Of a DNA stretch of 64,000 nucleotides, positions 1 to 64,000 are shown in pieces. The position numbers and the translations under genes were made by a program. The notes under the pieces were generated by a model that saw nothing but the letters and a program-made list of their open reading frames with translations, searched no databases and was not told the DNA's origin. Positions within the stretch are counted from its first letter, which is position 1. The number at the start of each line of letters is the position of its first letter. This DNA comes from an uncultured Verrucomicrobiae bacterium (GTDB taxonomy: Bacteria > Verrucomicrobiota > Verrucomicrobiia > Limisphaerales > Palsa-1400), in NCBI GenBank assembly GCA_963707025.1, contig CAVPOM010000014.1:32001-96000 (forward strand), given 5' to 3'.

Positions 1-1401
1 GTCCTGGTCGGTCTGGTTGGGGCGCAATTCCGCCGACGGCGGTTTGGTCAGGGACGACGTTGGGATGAGTTCGCGCTGGCGGTTGATCCATCGGGCCAGC
101 CGATACACCATCGTTTTGGGAACGTCGCTGATCACCGCCAGCCCGCCGCACATGTCGCCGTAGAGCGTGCAATAACCCACCGCCAGTTCGCTTTTATTGC
201 CGGTTGTCAACACCAGGGAGCCAAACTTGTTGGACAGCGCCATTAAAATCAAGCCGCGCAACCGCGCCTGGATGTTCTCCTCCGTGGTGTCTTCCGCCAG
301 CCCGCGGAACACCGGCTGCAATTGTTGGCGCACCGAGGCGAACGGCGGCTCGATCGGGATGACATCGTAGGCGATGCCCAGCCGTCCGGCCAGGAGGCGC
401 GCGTCATCCAGGCTGCCCTGCGACGAATACTGCGAGGGCATCGAGACGACCCGCACATTCTTCGCCCCCAGCGCCTCCACCGCCAGGCAGGCCACCAGCG
501 CCGAATCAATCCCCCCGCTCAATCCCAGCACCGCCGATTTGAACCCGCATTTCCGCATGTAATCCCTCAGCCCCAGCACCAGCGCGTTGTAAATGTTCTC
601 CTCCTCCGCTACCGCCGGCGCCGGGATGACGGGGCTGTTCGCCGTGTCCACCACCACGAAGTCCTCCTCGAACGACTTGGCCCGCGCGATCAGCTCTCCC
701 GCCGCGTTGAAGGCCATGCTGCTGCCGTCAAATATAAGTTCATCGTTTCCGCCCGCCATGTTGCACAGCAGCACCGGCCGCCGCGACTTGTGCGCCAGGC
801 TGGCCAGCATCTCCTGCCGCAATTTCTCCTTGCCCACGTTCCAGGGCGACGCCGAGATGTTCAACAGGATTTCCGCCCCGGCGGATACCAGCCCGGCGAT
901 GGGATTGGCGCGATATAGCCTGTGCGGCCAAAAATCCTCGTCGTTCCAGATGTCCTCGCAGATGCTCAGTCCGCACGGGTGCCCGTTCACCGCCACGGGC
1001 GCATTGTCTTTTCCCGGCTCAAAATAACGGTCTTCATCAAAAACATCGTAGGTGGGCAGCAATGTTTTCAGGCGCGTGGCCGCGATTTTTCCCCCTTGCA
1101 ACAGGGCCGCTTCATTGGTGCAGGGTCGGCCGGGCGCGGTTTTATTCTCTCCCGCGTAGCCGACCAGGAGGGCGGTTTTGCCGCTGGCGGCCGCCAGGCG
1201 CTGGAGCGCCTCCAGGTTTTTGGCGATGAAATCCTTTTTCAGCAAAAGATCGCGCGGCGGATAGCCGGGGATGCTCAATTCGGGAAACACCACCAGGTCG
1301 AGCAACTCCGCCTCGCCTCGCCGGGCCGCCTGCAGGATTTTGGCTTCGTTGCCGGCCAGGTCGCCGACGGTGGGGTTGATCTGGGCAAGGGCTATTCTCA
1401 T
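1..1401 (-). CDS. nadE: Glutamine-dependent NAD+ synthetase (3' end runs off the window)
   Basis: Hand translation from ATG at 1401 gives MRIALAQINPTVGDLAGN...VVFPEL...GYPPRDLL (nitrilase-like domain) and later VLGLSGGIDSALVA and TGNKSE (synthetase motifs). Missing from the ORF track because its stop is outside the window. Confidence 0.95.
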   Translation of the reverse strand, partial: MRIALAQINPTVGDLAGNEAKILQAARRGEAELLDLVVFPELSIPGYPPRDLLLKKDFIAKNLEALQRLAAASGKTALLVGYAGENKTAPGRPCTNEAALLQGGKIAATRLKTLLPTYDVFDEDRYFEPGKDNAPVAVNGHPCGLSICEDIWNDEDFWPHRLYRANPIAGLVSAGAEILLNISASPWNVGKEKLRQEMLASLAHKSRRPVLLCNMAGGNDELIFDGSSMAFNAAGELIARAKSFEEDFVVVDTANSPVIPAPAVAEEENIYNALVLGLRDYMRKCGFKSAVLGLSGGIDSALVACLAVEALGAKNVRVVSMPSQYSSQGSLDDARLLAGRLGIAYDVIPIEPPFASVRQQLQPVFRGLAEDTTEENIQARLRGLILMALSNKFGSLVLTTGNKSELAVGYCTLYGDMCGGLAVISDVPKTMVYRLARWINRQRELIPTSSLTKPPSAELRPNQTDQD

Positions 1402-1419
1402 TATTGTGGTTGGCCAAAT

Positions 1420-1989
1420 TTATCGGGCAGGACCACGTTTGGGCGTGAAGGTTTCTGCAAAACTCCCGTGCTCGGTGCGCACCAGCGTCCCCACGCCAAT
1501 ATGATGCTGCTCAAACCAGCCGTGGCTGGTTTCCAGCACATATTGCACATTGCTGGCGGTGGCAGCGACCAGGTTGGTGCTGTCGGGCTGAAAATCGTGC
1601 AGTTCCAAAATAATCCCGGACGGGTCAATGTAAGCGCCGGAAAGAGCCAGCGGGCAATTCTTCGTCCAGAGGGTGGGCTGCGTCGGCCGCCCCAGGACAA
1701 ACAACATCCCGCCGTTCTCCTCGATATTGGTTCGATACATCATCCCGGCAATGAGCTGTTCCGTCGTTACCGCCAGCTCGGCCGTCATTTCTTCTGTCCC
1801 CAGCCACACTTTCATCGTGCGCAATTTCGGCAGCGCCTGGGTCGGCAACTGCCGCAGGACCGCGCGTGGAAACGCGACGGCGGACGCTGGCGCGGGAGCG
1901 GGCGGAGGCGGCGCCGGGGCAGCCTCTTTCCGGCAAGCCCCGGCCATCAATCCCGCTCCGGCCATTGCTGTAACCACACCCCAGTTCAT
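1420..1989 (-). CDS. DUF192-family lipoprotein
   Basis: Lipobox-like LMAGAC, Pro-rich linker, then AELA...GMMYR...GMLFV...YVLE pattern of DUF192. Confidence 0.8.
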   Translation of the reverse strand: MNWGVVTAMAGAGLMAGACRKEAAPAPPPPAPAPASAVAFPRAVLRQLPTQALPKLRTMKVWLGTEEMTAELAVTTEQLIAGMMYRTNIEENGGMLFVLGRPTQPTLWTKNCPLALSGAYIDPSGIILELHDFQPDSTNLVAATASNVQYVLETSHGWFEQHHIGVGTLVRTEHGSFAETFTPKRGPAR

Positions 1990-2070
1990 AAACGCACAGG
2001 ATGCTGGCGGCGCCGCCGGATTTCAATCAAACAGTGCAATGCTTCCGTGACGGCGGCAGGCGCCGTCGGA

Positions 2071-2174
2071 GCGCGCCCGTCTCCGGGCACAGCAACGTCC
2101 AGCCTCCCGCGCCACCCGGCAAATACGGACGCTGCCGATTCTCCGGGAAAAGCTGCGCCGGGGGACGGGCGCGC
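2071..2174. repeat. Long imperfect inverted repeat (REP/REPIN-like) between divergent genes
   Basis: gcgcgcccgtctccgggcacagc (2071-2093) versus gctgcgccgggggacgggcgcgc (2152-2174), 20/23 complementary. Confidence 0.7.
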
Positions 2175-2236
2175 GCCTCCTCCGACACCTTGCGGAAAGG
2201 CTGGACTTTCTCCCTCGTTCCGCCAATCAATGGAGC

Positions 2237-4790
2237 ATGCTGAACCACCTTTGCACTCTGGGCCTGGCCCTGCTCGTGACGGTCGCGTCCAGCGCCCGGG
2301 CCGGCGACAGCGGCCTGAATGTCATCGTCGTCGTCAACCAAAACAGCAGCAATTCCGTCCAGCTTGGCAACGATTATTGCGAACAGCGCGGGGTGCCGCC
2401 GCAAAACCTCTTTCGCATGACCGATTGGACGGGCGGTGCGATCAATTGGCAGCAGGGCGATTTTGAAAGTTATCTGCTCAATCCGCTGCTGGCCATGCTG
2501 TCCAGCCGCGGCCTGACCAATCAAGCCGGGATCGTCCTGCTCTCAATGGACATCCCCTACCGCGTTATAAACGACGACAGCCAGAACGGCACCACTTCGG
2601 CGCTCTTTTACGGATTCAAAACCAACACCGCGCCGCCGCCGGGCATGGGCCTGCCAGACAGTTGCTCCCTGCCCGTTGATTCGACCAACAGCTACGCCTA
2701 CAGCGAATTGCCCTTCGCCCTGGCGGAGCCGGCCACCGCCGCCACCAACGCCTTCCTGGCCGTGATGCTGACGGACACCAATCTGGCCCAGGCGGAGGCC
2801 ACCCTGGCGCGGGGCGTGGCCAGCGACAGCTCCTTTCCGCCGGAGACGGTCTGGCTGGAGAAAACCTCGGACACGGCGCGCAACGTGCGATTCATTTTGT
2901 TTGACAACGCCATTCAAGAGTGCCGCGCGCGGAACAACAACGCCGTGCGGCGAACCAACTCCGATTCCACCGCGTTGACGGACGCGCTGGGACTGGACAC
3001 CGGCCTGACCGATTTCTCGCTGCCGGCCGACGCCTTCCTCCCGGGTGCGGTGGCGGACAACTTGACGTCCTTTGGCGGGTATATTTTGGAGAACTCGGGC
3101 CAGACGCCGCTGCTGGCCTTCCTGGAGGCGGGCGCCTGCGGCAGTTACGGCACGGTGGTCGAGCCGTGCAACTACACCTACAAGTTTCCGGACCCGATGG
3201 TGTACTTCTACCGGAACCGCGGCTTTTGCCTGGCGGAAGCCTATTACCAAAGTCTGCCCAACCCGTACGAGGGCTTGATGGTTGGCGAACCGTTGTCGGC
3301 GCCTTTTGCCTGGCCCGGCTCGGCCGTCTGGATATCCCCGGCCGAGGGCAGCGTGCTCAGTGGTTTGGCCACCTTCAATCTCTCCTTCTCCGCCGCCTCC
3401 ACCAACCTGCCGCTGGCGCAGGTGGACTTGTTTGTGGATGGCGGCTTCGTCCAGACCGTGACCAACCTGACGCCCGGCGCCGGCAACATTCTTTCCGTGA
3501 CCATCGCCGGCGTCACGGCCAGTTACACGGTGGCTGGCGGCGATTCGCTCGCTTCCGCCGCCAGCGGGCTGGCGTCCGCCCTGGCGGCGCAGCAAACCAA
3601 CACCGGCGTGCAGGCGGGTGCCGTGGGTGACCCGCTTGGTGCTGCGGTCACAGAATGTGGCCACGCTGGGCGGCCAGATCACGCTGCAAGCCGGCGCGGC
3701 CATTGGCACGGCGGCGGCCCTGACCTCGTTCGCCACGCCGGCGCAGCCAACATTTCTGGATAGCACCGCCTACGGCTACCACTTGGTGCAGGCCAGCAAT
3801 AATCCGAGCACGAATGACTGGCTGCAACTGACCTTCATTCTAACCAACGGCACGCCGGTGACGGTCGCCGTCACTAACACCCAATCCGGCACGACTATCA
3901 CCGCGTTCCTCCAGGCCCTGATGAACCAAATCAATGCCAATCCCGCCCTGCACGCCGTCGGCGGCGCCAACGCTTCCGACCTGCTGGAGTGGGGCAACGG
4001 CTCCTACGGCTTCCTGGTCAACGCCGCCTCTCCCGGCTGGCCGGCCGCGCAAATCCAGACTGTCTTCACCGGCTCAACCGACTTGGGCATAACGCCCCCC
4101 GCCACCAACACGCTCGACGACAATGCCGCCGACTTGCAACCCCGCGCCCATGTCTATCTCAGTTCCGGGACTGCGTCACTGCCGGTGAGCTTTACAGTGG
4201 ACACCACGCAGTTCGCCGACGGATTCCACGACTTGACTGCGGTGGCGTACGAGGGCACCAGCGTCCGCACGCAGACCCGGGTGGAGCGGATGGTGCAATT
4301 CCGCAACACGGCGCTCTCCGCCACCTTCGCCGCGCTTTCGCCCGCCGCCAACGGAGATCTTCAGTTTGCCATCGCCGCCAGCGCCACCAATATCGCCCGG
4401 ATCGAGTTATTTAGCACGGGCGGCTCGGTTGCCGTGGCGGCCAGCCAGGCGGCGGCGGATCTGGCGGCCCCGGCGGCAATCTTGGGTGCCGGCCTGCATC
4501 CTTTCCATGCCGTCGTGACGGACACCAACGGCCATCAGTATCAGACGCCAACGGTCTGGGAACAAGTGCCGGCGTTGCAACTGAGCGTCAGCGGGCCGCC
4601 GCTGGCGCTGAACTGGCCGGCGATCGCGGGTCGGCAGTACAGCATTTTGGCCGCGACCAGCCTCGGCGGTGCCTTTGAGCCGGCCGGCACCATCCTCGCC
4701 ACCAACGCGCGGGCGCAATGGACGATTGCCGCTCCGCCCGCCGGCGCGGTTTTTTACCGGGTGTCCGTGGCGCCCCAGGGAAAATATTGA
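2237..4790 (+). CDS. TIGR03790-like secreted protein with Ig-like domains and a C-terminal '...FYRV' domain; frameshift near 3630
   Basis: Signal peptide, VIVVVNQNS..S..LG..Y...RGVP and YGTVVEP...YQ...GEPL motifs in 2237..3763, continued coherently by 3618..4790. Confidence 0.75.
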
Positions 4791-4834
4791 CAGGGTGCCC
4801 GGCCCGCATCAGCATGGCTTGCGCCCTGGCCACT

Positions 4835-7563
4835 ATGAAAGAAGCAAAACAACGGGCTTGCACCCTGGTATTGGCGGCAACATTCGTCTTGACTGGAGGT
4901 CGCTTCCCGGGAGGAGCCACCGCCCTGATGGCCCAGGACAATCCCTCCTCCGCGCCAGCGCCGGCCAATGGGGCCAGCCGGCTCGTCGGGGAGTTGGGCG
5001 GCCCGGAGCGGCTGGTTTTTGAAGGTCTCCACACCTTCACGGCCGACGCCGTGCGCGCCGGCCTGCTCAATAATATTGATTTCCTCGTGGACTCCCACTT
5101 GGAGGCCCCGCTCGACAACTACCTTCAGACGCTGCGCGGCAAAGTGCAGGCCGGTTACCTGGCCGCCCGGCTTTCCAGACGTGCAGGTCAGCACGAGTCT
5201 GGATTCGGAAGGAAGCAGAATTTTGGTCAAGGTCAGCGAAGGACCCCGCTGCCTGCAGGCTGGGATTCGGGTCACCGGGGCCGGGACAATTCCCGTCGGG
5301 TTACTGCGGCGGCGCCTCACCCAAATCCCTCCTTCCGCCAATCCAACCAACCAATCCATCTCCGAGCGTTTGCAGGCCCTCCAGTCCAATCAGCCGAAGA
5401 CCTCAAACCAAGTCCCTTCCATCTCCTTCGATTCTCCTGCTTGGGAACCCGGCCAGCCGGCGTCTTTTGCCCCGTCATCCCTGGACGCCCTCTCCCAGGG
5501 CATAGACGGGGCCCTGCGGGAATTGGGTTATTTCTTCACCCGGACGGAGGTGAAAATTGTTCCGGATACAAACCACGGCACCGCCGATCTCCTCATCGCC
5601 GTCCTGGATGAAGGTTCTTCGGGTGTGATTGACCAAATCAACCTGTCGGGCCTGCGGCGCAACCGCCGCGCCGATGTGCTCAAATACCTGGCCTTGAAAC
5701 CTGGCCTGCCGGTGAACCGGCCACTGTTGATTCGGACCGAGAATTTGCTCTGGCGCTCGGCCCGCTTTCTGGACTTCACGGTCACTCCCGAAATCGTGCC
5801 GGAGCGCAACCACATCAATCTGAAAATCGCCTTGACAGAATATGATCCCATGCCCCCGCTCCAGCAAGACTTGTCCCGCGAGGCCAAGGCGCTCTTGCGG
5901 TTCTGCGACTGGCTGTCGGACCAGCCATCCTCGGGGCAGGACATCGTGGTTGCGGTAGGGACCCTCGAACAGCCCCTCCCTTGGCCCGGCCTGAGGACGG
6001 CCCGGGTCATTTTGTCGCCGCGCGGTCTGCTCATCACGGCCGGGGAGGACGCCGGGGGTGAAGCCGCGCCCCCGCTCTACGCGGCGCTTGCGGCGCGCGA
6101 CACGGTGGGGTTGTTTGATCTGGCGCGCCACTCCAAGCTGGCCATGGCCCTTACCAATTCGCGCTTTCAATCCACGGCCTTCCTCAACATTCTGCCCAAT
6201 CCGGACCCGGCAGCCGAGTCACCTTTCTCCATGACCTTTGGCGGGGGCGTCATAGGTGTGTACGACAAGACTGACCCGGCTCGAACAAATTCCGCGCCGT
6301 CCTTTCGCATGCAGCGGTTGCTTGCGCCCCTGGTTTTTGCCGCTCATGCCTATGAGCACAAGCAAGACATCCATTTCAGTTTTAGCAAGGGTCTGATGAC
6401 CCTGACCAACAAGGACTGGCGCCTCACCACCGAAGAGAAGTCGGGCAAAATGGTCGAACTCGAGCATGCTGGCCAAGGACAAAAAAACCGCCGTTCATGC
6501 TTCCATTCAAAGCCAGGCCTTTGACAGGGCTTGGGCGCAAATCAACCGGCTTTCCGCCGCCGATCACAATCAGGCTGACGCCAAAACCCCGATTGATTCC
6601 ATTCTCGCCTTCTTGCTGGAGGAGGCCGTTCGCGTCAATCCTCTGAGCTCCGCGCTTGCCACCGACCCTGCCGATGAACAACTCCGCCGCAGGACAGCCG
6701 CCCTCGAAAAAATCCTCGAGCGCCATCCCTTTGCTCCTCTGGATGCCATGATTGCCCGCCATCTCTCTCCAAAAGATTCCGAATCCTTTACCGTGCCGCT
6801 CACACGCGGGCCCCCGGCCCAAGGGACCGTCATATCCGTCCTGGCCCCGTTCGTCTTCCGTTTTGGCAACGATCTGTTGCCCCAAGGCTCGTGGCCTTGG
6901 CTGGTCCTGCGCGAGGCCGCTCTCTGCCTTGCCAACAAAGGACAATATGCCGACGTCGTGCTCCACGATGTTTATGAATCCGACCACACCGGGCCGGTCG
7001 GATACGAGGCCATCGCCAGACTGTTGGACTTGGCCAATTCCCCGGCCAGGGGTTTCTTTGCCAGCCGGGGTCTAACCCGGCTTTCCGCCGGAGATTTCCG
7101 CCACGATTACGAGTTGCTGCTCGACAGCAACTGCGTGTCGCGGCAGTGCCTTGTCAATTTGGCCCTGGGATTGGCGGGCTTGGACGACGGGGAGCTTGAG
7201 GCCCTGGCGGGACTTTTCTCACCGGACAACGCCGCCCTCCTGCGCCGGTCCGTCCAGTTATTGCGTCAAAATACCAGCCAGACCCTTGCGGAGACTCTTT
7301 CCCCTGTTCTGAATGAGGTTTGGGATAAGCGCCTCAAACAGATGATCGAAACCGATCTGCTCAAGCTGGCCAAGCCACCTGCCACCAACGCGCCATCCGT
7401 TCCCGCTCCCCCGGCCCATGATGTTCTTCCTGCCCCCCGACCCCGGCGCGTTGCTGCCCCCCGATCCTGGGCGGCTTGTTCGGCAGCGCGACCGTCTCCG
7501 CCGCAGCCGCCGGCGTCCCGCCGACGGGGTCTTTCGTCCGAAACTGGCCCGCCTGCCGGGTGA
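4835..7563 (+). CDS. Large secreted protein with POTRA-like N-terminal repeats; frameshifts near 5165 and 6470; C-terminus uncertain
   Basis: Signal peptide; LVFEGLHTFT..., GY...GFPDVQV...ILVKVSEGP, ELGYFFTRTEV...VLDEG...IDQINLSGLRR resemble POTRA units; joined across three ORF fragments. Confidence 0.55.
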
Positions 7564-7659
7564 GTCCGCCAGCCACTTGCCCAGGATTGGGGTGACCGGC
7601 GTTTTCCGGCGTTTTCGTGCTTGACGCCGGGGGCGGGAAGGACTTGCATGGTGGGCGTG

Positions 7660-8056
7660 ATGAAAATTACTAATTTCAAACCTGTTCTGGCCGCGGCGCT
7701 TGCCGGCGTGGCCCTGTTGGTTGCCGGCTGCGTTTCCACCCCCACCGGCGCCAAGGCCGGTGTGCCGTGGGCCCAGGACACGGGTCACCAGCCGCTACCA
7801 GCGCCCCGTGGAACAGTTGGTCGCCGCCACCCGCGCCGTCCTCAAACACAACGGGAGGTTGCTGGTGGACAATTCTGTTGACAACTCCTTCAGGGCCAAA
7901 GTCAACGAGCGCGACGTCTGGGTGAAAATCACCAAGGTGGACGACAAAGTGTCCCAGGTGGTGGTGCTGGTTCGCAACGGCCTGGGGGGCGATATTCATC
8001 TCGCCGCCGAATTGGACAAACAGATCGCCCTGAACCTGCAGGCCGTCACCCCTTAG
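7660..8056 (+). CDS. DUF3568-like lipoprotein; frameshift near 7780
   Basis: MKITNF...LLVAGC lipobox joined to VTSRYQRPVEQLVAATRAVLK...GGDIHLAAELDKQI. Confidence 0.65.
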
Positions 8057-9242
8057 CCTTTTTCAGGCCCAGGTCCTTCTCATAGTGGCCCATGGTCTTG
8101 ACCTGGGTGGTCTGGCCGCGTTTGAGTTCCGCCTGCAACGAGGCCAGCCGCGCCAGCGTCGGCTCGGCCGTGGCGGGGCTGGGGAATTGTTCCAGGATGC
8201 GCCGCAGGGTGGCCTCCGCCCCGGCCAGATCCTTGCCAAAACGAATCTGCAAATCCGCCAGCAGGTTGAGCCACTGCACAATGTGCCGGGGCGTTTCGTT
8301 GGGAAAGGCGATCAATTGTTCCAATTGGTCCGCCGCCAGATCCAGGCGGTGAAAGTGCTCGGCGTAAAGCACCGCCAGCTTTTCCCGCGTGGCCGTGTCG
8401 GCCGGATGCTTCTGCAATTGCTGGACGCACTCCTCCGCCAGCGCGCCCGGGTCCTCGACCACCGCCGCCGGACCCGTATAATCTGGGCGCAAGCCGATAT
8501 TCTTCTCCCCCGGCCGCAGGTCCACGGTGGCGCTCGTCCGCGCCGCCACCAGATGCTCCACCGTGGGCAGATGGGCCAGCCGCTGCGCGGCCTGATGCGC
8601 GAAGGGCGTGTCCGGCAACTCATTGACGATCCTTTCCAGCGCCAGCCGCGCCGCCTCCGGGTCCTGGGCAAATTGGAGATGCCAGTCCGCGATGGCCGTC
8701 AGCGCCGAGGCCCTGCCCTGCGGCGTGGCCGCCGGCCCCTCCATCCAGCGTTCCAGGGTGAGTTGCGCGCCCGGCAAATCATTCATGTCTTCCACCAAAA
8801 TGGAGGCCAGGAGCAGGGCGCCGTGATAGTCGCCCGGGAATTTTTCCAGTTGTTCGCGCACCAGGGCAATCGCCTCCTGCGGATGGCCGTTGCGCCGCTT
8901 GGTTTCGGCAATGGAATAAAAAGGCTGGGCTTCCAGGGGCACATCCCCGCCGTCAATCGCGTCGGTCAGCGGACTGGCCAGCATCGCGCCAAGCCCCGGC
9001 GCCCACATCACGGCCATGGCAATGCCCACTGGAACCATGGCAATCGGCCAAGTCCACTCCGGCATATGCCGCAGGAGCAGGACCGTCCCCACGATGATTC
9101 CAGCCGAGACAATCCATTTGACTACCAGCTTGGCCGGTTCCGCGCTTTTGCGCAGGCACCGCCAGGCGAACGCGATCCCGCCTCCCAACAGCAGCGCCGC
9201 AGTGCCGATGTCCAGGACGATGCGCCATGTGCTCGGGTTCAT
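8046..9242 (-). CDS. Membrane-anchored tetratricopeptide-repeat protein
   Basis: Three N-terminal hydrophobic helices followed by repeated helical TPR-like units (e.g. AEATLRRILEQFP). Confidence 0.7.
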   Translation of the reverse strand: MNPSTWRIVLDIGTAALLLGGGIAFAWRCLRKSAEPAKLVVKWIVSAGIIVGTVLLLRHMPEWTWPIAMVPVGIAMAVMWAPGLGAMLASPLTDAIDGGDVPLEAQPFYSIAETKRRNGHPQEAIALVREQLEKFPGDYHGALLLASILVEDMNDLPGAQLTLERWMEGPAATPQGRASALTAIADWHLQFAQDPEAARLALERIVNELPDTPFAHQAAQRLAHLPTVEHLVAARTSATVDLRPGEKNIGLRPDYTGPAAVVEDPGALAEECVQQLQKHPADTATREKLAVLYAEHFHRLDLAADQLEQLIAFPNETPRHIVQWLNLLADLQIRFGKDLAGAEATLRRILEQFPSPATAEPTLARLASLQAELKRGQTTQVKTMGHYEKDLGLKKAKG

Positions 9243-10144
9243 TGCTCCTTGGGCATATCAAATTTCAGATCGGTATGCGAGTGAATTTTTAGGTTGTCAA
9301 TTCCCATTTCTTCCAGTTGCCAATGTCCGCGGGCGTCCTTTTTGAAGCTCTTGTGATCCAGGGAAAACTCCTTGATCTCGTGGCCCTCGCTGTCATAAGC
9401 CTCCGCCACCAGCGGCCCCGGCGTCTGTTCATCAATCCAGGATTTGACCCGCACGATGCCGGCTTTCCCGGAATTGGTGCTCTCCAAAACATAACAGGGC
9501 TGGCCCAGCCGTTGCTCGCGGGGCAACAACTCGCATTGTCCCGGCCAGTGCAAAAACTCCAGCCCCAGATCCCCCAGCGAAAAGTCCGAGCCGGCAAAAG
9601 GCGCCTCCGTGGCCTCGGGCAAAACCGGACTCAGTTCGGGAAGCGGCGCGCCCGGATGGGCGGCGCGCGCATAGAGATACCGGTTCGGTCCGTTGGTGGT
9701 GTGGATGATGACCAGCCGCTCGGCCCCCGCCGTGGAGGTCGCCTCCGCCTGATAAATCGTCTCCCAGGATCCCTCCTGCATCTTCACCTGGCAAACGACC
9801 GGAATTTTGCTCTTGGTTTTCCCGGAGTTGATGAGGAGGACGCCGTGAATCTCGGAGTTCGTCTCCGGCACGGCGGATCGGATCAGTTCCGCCAGCCTCT
9901 GGCCGCCAGCCTGGTCCCTCACGGCGGGCGCCGGGAAGGGCAGCCCGCCGGCCAGTGCAGTGTAATTGACTCCAAGGGCCGCCAGCGCGACGGCCAACCA
10001 CCGGCGGACGACACTCAAAAAGCCCTTGCGGCCATTGCCAGCGCACGCTTTGAGGCAGGGCGGGCAGTCCCCTGCCCGCCGCCCACAACGGTCCAGTTCT
10101 GTGAGCGAATCGGCTTTTTCGGGCTGGCTTTTGTCCGGACGCAT
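9239..10144 (-). CDS. Outer-membrane lipoprotein-sorting (LolA-like) family protein
   Basis: PFAGSDFSLGDL, CYVLES, VKSWID, EAYD..G...KEF motifs. The true start may be downstream of 10144. Confidence 0.65.
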   Translation of the reverse strand: MRPDKSQPEKADSLTELDRCGRRAGDCPPCLKACAGNGRKGFLSVVRRWLAVALAALGVNYTALAGGLPFPAPAVRDQAGGQRLAELIRSAVPETNSEIHGVLLINSGKTKSKIPVVCQVKMQEGSWETIYQAEATSTAGAERLVIIHTTNGPNRYLYARAAHPGAPLPELSPVLPEATEAPFAGSDFSLGDLGLEFLHWPGQCELLPREQRLGQPCYVLESTNSGKAGIVRVKSWIDEQTPGPLVAEAYDSEGHEIKEFSLDHKSFKKDARGHWQLEEMGIDNLKIHSHTDLKFDMPKEQ

Positions 10145-10599
10145 GCTTCAGCGAAAAGTTATATTCGGTTAAATCTGGTTGAGTTTACCCAAATTGGGCT
10201 GCGGAGTCGAGTGCTGACTGATCAATGGAAGGAATTCGCGAACTGGCTCCTCCGACGCCAAGCTTATGGAGGACAGGGCGAATTGCGCGAATCCTGAGTG
10301 AAGTAGTGATGCATTGGAGCGATGGCATGAGGGCATGGTGATTTAAAAAAAGTACTTTGATTTAGCGCGATTTGACTTGTTGGTTCCTGATTCTGAAAGC
10401 TCGTTTGGAGTGTAAATGGTTTATGGATAGGGACTTGAGTTGATTTTCTGCGAAAAGGCTCAAAACGCGCAGTAAAAGACGCTGTTGCTGTGCATGCATC
10501 GTAAAGTTTAGTGATTTGGCAAGGTATTGGTGGGACAGAATTGGAGTGATGGAGTGATGGAGTGATGAAGTTATGGGCATGGTCAAGGTTGAAGAAATG

Positions 10600-12557
10600 G
10601 TAGAGTAGGCGAAGTGGAAGGAGGCGGATTGAACTGACCGCAGTTGTCAGTCTCGCGCTGCCACTTCGCCCCTCATCGAACCGAACGGACGGATTTCCCA
10701 TATTCGGCTCTCCGAACTCATTCATCGGGCCGCCTTCCACTTCGCCGTGGTCGGCAGTTCATAGAGTCCATAACGCTGGTGCAACTGCTCGGGAACGTAG
10801 TGTTCCCACAGGCTGCGGCGGCAACCGTGTTTGCGCCACAGCCAGCGCCGAAAGCGGTTTTGGCTGTAGTGTTTCATCCGGTTCATCACCGAGACGCTGT
10901 TGCCGTAGTGGAAGTAGCCCGCCCATCCGCGCAAGACTTGGTTGACCTCTTTGACCACCTCCTGTATCGGACGCCCCTGCGTCCAGTGGTTGAGGATGCC
11001 GCCCAGTTTCTCGCGCAGGGCCCCCCGGCTTTTCTGGCTGGGTTGAACGTGCAGGTAGCCGCGCCCTCCAAAGGACTTGCGCCAGGTCAGGTTGAAGCCC
11101 AGGAAGTTGATCCCTTCCTTGCGAATGTTCACAATTCGGGTTTTGACTTCGTTGAGGGTCAGCCCTTTGGCTCGAAGCCATTTCTTGAGCCGCGCTATCA
11201 GCCCTCCGCCGCACCCCGCCGCGCACGCGATGACAAAGTCATCGGCGTAGCGCACCATGCGGGCTTGGCCGGAGGTTTTCTCGTTCACCCCGTGATCCAG
11301 CGGGTTGAGGTAGAGGTTGGCCAGCAGCGGCGAGATGACCCCGCCTTGCGGCGTGCCGCGCCGGTTGGGGATCACTCGCTTGGTGCCGTCCTGGTCTTCC
11401 TCCGCGACCGGGGCGCGCAGCCAGCTCTTGAGGAGCCGCAGCACGCTGCCGTCGCTGACCCGCCGGGCCACGGCCTTCATCAGTTCCCGGTGCGGAATCG
11501 TGTCGAAATATTTCGTCAGGTCCGCGTCGATGATTTCCACGTAGCCTTGCTGCACTGCTTGTTGGATTTCCGCAATGGCTTGGTGTGCCCGGCGTTTGGG
11601 CCGAAAGCCGTAGGAGCGCGGATGAAAGTCCGCCTCCAAGATCGGCATCAGCACCAGATACACCGCCGTTTGCACCACCCGGTCCTTGACCGTCGGGATG
11701 CCCAACGGCCGTTCCCCTCCGCTGCTCTTGGGAATCATCACCCGCCGCACCGGGCTGGCCCGATACGTCTTGGCTTTGAGTTCTGCTTGCAGGCGGTCGA
11801 GCCATTGCTGGCGCAGGGCCGGGTCGGCGGTGATGGACTCCATACTCTGTCCGTCCACTCCCGCGGCCCCGCCGTTGCGCTGTTGCGCTGCCAAGGCGGT
11901 TTCGAGCACGTCCTTGCGCAGCAATTCCCCATACAGGCTCCAGAACCGATACTTCGGCTCTGCTTTGGCTTTCCGATAGAGCGCGATTTGAAGCTGCCGA
12001 ACTTTCTCCGGGGTTGCTATCCGGGTCGCCCCGGCCATCCCCGCATCCTTCGCTTCGCCTCCACGCATTGAGCAAGTGTTCCCCCTTTGCGTTCGCTCGC
12101 GCAACTCCCGGCGGAAATCCGCCTGGAGCGCAAACAAGTCCACGCTACTATGAGGAACTCCGACTTCTCCGGCAGGGCCGCTCGCCTGACTGGTCTTGCC
12201 AGCTTGCGCGGGCGGTTGGGCTGGCCGCCCGCCGCCGGAGTTCTCCCAGCTTACCTTGGTTGAACTTCCAGACGTGCCGTCCACGCCGACCCCGCCGGAG
12301 CGTTGAGAAGGCTCTGACTGTTGCCCTGCCTCCTCCCTGCGGCCTTCGCCGGTCAAACAGCGGCTCGGCTTGTCTCCGGTTCTAAACTTATCGAGGCTCA
12401 TTGGATGTGGTTCATTTTCATTACGGCCCGTCTGTTCATCTCCCTCAGCTTCCAACCCCGCCTCGCGGCGGCGCTGTTGAGGTCGTGTTCCGTCGTGAAC
12501 AGCCTAATTCGACGGGCGGGACTTTCACCCGCGTTCCAACCAACTTCACTGGCGCAA
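10600..12557 (-). mobile_element. Complete group II intron, about 1.96 kb
   Basis: 5' end TTGCG at 12557; EBS1 stem-loop gccg-CTGTTTGAC-cggc; domain V GAGCCGAATATGGGAAATCCGTCCGTTCGGTTC; domain VI ending CCTACTCTAC at 10600; RT ORF inside. Confidence 0.92.
10722..12038 (-). CDS. ltrA: Group II intron reverse transcriptase/maturase, no endonuclease domain
   Basis: GAAGVDG, RPLGIPTVKDRVVQ, GTPQGGVISPLLANLYL, RYADDF, LRGWAGYF motifs; no HNH tail. Likely start MAGATRIATPEKVRQLQ at 12038. Confidence 0.95.
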   Translation of the reverse strand: MAGATRIATPEKVRQLQIALYRKAKAEPKYRFWSLYGELLRKDVLETALAAQQRNGGAAGVDGQSMESITADPALRQQWLDRLQAELKAKTYRASPVRRVMIPKSSGGERPLGIPTVKDRVVQTAVYLVLMPILEADFHPRSYGFRPKRRAHQAIAEIQQAVQQGYVEIIDADLTKYFDTIPHRELMKAVARRVSDGSVLRLLKSWLRAPVAEEDQDGTKRVIPNRRGTPQGGVISPLLANLYLNPLDHGVNEKTSGQARMVRYADDFVIACAAGCGGGLIARLKKWLRAKGLTLNEVKTRIVNIRKEGINFLGFNLTWRKSFGGRGYLHVQPSQKSRGALREKLGGILNHWTQGRPIQEVVKEVNQVLRGWAGYFHYGNSVSVMNRMKHYSQNRFRRWLWRKHGCRRSLWEHYVPEQLHQRYGLYELPTTAKWKAAR

Positions 12558-12558
12558 C

Positions 12559-12588
12559 GTTTGACTCGGTTTGACCGGGTTTGACCGG
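12559..12588. repeat. 10-bp tandem repeat (gtttgac-ycg/g) x3 forming the intron 5' exon
   Basis: gtttgactcg gtttgaccgg gtttgaccgg next to the intron boundary. Confidence 0.9.
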
Positions 12589-13320
12589 CTGGGGGGCAAA
12601 TGCAAAATGCAGAATGCAAAATGGAAGGAATCCACGAATTTCCGCGAATTTGCGCGAATGTGACGGGAAAAGTTGTTGGGTGCATGGCAGGGCCCCCCCT
12701 ATGGCCGGGAAGTGAAAACAGGTGAAACGAGGTGAAAACTTCTGGTGACGCCGCCTTCGCCCAGCTTCCACCTTTGCCGGGCTTTCCAGCTTCGCCGGGC
12801 CTATGGCCGACAAGACGGCGGGCAGGCTGACGCGGACGCCCGCGGACGCCGGGCCGACCGCTGCCAAGAGGGAGGCAGACCTGCACGGAAGGCAACGAAG
12901 CTAGAACTTCGTTGGTTTCTGTTGAATTCTTAACGGCGGGAAACCCGTTTTGGTCCCGCCTCCGTATGATTCCACTGTTGCCGTTTCCCGTCCTCACTAT
13001 GCCAAATTAGCATTTAACCCAGATGCGGTCAAGGGGGAAAGGAAAAATTATAAAGCTATAATATCAAATCGTGTCCTCGGATTCCTCCACCTCGCGATTT
13101 TGTTCCGGGCACGTATGAGGCCGGCACGAAGGAGTTGGTATTTGTATTCGTACGTCCGAAAAAGAGGTTTGGGCAAGCAATAACCTGTTGAATCGCTATT
13201 TAGCTGAGAATTCGACTCCGGAATAGTATCTTACTATTCGTGCGCTTTTCGTCAGCGGCGCCGCAGGGGGTTGTGGGTTTTGGCACTGCCCAGGCAAAGC
13301 TTCGAGTTTCAAAGACTCGT

Positions 13321-13353
13321 CCTCACCCCGGCCCTCTCCTCCGAGGAGAGGGG
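13321..13353. repeat. REP-like palindrome of the CCTCACCCCGGCCCTCTCC...GGAGAGGG type
   Basis: cctcaccccggccctctcctccgaggagaggg with a ccctctcctc/gaggagaggg stem. Confidence 0.7.
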
Positions 13354-13543
13354 GTCTTTTAATGCGCTGCCGCCGCCAGTTTCCCCGCGCCGGTCTGGTT
13401 TTCTACTTCAAGAAAAAGCCTCCCTTGCGCCGCCGGCGCAACGCGACATGGAGATCACCGTTCGCCTCCGCGCGCTTCGGCCGCGATGGCAAAAGGGGCC
13501 GGCCCCTTCCTTTTTCCCGGAGGCCGCCTCGGGCCAAGGGGAC

Positions 13544-14320
13544 CTACTGCTGCTGATAGACGCGCACGTAATCTATCTTCATCGTCTGGGGCAGGACGGC
13601 GTCATCCACCCCGGAGGATTCGGCGGCGATATTGAGGATAAGGTACTGGGGTTTGTCGAAGGGCCATTGCAGCGCGCCCAAGCTGTCATCCTTTTGGAAA
13701 GTGAAATACTTGTTCTCGTCCACGAAGAAGTCCATGTGGTCGGGGAACCATTCGACGGCGTAAACATGGAACTTACGATAGATGTCATCCACCAGGAGGC
13801 TCTTGGCCGGATTGGGCTTGCGGGGGCCCGTGCGCTCCGAGGCGGTATGGATGTGGACGGCCACCACATTGGGCCGGCTGCCCCAGTGCTCCATGATGTC
13901 AATTTCCCCGCCGGCCGGCCAGCCGCCGGTGTTGCCCAGCGTCCAGATGGCGGGCCAGATGCCTCTGCCGCCAGGCAATTGGGCCTTGACCTCGATCCGG
14001 CCATAAGTCCAGGAGGCTTTGCCGCGGGTGGTGACGCTGGCCGAGGAGTAAGGATGCCCCTGGAAGTTGTCCTTGGAAAAGGTGATCACCAGGTTCTGGC
14101 CGTCCACGCGGGCATTCTCCAGGCGGGCCTTGGTATAGAATTGAGGCTCGCGATTGCGCACATAACCCTCTTCATAACCCCATTTGGCCGGGTCGGGCAG
14201 GCCCTTGTAGTTGAATTCATCCGACCAGACCAGCTTCCAGCCGGGCCGGTGCGGCGCGCTGGCGCAGCCCCAACAAGCGCAGGCGAGCAGGATGGCGAGC
14301 GAGGCGAAAATTGAACGCAT
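13544..14320 (-). CDS. Glycoside hydrolase family 16 (laminarinase/beta-glucanase-like)
   Basis: WKLVWSDEF, GIWPAIW, catalytic EIDIME, MKIDYVRVYQ; signal peptide from M at 14320. Confidence 0.93.
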   Translation of the reverse strand: MRSIFASLAILLACACWGCASAPHRPGWKLVWSDEFNYKGLPDPAKWGYEEGYVRNREPQFYTKARLENARVDGQNLVITFSKDNFQGHPYSSASVTTRGKASWTYGRIEVKAQLPGGRGIWPAIWTLGNTGGWPAGGEIDIMEHWGSRPNVVAVHIHTASERTGPRKPNPAKSLLVDDIYRKFHVYAVEWFPDHMDFFVDENKYFTFQKDDSLGALQWPFDKPQYLILNIAAESSGVDDAVLPQTMKIDYVRVYQQQ

Positions 14321-14422
14321 GGGAAATTCCTTTTTGACTGAGTGGTAAATATTCACGTCGTTCCGTTTGACTGGCAGGCAGCATGGAAATGGTATTGACA
14401 TGCCTGGGGAAACCGCCGCGCC

Positions 14423-16831
14423 TCATTTCGGGCGCAAGGCGACGGGGAAGAGTTGGGAAATGTCGTTGACGAAATGGACCTTGATTTTCTGCCGCACTTC
14501 TTCGGGCACCTCCAGCCAGTCGTTGCGGTTTTGCTCCGGCAGGATGACTTCCTTTAATCCGGACCGCGCCGCCGCCAGCACTTTTTCCTTGATGCCGCCG
14601 ACGCGCAGGACGCGGCCGCGCAGGCTGATTTCCCCCGTCATGGCCAGGTCGGAACGGACCCGCCGCTGGGTGAAGAGCGAGGCCAGCGCCGCCACAATGG
14701 TCAGGCCCGCGCTGGGGCCGTCCTTGGGAGTGGCTCCGGCCGGGACATGGATGTGGATGTCGCGCTTGTCATAATCGGAGAGATCAATGTGCAGTTCGGC
14801 GGCGCGGTTGCGCAAAAAGCTCAGCGCCGTCTGCGCGCTTTCCTTCATCACATCCCCCAGCGAGCCGGTCAGGATCAACTGGCCCTTGCCCGGCATGCGG
14901 GTGGCCTCAATAAATAAAATCTCGCCGCCCACCGGCGTCCAGGCCAGCCCGATGGCGATGCCGTTCTGGGCAATCCGCTCGGCGATCTCCGAGGTGAAGG
15001 AGGGCGGCCCCAGGAATTCTGCCAGGGCCTTGGGCGCAATGGTGAGCGGCTCGGCCGGGTTCTTGCCCGCCACAATTTTCCGCGCCGCCTTGCGCGTCAG
15101 CGCCGCAATCTCCCTTTCCAACTGGCGCACGCCCGCTTCGCGGGTGTAGTCCTGGATGACCTGGCGCAGGGTGGCGTCGGGAAAACGCACCAGTTTTTTC
15201 TTCAGGCCGTGTTCTTCCAGTTGGCGCGGCACCAGATGGCGCTTGGCGATCTGCAGCTTCTCCCACGCCGTGTAGCTGGGCAGTTCAATGACCTCCAGCC
15301 GGTCGCGCAAGGCCGGATGAACCGGGTCCAGCCAGTTGGCCGTGGTGATAAAAAGCACACGCGACAAATCGTAGGGCACGTCCAGATAATGGTCGCTAAA
15401 GGAGCTGTTCTGCCCCGGGTCCAGCACCTCCAGGAGGGCGGAGGCGGGATCGCCGCGAAAATCCGACCCGACCTTGTCCAGTTCATCCAGCAAAATGACC
15501 GGGTTGCTGGATTCCGCGCGCCGCAGCGATTGGATGATCCGCCCCGGCAAGGCGCCGACGTAAGTGCGGCGATGCCCGCGAATTTCGGCTTCATCCCTCA
15601 TGCCGCCGAGCGAAATCCGCGCAAATTTCCGCCCCAGGGCCTCCGCCACGCTCTTGCCCAGGGAAGTTTTGCCCACGCCGGGCGGGCCGACCAGGCACAA
15701 AATGGGGCCCTTGAGCTGGTGTTTGAGTTTGATCACCGCCAAAAACTCCAGCAACCGGTCCTTGACCTTGCGCAAGCCGAAATGTTGCTCGTCCAGCAGC
15801 TTCGCCGCGTCCTGCAAATCCAGTTTGTCCTCCGTGAACTTGGACCAGGGCAAATTGATCAGCCAGTCCAGGTAATTGCGCGTCATGGTGTATTCGGCCA
15901 CCGCCGGCGGCATCTGTTGCAGGCGGTCCAGCTCCTTGAGGGCGATTTTTTTCGGCTCCTCGGGCAGATGATTCTGCTCGACCTGCTCGCGCAATTCCTT
16001 GACCTCGGCCGCGGCGCTGTCCACCTCGCCCAATTCGCGCTGGATGGCGCGGATTTGCTCGCGCAGGAAAAAGTCGCGCTGGTTCTTGGACATGGAGGTG
16101 ACGACCTCGTTCTGGATTTTGGAGCCGAGCTGGAGGACTTCCAGCTCGCGCCGCAACAAGGGCAGCAGGCGGGAGAGCCGCACCTTGGCCTCGGGCAATT
16201 CCAGCAAATGCTGGCGCTCCTGCAAACTCAAATTCAAATTGGCCGCGATCAAATCGGCCAGTTGCGCCGGGTCCTGCTCGTTGAGGGCCGCCACCTTGAC
16301 TTCCTCGGCCAGGGTGGGAGACAGCTTGACAATCTCCTGGAATTCCCGCGCCGCGTTGCGCGTCAGGGCCGCCAGTTCCAGCGTGGTGTCCACCACATCC
16401 TTGAGCTTCTCCACCCGCGCCACCAGGTAGGGCGACTCGGCCACAAATTCCTGGATGCGGAAGCGGCGCAGGCCCTCCACCAGAATCCGCACCATGCCGT
16501 CGGGAAATTTCAGCATTTTCCGCACCCGCCCCGCGCAGCCATGCAGCCACAAATCGGCCGGCTTGGGAGTTTCCACTTCCGGGTTGCGTTGCAGCACCAG
16601 CCCGAGGAAGCGGTCCCCCGCCACCACATCATCAATCAGCCGGATGCTCTGCGGCGTTTCCACCAGCAGCGGCGTGAGCGTGCCTGGGAAGACCACGATG
16701 TCCGACAAACCCAGAATGGGCAGGACTTCCGGCAGGGCTTTGGACCAGACTTTCGTGGCCGAAGCGTCCCCCGCCCCCTCCGTCCCTGTCCCCCCCAGGA
16801 TGTTGATAAACTCGGTGTCCGGTGTCGTCAT
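14423..16831 (-). CDS. lon: ATP-dependent Lon protease
   Basis: LON N-domain, Walker A GPPGVGKT, catalytic DGPSAG and GGIKEK. Confidence 0.97.
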   Translation of the reverse strand: MTTPDTEFINILGGTGTEGAGDASATKVWSKALPEVLPILGLSDIVVFPGTLTPLLVETPQSIRLIDDVVAGDRFLGLVLQRNPEVETPKPADLWLHGCAGRVRKMLKFPDGMVRILVEGLRRFRIQEFVAESPYLVARVEKLKDVVDTTLELAALTRNAAREFQEIVKLSPTLAEEVKVAALNEQDPAQLADLIAANLNLSLQERQHLLELPEAKVRLSRLLPLLRRELEVLQLGSKIQNEVVTSMSKNQRDFFLREQIRAIQRELGEVDSAAAEVKELREQVEQNHLPEEPKKIALKELDRLQQMPPAVAEYTMTRNYLDWLINLPWSKFTEDKLDLQDAAKLLDEQHFGLRKVKDRLLEFLAVIKLKHQLKGPILCLVGPPGVGKTSLGKSVAEALGRKFARISLGGMRDEAEIRGHRRTYVGALPGRIIQSLRRAESSNPVILLDELDKVGSDFRGDPASALLEVLDPGQNSSFSDHYLDVPYDLSRVLFITTANWLDPVHPALRDRLEVIELPSYTAWEKLQIAKRHLVPRQLEEHGLKKKLVRFPDATLRQVIQDYTREAGVRQLEREIAALTRKAARKIVAGKNPAEPLTIAPKALAEFLGPPSFTSEIAERIAQNGIAIGLAWTPVGGEILFIEATRMPGKGQLILTGSLGDVMKESAQTALSFLRNRAAELHIDLSDYDKRDIHIHVPAGATPKDGPSAGLTIVAALASLFTQRRVRSDLAMTGEISLRGRVLRVGGIKEKVLAAARSGLKEVILPEQNRNDWLEVPEEVRQKIKVHFVNDISQLFPVALRPK

Positions 16832-16876
16832 GCCATGAGAGTAAGGGACGCGGTGTATCGGGCGTCAACAGCAATC

Positions 16877-17260
16877 TCAGGCGTCGGCGGGGGTCAGGGA
16901 ACCGCTGGAGGGAACATCAATGCGCAAGAAGCCGTTTTGATAAGCGGCTTTGGCCTGGTTCAAATCGTAACCGGGCGGCAGTTCGATCAGGCTCTCGAAT
17001 GCCCCGTAATTGATCTCCATCACCAGAAACTTGCAATGCCCGGTGCGGCAGCCGTCGCCCCTCTGTCCGCTGATCTTGAGGCGGTTGCCCTCGATGAGCA
17101 ACTCCAGATTCTCCCGTTGCATCCCGGCCAGCTCCACCTTGATGACCACGCCGGATTCGCAGACATACACATCGGTGTTGGGCACCCAGTGGGTCTCCGG
17201 TTCCCGGGCCAGGGGCTGACGCCGTTTGGAAAAATGAAGGTCAGAACTTATCTTTTGCAT
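16877..17260 (-). CDS. Hsp20/alpha-crystallin small heat-shock protein
   Basis: PNTDVY...ELAGM...EINYGAFES...AAYQNGFLRIDVP; directly upstream of lon. Confidence 0.92.
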   Translation of the reverse strand: MQKISSDLHFSKRRQPLAREPETHWVPNTDVYVCESGVVIKVELAGMQRENLELLIEGNRLKISGQRGDGCRTGHCKFLVMEINYGAFESLIELPPGYDLNQAKAAYQNGFLRIDVPSSGSLTPADA

Positions 17261-17272
17261 GACTCTTGGACT

Positions 17273-17301
17273 ATCTTATCTCAGTACGCCCGCCCGCGCA
17301 A
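17273..17301 (-). promoter_or_regulatory. Putative sigma70-type promoter of hsp20-lon
   Basis: TTGCGC-N17-TAAGAT ending 12 nt before the hsp20 ATG. Confidence 0.5.
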
Positions 17302-17345
17302 GTGACTTCGCGCCGGCGGGCGGGGCGAATTCTGGCGCGCCACCC

Positions 17346-17555
17346 TCATTTCATCTTCACAATCACCTGGGCGCGTTCTCCTTTGCGGGCGTGAAACACC
17401 ACCGAATTCTTCGCCCCGGCCTGCCCGGCGCTGCCGCAGCCGCAATGGGTCTCGCGCTCGAAGCTGAACTTGCGGGGGCGCGGCCAGGCCCTGGCCAAAA
17501 ACACTCCCACCGTGCCCGTCACCACTGCCAGCGCCGCGATTGTCTGCCAATCCAT
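17346..17555 (-). CDS. FeoB-associated-type Cys-rich small membrane protein
   Basis: MDWQTIAALAVV transmembrane helix followed by HCGCGS. Confidence 0.6.
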   Translation of the reverse strand: MDWQTIAALAVVTGTVGVFLARAWPRPRKFSFERETHCGCGSAGQAGAKNSVVFHARKGERAQVIVKMK

Positions 17556-17626
17556 GCCAGTAACATAACGCGTTGCCGCCGACGCGCAAATTGTTTCTGT
17601 CCCTCCGCGGGGCGGAAGGGACCGGC

Positions 17627-17700
17627 GGAGTGATGGAGTGATGGAGTGATGGAGTGATGGAACCGCGCATTTTCCCCATCACTCCATTACTCCATTACTC
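17627..17700. repeat. Inverted array of 8-mers: (ggagtgat)x4 facing (ccatyact)x3
   Basis: Read directly. The same 8-mer array occurs at about 10543-10567. Confidence 0.85.
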
Positions 17701-17716
17701 TGCTCCCTGCCTTTCC

Positions 17717-18136
17717 TCAGATGTAGTACATCTTCCCTTTTTCGGCGCTGTGTTCCAGCAACTCCTGGAAGGTGATGGCATCGGCGGTTTGGTTGACCGC
17801 CTGGCGCAACCGCCCCCAGGCCTCGCGCAATTCCAGCGGATTCTGTGGATCGTTCAAAGCCGGTGAATCGAAAACTTCCCCGTGGATGCAACGCAACACA
17901 TCCCCAAAGCTGATCTTGGCCGGCGCCCGCGCCAGCAAATAACCGCCCGCCTGGCCGCGCTGGCTTTTGACGATCTGGGCCGACTTCAATTCGAGGAGAA
18001 TCTGCACCAGGTAATTGGGTGGGATCCCTTGCGAGGAAGCCATCTCCTCCACCGTGCGCGCCTTCCCGTCCGGGTAATGGTGCGCCAGCCAGAGCACGGC
18101 GCGCGCCGCATAATCGCTCTTCACCGAGAGTTTCAC
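17717..18136 (-). CDS. Rrf2-family transcriptional regulator, CymR-like
   Basis: YL.QIL..LK....V.SQRG..GGY.LAR wHTH; no Fe-S Cys triad; C-terminal MYYI. Confidence 0.9.
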   Translation of the reverse strand: MKLSVKSDYAARAVLWLAHHYPDGKARTVEEMASSQGIPPNYLVQILLELKSAQIVKSQRGQAGGYLLARAPAKISFGDVLRCIHGEVFDSPALNDPQNPLELREAWGRLRQAVNQTADAITFQELLEHSAEKGKMYYI

Positions 18137-18268
18137 CCCGGCAGACTAGGCGGACAACTCGGCCCAGACAATCAAAACAATCGGTCCCTTGCCGCATGGG
18201 TGCTTGCGGGCTGCGGGCAGATGAGTTTTTTCCTCGCCAGCCGCGGCAAAAAGACTTTCAATCCAACC

Positions 18269-21091
18269 ATGCCCCGTGAGAACTTCCACTCCGCCCGCCC
18301 CGGCCAAACCCGGCGGCAGTTCCTCAAAAAGACCGGGGCCGGCACGTTGGCAGTCGCCGGCGCAGGCATGTTCCAGCTTCCCTTTTCGACACAAGGTCAT
18401 CAAAGCGAACCGTCCATTGCTCTCGTCCTCGACCCCGCCGATTCCCTCACCCGGACCGCCCCGGTGCAATGGGCCGCCGGACAATTGCGCGATGCCCTCG
18501 CTGCCCGCGGTTTCCCCGTCCAGTCCTATTTGTCCTTGGACGCCGTTTCCTCCTGGCAAACCGCCATTCTCGTCGCCGGCCGGACCTTCCTCGCGGCCCG
18601 CCAGGTGCTCGACGCCGCGCGCATTTCCCTGGCCGACGCTCCCGAATGCCTGGCCCTGGCGCGCGGCAAAGCCCAAAACCACTCCGTCATTTTGGCCGCG
18701 GGCTCCGATGAGCGCGGCCTGGTCTATGCCCTGCTCGAATTGGCCGACCGCGTCAACTTTGCCGACAACCCGCGGCAAATGTTGCAAACCTCGCCGCCGG
18801 TCAGCGAGCGCCCCGCCAACCGCATTCGCGGCATCGCCCGCTCCTTCGTCAGCGATGTGGAGGACAAACCGTGGTTTCAGGACCGCGATTTCTGGCCGCC
18901 CTACCTCACCATGCTGGCGGCCCATCGCTTCAATCGTTTCAATCTCGCCCTGGGGATTGGTTACGATTTCACCACCGGCATCCGCGACTGCTATTTCCAT
19001 TTCGCCTATCCCTTTTTCCTGGCCGTGCCGGGCTACGACGTCCGCGCCATCCCCTCCCCGACGCCGAGCGCGACCGCAACCTGGAAATGCTCCGGTTCAT
19101 CAGCGACGAAACCGCGCGGCGCGGCCTCCACTTCCAATTGGGCCTTTGGACCCATGCTTACCAATGGACGCAAAGCCCCCACGCCAATTACCTCATCGAA
19201 GGACTCAGCCCCGGCCACCCACGCCCTCTATTGCCGCGACGCCCTGCGCGCGCTCCTCACCGCCTGCCCCGCCATCAGCGGCGTCACCTTCCGCATCCAC
19301 GGCGAAAGCGGCGTGCCGGAGGGCAAACTACGACCTTTGGAAAACCATTTTTGACGGCGCGGCGCAGTGCGGGCGCCGCGTGGAGATTGACATGCATGCC
19401 AAGGGCATGGACCAGGGGATGATTGACACGGCCCTGGGCACCGGCCTGCCCGTCAACATCTCGCCCAAATTCTGGGCCGAGCACATGGGCCTGCCCTACA
19501 TGCAGGGCGCCATCCGCCCGCAGGAAATGCCCCCGCCCAACGCCCCGCGCCACCGGCTCTTTCAGCTCAGTTCCGGCGCGCGCTCAGTTCCTCCGCTACG
19601 GCTACGGCGATTTGTTGACCGAAGACCGCCGCTTACGGCGTCCTGCACCGCATCTGGCCGGGCACGCAACGGCTGCTGCTCTGGGGCGATCCCCAGACCG
19701 CCGCCGCTTATGGCCGCGTGTCCGGCTTTTGCGGCAGCCGCGGTCGTCGAACTCTTCGAGCCGCTTTTCTTCAAAGGCCGCAAAGGCTCCGGCCTGCCCG
19801 GCGGACGCGACGCCTATGCCGACCTCACCCTGCGCGCCCCTGGCGGCGATTTTGAAAAATACCGTTACACCTGCCGCCTGTGGGGCCGCTGCCTTTACAA
19901 CCCGGACGGCGACCCCGAGGCCTGGCGCCGTTTGCTCCGCCATCAATTCGGCCACGGCGGGGAGAAAGTCGAACAATCTCTCGCCTCCGCCAGCCACATT
20001 CTGCCGCTGGTAACAACCGCCCATTGTCCCTCCGCCGCCAACAACAACTATTGGCCGGAGATTTATACCCACATGCCCCTGGTCAACGAAAACCGCCCCC
20101 ATCCTTACACGGACACGCCTTCCCCGCGCCGTCTCGGCACCGTCAGCCCGCTCGACCCGGAATTTTTCCTCGGCATAGACGAATTCGCCCAACAACTCCT
20201 CGCCTCGCTGGCCACGCCCAAGCCCGGCGAAAGCGGGTCCACCACCCGCCGTTCAGGAGAATACTCGCCCGCCTGGGTCGCGCAGCAACTCGATGAATTC
20301 GCCGCCAATGCCGCCGCCAATCTCCGCCAAGCCCAGTCAAAAGTCCCCGACTCGCGCGCCGCCGATTTCCGACGTCTTGCCGCGGACATAACACTTCAGG
20401 CCGGCCTGGCCGATTCTTCGCCGCAAAATTTCGTTCCGGCATGCTCCTGGCCCTCTACGTCTCCACCGGCCATCGCCCTGCTCTTAACGCAGCCATCAAA
20501 GCCAGCCGCGCCTCACGCGCCGTCTGGGCCGAACTGGCCCAACAGGCCAGGGAGGTTTACCGGTCCGACCTCACCTTCGGTTACGACAAAAATGTCCGCG
20601 GCCACTGGCTGGATCGTCTCCCCGCCCTGGACCAGGACATCACCGACATGGAAAAGCTCCTGGAAACTTACCCCTCGATGGTTTCGCCAGACCCAAAGAT
20701 AACGGAGAAAGCCATCCGCGAAATGTTGTCGCCACCGCCGCGCCCCGACGCCGCCCGTCTGGCAGGATTTCACACGCCGCCCAATTCCTTCACCCGCAGC
20801 CAACCCTTCGCCGTCATCGCCTCGCTTGCCAGCGTAAAGAAAGCGCCCAAACTCGGGCGCGTCCGCCTCCGCTACCGCCACGTCAACCAGGCCGAAACCT
20901 GGCAATTCATGGAAATGAGTGGCTCCGGCGCCAATTATCGCGCCGAAATTCCAGCCGCCTACGCCGATTCCCCGTACCCGCTCCAATACCATTTCGAGAT
21001 TTGCCCGCTCGCCGGCGCGCCTGAGCTTTATCCCGGCCTCCACCCCGGCTGGCAAGGCCAGCCCTACTTCGTCGTCCGCCAGACCGTCTAA
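18269..21091 (+). CDS. Tat-exported hypothetical protein, possibly a glycoside hydrolase; several frameshifts between 19050 and 20420
   Basis: TRRQFLK Tat motif; GSDERGLVYALLELAD; fragments in several frames join into one protein ending GQPYFVVRQTV. Confidence 0.65.
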
Positions 21092-21249
21092 CCACCGCAG
21101 ATGATATGAACACTCCGCCCAATGCACCACTACCAGCGGTTTCGCCGGCATCCAGAGCGAGGGGGCGACATGGAAATCCGTAAAATGACCCTCGAACCGC
21201 GCCCCGGCCCGCCCCGGGGGGAGCTGCCATGAACCCAACAACATTTCCC

Positions 21250-23133
21250 ATGAAAATCCTCAACATTGCAACTCCCGGATTCCTGTCATTTATAATTTAT
21301 AATTTATCATTCATAATTGCCCACGCCGCTCCGGTAAAAGCCGCCTTTGAAGGCGCCGCGACCGAATTCAAGTGGACGCTCCAGGAACTCAACCCCGATC
21401 TTCCCTCCGATTGGTCCGGCTACGAGTTCCTCACCCTGGAACTGCGCTCCTCCACCGCCCAGCGCTTCGAACTGCGCATCCTGGTCACCAACGGCCTGCG
21501 CCATGTTCGCTTGCAGCCTTTCCAGGGCGCCTGGATTCGCGCCGCCGTCCCGCTGGCCTATTTCCGCCGGCCCGACCGCCAGGGGTTCGATCTCGCCTCG
21601 CTCGGCAACAAATCCCGCGCCTCCTATTGGATCAACCTGCTGGGCTCCTATGGCCCACTCAACGCCGTCCAAGCCATCGGCCTGGCCATGCAAAACCCCA
21701 TCGGCTCGCCCGTCATCGAAATCCGCTCCGTCCGCCTGGACAAACAATCCCCCGGCGACGCCGTGCTCGAATCCAAGCCGCTGGTGGACCCATTCGGCCA
21801 ATGGATCGCGCAGGACTGGCCGGGCAAGGCCAAAAGCCTGGACGACCTCAAGTCCGCCTGGGGCGGGGAGGAAAAAGGGTTGCAGCCCGGCGATTTCAAT
21901 GCCGACCAATTTGGCGGTTTCAAAAGCACCCAGGCCAGGGCCACCGGCTTTTTCCGCGTCGAACAAATTGACGGCCACTGGTGGTTCGTGGACCCCGAAG
22001 GGCATTTGTTTTTCTCCACCGGGGCGGACGGCATGGGTCCCTGGATGGGCACCCGCACCGAGGGGCGCGCCGGCGTTTTCACCGCCCTGCCGCCGCCGGA
22101 TTTGCGCCCGCCCAGTTTTCGCGCCAACCAGTCCGGCATGATCTCCTTCTACACCTGGAACCTGCAGCGCCGGTTTGGCGCCGATTGGGCGCAACCGTGG
22201 GTGGACCTGACTTTGCGCCGCATGGACGCCTGGGGCCTTAACACCATCGCCAACTGGTCCGACCCGCGCCTGGCCGCCGCCAAACGCAAACCGTATGTGG
22301 CCACCCTGCGCGGTTGGGGCATCGAAACCGGCTACCTCGGCCTGCCGGACGTCTTCGCCCCCGATTTTGCGCAAAAGGTCAGCGCCGCCGCCACCGAACA
22401 ATGCGCGCCCCACAAGAACGATCCCTGGCTGCTCGGCTATTTCATCGCCAACGAACCGCCCTGGCCCGGGCGCGAAACCGAAATCGTCAGCGCCATCCTC
22501 GAAGCCCCCGCCAGCCCCATCCAGAGTGAAGTCAAGACGTTCCTCGCGGAGGGCGACACTCCGCCGCGCCGCCGCGAATTCGTCAATCGCGCCATCGAAA
22601 AATTTCTTGACACCGTCAACGCCGCCATCCGCCAGCAGGATCCAAATCATCTGAACCTGGGCATTCGCTTCGGCTCGACTCCAAGCGAAGCCATGCTGCG
22701 CGCCTCCCACGGCTTTGATGTTTTCAGCATGAACAGCTACGGCTACGAGGTGAACGCCCGGAACTTGGAAGCCGCTTATCGCGTCACCCAAAAGCCCGTC
22801 CTCATAGGCGAATTCCATTTCGGCACGCCGGGCCGCGGCCTGGCGGCCGGCCTGTTGCAGACCAGGGACCAGGAGGAGCGCGGCGTGGCCTACCGTTATT
22901 ACGTCGAAAATGCCGCGGCCATGCCCGCTCTCATCGGCGTGCATTGGTTCGAATGGGCCGACGAGCCGAACACCGGCCGCAATGACGGCGAGAATTACAA
23001 CATTGGCATGGTGGACGTGACGGACCGCCCCTACGCCGAATTAGTGGAGGCCATGAAAGCCACCCACCAACGCCTCCTGGCCGTTCATTCCGGCAAGGAG
23101 CCGCCCGTCACCCGGCGCGCGCTCGTAAAATGA
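21250..23133 (+). CDS. GH50/beta-agarase-like glycoside hydrolase
   Basis: GFFRVEQIDGHWWFVDPEG, WGLNTIANWSD, GYFIANEP, IGEFHFG, ENYNIGMVDVTDRPY. Confidence 0.8.
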   Translation: MKILNIATPGFLSFIIYNLSFIIAHAAPVKAAFEGAATEFKWTLQELNPDLPSDWSGYEFLTLELRSSTAQRFELRILVTNGLRHVRLQPFQGAWIRAAVPLAYFRRPDRQGFDLASLGNKSRASYWINLLGSYGPLNAVQAIGLAMQNPIGSPVIEIRSVRLDKQSPGDAVLESKPLVDPFGQWIAQDWPGKAKSLDDLKSAWGGEEKGLQPGDFNADQFGGFKSTQARATGFFRVEQIDGHWWFVDPEGHLFFSTGADGMGPWMGTRTEGRAGVFTALPPPDLRPPSFRANQSGMISFYTWNLQRRFGADWAQPWVDLTLRRMDAWGLNTIANWSDPRLAAAKRKPYVATLRGWGIETGYLGLPDVFAPDFAQKVSAAATEQCAPHKNDPWLLGYFIANEPPWPGRETEIVSAILEAPASPIQSEVKTFLAEGDTPPRRREFVNRAIEKFLDTVNAAIRQQDPNHLNLGIRFGSTPSEAMLRASHGFDVFSMNSYGYEVNARNLEAAYRVTQKPVLIGEFHFGTPGRGLAAGLLQTRDQEERGVAYRYYVENAAAMPALIGVHWFEWADEPNTGRNDGENYNIGMVDVTDRPYAELVEAMKATHQRLLAVHSGKEPPVTRRALVK

Positions 23134-23155
23134 ACCTGGGCATGACATTTCTCTT

Positions 23156-23201
23156 AGTCCGATCAGTCGGATCGGTCCGATCGGTCGGATCAGTCCGATC
23201 C
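23156..23201. repeat. 9-bp tandem repeat (gatcrgtcs) x5, intergenic
   Basis: agtccgatcagtcggatcggtccgatcggtcggatcagtccgatcc. Confidence 0.85.
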
Positions 23202-23238
23202 TTCATGCCGCCAGTCAACTAAAACCAGCACCCACCTC

Positions 23239-26200
23239 ATGAACACCCTCATGCTTTTGCCCGTTCCCGTAATGCGCGCCATCCTTCCATTTTGCCTTTT
23301 GCATTCTGCCTTTTGCATTTGCCGCGCCGATTCCTCCGTCACCGCCAGCGAGCAGGACCTCGTCATCCCCACCTACCTGGCCGGCGATCCGGAACCAAAT
23401 CCGGTGTTTTACTTCGGCCGCAACTCCCAGGGCGCGGAGGGCCGCGTCTATCCCTACCCCCTTTACGACTCGCTCACCCACGTCAAGACCAATAAAACCT
23501 ACCGCATCGTCTGGCTGGAAAACGAATACCTGCGCATCGGCATCCTGCCCGAAATCGGCGGGCGCCTCTTCGAGGCGGTGGACAAGAGCAACGGCTACAA
23601 CTTCATCTATCGCCAGCACGTCATCAAACCGGCCCTCATCGGCCTCATCGGCGCCTGGATGTCCGGCGGCATCGAGTGGAACATCCCCCATCACCATCGC
23701 GCCAGCACTTTCCTGCCCGTCCAGCACAGCATCGAGACCAACGCCGACGGCGGCCGCACCGTCTGGGTGGGCGAATTAGAACTGCGCCAGCGCATGCGCT
23801 GGGCCGTGGGCTACACCCTCCACCCCAGCAAATCCTACCTGGAATGTTCCGTGCGCATTCTAAACCGCACGCCTTTTCCAAACACCATGCTCTGCTTCGC
23901 CAACGTCGCCGTTAGCGTCAATAATAACTATCAGGTCATCTTCCCGCCCTCCACCCAGTACGTCACCTACCACGGCAAGCGCGAGTTCGCCTCCTGGCCC
24001 ATTGCCACGGGCTATTACAGCGGGGCCAACTTCGGCAGCGGCACCGATGTTAGTTGGTATTCCAACCATGTCTCCGCCAACTCCATGTTCGCCTGGAATT
24101 GCCAGGACGATTTCTTCGCCGGCTACGACCACGGCAAGCAGGCCGGCATCCTCAGCATCGCCGACCACCATTTTGTTCCCGGCAAAAAGTTTTGGACCTG
24201 GGGCAACGGCCCGCGCGGCCGCATGTGGGACAAAATCCTGACCGACGACGACGGCCCCTACATCGAACTGATGGCCGGGGCCTACTCCGACAACCAGCCC
24301 GATTACAGTTGGCTGCAACCTTACGAAACCAAGTCCTTCCAGATGTATTGGTATCCCTTCCGCGACATTGACGGCGTGAAAAACGCCAATCTCGACGCCG
24401 CTGTGAATATGGAAATAGACACCAACAACAACGTGGTCAAAGTCGGCTTCTGCACAACATCCGAGCACCATTCTGCGATGGCCACGATAAGATGCGGCCT
24501 CTACCCCAATTTGTCCCAGGAGAACATCTCGATCAGCCCCGGCAAACCCTATGTCAAACAAGTTGCTTTCCCGCCGCTCGCGAACATATACGACCTGCGT
24601 GCCTCCCTTTCCGTGGATGGCCATGAATTGATTTCCTATTCGCCCGTTCATTTGACACCAATGGAGATGCCCACTCCGGTCAGCCGGCCCGCCACCGCCC
24701 GCGGAAATCAAGACGGTGGAGGAACTTTATCTGGCCGGACAGCGCATCGAACAATTCCACGCGCCCGGCGCGTCGTCGCCGGAGCCGTATTGGGAGGAGG
24801 CCCTGCGCCGCGACCCCGGCGATGCCCGCGTCAACACCGCCCTCGGCATCCGCCAACTCAAGGAGGCCCGTTTCCTAGAGGCGGAGCAGCATTTCCGCAA
24901 AGCAATCGAACGCCTCTCAGCCAACTACACTTCGCCTAAAGACGGAGAACCGTTCTATTACCTCGGCGTCGCCTTAAAAGCGGAAGAACAATTGGATGCC
25001 GGCCCACACACCATCACTAATCAAGGCCCGCCAGAATATGTCTATATTCAGCGCAGCGATCCCATCAAAATCAAGGTCGCCGAAGACGCCTTTGCCAAGG
25101 CGACCTGGAGCGAGGCGTGGCGCGGCCCCGCCTATTTCTCCCTCGCCGAAATCGCCACCGCCCGCGGCGAATTAATCGCCGCGCTCGACAACTTAGACCG
25201 CTCCCTCGACGCCAACGCCTTGAACATCCGCGCTCTGACCCTCAAAGCCGCCGTTCTCCGTCATATCGGACGGACGCACGAAGCACTGGCCGTTCTAGAT
25301 CTCGCCGCGCAAAGGACCGATCCCCTTGATGTGCGCCTGATGACCGAACGCTGGCTGGCTGGCAATCTCCAAGCCGAGCATGATGTGATACAGACCCTTC
25401 GGGACCATCCTGCGACTGGTTTGGAAACCGCCGCCGAATTAGTGGACGCTGGATTGCGTGAGGATGCGCAGGCCATTCTGAAGCTGATGATTCGTTCGCC
25501 AGATGAGGGGAAACACGTATCACCATTGGCCTACTATTGGCTCATCCATTCACAATTCTCGCTCACTAACGCAATGGAGCTTCGCCAGTTTTCGCAGGCT
25601 TTGGCGGGCCAGTCGCCCGACTACGTGTTCCCTTTCCAATGGGAAAGCATTCCGGCTTTGCGCGCGGAAGTTGCGCAAGACGCGCACGCCTCCTATTACC
25701 TGGGCAATCTTTTATTTGACTGGCAGCCGGAGGAGGCGCTGAAATTGTGGGAGCAATCCGCCAAGCTCGCCCCCTCCTTCGCCATCGTCCATCGCAACAT
25801 CGCCACCGCCCTGATCCACCAGAAGCCGGCCGGCGACACCAACCGCGCCATCGCCGAACTGGAGCAGGCCGTCGCCTGCCCTGTCAAGTACGCGATGCAC
25901 TTCACCGAACTGGACGAGCTTTACGCCGCCACCGGCGCTTCCCCGGAAAAACGCCTCGCCTTGCTCGAACAAAACCACGCCACCGTCTTGAAACGCGACG
26001 ACGCCCTCTCGCGCGAAATCGGCCTGAAAGTTTTCGCCGGCAAATATGACGACGCCATTCAACTCATGACCGGCCGCACCTTCTCCGTCTGGGAAGGCGG
26101 CACGCTGGAGGTCGCCAGCCATTGGGTAACCGCCCATCTGGGGCGCGGACGCCAGGAGATTGCGGCGCGCCAATTCCCGGCCGCGCTGGCCGATTTTCAG

Positions 26201-26680
26201 GCCGCCAAAGACATCCCCGACAATCTCCCCAACGACGGCCGCGGCAGCGGCGGCCACGAGGCTGAACTCAATTATTGGATTGGCAACGCTTATGATGGGT
26301 TGGGCGACAAGGCCAAGGCCGCGCAGTCCTGGAAAGCCGTCCAGGCGGCGACCGCCTTCGGAGGAGTCGGTGGCGGACGCCGCGGACGCGGCGGTTCCTT
26401 GGACCGGGAGGCCGCCTCATATTATCAGGCCCTCGCCACAAAGGCTCTCGACCAGTCAGCCGACGCCTACGCCGACCGCGCCTTCCACACCTTGCTGGAC
26501 GCGGCCAACCGCGATCTTGCAGGCGCGTCAGCCCGGGAGGCCGCCTCGGCCCATTACGCCGCCGGCCTGGGCCACCTTGGCCTTGGCGAAAAGGAGCAGG
26601 CCCGCGCGGAATTCGAACTGGCCCTGCGCGCCGTTCCCGATTCTCTCGGGGCAAAAATGGAACTCATCCTGATGCGCTGA
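23239..26680 (+). CDS. DUF5107-domain plus TPR protein; frameshift near 24690
   Basis: IPTY...VYPYP...LENEYL...LPEIGGR...KPALIGLIGAWMSGGIEWN; GKKFWTWG; TPR-rich second half in 24716..26680. Confidence 0.85.
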
Positions 26681-26698
26681 TCAGTTGCAACAGGGATT

Positions 26699-26722
26699 GT
26701 AGCGGCGGACGATGTCCGCCGC
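26699..26722. repeat. GTAG-tagged REP-like hairpin or bidirectional terminator
   Basis: GTAG overlapping gcggcggac-gat-gtccgccgc, between convergent genes. Confidence 0.6.
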
Positions 26723-26742
26723 CAGATTAGTCAAGTATAAAA

Positions 26743-26898
26743 TCAGTGCGACAGGCAGCCGATTTTCGCCACCGCCAGCACAAAACCCACCAGGCCCAAA
26801 GCCAGCAGCCAGAAGCTGCCCTTGACCGCCAGGACCACGCCGGCGATCAGCAGCAGGGCCATCACCAGCCAGACAAACATTAAAAATAACAGCTTCAT
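26743..26898 (-). CDS. Small 51-aa two-helix membrane protein (not in ORF track)
   Basis: Hand translation MKLLFLMFVWLVMALLLIAGVVLAVKGSFWLLALGLVGFVLAVAKIGCLSH*, with host-like CTG/GTG codons. Confidence 0.7.
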   Translation of the reverse strand: MKLLFLMFVWLVMALLLIAGVVLAVKGSFWLLALGLVGFVLAVAKIGCLSH

Positions 26899-26931
26899 TC
26901 GCCGCGCAATCTAACCCGTCCCGGCGAATAA

Positions 26932-27159
26932 TCAAGTTCCCTTCTTCGCGGTGCCTTCTTTCTCGATCGCGACAATATGCAGACCGGAAACCGTCACGCT
27001 TCCTTCGTCATCGAACCAGATGAGGACCCGGTTGCCGAGCGGGTTGATTCCAGCGTGATCGGCCGTGGCCACACGGTAGCGACGGCCGCTGCTGGTAACC
27101 ACTTGAAACGGCTCGAACGGACTGGCATGCAAATACTGGCGCACTGCATCAATAATCAT
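26932..27159 (-). CDS. Small hypothetical protein (PFEPF...SSG..Y.V...H type)
   Basis: 75-aa ORF that fits the gene spacing and has a natural globular composition. Confidence 0.65.
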   Translation of the reverse strand: MIIDAVRQYLHASPFEPFQVVTSSGRRYRVATADHAGINPLGNRVLIWFDDEGSVTVSGLHIVAIEKEGTAKKGT

Positions 27160-27229
27160 ATCCGAAATAACTTACCCGGCATGCCTCATGCAGGCAAGCG
27201 GGTTTGCGTTCTCACCCGGCCCGCCCCGG

Positions 27230-28685
27230 TCAAATCTCCCAGCCTTTGCGATAGGAGCGTTTGACCCACTGATTGAGTTCGGGGATGTTGGTGACCTTCA
27301 TGTTGGGCCCGTCCCATTCCACCTTTTTCCCTTCGCCAACGTGCTGGGCCAGATTGCCCAGAATGCCGAACTCCGTCACCCGCGCGCCGTATTCAAAAGG
27401 CACGGCCGTGTCGGTCCGGCCCGCGCGGCAGGCTTCGACAAAGTTGGAGAAGACGGCGGGCGCGTCGCCGCGAAAACGGGGCAAGGTTTCGGGTGGCTTG
27501 GGAGTTTCCATTTTTCCGGAAGGCACGATGTGCATGTTGCTGCCGTAGGTGTCCGTATAAATGACGCCTTTTTCTCCGACGTAAAGGGTGCCGCTGTCTC
27601 CATTGTCCAGCTTTTCCTCCGGATACTGCTGGCGCAATTCGAGCAGCAGCGGCGGGAGGTTGCGCGCGTCGCCGCTGACGGCATGAAGTTGGCCGGAGGG
27701 ACTGGCGGTGGTGGTGGCGTTGAGGCCCTCGTACCAATAGACCTTCAACGGCCCCATGCCTTCGCGCGCCGGTATGTCCCAGCGAATGCGGCTGCCCAGG
27801 GGATAGCGTTCATCGCTGCCGCCCCGGTTGAACTCCACTTCGATGCTGGCGGGGTGCCCGATCTTGAGGGCCCAGAAAACGCCGTCCAAAACGTGGCAGG
27901 CCATGTTGCCGATGGAGCCATTGCCGAAATCGTACCAGCCGTGCCACTCGTGCGGATGCAGGTCGGCGTGGTAGTCGCGGTAAGGCGCCGGGCCAATCCA
28001 ACTCTCCCAAAGCATGCCCGGCGGGCGCGGCCACGTAGGGCGGACGCGGCCCGACGCCGCCGTTGGCGCGGTCGGTCCAACTGTGCGTTTCGGTGACCTG
28101 GCCGATGGCGCCGCTCCAGATCAATTCGCAGAGGGAGCGATAGCCATCCATGCAATGCCCCTGGCTGCCCATTTGCGTGGCGACCGTGCTGTATTTGCGC
28201 GCCGCTTCGCGCAAGAGGCGGGCTTCGCCGATGTCATGGCAGACCGGTTTTTCGCAGTAAACATTTTTTCCGGCCTGCATGGCCATCATGGCGACTTTGG
28301 CGTGGTGATGATTGGGCGTGGCGACAAACACCGCGTCAATATTTTTCCCAATCTTGTCAAACATCACGCGGTAATCGGTGAACACCTGGAGTTTGTCCGG
28401 GTCGCCGTTGTGATTTTTCAGCCAGTTTTTGACGCTGGCGTGTTGTCTCGGATCCGGGTCAACGATGGCGTAAAGGTTCTGGCCGAGCTTGTCAATCACT
28501 GCGTCCAAGTGAGCCGCTCTGCGAATGCCGCAGCCGACCTGGACGCAGTTGAGCTTGTCCAGCGCGCCGGTGGCCGCGAGAAGATTCGGGCCGGAAAATA
28601 ATTTGGCGGTGGACAAGGCCCCGGTGGCCAGCGCGGCGCGCCTGAGGAAGGAACGGCGGTTCAAACCGGATTTGATGGAGCTCAT
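27230..28685 (-). CDS. Tat-exported Gfo/Idh/MocA oxidoreductase; frameshift near 28020
   Basis: NRRSFL Tat motif, IDAVFVATPNHHH, NVYCEKP, then WIGPAP...W.GWYDFGNGSIGNMACH. Confidence 0.9.
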
Positions 28686-28694
28686 GGCTTTTGC

Positions 28695-29417
28695 TTAATC
28701 CAAGGGTGTGACTTTGAGGTTGCGGAAGGCCACCGACCCATGGTCGCCTTGCAGATAGATCGGGCCGGTCGGATGTTCCTTGGCGTTGCGGCTCACGTTG
28801 GTGCCGTGGGCGATTTCCACATTGTCCTGCACGACCCGCCTGTTGAGCGTCACCTTGACAAATTTGGTGTTGGCCGTTTTGTTGCCGGCCGCGTCGAAGC
28901 GCGGCGCGCGGAAATCAATCACCAGCTTCTGCCATTCGCCGGGCTTCTTGCAGGCATTGAGCAAGGGCGCGGTCTCGCTGTAAACGGCGCCACAGTCAAT
29001 CTTGCTGAGCTTCTCTCTCTTGCCGTAATTGTCGAAGATCTGGATTTCGTAAATGTTCATCATCTTGACACCGGAATTGGAGTCGGTCTCGTTGTTGGGG
29101 CTGGATTGGCCCACCATGAACTCCACTTCCACACGGCAATCGCCGAAAACGGCCTCAGAGGAGAGATTGACCGTGCGGTTGGTGCTGATCAGGTCCTTGC
29201 CAGGGCCGGCGACTTTCACCCGGGCCGGGGCATCCGTATCCCAGGCGGCCCTGCCGTAGGACCATTTGTTGGCGCCGCTGCCGACCGTTTTCCAACCGGT
29301 CAGGTCTTTGCCGTTGATGAGGGAGATTGTCTTTGGGTTGCCCGTCTGACAGCCAATCGGGCCGGCGGCCACCAAGACGAGGCAGGCGGCGAAGACGGTT
29401 CGAGGATGGCATTTCAT
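28695..29417 (-). CDS. DUF1080 (3-keto-disaccharide hydrolase family) protein
   Basis: LINGKDLTGW, NSGV, YEIQIFD, KPGEWQ, GPIYLQGDHGSVAFRNLKV. Confidence 0.9.
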   Translation of the reverse strand: MKCHPRTVFAACLVLVAAGPIGCQTGNPKTISLINGKDLTGWKTVGSGANKWSYGRAAWDTDAPARVKVAGPGKDLISTNRTVNLSSEAVFGDCRVEVEFMVGQSSPNNETDSNSGVKMMNIYEIQIFDNYGKREKLSKIDCGAVYSETAPLLNACKKPGEWQKLVIDFRAPRFDAAGNKTANTKFVKVTLNRRVVQDNVEIAHGTNVSRNAKEHPTGPIYLQGDHGSVAFRNLKVTPLD

Positions 29418-29568
29418 CGCAGGGACAATACGGGCGGAGGTTTGCGGCGTCAACGCCGAAACCTTTCCGGCAGTGTCCTGATATGCCGCGGGATTGAGCC
29501 TGCGGCGAAATCGGCGCACCGCGCCGGCACGCCACCATCAAATCAGAAATGTCGCACAGCGGTGGCGC

Positions 29569-29596
29569 GGCGGGTCCCGATATTCCGGGACCCGCC
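29569..29596. repeat. Perfect 11-bp GC-rich hairpin in a divergent intergenic region
   Basis: ggcgggtcccg-atattc-cgggacccgcc. Confidence 0.6.
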
Positions 29597-29660
29597 CTGC
29601 CCGCGTTGACCAGGGCCAAAAGAGATTGCGGCCCCGCGGCCAAGGGAGTAAGAGAAGGCC

Positions 29661-30531
29661 ATGCATGTTGAAACCAAGGCTTTTCGCGTTCCGCCGGACT
29701 CCAAAGTCAAACTCAAACAGTGGCCGACGCGGATAAAACCCCTTTACAAGTCCAAGCAAAATTATCAGGAAAAACTGGCGGAATGCGTCGCGGAAACGGC
29801 CAGGCTGCGAGCATCTGCTTTATGCCTCCGGCCGCTACGCGCTGCTGTTGGTCTTGCAGGCCATGGACGCCGCGGGCAAGGATGGCGCGATCCAGCACGT
29901 CATGTCCGGCATCAATCCCCAGGGCTGCGCGGTGTCCAGTTTCAAAAAGCCGGGCGCGGTGGAGCTGGCGCACGATTTTCTCTGGCGCAGCAATGTCTGC
30001 CTGCCCGAGCGCGGCAAGATCGGCATCTTCAACCGTTCTTATTATGAGGAGGTGCTGGTGGTGCGGGTGCATCCGGAAATCCTCCAGTCCCAGAACCTTC
30101 CCGGGGAACTGGTGGACAGAAAGAAGATCTGGGGCCAGCGCTATCGCTCCATTCGCCATCTGGAGGAGCATCTCCACCGCAACGGCACCCGCATCGTGAA
30201 ATTCTTCCTGCACCTTTCCAAGGGGGAGCAGCGCCGGCGGTTTCTGCTGCGGATAGACGATCCGGCCAGGAATTGGAAGTTCAGCCAGGCGGATCTTGCG
30301 GAACGGCAGTGCTGGAAGCAATACACCAAGGCGTACGAGGACTGCCTGGGGGCCACCAGCAGCAAGACGGCGCCGTGGTATGTGATTCCAGCCGATGACA
30401 AGGAAAATGCGCGGCTGATCATTTCGCAAATCCTGCTCCAGACCTTGCAGGGCCTGAAAATGGAGTACCCGGAAACCAGCCCGAGCCGGCGCCGGGAACT
30501 CCAGGCCATCCGCAAACAACTGGCCCGATAA
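29661..30531 (+). CDS. ppk2: Polyphosphate kinase 2 family protein; frameshift near 29805
   Basis: [11 protein letters not shown]alker [22 protein letters not shown]. Confidence 0.9.
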
Positions 30532-30537
30532 AATTTT

Positions 30538-30891
30538 TTAATCCTGGCGGGCCTCGTCGCCGACTTGCACATCGCCCTCGACAATGTCCGCCGCCGCATT
30601 GTCGTCGGTCTGCCATTTGGCGTCCACTTTGACTTCGGCCACTTTCAGGCCGTTGCGATAGACATGGAGACGCTCCTCGGGCTTGGGCACGTGGCCCGGG
30701 GAAAAACTGAGGATGACAAACCGCCCGTCGAGGTTGACCCTGGCCACTTTGCCGACGGGCCGAAAATCAGGGGTGATGACGGGCTTGTTGGCGGCGGGTT
30801 TTGGCGGCTCGGACTTGGGGGCCGGGGATGGGCGGCTGGCGCAACCGGCGAGCAGCAGGGCGCAGCACAGGATTCCGATGAGCTTTGGCAT
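30538..30891 (-). CDS. Hypothetical lipoprotein
   Basis: MPKLIGILCCALLLAGC lipobox; VYRNGLKVAEVKV...ADIVEGDVQVGDE beta domain. Confidence 0.7.
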   Translation of the reverse strand: MPKLIGILCCALLLAGCASRPSPAPKSEPPKPAANKPVITPDFRPVGKVARVNLDGRFVILSFSPGHVPKPEERLHVYRNGLKVAEVKVDAKWQTDDNAAADIVEGDVQVGDEARQD

Positions 30892-31097
30892 GGAGGCATT
30901 AAAGACGCCCGCGGCCCAATCGTCAAGCCGGGCCGTCCGGCCGGCAGCGGCCCAATTCAATGGTTGTAGTGTCGGCGCCCTGTCCGCCGCAGGCTTCGCG
31001 AAGGGGGAGGTGCGCCGATGTCGAGCCACAGGCTCGACAGGACATCAAATTAGAAGGACAGCACCCGGCAGCGCTCCCTTGGGCGGCGGCCCCGGGG

Positions 31098-31919
31098 TCA
31101 CTGCATCCAGGCGGGAAATTGGATGTTATTGGCGGCATAGCTGGTATCGAATTGGTTGTGCCAATAAAAGTTCCACAAGGCCTTGGCGCGCGCATACCGA
31201 ACGGAGCCGTCAAAGAAAAGAAGGTTCACTCCCTTGTCGTGCCGGGCGATGGCAAAATGATGCATCTCGGCCCCGGCGCCAAGCCATTCCCCGTTGAAGG
31301 CGGGAGGGAGGTCGGTGTAATTGGGGCCGCCGCCGCGCCACATGGAGTCCAAAAACAGAGGGGTGTTGGCCGGCTGGGGCACATCGAATTTTCTCCAATT
31401 CCAGGAGGCGGGCCGGCCCTGAATGTTGGAGACGTTGGCGGGTGGATTAAAGACCCACAAATTCATGCCGTAACTGCTGATAATGGGCAGGTGCGGGTTG
31501 GCCGGATCGGGCAACGGCGAGGCCCAGCAGGTGGTCGGGCCTCCCCAGTCCACGGCATTTGGGCTGTTGACAGGCACAGGCGTCTCCTTGCTGCCGGGAC
31601 CGCGCCGCAGGGTGGCCCTGGGGCAGAAGAGCAAGTCCGGCTTTTTGCCGTAGTAATTGTCCAACGCCACCAGCCATTCCCCCCTGGCCCACAGCACGGT
31701 GGTGCCGGTGCTGAAAGAATTATTATTGTCCTCGACGTAACTGGTCCAGGCGATGGCCCATTGGTGAAGATTGGATTTGCACTGGGTGTCCAGCGCCTTG
31801 AGTTTGGCCTGGCTCAAGACCGGCAGCAACAACGCCGCCAAAATAGCGATGACCGCAATGACCACCAGCAATTCCAGCAAAGTAAAACCAGGCCGTGGCC
31901 GCCTCTGTCTGTCTTTCAT
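31098..31919 (-). CDS. Prepilin-type N-terminal cleavage/methylation protein with H-X9-DG motif
   Basis: [38 protein letters not shown]. Confidence 0.93.
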
Positions 31920-32056
31920 AACGCAGGATGCTTTTCGGGCGCTGGCCGCGTCCGCCGAAATATAAGGGGGAACGCCGCGGAATGGAACCCCTAATTCAGC
32001 GCGCCACCCCGCCCTTCAGCCACGATTTGACCGCCTCTGAAAGCACGGACTGATTA

Positions 32057-32110
32057 TTTGCAACATTTTGCAAACAAGGGTGTTGACATCGCCCCGCCGT
32101 TGTGTAAGGG
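32057..32110 (+). promoter_or_regulatory. Palindromic operator-like site next to a TTGACA -35 box
   Basis: tttgcaa-catt-ttgcaaa (32057-32074); TTGACA at 32083-32088; -10 match is weak. Confidence 0.45.
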
Positions 32111-32239
32111 TTTCACTGACATGAAAAGAGGCGATCCCTTACGGATGAGTCATGAGTCCGGTGTATCCACACCGACGCCACTTTCACAAGACATTTGACA
32201 TGAGAAGGTTACGTAGTGGATGATCGAGCGAGGATAAGT

Positions 32240-33355
32240 ATGACAAGCCAACCGCATTCGAGTGAGGCCAGCCGCGGGAGCGCTGGCAAGTCCGGCTTTT
32301 TCCGGGGAGGGTATGGCGCCACCCTGCGGCTCCTTTTCAGGGCGCGCAATTTCCGGCAGATCCCCCGGCTGCTGCGCGAGGGGCCCGGCCCGATTTTGCG
32401 CCTCGCCATTCAGGCGCACAACACCGCCGAAATCCTGCGGCTGCTGCGGGAGGGATGGCAGTTGAATTTTGTCAGCTCCTTTCCCCGCTCTGGCAATACC
32501 TGGGTCCGCTATCTGCTGGCCGACGTGTTTCTGCAAGGCCGCGGCGTGGCCACGTCCACCGAATTGCCGGTGCATCCTGATAAAATCGTGCCGGATTTTT
32601 ATTGCCACTGGATTGCCCGGCGGGATGTGACCACGCCGACCCCCGGCGTTTTCGTGAAGACGCATGAAACGTTTCCGCGATTGCAGGAATGGTTTGGGGG
32701 CGCGCGACCGCGGCCGGGGGCTGGCGGGAGCGGCGCCGTTCCGCCTTTTCGCGCCTGCAAACACATCTATCTCTACCGCTCTCCCGAGGACGCCTTGGTG
32801 TCGCTCTTTCACTACTTCGACAGCCAGCGCCATTCCAAAGCCAAGGCGGCCGCGGGAATTGATGGTTTTTGCCTGGGCAATTTGCCCTTGTGGGAGGAAA
32901 GCCTGGCCAGCTATTTGCGCGCGTCGGACGAGGGCTTTCCCGTGCTGTTTGTGTCCTACGACCTTCTCCTGCAATATCCGTCCGAAATCCTGGGCGGCCT
33001 TCTTCGCTGGCTGGGCGCCCGGCATGATGCGACGACGGTGGAACGGGCGGTTTTCAACATGCAATTCGCCAAACTGCAAGCGATGGAGGCCCGCAATCTG
33101 TTCAATGAGGAAGCGGTTTTTTTCCGCAAGGGATGTAAAGGGTCGGGCCGCGCCGAACTGCAATCCTCCACCAGGGACCTGATTGAGGAAAGGACCGCGC
33201 AGTTGATGGAGCAGGCCCATGCCCGCGTGTTGATCCAGCAATCGGTGCAAGGCAAACCTGCTTCTTCGAAAACCGCGCAAATTCGCCGGGACGCCGCCTT
33301 CCAGACCCGGCAGTCCAGGCGCTTGCCGCCCGTGGTCAAGCTACAGAAGGCGTAG
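32240..33355 (+). CDS. PAPS-dependent sulfotransferase domain protein
   Basis: SSFPRSGNTW (5'-PSB loop), YRSPEDALVS (3'-PB), FFRKG. Confidence 0.88.
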   Translation: MTSQPHSSEASRGSAGKSGFFRGGYGATLRLLFRARNFRQIPRLLREGPGPILRLAIQAHNTAEILRLLREGWQLNFVSSFPRSGNTWVRYLLADVFLQGRGVATSTELPVHPDKIVPDFYCHWIARRDVTTPTPGVFVKTHETFPRLQEWFGGARPRPGAGGSGAVPPFRACKHIYLYRSPEDALVSLFHYFDSQRHSKAKAAAGIDGFCLGNLPLWEESLASYLRASDEGFPVLFVSYDLLLQYPSEILGGLLRWLGARHDATTVERAVFNMQFAKLQAMEARNLFNEEAVFFRKGCKGSGRAELQSSTRDLIEERTAQLMEQAHARVLIQQSVQGKPASSKTAQIRRDAAFQTRQSRRLPPVVKLQKA

Positions 33356-33442
33356 CAGGCCGGACCGACTTTGTTCCTCCCAGCACCGGCGCGAACCGCC
33401 CTCCAAGGAATGCCATGATAATTGATCCCGCCTGGAATTGAT

Positions 33443-36267
33443 ATGCGCAGCCCACCCATTGCCAGGAAGGCAAACGGCCGCGCTCCCAATTACCTGCTCC
33501 TGTTGGTGGGGGTGCTGGGGGCGGCCCTGGCGGTTTTGTTTTACAAAAGTTTCCAGCCGCACCAGGTTCTTTTTGCCAATGACGGCCCGCTCGGGGCGAT
33601 GGCGGCGGCCTGCAACCGCCTGCCCGGCCGGTTCTTTGGCACGTGGCGCAACATCTCCTGGATTGGGTCGGAGGGGCCCAGCGCCGCCCCCAGCCTTTCG
33701 GCCATTCTCATGACCCTTTTCCCGCCGGCCTTGTTCCTGAAGATTTACGGGCCGGCCACGTTGTTCTTTGTTGGTTTCAGCGCCTGGGTCTTTTTTCGCC
33801 AGCTCCAGTTTAATCCGGCGGTCTGCGTGCTTGGGGGAATCGCGGCCGGCTTGAACATGCACTTCTTTTCCACGGCCTGCTGGGGTTTGGGATCCTGGAA
33901 TATGTCAGCCGGCATGACTTTTCTGGCCTTGGCGGCGCTCTGCACCAAATCCATCAAACCACTCTGGGCCAAGGCGGTTTTGGCCGGGCTGGCGGTGGGG
34001 ATGAATCTGATGGAAGGGTTTGACGTGGGCGCCATTCTGAGCATCTACGTCGGCCTCTTCATTCTGTTCCGCGCTTTTTCCGAAGAGTCCGGCCTGGCCA
34101 GAAAGACGCTGAGGGGGATCCTGACAGAAGTATTGGTTGTTTGTTTTGCAGGCTTGATCGCCGCCCATACCCTTTCCTCCCTTTTTCAAACGCAAATCGA
34201 GGGCGTCACCGGGACCCGCCAGGATACGGAAACCAAAGAACGGCATTGGGACTTTGCCACCCAGTGGAGCCTGCCCAAGATGGAAACGCTGCGCCTGGTG
34301 ACTCCCGGTGTCTTTGGCTATCTGCTGGCCCAAAACATGACCGACCGGGACAAATCCAGCGGCTATTGGGGGCTGGTCGGCCAGGACCCGCGCATCCCCG
34401 AACTGAAAAGCGCGGATGCGCAGGTCCGGGCCAGGGTTGTGGCGCAGATTAGTTACATCTCCGCTCTCAAGCCCGAGGAGCAAGCAGGATTGGACAGCGG
34501 CGATCGGCGCACTCGGGAGGCCGCCGTCGCCGCCATTGTCCAGCGCCTGGGCTTCATCGTGCGCCATAGCGGCACTGGGGAATACGCCGGGGTTTTGGTG
34601 GGGCTGCTGGCGCTGTTCGCCCTGGCCAACTCCTGCCGCGGCGCCAACAGCCCTTTCTCCCCCACCGAGCGGCGCGCGGTTTGGTTTTGGGGGGTGGCGG
34701 CGCTGTTTTCGATTTTGGCAGCGTGGGGACGACATGGTTTTCTTTACAGCTTGCTTTATCGCCTGCCCTACTTCTCAACCATTCGCAACCCCATCAAGTT
34801 CCTGCATCCCTTTCACATCGTCTGGCTAATCCTGGCCGGGTATGGTTTGGAGGTTCTGCATCGCCGCTACCTGCGCAACCCGGTGAAACGAACGGCTTTT
34901 CTTCCCGAACATATCCAATTGTGGTGGTCGCGCGCGGCCGGGTTTGAAAAGAAATGGGTGGCCGCTTGCGCGCTGGTCCTGGTGGCCTCCCTGGCAGGCT
35001 GGGTGGTTCTGTTCTCCTGCCAAGCCCGCCTGGCCGACTATTTGGTGGATCACGGCTTCAAAATGCAGGGAATCCCACCGGCGTCACAAATGGCCGGGTC
35101 CTGTGTTCGGGAAGCCGCATGGTTTATTGGTTTTCTGGTCCTGTCCGTGGGCGCGCTGGCGGGCATCCTCAGCGGCGCCTGGACCGGTGCCCGCGCCAAA
35201 ATGGCCTGGATTTGGCTCGGCGCCATTTTGCTGCTGGATTTGGGCCGGGCCGACCTGCCCTGGATACACTATTTCGATTATCAAAAGAAATACGCCCCCA
35301 ACGCGGTGGTGAATTTTCTCTCCGAGAAAAAACCCTTTGAGCAACGCGTCATGGGCCGGCTGGCGCCCCGGCGGGCCGGCAGTTCCAACGGCATCGGGGT
35401 TTTTGGCCAGTTGTATAATTTCTGGATGCAGAATGATTTTCCCTATCACGACATTCAATGCCTGGATTTCTCCGAAATGCCCCGCATGCCGGAGATGGAC
35501 GACGCCTACATGCATAACTTCGAACTGGATGGCACCGCCAGGATTGAGACTGCCGACCTCCGGCCCGCCGCGCGCCTTTGGGAATTGACCGGCACCCGCT
35601 ATCTTCTGTTGGACGCCAGCGGCGTGCCGCTGCTGAACGAACACGCCGATCCGGTGCATCACAGCTTTTTTATCCGGCAGCGCTTCCGCATGGAGCCAAG
35701 GATCCCGCCCATCCAATGGAGGACGCGGGCGATTACACGGTTTATCCAGACCCCAGAGGACAAGTAGCGCTCATCGAGTACACCAACGTTTTACCCCGCG
35801 CCAAACTCTTTGCCCATTGGCAGACCCCGGCGGACGGCGCGGCCACCCTGGCCACGCTGGCCTCCCCGGATTTCATCTCCGCGCAAACGGTCCTGCTCTG
35901 GCCCACCAACGGGGTGACGGCAGCGCCGGGCAATGCCGGGGCCGATGCCGGCGCCGTCGAAATCACCGACTACCATCCCAAGGACATCAAGCTGCACGCC
36001 GTGGCGAAAATGCCGGCGGTCCTGCTGCTCAATGAGCGCTTTCATCCGAGTTGGAGCGTGACGGTGGATCAACAGCCGGCCCCCATGCTGCGTTGCAATT
36101 ACATCATGCGCGGCGTCTTCCTGCAGCCCGGCGAACACACCGTCGAGTTTCGCTATCATACTTCGCTGAAGTACCTTTACCTCAGTTTGTGTGGCTGGGC
36201 GGTGGGCGTCTTGGTCGCGGGCTATGTGGTTGCCTCGCGCAGAAGCCAAAAGGCGCCGGCAATTTGA
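33443..36267 (+). CDS. YfhO-like multi-pass membrane protein (GT-C-like); frameshift near 35710
   Basis: Many TM helices, LPYFSTIRNPIKF, C-terminal LLLNERFHPSW...NYIMRGVFLQPGEHTVEFRY. Confidence 0.75.
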
Positions 36268-36339
36268 AGTTGCCAAGGCGCGCGGTCCAGTTCAGTTTTG
36301 ATCTCGCTGAACCGTCAAGAACCAGGAATCAGCATCGCC

Positions 36340-37690
36340 ATGCCAGCAAATCTTCTGCCGCGAACCGTGATCCTTCGCAGGTCCATCGCCCGCTTCGCCA
36401 TCCTGGGTGTGGCGGCAGGTTCCATCGCGGGTTTAGCCGGGATGAGCGCGGTCTTGCAGGGCCAGTCTCCCGAGGAAAATTCCATCTGTAAATTCTGCTT
36501 CGGTTCGCCGACGGTTCCGGGCTGGAACCCAAGTCACCCCTGGAATGACCTGCTCCAACCAGCCGGGCTTTGGATTTGAACCCGGCGCCGATCTGAAGTC
36601 CGTGAATGGCACTGGCAACCCATCCGCCCATGCCATCACCAGCGACAAACCCTTCTTCTTCTCCGTCGTGCTGCCGGAGGGCAATTACAAGGTTCTCGTC
36701 ACCTTGGGCAATCCCCAAATCGCCGCCGAAACCACCGTCTCCGCCGAATTGCGCCGGCTCATGCTCCAACAAATCCCCACCGGGCCCGGTCAGTTCCAGA
36801 CTTGCTCTTTCATCGTCAACATCCGCCAGCCCGGCATCGCGGGCGGCGGCCAGGTGCGCCTCAAGGACCGCGAGAAGACCAGCGAAAAGTGGGCCTGGGA
36901 CGACCGCCTCACCCTGGAATTCAACGGCGTCCATCCCTCCCTTTCGGCGCTGGAGATCCAGCCCGCCAAGGTGCCGACTCTGTTCCTCATCGGCGATTCC
37001 ACCGTGTGCGATCAACCCGGCGAGCCGTTCAACAGTTGGGGCCAGATGCTCACCCGCTTCTTCCGGCCCGTCGTGGCCGTGGCCAACCATGCCGAGTCCG
37101 GCGAAACCGTCGCCTCCTCCCTCAGCGCCGGGCGCTTCAAAAAAATTTGGAGCCTGATGAAAAGCGGGGATTATCTCTTCGTGCAATTCGGGCACAACGA
37201 CATGAAGAGCCAGGCCCCCAACGCGCTGGCAACCTACACCGATGATCTGCGCCAAATTGTTGACCAAACCCGCGCCCGCGGCGGCTTTCCCGTTCTCTGC
37301 ACCTCCGTCAGCCGCCGCTCCTTTGACGCCAGCGGCAAAATCACCAACTCTTTCGGCGGTTATCCCGACGCCGTGCGCCTGGTCGCCAAGGAGAAAAGCG
37401 TCCCGTTGATTGACCTGCAGGAAATGGGCGCGGCGTTTTACGAGGCCATCGGCCCCGACGCCTCCCACAAGGCCTTCGCCACCGCGCGCGAAGGCACCCA
37501 TCACAGCGACTATGGCAGCTACGAGATGGCCAAGTGCGTCGTGCAAGGCATCCGGCAAAACCACCTGCCCATCGCCCAATTTATCGTCGGCGACTTTAAG
37601 GATTTCGACCCCGCCCATCCCGACCCGTTCGACTCCTTCTACATCCCGCCCAGCCCCTTGTCCAACCTCCCCACCCCGGCGGGAAACTAA
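36340..37690 (+). CDS. Rhamnogalacturonan acetylesterase-like SGNH hydrolase (CE12-like); frameshift near 36540
   Basis: LIGDSTV, NHAESG, QFGHND, THHSDYG. Confidence 0.85.
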
Positions 37691-37700
37691 TCAGATCACC

Positions 37701-40682
37701 ATGCCCGGGATTTTACGATTGATTTTCGCCGCTGGTTTCCTGGCCGCCTGGCTGCCCGCGACCCAGGCGCGCGCCGCCGCCACGGAACGCGTGCGCCTCG
37801 ACCTCGCGGGCGAATGGCGCTTCGCCCTCGACCGCGCCTCCGAACAGCGCCAGCCCGGCGACGGCATTCGCGGCGGCCCCGCTTCCTCGCTCCCGCCCGG
37901 CGATGGCGTCGCAGAGCAATGGTTCAACCGCACCCTGACCAACCGCATCCGCCTGCCCGGCATCCTCCAGGCCCAGGGCTACGGCGACGATATTAGTGTT
38001 GACACACCGTGGGTGCTCACCCTGGGCGACGCCTGGTGGAAGCTTCAGCCTGCCGCCCTGCGTGAGCATTTTTCCCAAGCGGGCCATGTGGAAGTGCCTT
38101 TTCTTTCCCAGCCGCCCAAACATTATCTCGGCGCCGCCTGGTATCAGCGCGACCTGCAAATTCCCGCCGCGTGGCAGGGCCGCCATTTCCAGCTCTTCCT
38201 CGAACGCCCCCATTGGCAAACCACCGTCTGGGTGGACGGCCAGTCCTTTCCCCCGAACGACAGCCTGGTCGCCCCGCACATCACCGATCTGGGCCTTCTG
38301 GCGCCAGGCCGGCATCGCCTAACCATTCGTATTGACAACCGCACCCAGCTTCCCGCCCTGGGCCACCTGGTGGACGGCCACAGCGTTTCCGACTCCCTCG
38401 GCGCAACCTGGAACGGCGTGGCCGGCCGCATCGAACTGATCGCCACCGCGCCGGTCTGGATCGAGGATGCGCAAGCCTTCCCGAATGTCGCCAGGAAATC
38501 CGCCCTCATCAAAGTCAGGATCGGCAACGCCACCGGCCGGCCCGGCTCCGGCAAAATCCTGGCCGGAAGCCAATCCGTCCCCGTTGCGTGGGACGCTGGC
38601 GGCGGTCAGGCGGAAATGGAAATCCCCCTTGGCGCCGCGGCAAAGACATGGGACGAATTTCATCCCGATCTGCAGCGCCTCACGGTCATTCTCCAGGGCG
38701 CCGGCGCCGGCGATTCCGTTCCCCTGACCTTCGGCCTGCGTGAGATCACGCACGACGACAAAAATCTTCTCCTCAACGGCCAGCCGCTTAACCTGCGCCT
38801 GACCCATGATGGCGGCGATTTCCCCCTGAGCGGCTGCCCCGCGACTGATGTTGCCTCCTGGGAAAAGATCATCAAAGTTTGTCAAGCCTACGGATTAAAC
38901 GGCATCCGCTTCCACTCGTGGTGCCCGCCCGAGGCCGCCTTCGCCGCCGCCGACGAGCTGGGCTTTTACCTCCAGCCCGAATGCGGCATGTGGAACGACT
39001 TCGGCAGCCCCGCCATGCAGCAACGGTTGGAGGAAGAAACCGGGCGCGTGCTCCGGGCCTTTGGCAATCACCCGTCGTTCCTGCTGTTTTCGCCCAGCAA
39101 CGAGCCGCGCAACTACCAGCGCGTCACTCCGCAGTGGGCCGCCGCGTTCTATGAGAAGGACAGCCGCCGCCTCTACTCCGCCGGCACCGGCTGGGGCGAT
39201 CCCTCCCAGGTCAACGGCCCGCAATACGCCTCGCTGGTCGCCTTCAATCGCGCCTCATTGCGCGGCGCCTCCGGCTGGTTTGGCCGCGACTACCGCCAGG
39301 CCGTCGCCACCGTCCATATCCCCGTCCTGGCCCACGAAGTCGGCCAGTGGTGCGCCTATCCCGATTTCAGTGTCATGCAGAAATTCACCGGCTACCTGCG
39401 CCCCGGCAACTACGATATTTTCCGATACCTCGCCGGACAACAGGGTGTCCTGGGGCAAAACCACGATTTCGCCTGGGCCTCGGGCCGCTTTCAAGTCGCA
39501 TGTTACAAGGAGGAAATCGAGGCCAATCTTCGCACCCCGGGGCTGGCGGGATTCCAGTTGCTCGATTTGCACGATTACCTGGGCCAGGGCGGCGCCCTCA
39601 TTGGCATTGTGGACGCGTTCTGGCAGCCCAAAAGTTACGAAACCGCCGCGCAATTTCGCCGTTTCGCCGGCCCGACCGTCCCTCTGGCCCGTTTGGCCAG
39701 GCGCACCTTCACGACCGATCAAACCCTGGAGTCGGACGTGGAAATCTATCATTTCGGCCCAAACCCCCTCCTCGCTGCGACGCCTTGGTGGAAAATCCTC
39801 AACGCCAAAGGCCAGGCCATCGCCGCCGGCCAATGGCCTGCCCGCGACATCCCTGTCGGCAAAAACATTCCCCTGGGAAAAATTACAGTTGACTTGTCGC
39901 AGCTCCCCGCCCCTGCCGCCTGCAAACTGGCCGTCGGTTTGCGCGGCGAGGCGGTGGAAAACGATTGGAATTTCTGGCTCTATCCCGCCGGGGCAAAGGC
40001 CGCCGCCCAACCGCCCCCCGCCGGCCTGCTGGTCACGCGCGTCTGGCCCGAAGCCGCCGCGCGCCTGGCCGCCGGGGGAAAAGTCCTCTTCATCCCCGGG
40101 GCCGCCGATTTGGACCCCGCGAAAAGTCCCCCCATGAAATCCGTCCCCGTTTTCTGGAACATCCAGATGACCGTCCGTCCCCCGGCCAGTCCAGCCCCGA
40201 AATTCGACGCCATGCTCGGCCTGCTCTGCGACCCGACCCACCCTGCCCTGGCCGGGTTCCCCACCGAAAAAAACTGCGACTGGCAATGGACCCCCATCGT
40301 CAACAACGTCAGGTCCATCAATCTCGCCGCCGCCCCGCCCACGCTCCATCCCATCGTCTCCGCCATTGACGACTGGAACCGCAACTGGCGTCTGGGCGTC
40401 ATCTTCGAGTGCAGGGTCGGCCCCGGCCGCCTCCTCGTCTCGGCCATCAACGTCGCCAACCAAAGCGCCGGCGCGGAAGCCGGGCTTGGCCAACTGCGCC
40501 GCTCGCTGTTTGACTACATGGCCGGCCCCCGTTTCCAGCCCGCCGCCACCCTGACCCCGGCCCAGGTGGCCGCGCTCTGGTCCGCCAACTCCGCCGCTCC
40601 CGCCGGCCCCTCGCCAACCCGGGCCTTCGATCCCGACCTCAACGACGGTGCCACCCCAACCCCGCCCGGACGAAGGCCGTGA
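37701..40682 (+). CDS. Glycoside hydrolase family 2-like protein
   Basis: LAGEWRFALD, GAAWYQR, FGLREI, GLNGIRFHSWCPP, NHPSF...SNEP. Confidence 0.85.
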   Translation: MPGILRLIFAAGFLAAWLPATQARAAATERVRLDLAGEWRFALDRASEQRQPGDGIRGGPASSLPPGDGVAEQWFNRTLTNRIRLPGILQAQGYGDDISVDTPWVLTLGDAWWKLQPAALREHFSQAGHVEVPFLSQPPKHYLGAAWYQRDLQIPAAWQGRHFQLFLERPHWQTTVWVDGQSFPPNDSLVAPHITDLGLLAPGRHRLTIRIDNRTQLPALGHLVDGHSVSDSLGATWNGVAGRIELIATAPVWIEDAQAFPNVARKSALIKVRIGNATGRPGSGKILAGSQSVPVAWDAGGGQAEMEIPLGAAAKTWDEFHPDLQRLTVILQGAGAGDSVPLTFGLREITHDDKNLLLNGQPLNLRLTHDGGDFPLSGCPATDVASWEKIIKVCQAYGLNGIRFHSWCPPEAAFAAADELGFYLQPECGMWNDFGSPAMQQRLEEETGRVLRAFGNHPSFLLFSPSNEPRNYQRVTPQWAAAFYEKDSRRLYSAGTGWGDPSQVNGPQYASLVAFNRASLRGASGWFGRDYRQAVATVHIPVLAHEVGQWCAYPDFSVMQKFTGYLRPGNYDIFRYLAGQQGVLGQNHDFAWASGRFQVACYKEEIEANLRTPGLAGFQLLDLHDYLGQGGALIGIVDAFWQPKSYETAAQFRRFAGPTVPLARLARRTFTTDQTLESDVEIYHFGPNPLLAATPWWKILNAKGQAIAAGQWPARDIPVGKNIPLGKITVDLSQLPAPAACKLAVGLRGEAVENDWNFWLYPAGAKAAAQPPPAGLLVTRVWPEAAARLAAGGKVLFIPGAADLDPAKSPPMKSVPVFWNIQMTVRPPASPAPKFDAMLGLLCDPTHPALAGFPTEKNCDWQWTPIVNNVRSINLAAAPPTLHPIVSAIDDWNRNWRLGVIFECRVGPGRLLVSAINVANQSAGAEAGLGQLRRSLFDYMAGPRFQPAATLTPAQVAALWSANSAAPAGPSPTRAFDPDLNDGATPTPPGRRP

Positions 40683-40785
40683 GCAGCCGGTTTCTATTTT
40701 GCGTTCTTCATTCTGCATTTGGCATTCGCCCCCGTGGCCGTCTTGACATCACGGCTGATTTTCACGCACCCTCTTGCCGCTGAAT

Positions 40786-41658
40786 ATGAAACTATTTCTC
40801 CTTTCCGCCATTTCATTTTTATCCGCGCTTTTTTGCTCCGCGCAAATGCAGAGCGCCATCCCTCTCTGGCCGGGCGGCGCGCCCGGAGCATTGGGGACCT
40901 CCAGCAACGACATCCCCACTCTCACTCCCTATCTGCCCGATCCCGCCCTGGCCACCGGCGCGGCCATGGTGATATGTCCCGGCGGGGGCTACGTGCATCT
41001 GGCGCCGCACGAAGGCAATGATTATGCGCTCTGGCTCAATCAGCACGGCGTCGCCGGCTTCGTCCTCAGATACCGCCTGGCCCCCGCCTACCACTACCCG
41101 GCCATGTGGCAGGACGCCGCGAGGGCGCTGCGCCTGGTGCGCGCCAAAGCGGCTGAGTGGAAAATTGATCCGGGCCGTGTGGGCATCATGGGTTCCTCCG
41201 CCGGCGGCCATTTGGCTTCCACCTTGATGACGCATTTTGACTCCGGCAACGCACAGGCCGAAGACGCCGTCGAGCGGCAAAGTTCCAGGCCGGACATTGG
41301 GATTCTGTGTTACCCGGTCATCACGATGGGCCAATACGCCCACAAAGGCTCGAAAGACAGTGTGCTCGGCGCCCAGCCCCCGCCCGAGCTGGTGCAACTC
41401 CTTTCCAACGAACTCCAAGTCACCCCCGACACCCCGCCCTGTTTCATCTGGACCACTTTCGAGGATAAAACCGTGCCGATGGAAAACAGCATGCTGTTCG
41501 CGTCGGCGCTGCGAAAAAACAAGGTGCCCTTCGCGCTGGACATCTATCAAAACGGCGGCCACGGCCTGGGTCTGGCCGACCAGCCGCCTTTCGCCCATCC
41601 CCATCCCTGGGCCGCCGACTGTCTGGTCTGGCTCAAGCTGCAAAAATTCGTAAACTGA
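40786..41658 (+). CDS. Alpha/beta-hydrolase (carbohydrate esterase-like)
   Basis: CPGGGY, GSSAGGHLA nucleophile elbow, D.TVP, GGHGLG. Confidence 0.9.
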   Translation: MKLFLLSAISFLSALFCSAQMQSAIPLWPGGAPGALGTSSNDIPTLTPYLPDPALATGAAMVICPGGGYVHLAPHEGNDYALWLNQHGVAGFVLRYRLAPAYHYPAMWQDAARALRLVRAKAAEWKIDPGRVGIMGSSAGGHLASTLMTHFDSGNAQAEDAVERQSSRPDIGILCYPVITMGQYAHKGSKDSVLGAQPPPELVQLLSNELQVTPDTPPCFIWTTFEDKTVPMENSMLFASALRKNKVPFALDIYQNGGHGLGLADQPPFAHPHPWAADCLVWLKLQKFVN

Positions 41659-41728
41659 ATCCGCGCCCCAATCCTGTTCATTTCTCATTTTGCATTCGGC
41701 CTCTCCCTCTGGTATTTTACCCGTAGAA

Positions 41729-43101
41729 ATGTCAAAGATTGGGCGATCCATCTTTAGAGGAGTTTTCCTGGCCGTGCTGCTGCTCGCCACGCCGGCGCGC
41801 GCGGCTGACTCCCTCCTTTGGAGCACGAACAAGAACAGCGTGGCCGCTGACATCAAGGACTGGGACCTGCTCAAGCTCCTCAAGAAAATCTCCGCCGCCA
41901 CCGGATGGCGTGTCTTCCTGGAGCCGGGAACCACCGCTAGCATCACCGCCAAGTTCAAGGATGTCTCCGCCGAGGAAGCGTTGAACCGCCTGCTCGGCAA
42001 CGTCAGTTTTGCCAAGGACTCCAGCAACGGCGTGCCCCGGTTGTTGGTCTTTCGCACCGCGGCCGGCGCCGCCACCCAGGCCATCGAACCGTCCGCGCCG
42101 GAGGTGGCCGGGACTACCGCATTCCCAATGAATTGATCGTCCGCCTCAAGCGCAATGCCACCGAATCCATTGACGACATCGCCAAGGCGCTGGGCGCAAA
42201 AGTGGTCGGGCGCGATGACCGTCTCAAACTCTATCGCTTGCAATTCGCCGACGCCGACGCCGCCGACGCCGCCGCCACTCAACTCGGTGCCGACAGCTCG
42301 GTGGGCACGATAGATAACAACTATGTGGTGGAGCGTCCCATCCCGGTGCAAAGCAATCCTCTGACCGGCGTGGTGGGAACAACGGTCGGCGCGGCCAGCG
42401 CGACGCCAGCCCTTAAGGTTAGTCCTCCGGTCAATGGCGTGGTCATCGGCCTGATAGACACCGCCGTGCAAATGCAGACCGGCTTCAACCAGTACTCCCT
42501 GCCTCCGATCTCTGTCGTTGGCCAGCCCAACGAACCGGCCGATCAAATCTCCCACGGAACCAGCATGTTCGAAACCCTGCTGCAAGGCATGGCCAACGAC
42601 CCCAGTAAAATTCTCCCCGTGGATGTCTATCCCGCAGGCAACAGCACCACCACCTACGAAGTCCTCGAAGGCGCCGTCGCGGCCATCAATTCCGGCGCCA
42701 ACGTCATCAACCTCAGTCTGGGCGGCACCGGGGACAGCACCACCTTGCAAAGCTTGATCAACGAAGGGACGCAGAAAGGAGTTCTGTTTGTCGCCGCCTC
42801 CGGCAACACTCCTGGCACCGCGCTCACTTATCCTGCCGCCTATCCCGGCGTGCTGGCCATCACCGCCGCGGATCCCAACGGCCAGCTTGCCTCCTACGCC
42901 AACGACGGCCCGTTCGTCCGGGGCATGGAACCCGGCACGGCCATTGTCTATCTCAACGGCCAGCCCTGGCAAGTCGAAGGCACCTCCACCGCCACCGCCT
43001 TCGCCACCGCCGCCATCGCCCAAATCATCAACGAGCAGCACGTCACCGTCAACCAAGCCGTCACCCAGTTCATTCAAGCCCACCCACCGCCCCGCCAATA
43101 A
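41729..43101 (+). CDS. S8 subtilase with an N-terminal STN-like domain; frameshift near 42120
   Basis: IGLIDT, SHGTSM, INLSLG, AASGN, YPAAY, EGTS; the N-terminus LLKLLKKISAATGW...ITAKFKDVSAEEALNRLL resembles STN. Confidence 0.75.
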
Positions 43102-43419
43102 TTACAAATCCGCAATGGGCAATCCGCAATGGGTGAAGGAATCAGACAGGGCCTGTTTGGCGGGATGGCCGGGACGGACTTCCGGCGTAAAATCAGGTTC
43201 AAGGTGTTTAAGATTTCGGATTTCTCGATTGGGAATTGGTCATTGCAGATCTGTTAGTGGTTATCGGAAGACATTGTACAGGACAAATGACCAATTCTCA
43301 ATGACCAGTTTTCAATCGTTTGAATCGCGGCCATGCTGCCCAAGGCAGAAAAGCACCCAAAGAATCGCAATGCGCCATAGCACACCTTTGCCTGGGGCGA
43401 TGCGGCTTCGGACGGCGGC

Positions 43420-43902
43420 TCAGGCACAGGAACTTTCATGGCTGGCCTCAAACGGGTCGGCCACCACTGATTCCTGGTCCCCGGAAAACAGGTGGTCCAG
43501 CGTGGATTTCAGTTGGCCGCGCAGATCCCCGGACTTTGCCACGAATCCATCGGCGCCAGCGTCTTTGGCTTGGGACCGGCAGGCCAAAGTGTCCTCCGAA
43601 GTCACCATCACGATCACCGGCGCAGAACCATTTTGCCGGCTGGACCGCTTGATCAATCGGGTTGCCTGGAGTCCGTCCACGAAAGGCATGTCGAAATCCA
43701 TCAGAACCAGGTCTGGCCTGAGATTGGCCACAGCCTGGAGCGCCTGACGTCCATCGGCGGCGGTTCCGGCTACTTCAAAACCACTCTCTTCTATAAGAAC
43801 GGCTAGAAATGCGCGCATGAATTGTGAGTCATCCACCAGCAGCGTGCGAACACGCCGGCGGCTTTGATGGCCTGGCTGTGGGGTCAGATTGGGTGAGTTC
43901 AT
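43420..43902 (-). CDS. Stand-alone response regulator receiver protein
   Basis: LLVDDS...PDLVLMDFDMP.VDG...MVTS...GADGFVAK; start M at 43902. Confidence 0.88.
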   Translation of the reverse strand: MNSPNLTPQPGHQSRRRVRTLLVDDSQFMRAFLAVLIEESGFEVAGTAADGRQALQAVANLRPDLVLMDFDMPFVDGLQATRLIKRSSRQNGSAPVIVMVTSEDTLACRSQAKDAGADGFVAKSGDLRGQLKSTLDHLFSGDQESVVADPFEASHESSCA

Positions 43903-43924
43903 GGATGAGCAAGCCGAGCTGTTC

Positions 43925-44887
43925 TTACCGATGCCCGCCCCCGCCACCGTGGAATCCGCCACCGCTTCCACCGCTGTGGAACCCGCCGGCGCTTCCGCCG
44001 CTGTGGAACCCGCCGGCGCTTCCGCCGCTGTGGAACCCGCCGACGCTTCCGCCGCTGTGGAACCCGCCGGCGCTTCCGCCGCTGTGGAACCCGCCGACGC
44101 CTCCGCCGCTGTGGAACCCGCCTCCGCCTCCGCCGCTGTGGAACCCGCCTCCGCCTCCGCCGCTGTGGAACCCGCCGACACCTCCGCCGCTGTGGAACCC
44201 GCCGACACCTCCGCCGCCGTGGAATCCGCCGACACCTCCGCCGCCGTGGAATCCGCCGACACCTCCACGAACCCCACCGTACCCACCATACCAACCTCCC
44301 CAACCGCCGCCGACCACCAGCGGCCAACCATAGTAAGGCGCGCCAGCGTCATAGTAGTCCGGGTACCCGTAATCATAATATGGATAATCCGAACCACCAA
44401 TCACCGTGACGTCAGGAGCCGGCGTCGTGGGCAGCACAATCTGCGCTGACGGTTGGGCCGCCACAGCGTTATCCGGCGCCGCCGTGGCCGCCGGCATTTG
44501 CTGCGGCTGGTATTGCTGCGGCATGGCCTGTTGCTGCTGCATCTGGCCCTCGCGCTGGACCATGGCGTTGATAACCTCCTGCGGGACGCCTAAAGTCTGC
44601 AGATACAGGATTCCATCGGCGCTCAGATGAAATGACTGCGGGGAGTTGTTGATATAACTGAGGATCACATCCGTGCTGATGCCGCCTCGATACAACTTCA
44701 TCACTTCGCTCACGCCATAGGGCAAGGCAGGGGCCTGGGCGGCCCCGGCTGCGGGCGGCTCAGTGGTGCTGTAACTCGCGGTGGAACTGTTTTGGGTGCT
44801 GGCGGCACTCCAGGGAACGCCGAAGCAAACCGCTGCCGCCGTGATAGCGGCCAGCGCCATCGGAAATACTGAGGAACGATTTTTCAT
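43925..44887 (-). CDS. Secreted protein with a small helical domain and Gly/His-rich tail
   Basis: Signal peptide; VSEVMKL...ISTDVILSYI...LSADGILYL...GVPQEVI domain; Tyr-rich segment; GGFH repeats. Confidence 0.8.
   Translation of the reverse strand: MKNRSSVFPMALAAITAAAVCFGVPWSAASTQNSSTASYSTTEPPAAGAAQAPALPYGVSEVMKLYRGGISTDVILSYINNSPQSFHLSADGILYLQTLGVPQEVINAMVQREGQMQQQQAMPQQYQPQQMPAATAAPDNAVAAQPSAQIVLPTTPAPDVTVIGGSDYPYYDYGYPDYYDAGAPYYGWPLVVGGGWGGWYGGYGGVRGGVGGFHGGGGVGGFHGGGGVGGFHSGGGVGGFHSGGGGGGFHSGGGGGGFHSGGGVGGFHSGGSAGGFHSGGSVGGFHSGGSAGGFHSGGSAGGFHSGGSGGGFHGGGGGHR
43934..44257. repeat. 27-bp coding tandem repeat, 12 copies (GGFH[SG]GG[SG]x)
   Basis: Unit gccgctgtggaacccgccggcgcttcc and variants. 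Confidence 0.95.
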
Positions 44888-45239
44888 TTTTCGACTCCAA
44901 TCCTGGGGGTGTGGCTCATTAGTTGATCATTCTGACCTGGAAACAACGTACGCCGCGGACCTTTGGGCAAGCTCTGCCTGGCCTCGGGCAAGGGGTTGCG
45001 GTGAGATCTCATCCTGCCTTGAAGATGAGTTAATCCGACACGAAGGCGCAATTGGGAGGCTCCCCCAGAAGCCATCCACTCCCTCACGTCGGACATGAAA
45101 TACGTCATACTATTATTGACGACACGCACATTAACGGCGGATGAATTTTAGATTAAAAGAGGCTTCTGCAAAACGCGCGCCCACGATATCAGTTGCCTAA
45201 ATGTCTGTGTTGCAAAAGCGCAAAAGTGCGGGCTGGCGC

Positions 45240-45694
45240 GAATGGCGCTTAGATAAGGAATTCGGGTTCTTCGCTGTTTTCGATGGATTTCTTCCGCCAG
45301 GACAACCGCTGGAAGTAGTGCAGGGTGCGCTCGCGAGCATTGCTCCGTTACAGGCGTTACATCGTTACACCTGTTGCACTACAAGCACTTACGCATTTTA
45401 GAGCCGTTACACCCCCGTTACATGCCGTTACATCTTCGGAGGCGTTAAAACGCCCATGCTTTGCACAGTATTATCGGTAACCCCTTGCAGCGCTGCCGTT
45501 TCCATGTTGACGGCCATGCGGCGCTCGTGCTGTTCGGCCGCCAGTTCAGCCCTCACCTCACCTCCATGCCCTCGCCCACCATCACGGCCAGGACCATCAG
45601 CGGCTCGAAGGTGTGGCTCGCCCTTTTGGTTATTTCCGAGCACTCATAGAACACGTTGATTTGCAATGCTTTACGCCTTATCTAAGCGCCATTC
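45240..45694. mobile_element. 455-bp non-autonomous element with perfect 19-bp terminal inverted repeats (IS4-like)
   Basis: gaatggcgcttagataagg (45240-45258) and ccttatctaagcgccattc (45676-45694); no transposase; no target duplication seen. Confidence 0.7.
45346..45432 (+). repeat. Six CGTTACA direct repeats in two clusters of three
   Basis: Copies start at 45346, 45355, 45363, 45405, 45416 and 45426. Confidence 0.9.
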
Positions 45695-45729
45695 CGGTGT
45701 GACGCTTGCCTTGACACTTGCCTGGTTAC

Positions 45730-45913
45730 GTAACTGTTCAGGTCTCAAGGGCCGTCAGTGGTGCTCCCTTCCCTCCCTCATCCCCTTATCCCCTTATCCC
45801 CTTATCCCTTTATCCCATTGTCCCTTTATCCCATTGTCCCTTTATCCCTTTTATGCCCTCATCCCTATTGTCCCTTCATTCCTGCCGACGGCCCATGAGA
45901 CCTAAACAGTTAC
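45730..45913. mobile_element. 184-bp MITE-like element: 27-bp inverted repeats around an 8-mer satellite
   Basis: gtaactgttcaggtctcaagggccgtc and gacggcccatgagacctaaacagttac (25/27 complementary) flank tcccctta-type repeats. Confidence 0.65.
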
Positions 45914-46177
45914 TCAATTCTCTCGGACACTCGCACTCCTGGGCGACAAGTTGTGCAGGCTCCCGCAGCAGATGTTGTCTTCAAAGGATAGCCAGTGCTT
46001 GCGCCCGGTAAAATCCCAACCCACTGCCGCCGCTTGGACGTGTTTGTCCGGGCTGTCCAAGCGTTGGGTTGTAGTCATGAAGCCAACTCTCGCACAAAGC
46101 GGGCCGGAGGGATATAGCCTCAAAGGGTGAGATGAGGCAGATTTTGAGGCTACTCCAAGGAAGGCCGGGATGGCTGG

Positions 46178-46834
46178 CTAGAGCTTGGCAATGCCTGCCT
46201 TGATGGCGTAATGGACCAGGTCGGCCTGCTTGTGGATGTTCAATTTGGCCATCACTTGGCTGCGGTGGGCGTGGACGGTGTTGACGGACAGGTTGAGCAG
46301 GGCGGCGATTTCCTTGTTGCTGAGCCCTTCGGCGATGAGTTGCAGCACGATCCTCTCATGGGGGGTGAGCGCAACGCCAGCCTCACCACGCTTGCGCAAC
46401 CCCTTTTTCCCCAACAGCTTCTCCTCAACGAGGAAATGGGCGATCGCCGGACAGAGATAGATGCGTCCGGCGTGGACTTGAGTCACGGCGTCCACCACGT
46501 TTCGTGTCGCCGTCTCCTTGGTCAGGAATCCCCGCGCCCCGGCCGACAATGACTCCTCCACCATTGGTTTCGTGTCGTGCAGGCTCAGCATGATGATCTT
46601 GGCGCTCGGAAACCTCCTGAGCAGTTCTCTGGTGGCTGCGATCCCATTCAATCTGGGCATGGTAATATCCAGGATGAATACATCGGGCGGTTTGGTCCGC
46701 GCCATCTCCAGGACTTCCATGCCGTCGGAAGCCTCGCCGACGATGACGATGTTCTTTCCGCTCCGTTCAATGGCCAGGCGCAGCCCGTCCCGGACCACCG
46801 GATGATCATCGGCGATGAGGACGCGGATGCTCAT
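46178..46834 (-). CDS. NarL/LuxR-family response regulator
   Basis: VLIADDHPVVRDG, LDITMP, LT..ER.VLQLIAEGLSNKEIA...TV..HR HTH; ATGA overlap with the kinase stop. Confidence 0.93.
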   Translation of the reverse strand: MSIRVLIADDHPVVRDGLRLAIERSGKNIVIVGEASDGMEVLEMARTKPPDVFILDITMPRLNGIAATRELLRRFPSAKIIMLSLHDTKPMVEESLSAGARGFLTKETATRNVVDAVTQVHAGRIYLCPAIAHFLVEEKLLGKKGLRKRGEAGVALTPHERIVLQLIAEGLSNKEIAALLNLSVNTVHAHRSQVMAKLNIHKQADLVHYAIKAGIAKL

Positions 46835-49245
46835 GCGCGGCGGCCTTTCTGCCGCCGCGAGTGTCGGACGGCGGAACCGAGGTTCTTGCGGCGCCGCTTG
46901 GTCCGCCACAGTTTTGGCGACAGCGGCAGCGGAGCAGCGGCAAGTGCGGTCGCAATGGGCAGGCTCAGGCGCACCGTGGTTCCCTTGCCTCGCGCGGAGT
47001 CAACGGTGAAAGCGCCTCCGGCGGAAGCGGCCATTCCCCGCATGACGCGGAGGCCCAACTGTGTCGTGGCCCGCGTCCTTTGTGCAGCCAGATCGAATCC
47101 CTTTCCATTATCACGAATATTCAGAATGATTTCTTTTCTCGAGGACCTGAGGTCCACACTCACTTGCTTGGCGTGACCATGCGTGATGGCATTGGTCAGC
47201 GCCTCCTGTGCAGCCCGGAACAGGATCGTGGCGGCCTGTGCCGACACCCGGTTTCCCCTCAGCGTCTCACTGAAACGAATTCGAATGCCCTTTTGCTTTG
47301 TAATCTGAGAGAAATGTTGCCGCAGCGCAGCGCGCAGCCCAAGGGTATCCAGTTCGGGCGGTCGAAGTTCAACAGCCAGCCTTTTCATGCGGGACACCGA
47401 CTTGTCGAACAGCTTCCGGGTGCGCTTCATCCACCGGATCGCTTTCCCGGGGTTCCCGGAGCGCAGGTCGCTTTCGATCGCGTCAAGGTAGGCGGAAATC
47501 CCCACCGCCAGCGAACCCACATCGTGGTGCAATGCTGAGGACACCTGCCTCTTCTGCTCCTCTCGCGCCGCGACGATTTCTTGCGAGAGCATCTGCATCC
47601 TCCTCTCCGCCTGCTTCAGCTCGGTGATATCCTCGAACACCCCGATGAAGTGTTGTTTCTTCGGGCAATATGCGGAGACGTAAAACCACTTGTTCGATTT
47701 GGCGGAGTAAAGTTCAAACCGCTCCGGTTGGCCGGTCATGGCCACCCGGCCATACCTCTTAAACATTTCTGGATCCATCTCGCAGCGGCCCGGCACGACT
47801 TCGGAAGCCTTGCGTCCGGTGACATGCCTTAGCCCGGTCAATTTTTCGAAGGCTTGATTTACCTCAAGGTAAATGTAGTCCTGCGGCTGCCCGTCGTGGA
47901 ACAGCATCCGGCAATAGGCAAAACCTTCCATCATGTTCTCGAAGAGCGAGCGGTAGCGCAGTTCGCTTTCCTTGAGCGCCTCCTCCGCCCGTTGACGATC
48001 ACTGAGATCCCGAATAATCGCGGAAGCCCCCACAATTTTCCCCGAGGCATCCCGCACCGGTGAAATGGTGAGCGAAACTGGCAGCGGCGTTCCGTCCTTC
48101 TTGAGCCGGGTGGTCTCACAGTGCTGGATGTGCTCCCCTCTCCGCAGCTTTTCCAAAATGGCAGTTTCCTCTGCCTTGCGGTTTTCAGGGAAGAGCAGGG
48201 TAATGTTTTGGCCGATGACTTCTTTGGCACGATAGCCAAAGCAGCGCTCGGCTGTCCGATTCCAAGTGCGGATTCTCCCGTCGAGGCCTCTGCTGATAAT
48301 CGCATCTCCGGAAGACTCGACAATGGCCGCCAACTGCTGGAGTTTCACCTCGGCCTGCTTGCGCTCGGTAACATCTTGAGCAGTCCCGATGAGGCCCGTC
48401 AACTGGCCCGCCTCATCGCGCAGCGGGCGGCCGATCTCCTTGATGAATTTCACCTCGCCGCCCGGGGTCGCGATGCGGTATTCGATGTCGAACGGTTTTC
48501 CGTCTGCGCGAGCTTGCTCTCCGACCTGCAACACACGGGACCGATCCTCGGGGTGGACACAGGCTACAAAGGCTTCATGCGTGCCGCTGAACTCCGACTT
48601 GGTCAAACCAAAGATACGGTAGAGTTCGTTGGACCAGGTTATTTCGTTGGTGCGAGTGTCGAGGCGCCAACTCCCCATTCTCGCCACCCGCTGCGCCTCT
48701 TCCAGGTCAGTTTCCTTCTTGAGCAACGCCTGCTCCATCTGCTTGCGCTCCGTGATGTCCTCGGTCAGACCGGCAATGCGATAGAGTTGGCCACGCTTAT
48801 CCCACACCGAATAGCCCCGGGCCAGAATCCAACGAATCGCCCCGTCGGGACGCACAATCCGGTATTCGCGAGTGAACCGTTCCCCGCGGTCACGCGCCAC
48901 TTCCGCCTCAATCCGGGGCCGGTCCTCGGGATGGATTGCCTCCAGCCAGCTCCTCGGATTGCGCAAGAGACTCTCACAACTGCGACCGAAGATATGTTCA
49001 TAACTGGGGCTGAGGTAAAACACCTGCCGCTGGTCCGCCGACGCCAGCCAGAACACCTGGTGGATGTTCTCCGTCAGTTCTCGGAGAAGCGCTTCCTGCC
49101 CCCATAGATCCTGCTCCAACTTCGCCCTCGCAACAGTTTGCCCCTGCGGGTTTTCGGCGTCCGCGGTCCGCGCTTCCCTTCGCTGCCGGTCTGGTGATCC
49201 CGGCCCTTCAACATGCGCCTGCGCTTCCGCTTTGGATTTATTCAT
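46831..49245 (-). CDS. Cytoplasmic multi-PAS sensor histidine kinase (HisKA_3 type)
   Basis: Four PAS/PAC units, QEALTNA, DNGKGF, GL..MR, GKGTTV. Confidence 0.92.
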   Translation of the reverse strand: MNKSKAEAQAHVEGPGSPDRQRREARTADAENPQGQTVARAKLEQDLWGQEALLRELTENIHQVFWLASADQRQVFYLSPSYEHIFGRSCESLLRNPRSWLEAIHPEDRPRIEAEVARDRGERFTREYRIVRPDGAIRWILARGYSVWDKRGQLYRIAGLTEDITERKQMEQALLKKETDLEEAQRVARMGSWRLDTRTNEITWSNELYRIFGLTKSEFSGTHEAFVACVHPEDRSRVLQVGEQARADGKPFDIEYRIATPGGEVKFIKEIGRPLRDEAGQLTGLIGTAQDVTERKQAEVKLQQLAAIVESSGDAIISRGLDGRIRTWNRTAERCFGYRAKEVIGQNITLLFPENRKAEETAILEKLRRGEHIQHCETTRLKKDGTPLPVSLTISPVRDASGKIVGASAIIRDLSDRQRAEEALKESELRYRSLFENMMEGFAYCRMLFHDGQPQDYIYLEVNQAFEKLTGLRHVTGRKASEVVPGRCEMDPEMFKRYGRVAMTGQPERFELYSAKSNKWFYVSAYCPKKQHFIGVFEDITELKQAERRMQMLSQEIVAAREEQKRQVSSALHHDVGSLAVGISAYLDAIESDLRSGNPGKAIRWMKRTRKLFDKSVSRMKRLAVELRPPELDTLGLRAALRQHFSQITKQKGIRIRFSETLRGNRVSAQAATILFRAAQEALTNAITHGHAKQVSVDLRSSRKEIILNIRDNGKGFDLAAQRTRATTQLGLRVMRGMAASAGGAFTVDSARGKGTTVRLSLPIATALAAAPLPLSPKLWRTKRRRKNLGSAVRHSRRQKGRRA

Positions 49246-49492
49246 CAGCAACCCCGCCTCGATCCTAACATGAAAAGCCCTTATTCTCAAGATTAATCGA
49301 ATCAAACTCGGAACAACGGCGCGGGACAGAGTTTTTCAAAGGCAGGGGTGTTGCGCTGCGCCGCCCGGGATCCCGATTCCGAATCGGGACGCCGTCCCTA
49401 CCCAAGAAAATGAGGAATCTTGTCCTGCTCCCTCGGAAAAATCCCTCCCATTTATCATTTTGCATTTGTCATTTTTCATTTATCCTGACGCG

Positions 49493-50317
49493 GTGTCCTG
49501 GCACGATGCCCGAACTTACTTTTTGATCGCCGTCATCATCTACGGCTGCAGCACCGTGTACTCCATTTTCCTGTGGCGCAAGGGCTTCCGGCGCCACGAC
49601 CATGTCAATTACATCCTGTTGCTGGCCGGGATTCTCTTCCACACCCGCGCCATGATGATGCGCGGGCTGAGCCTGCAACGCTGCCCCGTCAACAACCTCT
49701 ACGAAGCCATGACCTTCGTCGCCTGGACCATTGCGGCGGCTTACCTGGTCTTCGGCCTGTTTCCCCGGCTGCGCCACTTCGGCGCCTTTGTCGCGCCCAT
49801 CGTTTTCGGCATCGGCGTCTTCGCCCTGATGCCGCCCCTGGATGCTCCCTACGTGGACAAGCCGCAATTCAGCGGCGGCTTGCTCAGCCTGCACGCCGCC
49901 CTGTCCCTGCTTTCCTACGGCGCCTTCGGCTTGAGTTCCGTGGCGGCCCTGATGTATCTGACCTTGGAACACGACCTGAAATTCCACAAACTGCGGGCGC
50001 TGCTGGCGCTGTTGCCGCCCATTGACCGCCTGGAAAAAATCACCAGCCGCCTGCTCTGGGCCGGCTTCATCCTGCTCACCGCCGGTCTGGCCTTCATCCC
50101 ATTCCTCCTCAAGGAACACCCGGAAGCCAACCTGGCCTTCGACCCCAAAGTGCCCTGGTCGGCCTTGGTTTGGCTGCTCTATTTGGGCTTGATTGTCCTG
50201 CACAGCCGCTTTGCCCAGACCGGGCGCCGCTTCGCTTGGGGCGCCATCGGCGCCTTCACCTTTGTCCTATTGACCTTCTGGGGCGTGAACCTGTTATCGC
50301 CCACTCATAAATTTTAA
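49493..50317 (+). CDS. CcsA/HemX-like membrane protein
   Basis: About 8 TM helices, CPVNNLYE, LHAALSLLSYGAF, DPK; likely GTG start at 49493. Confidence 0.8.
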   Translation: MSWHDARTYFLIAVIIYGCSTVYSIFLWRKGFRRHDHVNYILLLAGILFHTRAMMMRGLSLQRCPVNNLYEAMTFVAWTIAAAYLVFGLFPRLRHFGAFVAPIVFGIGVFALMPPLDAPYVDKPQFSGGLLSLHAALSLLSYGAFGLSSVAALMYLTLEHDLKFHKLRALLALLPPIDRLEKITSRLLWAGFILLTAGLAFIPFLLKEHPEANLAFDPKVPWSALVWLLYLGLIVLHSRFAQTGRRFAWGAIGAFTFVLLTFWGVNLLSPTHKF

Positions 50318-50355
50318 ATTTCACTATTCATAATTCACTATTCACAATTCAAAAA

Positions 50356-51411
50356 ATGCCCTTCATCGTTTTCGGATTAAGCCATCGCTCCTCGCCCGTC
50401 ACCGTGCGGGAGCGGTTTGCCTTTTCCGACGCCGCGCTGCCGCAAGCCCTGGAAAAATTGCGCCGCGACGCGGCGGCCGCCGAAGCGGTCATCCTCTCCA
50501 CCTGCAACCGCGTCGAGATCTACGCCGTGATGGAGCCGCCGGAACAGGAAGCCGCCGCCCTGCTGCGCCGGTTTTTAATGGACTACCACCAGGAGCCGGA
50601 ACCGCTCAGCGACGAAATCTACTGCCACAGCGAGGCCCGCGGCCTGGAACACCTCTTCAAAGTCGCCTGCGGCCTGGATTCCATGGTCCTGGGCGAAACG
50701 GAAATCCTCGGCCAGTTGAAAAAGGCCTACGACACGGCCCTGCAGCACCGGCACACGGGCGGCCGTTTGAACAAGATTTTCCAAAAGGCCTTCAACGTCG
50801 CCAAACAAATCCGCACGGAAACCAACATCCAGCGCGGCAGCGTTTCCGTCGGCTCGGTGGCGGTGGAATTGGCCGAAAAGATTTTCACTTCCCTGCGCGA
50901 CCACCCCGTCTTGATCATCGGCGCGGGGGAGACCAGCGAAAAGACGGCGCGCGCCCTGCTCAGCCGCGGCGCGCACAGCATCCTGGTTTCCAACCGTTCC
51001 CACGAACGGGCGGCGGCGCTGGCCGAAGCCTTGGGCGGGCGGGCCATCCATTTTGAGGACTGGCCGGCGGAGTTTGCCGGCATAGACATTGTCATCAGCA
51101 GCACCGCCGCGCCGCACTACATCCTGCACCGCGCCAAGCTGGAACCGTTGATGAAGGCGCGCAAAAACCGGCCGTTGCTTTTGATTGACATCGCCGTGCC
51201 CCGGGACATTGACCCGGAGATCAAGTTCCTGGAAAATGTTTATCTTTACAACATTGATGACCTGCAGGAAATCGCCGGCGATTACCTCCGGCAACGCCAG
51301 GACGAAATCGCCCGTTGCGAAGCCGTCATCCGGGACAAGGCGCGGGCGCTGCTCCTCCCGGCCCCCGCCCGGTTTTTGGCCGGTTCCAAACTGGCCGCCG
51401 CCAACCACTAA
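50356..51411 (+). CDS. hemA: Glutamyl-tRNA reductase
   Basis: LSTCNRVEIY, GLDSMVLGETEILGQ, IGAGE, DIAVPRDID. Confidence 0.96.
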   Translation: MPFIVFGLSHRSSPVTVRERFAFSDAALPQALEKLRRDAAAAEAVILSTCNRVEIYAVMEPPEQEAAALLRRFLMDYHQEPEPLSDEIYCHSEARGLEHLFKVACGLDSMVLGETEILGQLKKAYDTALQHRHTGGRLNKIFQKAFNVAKQIRTETNIQRGSVSVGSVAVELAEKIFTSLRDHPVLIIGAGETSEKTARALLSRGAHSILVSNRSHERAAALAEALGGRAIHFEDWPAEFAGIDIVISSTAAPHYILHRAKLEPLMKARKNRPLLLIDIAVPRDIDPEIKFLENVYLYNIDDLQEIAGDYLRQRQDEIARCEAVIRDKARALLLPAPARFLAGSKLAAANH

Positions 51412-51423
51412 TCGCCACCTCCC

Positions 51424-52387
51424 ATGCCGCCCATTCTCATTGCCACGCGGGGCAGCGCCCTGGCCCTGGCCCAGGCCGGCGCGGTGCTGGCCCAATGCCG
51501 GAAAAAATTCCCCCGGCTTGCCTTCGAGCTGAAAATCATCAAGACCACGGGCGACCGGTTGCAGACCGCCCGTCCCGCCGCCGCAGCCGCCCTGGCCGCG
51601 CGCGCCCTTTTCACAAAGGAACTGGAGGCCGCCTTGCTCCAGGACCGGGCCGATGTGGCCGTCCACAGCTTGAAAGACCTGCCCACCGAGTTGCCGGAGG
51701 GCTTGCAACTGGCCGCCGTGGCCGGGAGGCGCGCCGACGTGCGCGACGTTCTAGTCTATCGTATTGACAACGGTTCTCGTCCCGCGGATGAGGCTCTCCG
51801 ATTTCCCCCCCGGCCTGACGGTCGCGACCGGCAGCGCGCGCCGCCAGACCCAGCTTTTGGCCCTGCGCCCGGATTTCCTGACCGTGCCGATCCGCGGCAA
51901 TGTCCCGACCCGTTTGCAGAAACTGCTGGAACAGCCCAGCATGGACGGCACCCTTCTGGCCGCCGCCGGTCTGGATCGGCTGGGCATCCGCCTGGCCCCG
52001 ATGGGTCTGCTGCGCGGCGGCGGCGTGCCCGGGGATCTGGCCGCTTACCTTTTCGAGCCGCACCTCATGCTGCCCTGTGTGGGCCAGGGCGCGATTGGCC
52101 TGGAAATTCGGGAAAAGGACCGGCGCATGGCGGAGATTTGCCGCGAACTCAATCACCATGACACCTTTCAATGTGTGGCCGCCGAACGCGCCTTTCTCCA
52201 TGCCATGGGCGGCGGCTGTCAAACACCCATTGGCGCTTATGCCTGCGTCACCGGCGGTCAGATTCATTTGCGCGCGGTGGCGCACTTGACCCAGCATGTC
52301 CAGCGCGCCGAAGGAAAAAGCGGCCTGACCGGCGCGGTTGCCTTGGGCCGGGAAGTTGCCGGCCAACTGCGGCGGGCGGTTTCATAA
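51424..52387 (+). CDS. hemC: Hydroxymethylbilane synthase; frameshift near 51770
   Basis: IATRGSALALAQ, FTKELE, VHSLKDLPT, then TGSARR, IRGNVPTRL, GGGCQTPIG. Confidence 0.93.
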
Positions 52388-52396
52388 AGAGCGGCC

Positions 52397-53923
52397 ATGA
52401 AATCCACCGGGACAGTTTACCTGGTCGGCGCCGGTCCCGGCGACACCGGGTTGATGACGTTGCGCGGCGCTGAATTGCTCGGGCGGGCCGATGTGGTGGT
52501 TTACGACGCTCTGATCAACGGCGACATTCTCGCCCTGGCTCCTCCTGGCGCGGAAATGATTTATGCCGGCAAACGTTCCGGCGATCACGCCATGCCGCAG
52601 GAACAACTCAACCAATTGCTGGTGGACAAGGCCCGCGCCGGCCAGCGCGTCGTCCGGCTCAAGGGAGGCGACCCTTATGTTTTTGGACGCGGCGGCGAGG
52701 AAGCCCAGGCGCTGGCGGAGGCGCATATCCCTTTTCAAGTTGTCCCCGGCGTTTCCTCCATTTACGCCGCCCCCAATTACGCTGGCATTCCCATAACCCA
52801 CCGCGACCATTGTTCCAGCTTCACCGTTTTCACCGGCCACGAAGACCCGGACAAAAACGAAGCGGGCGCGGATTGGGCGCAAGCGGCCAAAATTCCCGGC
52901 ACCAAAATCATTCTCATGGGCGTGACCCGCATCCGCCAAATCGCCCGGGCGCTGACCGCCCACGGCCTGGATGAAAACACCCCGGTGGCCATGATCCGAT
53001 GGGGGACCACCGGGCGCCAGCAAACCATCCAAGGCACCTTGCAAACCATCGCGGACGTGGTGGAGCGGGCCCGCTTCAAACCTCCCGCCCTGACCATCAT
53101 CGGCCAGGTCGTCCAATTGCGGCCCAAGCTCAATTGGTTCGAGCAACTTCCTCTGTTTGGCCGGCGCATGGTGGTGACGCGCACCCGCGCCCAGGCCAGC
53201 CAGTTGTCCCGCCAATTGCTCGACCGCGGCGCCGACGTGCTGGAAATTCCGACCATCCGCCTCGAGCCGCCCACGGAGCGCCTGGCCCTGGCCGACGCCC
53301 TGCTCGAACTCAATTCTTACGACTGGCTGATCTTCACCAGCCCCAACGGCGTCGCCACATTTTTCGAGTATTTCTTCAAGGTGTTTGAAGACCTGCGCGA
53401 CATCGGCGGCGTGCGCATTGCCGCCGTCGGCCCGGCCACCGCCGCCAAACTTCAGGAGTTGCATCTCAAGGTGGACCTGACCCCGCCGGATTACATCGCC
53501 TCCGGCATCGCCGCGGCGCTGGCCAAATACGAGAGCGTCGAGAATTTGAAAATCCTGCTCCTGCGCGCCGAAGTGGCCGGAAAGGAGCTTCCCCAAATGC
53601 TCGAGGAAATGGGGGCCATTGTGGACGACACCGCCTGTTACAAAACCGTTCCCGAAACGGAGGACCGCAACGGCGCCGCCGCCCGTCTGCTCAAGGACGG
53701 CGCGGACTGGATCACCTTTGCCAGCGGTTCCGCCGTGGAGAATTTTCACGCCCGCTTCAATCTGAACCAGTTGTTGACACAACACCCCAAAATCAAATTC
53801 GCCTCCATCGGCCCCGAAACCAGCAAAGCCATCGCGGCTCTGGGCTTGAAAGCCGCGCTCGAAGCCAGGGAGCACACCATCCCCGGCCTGGTCAAAGCCC
53901 TGGAAAAGGCGGCGCGCGAATGA
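52397..53923 (+). CDS. cobA: Fused uroporphyrinogen-III C-methyltransferase / uroporphyrinogen-III synthase (CobA-HemD)
   Basis: VYLVGAGPGD, RLKGGDPYVFGRGGEE, then PLFGRRMVVTR...FTSPNGV...SIGPET. Confidence 0.95.
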   Translation: MKSTGTVYLVGAGPGDTGLMTLRGAELLGRADVVVYDALINGDILALAPPGAEMIYAGKRSGDHAMPQEQLNQLLVDKARAGQRVVRLKGGDPYVFGRGGEEAQALAEAHIPFQVVPGVSSIYAAPNYAGIPITHRDHCSSFTVFTGHEDPDKNEAGADWAQAAKIPGTKIILMGVTRIRQIARALTAHGLDENTPVAMIRWGTTGRQQTIQGTLQTIADVVERARFKPPALTIIGQVVQLRPKLNWFEQLPLFGRRMVVTRTRAQASQLSRQLLDRGADVLEIPTIRLEPPTERLALADALLELNSYDWLIFTSPNGVATFFEYFFKVFEDLRDIGGVRIAAVGPATAAKLQELHLKVDLTPPDYIASGIAAALAKYESVENLKILLLRAEVAGKELPQMLEEMGAIVDDTACYKTVPETEDRNGAAARLLKDGADWITFASGSAVENFHARFNLNQLLTQHPKIKFASIGPETSKAIAALGLKAALEAREHTIPGLVKALEKAARE

Positions 53924-53936
53924 CCTCATCCTGGGT

Positions 53937-53959
53937 GGCACAGGCGACCCGCCTGTGCC
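53937..53959. terminator. Hairpin between convergent genes (terminator or REP-like)
   Basis: ggcacaggcg-acc-cgcctgtgcc. Confidence 0.55.
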
Positions 53960-53984
53960 GGCCTTGCGGTCTGAATTATCCGGG

Positions 53985-55400
53985 CTAAACACACTGCGTC
54001 AGCCGCGCGCCCTGGCGGATGAGCGCGGCGGCGGCGGCGGGCGATTTGGCCTCGGCGTAGATGCGCAGGACCGGCTCGGTGCCGGAACCGCGCAGCATCA
54101 GCCACGCCCCCTCGCGGGAAATTAGTTTGACGCCGTCGAAGGATTTGATTTCGGCCAGCGGGGAGCCGAGCAGCCCGGGCGGCGGATGGGTTCGGCAGTG
54201 TTCCATCAGGGCGGCGCGTTTTTCCAGCGGGAAATGGGTGTCCAGCCGCGCGTAATGATGCGGGCCGAACTGCCTCTCCAGGCGGCGCAGCAGTTGGTTG
54301 ACGGAAACGCGCTCGGTGGCGAGCAATTCCAGCAGCATCATGCCGGCGGCGATGCCGTCGCGTTCCGGCATCAGTTCGGGGAATCCGATGCCGCCGCTTT
54401 CCTCAAAGCCGAGCAGCGTGTTGCCCTTGAGCATTTCCGCGCAGATATATTTGAACCCGACGCCGGTCTCCACCAGTTCCAGGCCGTAGTGGGCGCACAT
54501 CTTGTCCACCATGGAAGTCGTGGTGAGCGCCTTGATGACCCGTCCCCTGCCCCGCCGATTGACAATGAAATGATGCAGCAGCAAACAAATAATTTGATGG
54601 GTGGTCAAAGGCCGGCCCCGCCCGTCCATCCCGCCCACCCGGTCGGCATCGCCATCGGTCACCAGGCAAATGTCGTGGGGATGCTTTTGCAGCCAGGCGG
54701 AACTGGCGGCGTAATTTTGCGCGACCGGTTCGGGATTCACGCCGCCGAAATTGGGGTCATGCCGCCCATCCAGCGTGGTGACGCGACAGGTGGTGCCGCG
54801 CAACAACTGCTCAAAACAGCCCGCTCCCACCCCAAAGAGAGCCTCGTGGGCGAAGCGCAGCCTGGAGCGGGCGATCAATTTGAAGTCAACCATCCGTTTA
54901 ATCGCCCGGAAAAGAGCGGGCCGCAGATCGCGCACCTGCAGCCGCCCGGCGCGGATGGCCCCGGCCGCGCCGGCGGCGCGCACGGGGTTTTGGTCCAGCA
55001 GCCTTTCCACCGCCTGGCAAAGGGGCGCCTCGGCCGACCCGCCGTAGTGCGCCTTGATTTTGAAGCCGTTGAACATGGGCGGATTATGGCTGGCGGTGAT
55101 CATGACGCCGCCCGCCGCCTTTTGTGTCTTGACAGCAAAGGAAACCGCCGGAGTGGGGGTGGGGCCGGCGCTCAACACCACCTCGAACCCGTTTCCGGCC
55201 AAAACTTCCGCCACACGCCGGCCAAATTGATCGGAAAGAAACCGGCGGTCGTAGCCGACGATGATCCTCTTTTCCGTGCCGGCCACCGGAGAGCCGTTCC
55301 AAAAATCGGCGGCGGCCTGGCTGACCCGGTCCAGGTTGTGGAAGGTGAAATCCCCGGCGATCACAGCCCGCCAGCCATCGGTTCCGAAGTTGATGCTCAT
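53985..55400 (-). CDS. Phosphoglucomutase/phosphomannomutase
   Basis: FGTDGWR, ITASHNP, DGDADR, FEESGG, RGSGTEP. Confidence 0.95.
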   Translation of the reverse strand: MSINFGTDGWRAVIAGDFTFHNLDRVSQAAADFWNGSPVAGTEKRIIVGYDRRFLSDQFGRRVAEVLAGNGFEVVLSAGPTPTPAVSFAVKTQKAAGGVMITASHNPPMFNGFKIKAHYGGSAEAPLCQAVERLLDQNPVRAAGAAGAIRAGRLQVRDLRPALFRAIKRMVDFKLIARSRLRFAHEALFGVGAGCFEQLLRGTTCRVTTLDGRHDPNFGGVNPEPVAQNYAASSAWLQKHPHDICLVTDGDADRVGGMDGRGRPLTTHQIICLLLHHFIVNRRGRGRVIKALTTTSMVDKMCAHYGLELVETGVGFKYICAEMLKGNTLLGFEESGGIGFPELMPERDGIAAGMMLLELLATERVSVNQLLRRLERQFGPHHYARLDTHFPLEKRAALMEHCRTHPPPGLLGSPLAEIKSFDGVKLISREGAWLMLRGSGTEPVLRIYAEAKSPAAAAALIRQGARLTQCV

Positions 55401-55407
55401 GCCGGAT

Positions 55408-56079
55408 TCATGGGCCAGGTTGAGCCGCCGCCCCGGCCAGTTTCCTCAATTTGGCGACGGCCGCCTTCAGGTTGGCCCGGTGGAAAAGACCGGTGCCGCT
55501 GATGAAGGTGTCCGCCCCCGCCGTGGCACACTGGGCGACGGTCTGGCAATCCACGCCGCCATCCACCGCGATGCGGCAGGCCAGGCCGCGTTCGCGCCGC
55601 CAGGCGGCCGCCTGCTGGATTTTAGGCAGCGTTTCGGTGATGAACGGCTGCCCGCCGTAACCCGGATTGACCGTCATGACCAGCAGCGAATCCACCTGGT
55701 CCAGAAACGGCTCGACCGCCTGCATGGCGGTGGGCGGATTGATGGCCAGGCCAATTTGCTTGTGCAACGAACGAATTTTCCAAATCAACGCCGTGACCTG
55801 CGGTCCCAGCTCCACATGAACGGTCAGGCGGTCCGCCCCGGCCCGGGCAAAGGGTTCGAGCAGGATTTCCGGGCGCGAGCACATGAGGTGAACGTCAAAT
55901 ATAAGTTTGTTCAGCGGCCGGACCGCCTCGACCACGGCCGGCCCGAAGGAAAGGTTGGGCACGAAATGGCCGTCCATGATGTCCAGGTGCAGCCAGTCCG
56001 CCCCGGACCGGTCCACGCGGGCGGCTTCCTGGCCGAGCCTGGTAAAATTGGACGCCAGGAGCGAGGCAGCAATAATCAT
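55408..56079 (-). CDS. rpe: Ribulose-phosphate 3-epimerase
   Basis: HLDIMDGHFVPN, DVHLM, MTVNPGYGGQ, VDGG; start M at 56079. Confidence 0.95.
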   Translation of the reverse strand: MIIAASLLASNFTRLGQEAARVDRSGADWLHLDIMDGHFVPNLSFGPAVVEAVRPLNKLIFDVHLMCSRPEILLEPFARAGADRLTVHVELGPQVTALIWKIRSLHKQIGLAINPPTAMQAVEPFLDQVDSLLVMTVNPGYGGQPFITETLPKIQQAAAWRRERGLACRIAVDGGVDCQTVAQCATAGADTFISGTGLFHRANLKAAVAKLRKLAGAAAQPGP

Positions 56080-56299
56080 CGGGGCGAAGCGTAATGAAAC
56101 CCGCCCCGTCCCGTCAACCGGCATTCCCGCCCGCGACCGGACAATGCGAAATGAAGAATGCAGAATGCAGAATGAAGAGGCGAGTTTAATGGCTCTGGCA
56201 CGGGAGAACCATGAACCTGGAACGGCGAACGAAACTCGTGGTTGCATCTGCCTACCGGCTTGATTGACATGCCCCCTCTACTATTGCCACCATGCCCGC

Positions 56300-57535
56300 A
56301 TGAGAAAGGTTTCCTCTTTGGCCCTGATCCTGGCCGCGGCGATGCTCTGCGCCTCGGCCCGCGCCGCAGATTGGCCGTGCTTTCGCGGCCCGAACCACAA
56401 CGGCATTTCGGCGGAGACGGGATGGCTGGTGCAATGGCCGGCGGAGGGACCCAAACCACTTTGGAAAGCATCCATTGGCCTGGGCTATGCCGCGATCACT
56501 GTCGCCAATGGCCGGGCGTACGCTGCCGGAAACGCGGGCGACACCGCCACGCTGTATTGTTTCGATGCCGACACGGGCCACAATCTCTGGAGATTCTCCT
56601 GCGCCAATCAGATTCTGAATGATTATAGCAAACCCAAAGGAATGGGAGGCGCGAGCGGCTCGCCCGCCATTGAGGGCGACCGGGTTTATCTGATGAGCGG
56701 AGACGGCTGCTTGTTCGCCTTGGAAACGCAGAGCGGGGCGATAGTTTGGTCCAACAACCTCGTCGTGGAACTGGGCCTGATCAAGCCGCACTGGGGATTC
56801 ACCGGTTCTCCACTGGTGCAGGATAATTTGCTGGTGGTTGACGCCGGCGGTTCGGGCACGGCGGTGGATAAAAGCAGCGGCAAGGTCGTGTGGACTTCAG
56901 ACAAGGCCATATCGGGTTATTCGACGCCGGTGCCCTGTTCCTTCAACGGCACCCCGGCCGTCGCCATTCTTTCGGTGGACACGGCCTGCGCAGTGGAGAC
57001 AAAAACCGGCAAAGCCATCTGGAGTTTTCCCTTTAAAACGCAGAACAACCTCAACATCGCCGACGTGGTTGTTTCCAACAACAACTTTTTCGTGTCCTCC
57101 GGCTACAACCACGGCGGGGTCATGGCCAGTTTCGATGGCACGAACGCCAGGCAGGTCTGGGCCAACCCGGGTTTCGCCAACCACATCAATTCGTCTATTC
57201 TGATTGACGGCTATTTGTATGGCGTGGCGGGAATGGTCAATGGCGGCGCCCAGTCTGCCGTTTTGCAGTGCGTTGAATTCGCGACCGGCGCTCAAAAGTG
57301 GAGTTATGCGGGGCTGGGCGGCGGCGGATTGATCGTGGCCGATCACAAAATCATCATGTTGAGCGACACGGGCGAACTGGTGGTGGGCGAGGCTTCCCCC
57401 GCGGCGTTCGCCCCGATTTGCCGCGCCCGGGTTCTCAAGGAGTGGTGCTGGACGGCTCCCACCCTGGCCAACGGCCGCATTTACTGCCGCAACAACCAAG
57501 GCGACCTGGTTTGCCTGGACGTGAAAGCCCCTTGA
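56300..57535 (+). CDS. PQQ-like beta-propeller repeat protein
   Basis: ADWPCFRGP, repeated (D/E)xxTGxxxW blades, WTAPTLANGRIYCRN. Confidence 0.9.
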   Translation: MRKVSSLALILAAAMLCASARAADWPCFRGPNHNGISAETGWLVQWPAEGPKPLWKASIGLGYAAITVANGRAYAAGNAGDTATLYCFDADTGHNLWRFSCANQILNDYSKPKGMGGASGSPAIEGDRVYLMSGDGCLFALETQSGAIVWSNNLVVELGLIKPHWGFTGSPLVQDNLLVVDAGGSGTAVDKSSGKVVWTSDKAISGYSTPVPCSFNGTPAVAILSVDTACAVETKTGKAIWSFPFKTQNNLNIADVVVSNNNFFVSSGYNHGGVMASFDGTNARQVWANPGFANHINSSILIDGYLYGVAGMVNGGAQSAVLQCVEFATGAQKWSYAGLGGGGLIVADHKIIMLSDTGELVVGEASPAAFAPICRARVLKEWCWTAPTLANGRIYCRNNQGDLVCLDVKAP

Positions 57536-57630
57536 CGGTTCGGAAGCGGGCAAAGTCGAGGACCTTCTCCTGCGACGAAAGGGAGAATTGTTTCCAACGA
57601 AGTGGGGATTTTGAGGCGCCCCGCGAAAAC

Positions 57631-59655
57631 TCACACCGGGGCGGGCGCGGGGGTGCCGTAGCCGGGAAGCTTGGGCGGGAGCGGCTTGGGCACGTCGGTC
57701 AGGGGCGTGGCGGCGATGGCGCCGGAAGGCGGATCCACCTTCGGGGCCGGCGGCGGCGGGGTAAAGGTGCCGGTGGCCACGATCTGCTTGACTTGTTCGC
57801 CGTCCAGCGATTCGTATTCCAAGAGGGCGTTGGCGATGATTTCCAATTTGTCGCGATTGGCCTCAATGAGGCTCTTGGCCCTTTGATAGGCCTCGTTGAT
57901 GATGCGCTTGACTTCCGTGTCGATTTCCTGGGCGGTAAATTCGCTGTAATCCTGGCGCTGCACCATGTCCCGGCCCATAAACACCCGGTCGCCGTCGTTG
58001 CCGTATTGCACCATGCCCAGTTTGTCGCTCATGCCCCACTGGCAAACCATGGAGTGGGCCACGGCGGTGGCTTGCTGGATGTCGCCGGCGGCGCCGCTGG
58101 AAATATCGCCCGAGGTCAATTCTTCGGCAATGCGGCCGGCCATCATGACGGCGATTAAATCGAGCATTTGCTTGCGGCGATGGGCCAGGACGTCGTCCTC
58201 GGGCAGGGACATGGTGGAACCGAGGGTCTGGCCGCGCGGAATAATGGTTACTTTATGGAGGGGATACGTATGTTCGAGCATGACACTGACCAGGGCATGG
58301 CCGGCCTCGTGCCAGGCGGTGCATTTCTTGTCCTCTTCGGTCATGGCCATGCTGCGGCGCTCGCGCCCCATGCGGACTTTGACGCGGGCTTCCTCCAGTT
58401 CGGGAGTGCCGATGGTTTTTTTGTTCATGCGAGCGGCGAGGAGGGCGGCTTCATTGAGGAGATTGGCCAGATCGGCTCCGGAGTAACCGGGAGTGCCGCG
58501 GGCGATGACGGCCAGATTGGCCGAAGCATCCAGTTTGACGTTGCGGGCGTGGACTTTCAAAATGGCTTCGCGCCCGCGCACGTCGGGAAGGTTGACCATG
58601 ATTTGGCGGTCAAAACGACCGGGCCGCAACAAGGCCGGGTCCAGCACATCGGGACGGTTGGTGGCGGCAATGATGATGATGCCATCCTGCGTGTCAAACC
58701 CATCCATCTCGACGAGCAAGGCGTTGAGGGTCTGTTCCCGTTCGTCGTTGCCACCGCCCCAGCCGTGACCTCGGCTGCGCCCCACCGCGTCAATTTCATC
58801 AATAAAAATCAAGCAGGGGACGTTTTTGCGGGCTTGCTCGAACATGTCGCGCACGCGGCTGGCGCCGACGCCGACAAACATTTCCACAAAGTCCGAACCG
58901 CTGATGCTGAAGAAGGAGGCGTCGGCTTCCCCCGCAATGGCCTTGGCCAGGAGGGTCTTGCCCGTGCCGGGAGCGCCCACCATGAGGATGCCCTTGGGAA
59001 TGCGCCCGCCGAGCTTTTGAAATTTCTTCGGGTCCTTGAGAAATTCGACCAGTTCGGAGACCTCCTCCTTGGCTTCCTCCACGCCGGCGACGTCCTTGAA
59101 AGTGATTTTGTTGCGCTCCTTGTTCAACATGCGGGCGCGGCTCTTGCCAAAGCTGAGGGCGCCTTTGCCGGCCATCTTGATCTGGCGGATGATGAAGAAG
59201 TAAATGACGCCCAGAATCAGGGCGATGGGCAGCAACTGGTAAAGCAGCCCCACCATCAAATTATTGCCTTTGGCGAATTGGAATTGCCCCGAATCCATCA
59301 ACTTGGTGGTGACGGTGTCGGGCAAGGCGGTCTCCAGACTGAACTTGGTGGTGGTTTTGGTCTGGCCGGGTGGATCGTAGAAACTGCCGGTGATTCTTTT
59401 CAGGTCGGGTGAATCCAAGCCGTAGATGATTTTGCCGGAGCCGGGCACCAGGTTGTTCTTGTCCAGTTGATCCTTCAGTTGGGTCCAAAGGGTGAATTCC
59501 TTGACCGGCTGCTCGGTGGTTTTGTTGATGAGGAAGAAGACCAGGACCAGGGAAATAATGCCTGTCCAGAGAAGCACGGTGCGCTGCGGGATGCGCACAT
59601 CTCCGTTGCGTTTATCGTTCCGATCCGGCTCGGTTGGGCGGTTCAAATCAGCCAT
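57631..59655 (-). CDS. ftsH: ATP-dependent zinc metalloprotease FtsH
   Basis: Two TM helices, [19 protein letters not shown]. Confidence 0.97.
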
Positions 59656-59676
59656 GTTATGTAAAGTTACTGGTTA

Positions 59677-59705
59677 AGAGTATCATGGGCCGGTCAAAGC
59701 CGCAA
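59677..59705 (-). promoter_or_regulatory. Putative sigma70 promoter for ftsH overlapping the tilS stop
   Basis: TTGCGG-N17-TACTCT with an extended -10 TGn. Confidence 0.5.
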
Positions 59706-61088
59706 CCCCGACTTGTCAAATCCTCCGGCGCGCTCCCAGCTCCAATTCAACCGGCGGAGGGTGGTTTTGTCGAGCTTAAAACCCTCGGCGATGCGCAGCC
59801 CCTCCACCCAGAAGATCTCGCCCCGGCCGGTGGCCGCGACGACGCGGCGGCGGCGTTCGGCGCGGGGCACTTTGAGGTTGGTGAAAATGTCCTGAAGTTT
59901 GGCCGGCGCGGCGGCGCCGATGAGGTGGAAACGGTCGCCCGGCCGCCAGTGGCGCAGACAAATCCGCGGGCCAACCTTGTCGGCATCAAAACACTCCAGA
60001 TCGGGCCGCCGGGCACAGTTCATCCCAGTGGTATCGGCCAGTTCCCAGGAAACCTTGAACTGGCGGAAATCGGCGCTGCGGCGGCGGCGGTTCAAATTCA
60101 GGCGCAGGGAGGCGGCATCGAAGCGGGTTCTTTCCACTTTTTGGAGCCGCACCAGCCCGTCGGCCGCCAGGATGAAGCAGTAGCCGGGGCGGGCGGGGAC
60201 AGGCTGATTTGGCCTGGTTCGCAAGCGCTCCACCAGTTCAAAATCCGCCGGCTGCTCCAGTTTGTAGAGTTGTTCCCGGATGACTTGTCGTTGCACGGCG
60301 ACGGGCAGGAGGGCCCACGGCTTCCGGCGCCGGCGGGCCAGCCATTGGGAAGCCAAATCCAATACAAGGTCCGCCTCGGCCCGGGCCAACTCCATCTCGC
60401 GAAGAACGCATCGTCCCAGGGCGGGCTGGTACCTGGCCCGCAACAAGGGCAGCAATTCATGGCGGACACGATTGCGCAGGATGTCCAGGCTGGCATTGCT
60501 GGCGTCTTCGGAAAACGGGACGCCCTGGGCGCGCGCATAGTCTGCCAAGTCGGATTTCGACAGGCCGAGCAAGGGCCGGACCAGGGTGATGCTTTGGCCA
60601 ACCGGCGAGCTGCTCCACTTCATGCCGGCCAGCCCCGCGCTGCCGGCGCCGCGCAGGACGCGCAGGAAAAACAATTCCACCTGGTCGTCGGCGTGGTGGG
60701 CCGTGGCCACGGTGGCCAGGCCGCGCTGTCTGGCGGCGCGGGCCAGGAAGGCATGGCGCAAGTCCCGCGCGGCCATTTCCACCGACCATCCGCGCCGCCG
60801 GGCCACGGTCTTGACTGCGGCGCGCCCCACCACCACCGGCCAGCCGAGGGCCTTGGCCTGGCGGCGGACAAGCTGTTCGTCGGCCTGGCTGGCCCGGCCG
60901 CGCAACTGATGGTTAAAGTGCGCCACCGTGAGCTGCCAGCGATGGGCGGCGGCCAGGCGATGAAGCAACGCCAGCAGCACCATCGAATCCAGCCCGCCGG
61001 AAACGGCGACCAGAATCTTTTGGCCGTCGCGGAAAAGTTTCTCCGCGCGAATCACCGCTTCGACTTGCTGTGGCAGATCCGGCTTCAA
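59694..61088 (-). CDS. tilS: tRNA(Ile)-lysidine synthetase
   Basis: AVSGGLDS, HFNHQLRG, TAHHADDQVE, RNRVRHELLP; probable TTG start at 61088; tilS-ftsH synteny. Confidence 0.95.
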   Translation of the reverse strand: MKPDLPQQVEAVIRAEKLFRDGQKILVAVSGGLDSMVLLALLHRLAAAHRWQLTVAHFNHQLRGRASQADEQLVRRQAKALGWPVVVGRAAVKTVARRRGWSVEMAARDLRHAFLARAARQRGLATVATAHHADDQVELFFLRVLRGAGSAGLAGMKWSSSPVGQSITLVRPLLGLSKSDLADYARAQGVPFSEDASNASLDILRNRVRHELLPLLRARYQPALGRCVLREMELARAEADLVLDLASQWLARRRRKPWALLPVAVQRQVIREQLYKLEQPADFELVERLRTRPNQPVPARPGYCFILAADGLVRLQKVERTRFDAASLRLNLNRRRRSADFRQFKVSWELADTTGMNCARRPDLECFDADKVGPRICLRHWRPGDRFHLIGAAAPAKLQDIFTNLKVPRAERRRRVVAATGRGEIFWVEGLRIAEGFKLDKTTLRRLNWSWERAGGFDKSGLRL

Positions 61089-61140
61089 GGCTGGCAGTTT
61101 AAAGTTTAAAGTTTCGTGGAACAAGAAGTAGTATGGCCCC

Positions 61141-61932
61141 ATGAACGGCGTCCTTTCGCGCAACGGGCGGATCGGCTTGGTCGCGGGCGTGGCGCTGGCG
61201 GGGGCGGCCGTCTTTCTGCTGCTGCGCCCGCTGCGCCAGCCGGAGAGCTACCATCAGTTTATTGATGACAGGACCATCTGGGGAATCCCCAATTGCCTGA
61301 ACGTCCTGTCCAACGCCCCGTTCGCCATCGTCGGCGTCATGGGGTTGTGCTTTCTTGGGAAAAAGCGCGCGCCGCAGTCTGGCGGCGGCTTCCTGGAGGA
61401 GGGCGAGCGGCTGCCTCTGGCCGTCTTTTTCCTGGGCGCCTTCCTGACCTGTTTTGGATCGGGTTACTATCACTGGGCGCCAAACGACGCGACGCTGGCG
61501 TGGGACCGCCTGCCCATGACGCTGGCCTTTATGGCCCTCCTGGCCGCCGTGGCCGGCGAACGGATTGACGTGCGGGCCGGGTTGTGGCTGCTGTGGCCGC
61601 TGGTCATCGCGGGCGCGGCCACGGTCTGGTGGTGGCGGAGGACGGGGAATCTCTGGCCCTATGCGGGCGCGCAATACTTTTCCATCGTCCTGATCGTCCT
61701 GCTCCTGGTTCTTTTTCCGCCGCGCTACACGCGCAGCCTGGATCTGCTGTGGGTCATGGGGTTCTACCTCCTGGCCAAGGCGGCGGAAGCGCTCGACCGG
61801 CCCATTTTCGCATTGACAGGGTTTGTCAGCGGGCACACTGTCAAACATCTGATTGCGGCCGTGGCCGTTTACTGGGTCCTGAGGATGCTGCAAAAAAGGT
61901 CGGGCCTGGCCCCCTCCCGGCCGGCGCCTTAA
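61141..61932 (+). CDS. Alkaline ceramidase-like (CREST) membrane hydrolase
   Basis: NVLSNAPF, GSGYYH, WDRLPM, SGHTVKH; about 7 TM helices. Confidence 0.8.
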   Translation: MNGVLSRNGRIGLVAGVALAGAAVFLLLRPLRQPESYHQFIDDRTIWGIPNCLNVLSNAPFAIVGVMGLCFLGKKRAPQSGGGFLEEGERLPLAVFFLGAFLTCFGSGYYHWAPNDATLAWDRLPMTLAFMALLAAVAGERIDVRAGLWLLWPLVIAGAATVWWWRRTGNLWPYAGAQYFSIVLIVLLLVLFPPRYTRSLDLLWVMGFYLLAKAAEALDRPIFALTGFVSGHTVKHLIAAVAVYWVLRMLQKRSGLAPSRPAP

Positions 61933-62669
61933 CGGCGGCCCCAGTGGCCCCCGTGCATTTCCCAACCGCGCGGACCGCGGCCCCAATAGCCGCCCACCCA
62001 GATGAACCCAGGATAGGGCGGCAAATCCCAGTAACCGGCCCGCCAAACCCATCCGCCATTCCACACCCACTCGCCCCCGCACCAGATATAACCTGGCCCG
62101 GGCGAGGCCAGCATCGGTTCCACCGGAACGGGCGGCGGCGCGGTAGCCACCATAGTGGCCGCAGCCGTGGTGGGCGTGTTGACGATGTAATCAATGACCC
62201 GCTTGGACACACCTGAGTCCTGCAAATCAATGATGTCAGTGGCCCTGAGATGGTAAACGGTATGGGAATTGATGATCTGGGCGATGATGGTGTCGTCGCT
62301 GACCTGCGCTCTGCTCATCGCCTTCACGTCGGCCAGGCTCAAGGGGGTGCCCGCCTGCGCCCGGGCGTAAGTATCGGGATATTGCTGGCGGAGACGCATG
62401 TCCTGCTGTTGATCGGCGGAGTGGCCGATCAATCCGCCCAGAGCGGCGCCGGACAACGCGCCAATCGCTGCGCCCGCCCCGGCATTGTGAGCCGCGGCGC
62501 CGATAATCGCCCCGGTGGCCGCGCCAAACGCGCCCCCGGCCAGCACGCCGGTGCCGGTATTGTCCGGCGTGCCATTGGGGTTATAACAGCCTGTCACGGC
62601 CAAAGCCGTGAGGGCCACCGCCAAGGTGGAGGTTGTTCTCTTCATAAATGTCAAAGTGCCTGTTTTCAT
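61929..62669 (-). CDS. Glycine-zipper lipoprotein with YXWGXW-type repeats
   Basis: LAVTGC lipobox, GAATGAIIG zipper, PGPGYIW..GEW.W and WVGGYW repeats. Confidence 0.8.
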   Translation of the reverse strand: MKTGTLTFMKRTTSTLAVALTALAVTGCYNPNGTPDNTGTGVLAGGAFGAATGAIIGAAAHNAGAGAAIGALSGAALGGLIGHSADQQQDMRLRQQYPDTYARAQAGTPLSLADVKAMSRAQVSDDTIIAQIINSHTVYHLRATDIIDLQDSGVSKRVIDYIVNTPTTAAATMVATAPPPVPVEPMLASPGPGYIWCGGEWVWNGGWVWRAGYWDLPPYPGFIWVGGYWGRGPRGWEMHGGHWGRR

Positions 62670-62855
62670 ATTTCAATTAACATTTAACCCAAATTCGTTG
62701 CTTTTCCAATCAAAATTCACTTGCCGGGCGCGAACTTTGGCGCTCTCACTACCCATACGGATTAGACGCCAAAACCTTGCAGGGTATTTGAAATTAGTTC
62801 TCCCGTCTCTAACCGCCTCGGGCGGAATAAGTTGAGAAAGGCCGAGGGCGGGCCT

Positions 62856-64000
62856 TTACACCAGGGGCAATGGCTCGAATGGGCGGCCCAGGATGGGCTC
62901 GCTCCTGGTGTTGAGCCATTCCTCCAGCACCGCGGCATAGACGGAGCGGAAATCCACGTTGTAGGCGATGTCGCCGTTGACCAGATCCTCCGGCGCCAGG
63001 CTGGGATAACGTCCCTGCAACCCCGCCTTGACTTTTGGCCCCACCACAAACAGCGGCGCGGCCGCCCCGTGGTCCGTGCCGCCATTGGCGTTCTCCGAGA
63101 CACGGCGCCCAAACTCGCTGAAGGTCATCAGTAAAACGCGATCCGCGGCCCCCATTTCCGCGAGATCCGCCACAAAGGCCTTGACCGAATCGCCCAACTC
63201 CTGCAACAGGCGCGGGTGCTGGCCGGCTTGATTGGTATGAGTGTCGTAGCCGCCCTGGGACACGTAAAAAATCCGCGTGGGCAAACCGCCTCCGATCAGT
63301 TTGGCCACCAGTTTCAAGGAGTTGGCCAGCGGGCAGGCCGGATAGGCTGCTTTGTTTTGCATTTGCCGGGTGATGGCGAGAATCTTGTCCGAACTGATTT
63401 GCGCATCCAGGGCCGTGCGTTCCAGAAAATCAATGACCGGGCCGCGCTGGAGGGTCGGGCCGCTCACGGCGCCAACGGTCGCCCCGGAATTCTCCATCTC
63501 CCCGGGATGATTGAGTTCGCGGTATGATTTTTCGTCGGCGGACATTTCCCCGTTTCTCCCTGCCCCGCCGGCGTTATAGCGCAGGCTCTGCGGGTTGTTC
63601 AGGCTGATGCCGGTGGGCGTGGCCGCCGTGAAGGCCTGGGGCATCTGGTTGCCGATGCTGACCCCGACCGTCGGATCGGCGCCGCGGCAATCGTTGTCAA
63701 AAAAACGGCCAATCCATCCGTAATTCTCAAACTGCCCGGAATCGGAGGCGGTTTGCCATATTTCCGTGGAACGGAAATGCGAGCGGTTGGGATTGGGATA
63801 GCCGATGCCCTGCACAATGCTCAAATGCCCCGCGTCATAAAGATCCTTGAAGCCGGCCAAGCTGGGATGCAGGCCGATGTCATCATTGATCTTGAGGATC
63901 GCCTTGGCGTCCACCCCAATCCGCGGGCGCGCTTTGTAATAATAATCGTTGCTGTAAGGCACCACCGTGTTCAAGCCATCATTGCCGCCGGCCAATTGGA
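62856..64000 (-). CDS. DUF1501-family protein (5' end outside the window)
   Basis: GGNDGLN, PNRSHFRS, GGYDTH, FSEFGRR...GTDHG, DFRSVYA. Confidence 0.9.
   Translation of the reverse strand, partial: QLAGGNDGLNTVVPYSNDYYYKARPRIGVDAKAILKINDDIGLHPSLAGFKDLYDAGHLSIVQGIGYPNPNRSHFRSTEIWQTASDSGQFENYGWIGRFFDNDCRGADPTVGVSIGNQMPQAFTAATPTGISLNNPQSLRYNAGGAGRNGEMSADEKSYRELNHPGEMENSGATVGAVSGPTLQRGPVIDFLERTALDAQISSDKILAITRQMQNKAAYPACPLANSLKLVAKLIGGGLPTRIFYVSQGGYDTHTNQAGQHPRLLQELGDSVKAFVADLAEMGAADRVLLMTFSEFGRRVSENANGGTDHGAAAPLFVVGPKVKAGLQGRYPSLAPEDLVNGDIAYNVDFRSVYAAVLEEWLNTRSEPILGRPFEPLPLV

What the first reader, a model, noticed from the sequence alone, without database searches (positions are those of the whole stretch)
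10600..12590. Group II intron whose guide loop matches the short tandem repeat it occupies
Seen: the domain I stem-loop gccg-CUGUUUGAC-cggc (plus-strand gtcaaaca at 12352-12359) is complementary to the end of the 5' exon, GUCAAACG (7 Watson-Crick pairs plus one G-U). That exon is the last unit of a 10-bp array ggtcaaaccc ggtcaaaccg agtcaaacg. Removing the intron restores ...gagtcaaacg|catttcttcaaccttgacc, which is non-coding and surrounded by other repeats. Established: EBS1-IBS1 pairing sets intron target choice, and some introns target terminators, attC sites or IS elements. Inference: this endonuclease-less intron homes into a dispersed intergenic repeat family, giving it many harmless targets.
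Basis: partly seen in the sequence, partly recalled or inferred. Interest (0 to 1): 0.72.

Follow-up and report, generated by a model that had tools for sequence, protein, structure and literature searches.

The report
Group II intron targeting tandem repeats
A self-splicing mobile intron in a soil Verrucomicrobium has copied itself 16 times, almost always into one kind of short 10-base tandem repeat between genes, which its RNA guide loops recognise by base pairing; this is a clear natural case of a mobile element choosing an abundant non-coding landing site.

Summary
A complete group II intron with no endonuclease domain lies on the minus strand at 12558-10600 (1959 nt). EBS1 (GUUUGAC, 12358-12352) forms 7 Watson-Crick pairs with the exon end GUCAAAC.

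- The genome holds 16 near-identical copies. Fourteen sit at GGTCAAAC^C inside (GGTCAAACCN)n arrays, one in another 10-bp array, and one in the 3' end of a gene.
- 26-39 empty targets remain, depending on how the target is defined.
- A second guide (EBS2, GUUU) pairs with AAAC of the preceding unit, so the intron reads two units 10 bp apart. Twelve of 38 such sites are occupied, against 0 of 19 sites with 9-bp spacing.
- Sister introns in related genomes carry compensatory EBS1 and EBS2 changes. These match array variants that are abundant in their own genomes.
- The arrays also occur in genomes where no intron was found.

This is a new variant of a known strategy (RmInt1 in an IS element, IIC introns at terminators, the TeI introns). 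Earlier notes of this scan report analogous introns in REP, heptamer and MITE repeats on other DNA. Neither the intron class nor the function of the arrays is resolved.

The parts
10600..12558 (-). Complete group II intron, 1959 nt, 5' GUUGCG ... CUAC 3'
   Evidence: Rfam hits. Boundaries come from 16 copies and paralogous empty sites.
12280..12525 (-). Ribozyme domains I-IV core (Rfam RF02005 group-II-D1D4-6)
   Evidence: 62.2 bits, E 5e-15, full model 1-225.
12352..12358 (-). EBS1 GUUUGAC, the last 7 nt of the 9-nt loop CUGUUUGAC in hairpin GCCG...CGGC (12364-12348)
   Evidence: Covariation with exon positions -7..-1 over 14 EBS1 types.
12384..12388 (-). Candidate EBS2 A-GUUU, in the internal loop after GAGCCUCGA
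   Evidence: Pairs with exon -14..-11. Compensatory changes seen: GUUU/AAAC, CUUU/AAAG, GUGC/GCAC, GCUU/AAGC, GGCA/UGCC. Environmental variants cluster here.
12559..12565 (-). IBS1 GUCAAAC, end of the 5' exon and last repeat unit
12569..12572 (-). IBS2 AAAC in the preceding repeat unit (exon -14..-11)
   Evidence: A is found at -14 in 16 of 16 copies, at -13 and -12 in 15 of 16, and C at -11 in 13 of 16.
12559..12588 (-). Tandem array (GGTCAAACCN)x3, the homing target
   Evidence: TRF. Genome-wide family.
10599..10599 (-). First 3' exon base C (IBS3). It restores GGTCAAAC-C of the repeat unit.
   Evidence: C at +1 in 16 of 16 copies and A at +2 in 15 of 16. The EBS3 partner was not located.
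10725..12068 (-). Intron-encoded protein, 448 aa, reverse transcriptase plus maturase (X domain), YADD present, no DNA-binding or endonuclease domain
   Evidence: Translation. Pfam RVT_1 1.9e-38 and GIIM 1e-14. PDB matches.
10600..10712 (-). Domains V and VI (AGC triad, bulged A 7 nt from the 3' end, long distal DVI insertion)
   Evidence: RF00029, 42.6 bits. Sequence read.
10542..10598 (-). 3' part of the repeat module: T-rich stretch, aaccTTGACC (inverted copy of GGTCAA), then (CATCACTC)n
   Evidence: The same layout follows 35 arrays in the genome.

Best explanation
This is an active, or very recently active, IIB-like bacterial group II intron whose protein has reverse transcriptase and maturase domains but no endonuclease. 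It spreads by retrohoming into a dispersed family of intergenic 10-bp tandem arrays, (GGTCAAACCN)n. Target choice is made by RNA-DNA base pairing. EBS1 (GUUUGAC) pairs with GTCAAAC of one repeat unit (exon -7..-1). EBS2 (GUUU) pairs with AAAC of the unit 10 bp upstream (-14..-11). The first 3' exon base is C. Because both guides read the same motif one repeat period apart, a tandem pair at 10-bp spacing is the target, and any such unit, terminal or internal, can be hit. The arrays are host features, not products of the intron. They are mostly co-oriented with the next gene, about 300 bp upstream of it, so an inserted intron is likely transcribed with that gene's leader and can splice out. Related introns in sister genomes have retuned EBS1 and EBS2 to the array variant common in their own genome. 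Shown here: anatomy, copy number, site statistics, covariation. Inferred: reverse splicing, priming without an endonuclease, transcription and splicing.
For: The genome holds 16 full-length copies with only 7 variable columns in 1959, flanked by different sequences. Fourteen of 16 lie at GGTCAAAC^C in arrays, one in a (CCAAATCAAG)n array with 6 of 7 EBS1 pairs, and one in a gene's 3' end. Of sites with AAAC at 10-bp register, 12 of 38 are occupied, against 3 of 497 other GTCAAAC-C sites (p 1e-12) and 0 of 19 sites at 9-bp register (p 0.005). Occupancy is 11 of 44 terminal and 3 of 9 internal units. EBS1-IBS1: 14 EBS1 types, mean 6.5 of 7 pairs against 3.7 when exons are swapped. EBS2-IBS2: 8 types, 3.9 of 5 against 2.5. 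The predicted target of the G373 intron (GCAC-N3-GTCGCACC) occurs 44 times in G373 and 0-2 times in four other genomes. That of the G388 intron (AAAGT-N2-ATCAAACC) occurs 22 times in G388, 15 times in G417 and 0-1 times in the three others. Arrays are found in 19 of 31 family genomes, including six with 4-30 arrays and no intron match. All 35 core modules are intergenic, and 26 of 33 have the downstream gene in the same orientation. In one metatranscriptome, contigs of relatives differ mainly in EBS1 and EBS2, and one carries a (CCAATCAAGG)n 5' exon.
Against: No experiment or read evidence shows splicing or mobility. No contig joined across the intron at this site (contigs cannot show absence). 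Nine of 16 copies carry a 1-nt deletion in a G6 run that truncates the protein to 393 aa; if real, most copies depend on the other seven. EBS2 pairing is short (4-5 bp) and imperfect: L030 has 3 of 5 pairs on the same target, and in IIE/IIF introns EBS2 was dispensable for splicing in vitro (PMC3753933, passages read). Some sister copies have 1-2 EBS1 mismatches (L036 5 of 7; L019, L020, L024 and L074 6 of 7). Gene orientation rests on my crude codon-usage gene finder. Kin genomes are not independent samples.
Confidence: 0.88

Rival explanations
1. The copies spread by duplication or recombination of larger repeat modules that already carried the intron, not by independent homing.
For: Flanks fall into families that share 30-110 nt upstream sequence, for example C7:414164, C7:204413 and C13:76247. 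The whole spacer is a mosaic of dispersed repeats.
Against: Within these flank families there are both occupied and empty members (C7:461963 and C18:613742 are empty). Flanks are only about 70-90% alike, while the introns differ at 7 of 1959 columns. There are at least five unrelated flank families, plus a site inside a gene.
Confidence: 0.05
2. Recognition works mainly through DNA shape, as in class IIC introns. The intron would seek the hairpin that GGTCAA can form with the downstream TTGACC, with only a short guide pairing.
For: A TTGACC or GGTTTGACC inverted copy lies within about 32 nt downstream of 35 arrays, 13 of them occupied. The protein's best PDB matches are IIC reverse transcriptases (GsI-IIC 3.5e-61). 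Sister L018 sits at the 3' arm of a small hairpin.
Against: The pairing is 7 bp with compensatory changes, and EBS2 covaries as well; IIC introns lack EBS2 and use a short IBS1 (PMC3753933 and PMC12584367, passages read). The insertion point would lie inside or just after the 5' arm, not downstream of the hairpin. Three internal-unit insertions and the copies at C11 and C4:331259 have no such hairpin at the usual distance. The 9-bp versus 10-bp effect concerns the upstream side.
Confidence: 0.07
3. The arrays are by-products of intron activity (repeated insertion and loss, or slippage at the target) rather than independent host repeats.
For: Within the family, close relatives of the intron (90% or more) were found only in genomes that have such arrays.
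Against: Genomes G402, G407, G408, G356, G413 and G418 have 4-30 arrays and no match to the intron probe (completeness 85-98%). The own genome has 39 empty targets. The same spacers carry many other short tandem arrays unrelated to the intron.
Confidence: 0.03

Closest known systems
RmInt1 of Sinorhizobium meliloti (class D / IIB3, no endonuclease), which homes into insertion sequence ISRm2011-2
   Same: Protein without an endonuclease. EBS1 plus EBS2 guide pairing on the 5' exon. High copy number through a multi-copy, non-essential target. (The abstracts of PMC4615759 and PMC5894124 were seen in a search listing; the target details are recalled.)
   Different: The target here is a short host tandem repeat, not another mobile element. 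The two guides read the same motif in two successive repeat units. Class D membership was not tested.
Class IIC introns (B.h.I1, O.i.I1, GsI-IIC), which insert after intrinsic terminators or attC hairpins
   Same: A specialised intergenic niche, no endonuclease, and the closest solved reverse transcriptases by sequence.
   Different: IIC introns use a DNA hairpin plus a short IBS1 and have no EBS2 (PMC12584367 introduction and PMC3753933 passages). Here the EBS1 is 7 bp, EBS2 covaries, and there is no upstream hairpin.
Thermosynechococcus elongatus TeI3/TeI4 family (Mohr, Ghanem and Lambowitz 2010, PMC2882425; abstract and passages read)
   Same: Proliferation of one intron to many near-identical copies. 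Divergence of EBS sequences into families with new targets. Preference for non-essential multi-copy DNA.
   Different: TeI introns are CL/IIB1 with endonuclease-type proteins, and they insert into other introns, IS elements and scattered intergenic sites. No tandem-repeat target is described there.
IS elements that insert into REP/BIME repeats (ISPpu9, ISPpu10, IS1397; PMC1525189, table read)
   Same: A mobile element that uses a dispersed intergenic host repeat as its landing site. That table also lists the P. putida KT2440 group II intron as REP-associated in 2 of 9 copies.
   Different: Those are DNA transposons that recognise palindromic repeats through protein. Here an RNA guide pairs with a direct tandem repeat.
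Bacterial IIE/IIF introns (Nagy et al. 2013, PMC3753933; passages read)
   Same: Compact IIB-like ribozyme with EBS1 and EBS2 in domain I, 3' AY, and a protein without an endonuclease.
   Different: Membership was not tested, because no class-labelled reference sequences were available. The 5' end of this subfamily is GUUGCG, with an extra U.

Membership tests
Group II intron (bacterial, ORF-containing) | Domain V with AGC triad and 2-nt bulge; domain VI with a bulged branch A near the 3' end | tested here: met
   RF00029 scores 42.6 bits, above the gathering score of 40. The bulged A lies 7 nt from the 3' end, by reading.
Group II intron (bacterial, ORF-containing) | Domain I-IV ribozyme core | tested here: met
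   RF02005 scores 62.2 bits over the full model 1-225.
Group II intron (bacterial, ORF-containing) | 5' GUGYG and 3' AY boundaries | tested here: met
   The 3' end is AC. The 5' end is GUUGCG, a one-U variant, and more distant sisters have GUGCG.
Group II intron (bacterial, ORF-containing) | Reverse transcriptase plus maturase ORF in domain IV | tested here: met
   Pfam RVT_1 and GIIM. PDB group II reverse transcriptases at 3.5e-61.
Group II intron (bacterial, ORF-containing) | EBS1-IBS1 pairing that defines the 5' splice site | tested here: met
   7 of 7 Watson-Crick pairs here. Covariation over 14 EBS1 types.
Group II intron (bacterial, ORF-containing) | Self-splicing and retromobility | not testable with these tools
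   The only evidence is indirect: 16 near-identical copies at precise, independent sites.
Class IIC | No EBS2, short IBS1 (3-5 nt), insertion just downstream of a terminator or attC hairpin | tested here: not met
   EBS1 is 7 bp, EBS2 covaries, and the 5' exon is a direct repeat, not a hairpin.
IIB-like introns lacking an endonuclease (classes D, E, F and relatives) | EBS1 and EBS2 both present in domain I; protein lacks the D/En domains | tested here: met
IIB-like introns lacking an endonuclease (classes D, E, F and relatives) | Placement of the protein within a named class by phylogeny with class-labelled references | not tested
   No labelled reference set was at hand. The class is left open.

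The most novel reading that the evidence does not exclude
A lineage of group II introns in soil Verrucomicrobia has specialised on phased short tandem repeats. Its two guide segments are copies of one another (GUUU and GUUUGAC) and read two successive repeat units, so the periodicity of the repeat is itself the recognised feature. The guides co-evolve with each genome's own array variant (GTCAAAC, GTCGCAC, ATCAAAC and others). Because the arrays sit in the leaders of unrelated genes, many of them housekeeping genes, and in the same orientation, the intron may both borrow and perturb their expression.
Probability: 0.45. Interest if true: 0.7.

Novelty: new variant of a known kind. Interest (0 to 1): 0.55.

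Why it matters
Group II introns are known to avoid harm by landing behind terminators, in attC sites or in other mobile elements. This case adds a different niche, short host tandem repeats, and gives an unusually clean natural data set: 14 occupied and 39 empty targets in one genome, a 10-bp versus 9-bp spacing contrast, and retuned guides in sister genomes. The data make two questions directly testable. One is whether EBS2, which is dispensable for splicing in related introns in vitro, is the element that sets homing specificity. The other is how intron guides track fast-evolving repeat families. The case also flags the unexplained phased 10-bp arrays that fill the intergenic spacers of these bacteria.

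Tried and rejected
- **Replication-strand bias.** I compared the GC skew around occupied and empty arrays. The result swings with window size (Fisher p 1.0, 0.15, 0.008 and 0.19 for half-windows of 10, 25, 50 and 100 kb), and the genome has no clean skew pattern. No conclusion.
- **Public runs.** Contigs of X1-X3 (DNA) and X15 (RNA) were laid on 10200-13000. No contig joins 12559 to 10599, so no empty allele or spliced RNA was seen. Contigs cannot show absence.
- **Promoter and terminator scan of the spacer.** One sigma-70-like site was found against 0.9 expected, and it lies on the opposite strand. Terminator-like sites numbered 10 against 5.1 expected, and none lies at the array. This says nothing about the array's function.
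- **Preference for the last repeat unit.** Rejected. Occupancy is 11 of 44 terminal and 3 of 9 internal units.
- **Shared function or paralogy of downstream genes.** Rejected. All-against-all blastp of the 26 downstream proteins found no pair of related genes; its only two hits were the same gene counted twice below two neighbouring arrays. The 16 proteins scanned gave unrelated families.
- **Intron class.** This could not be settled. PDB similarity favours IIC reverse transcriptases, but the RNA features exclude IIC.
- **EBS3.** The partner of the +1 C was not located.
- **Literature.** Six full-text searches found no paper describing a bacterial group II intron that homes into short tandem repeats. 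This covers only the held library.
Full report
**What is there.** Reading the minus strand of 10300-12900 and scanning with Rfam shows a complete group II intron. Domains I-IV match RF02005 at 12525-12280 (62.2 bits). Domains V/VI match RF00029 at 10712-10600 (42.6 bits). Between them lies a 448-aa ORF (12068-10725) with Pfam RVT_1 and GIIM domains and nothing else. The protein is therefore a reverse transcriptase/maturase without an endonuclease domain. Its best solved relatives are group II reverse transcriptases: GsI-IIC 3.5e-61, an E. rectale IIC protein 1.3e-56, TeI4h 2e-47 and LtrA 3.5e-31. The neighbouring genes on the same strand are a GH16 hydrolase and Lon protease upstream, and a LolA-like protein and a TPR protein downstream.

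**Boundaries.** The window is contig C14 of an 18-contig, 6.96-Mb genome. By the titles of its closest relatives' records, it is an uncultured Verrucomicrobiae bacterium. The genome holds 16 full-length copies of the intron, which differ at only 7 of 1959 alignment columns.
- Aligning the flanks and comparing with paralogous empty sites shows that the inserted segment is GTTGCG...CTAC, placed between GGTCAAAC and C.
- In three copies the repeat continues in the 3' exon, and removing the intron restores a perfect 10-bp period.
- The intron is therefore 12558-10600. EBS1 (GUUUGAC, 12358-12352) makes 7 Watson-Crick pairs with GUCAAAC (12565-12559).

**Target statistics in this genome.**
- GTCAAAC occurs 1443 times against about 594 expected from composition, and GGTCAAACC 249 times against 54.
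- There are 48 arrays of at least two GGTCAAACC-like units at 9-11 bp spacing.
- Fourteen of the 16 intron copies are in such arrays. One is in a different 10-bp array, (CCAAATCAAG)n, where EBS1 still makes 6 of 7 pairs. One follows a solitary GTCAAAC ten codons before the stop of a small ORF.
- The position table of the 16 sites shows conservation at -7..-1 and also at -18..-10, with A at -14 in 16 of 16 copies, A at -13 and -12 in 15 of 16, and C at -11 in 13 of 16. C is found at +1 in 16 of 16 and A at +2 in 15 of 16.
- Among GTCAAAC-C sites, 12 of 38 with AAAC exactly 10 bp upstream are occupied. The figures are 3 of 497 without it (Fisher p 1e-12) and 0 of 19 where the preceding unit is 9 bp away (p 0.005).
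- With a slightly looser target, AAA[CG]-N3-[GA]TCAAAC-C, there are 53 sites and 14 are occupied: 11 of 44 terminal units and 3 of 9 internal units. The 'last unit' is therefore not special.

**A second guide.** The internal loop after GAGCCUCGA reads UAAGUUUAG (12390-12382). Its GUUU can pair with AAAC at -14..-11.

**Covariation in sister introns.** Sisters came from three sources: public genomes (16 loci), 38 of 401 genomes of the same order, and follow-up searches.
- EBS1. Twenty-five intron/site rows give 17 distinct EBS1/IBS1 combinations and 14 EBS1 sequences. The mean is 6.5 of 7 pairs, against 3.7 when exons are swapped between introns with different EBS1, and 3.5, 2.0 and 1.6 when the exon register is slid by 1-3 nt. 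Examples are GUUUGAU with ATCAAAC, GUGUGAC with GTCGCAC, ACCCGAA with TTCGGGT, GCCGUAA with TTACGGC, CCACGGA with TCCGTGG and CCGCAGA with TCTGCGG.
- Misses. L036 has 5 of 7 pairs. L019, L020, L024, L040, L068, L074 and L022 have 6 of 7.
- EBS2. Eighteen rows and 8 EBS2 types give 3.9 of 5 pairs, against 2.5 swapped and 1.3-2.4 slid. Clear compensatory pairs are GUUU/AAAC (own intron, L027), CUUU/AAAG (L020, L021, L026), GUGC/GCAC (G373), GCUU/AAGC (L036) and GGCA/UGCC (L040). L030, L022, L029, L055 and L070 reach only 3 of 5.
- I rate EBS1 as established and EBS2 as probable.

**Retuning to each genome's own repeats.**
- All four copies in G373 sit in arrays. Three are at GTCGCAC and one at GTCAAAC.
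- The predicted empty target of the G373 intron, GCAC-N3-GTCGCACC, occurs 44 times in G373, and 0, 2, 0 and 1 times in G000, G268, G388 and G417. Reversed-pattern controls give 0-2.
- The predicted target of the G388 intron, AAAGT-N2-ATCAAACC, occurs 22 times in G388, 15 times in G417 and 0-1 times elsewhere, with controls at 0.
- In a wetland metatranscriptome (run X15), contigs of relatives differ from this intron mostly inside EBS1 (12352-12358) and EBS2 (12384-12387). One contig runs from the intron's 5' end into (CCAATCAAGG)2-CCAATTAAGG. An RNA library may contain DNA, so this is only a hint that array plus intron is transcribed.

**The arrays belong to the host.** GTCAAACC-(N)-RGTCAAAC occurs in 19 of 31 genomes of the family, with reversed-pattern controls of 0-1. 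The intron probe matches 11 of 31. G402, G407, G408, G356, G413 and G418 have 4-30 arrays and no intron match. The 12 genomes without arrays have no intron match either.

In this genome, 35 'core' modules share one layout: array, then C-A, a T-rich stretch, then (AACC)TTGACC or GGTTTGACC, often followed by ATGCCC and (CATCACTC)n.
- All 35 are intergenic by my crude codon-usage gene finder.
- The downstream gene has the same orientation in 26 of 33 modules (binomial p 0.0013), at a median of 300 bp. The upstream gene has the same orientation in 20 of 35.
- The downstream genes are unrelated to one another: ribosomal protein L21, AIR synthase, ThiF, PrmC, an FtsJ/S4 methyltransferase, PPDK, Dus, MgsA and several glycosidases.
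- The whole 1.4-kb spacer around the intron is a mosaic of dispersed short repeats, giving 154 BLAST segments genome-wide.
- What the arrays do is unknown. Their orientation bias suggests a leader or promoter-proximal element, so 'harmless' is an assumption.

**Mechanism.** Shown: an intact ribozyme and ORF, precise multi-site insertion, and guide-target covariation. Inferred from established group II biology (PMC12584367 introduction; PMC3753933 discussion): the excised lariat, bound to its protein, reverse-splices into the strand carrying GGTCAAACC. With no endonuclease, cDNA synthesis must be primed by host DNA ends, probably at replication forks. My GC-skew test of strand bias was inconclusive.

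**Rivals.** Three alternatives are argued against in the rivals section: spread by segmental duplication, IIC-like hairpin recognition through the downstream TTGACC, and arrays created by the intron.

**Comparison and novelty.** The strategy of homing into abundant non-essential DNA is known for RmInt1 in ISRm2011-2, IIC introns at terminators and attC sites, and the T. elongatus TeI family (PMC2882425). IS elements are known to target REP repeats (PMC1525189).
- Six full-text searches found no description of a bacterial group II intron aimed at short tandem repeats.
- Earlier AI notes of this scan report similar cases on other genomes, in REP hairpins, a heptamer tandem repeat and MITE ends. 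I have not checked those notes. The habit seems widespread even if it is unpublished.
- I class this as a new variant of a known kind. The particular points of interest are the two-unit, period-dependent reading and the genome-specific retuning.
- IIC membership fails on RNA features. The class among IIB-like introns lacking an endonuclease is open.

**Caveats.** This is a metagenome-assembled genome (88% complete). The 1-nt deletion in a G6 run that truncates the ORF in 9 of 16 copies may be an assembly error; a short-read contig of run X1 agrees with the intact form. Related genomes are not independent. No wet-lab evidence exists.

Noticed in passing
Own genome, intron reference position 1533 (window about 11026, G6 run in the ORF): Nine of 16 intron copies have a 1-nt deletion in a G6 homopolymer, which truncates the protein to 393 aa. 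The window copy and six others are intact at 448 aa. The pattern does not follow the other SNPs, so it may be a long-read assembly error.
   Followed up: partly
Window 10600-10680 (-); loci L019-L027 versus L023: The distal part of domain VI is replaced by unrelated sequence in sisters that are otherwise about 87% identical. BLAST alignments stop at intron position 1892 of 1959. L023 keeps the window's version. This looks like a swappable DVI insertion.
   Followed up: partly
L039:1500-1900 and L065 (genome G295): An internally deleted derivative of the intron is present. The deletion runs from the EBS2 region of domain I into the end of the ORF, so EBS1 and most of the ORF are missing. The 5' exon is ...ccggtcaaggtcagtcaagg, again a 10-bp array.
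   Followed up: no
Window 12598-12850 and 10542-10576: The spacer is built of several other short tandem arrays: (TGCATTT)3.7, (AATTCGCGNA)3, (GTTTTCACCT)3, an 18-mer x2.7, (GGCGTCCGCG)2 and (CATCACTC)4.4. Nearly every piece recurs elsewhere in the genome. Many have a 10-bp period. Their function and origin are unknown.
   Followed up: partly
G000 contig C11:46160-48118 (+), locus L006: One intron copy lies ten codons before the stop of a small ORF (...KPFVK|PPPNAEEPN*) that has no Pfam match. It is the only copy inside coding sequence, so that gene needs splicing to keep its native C-terminus.
   Followed up: partly
G000 contig C15:111169-111571 (-), locus L017: A stretch is 66% identical to the reverse transcriptase part of the intron. 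This is probably a second, distant group II intron or a retroelement remnant.
   Followed up: no
Window 12553-12558 (-): The 5' end of this subfamily is GUUGCG, one U longer than the GUGCG of the more distant sisters (L029, L040, L045-L057).
   Followed up: no
L055 (genome G074), about 80 nt upstream of its intron: A more distant sister intron sits at the end of a 9-bp array, (TCCGTGCAA)n. The array is preceded by an inverted array of the same motif, which resembles the inverted repeat pairs noted elsewhere in these genomes.
   Followed up: no
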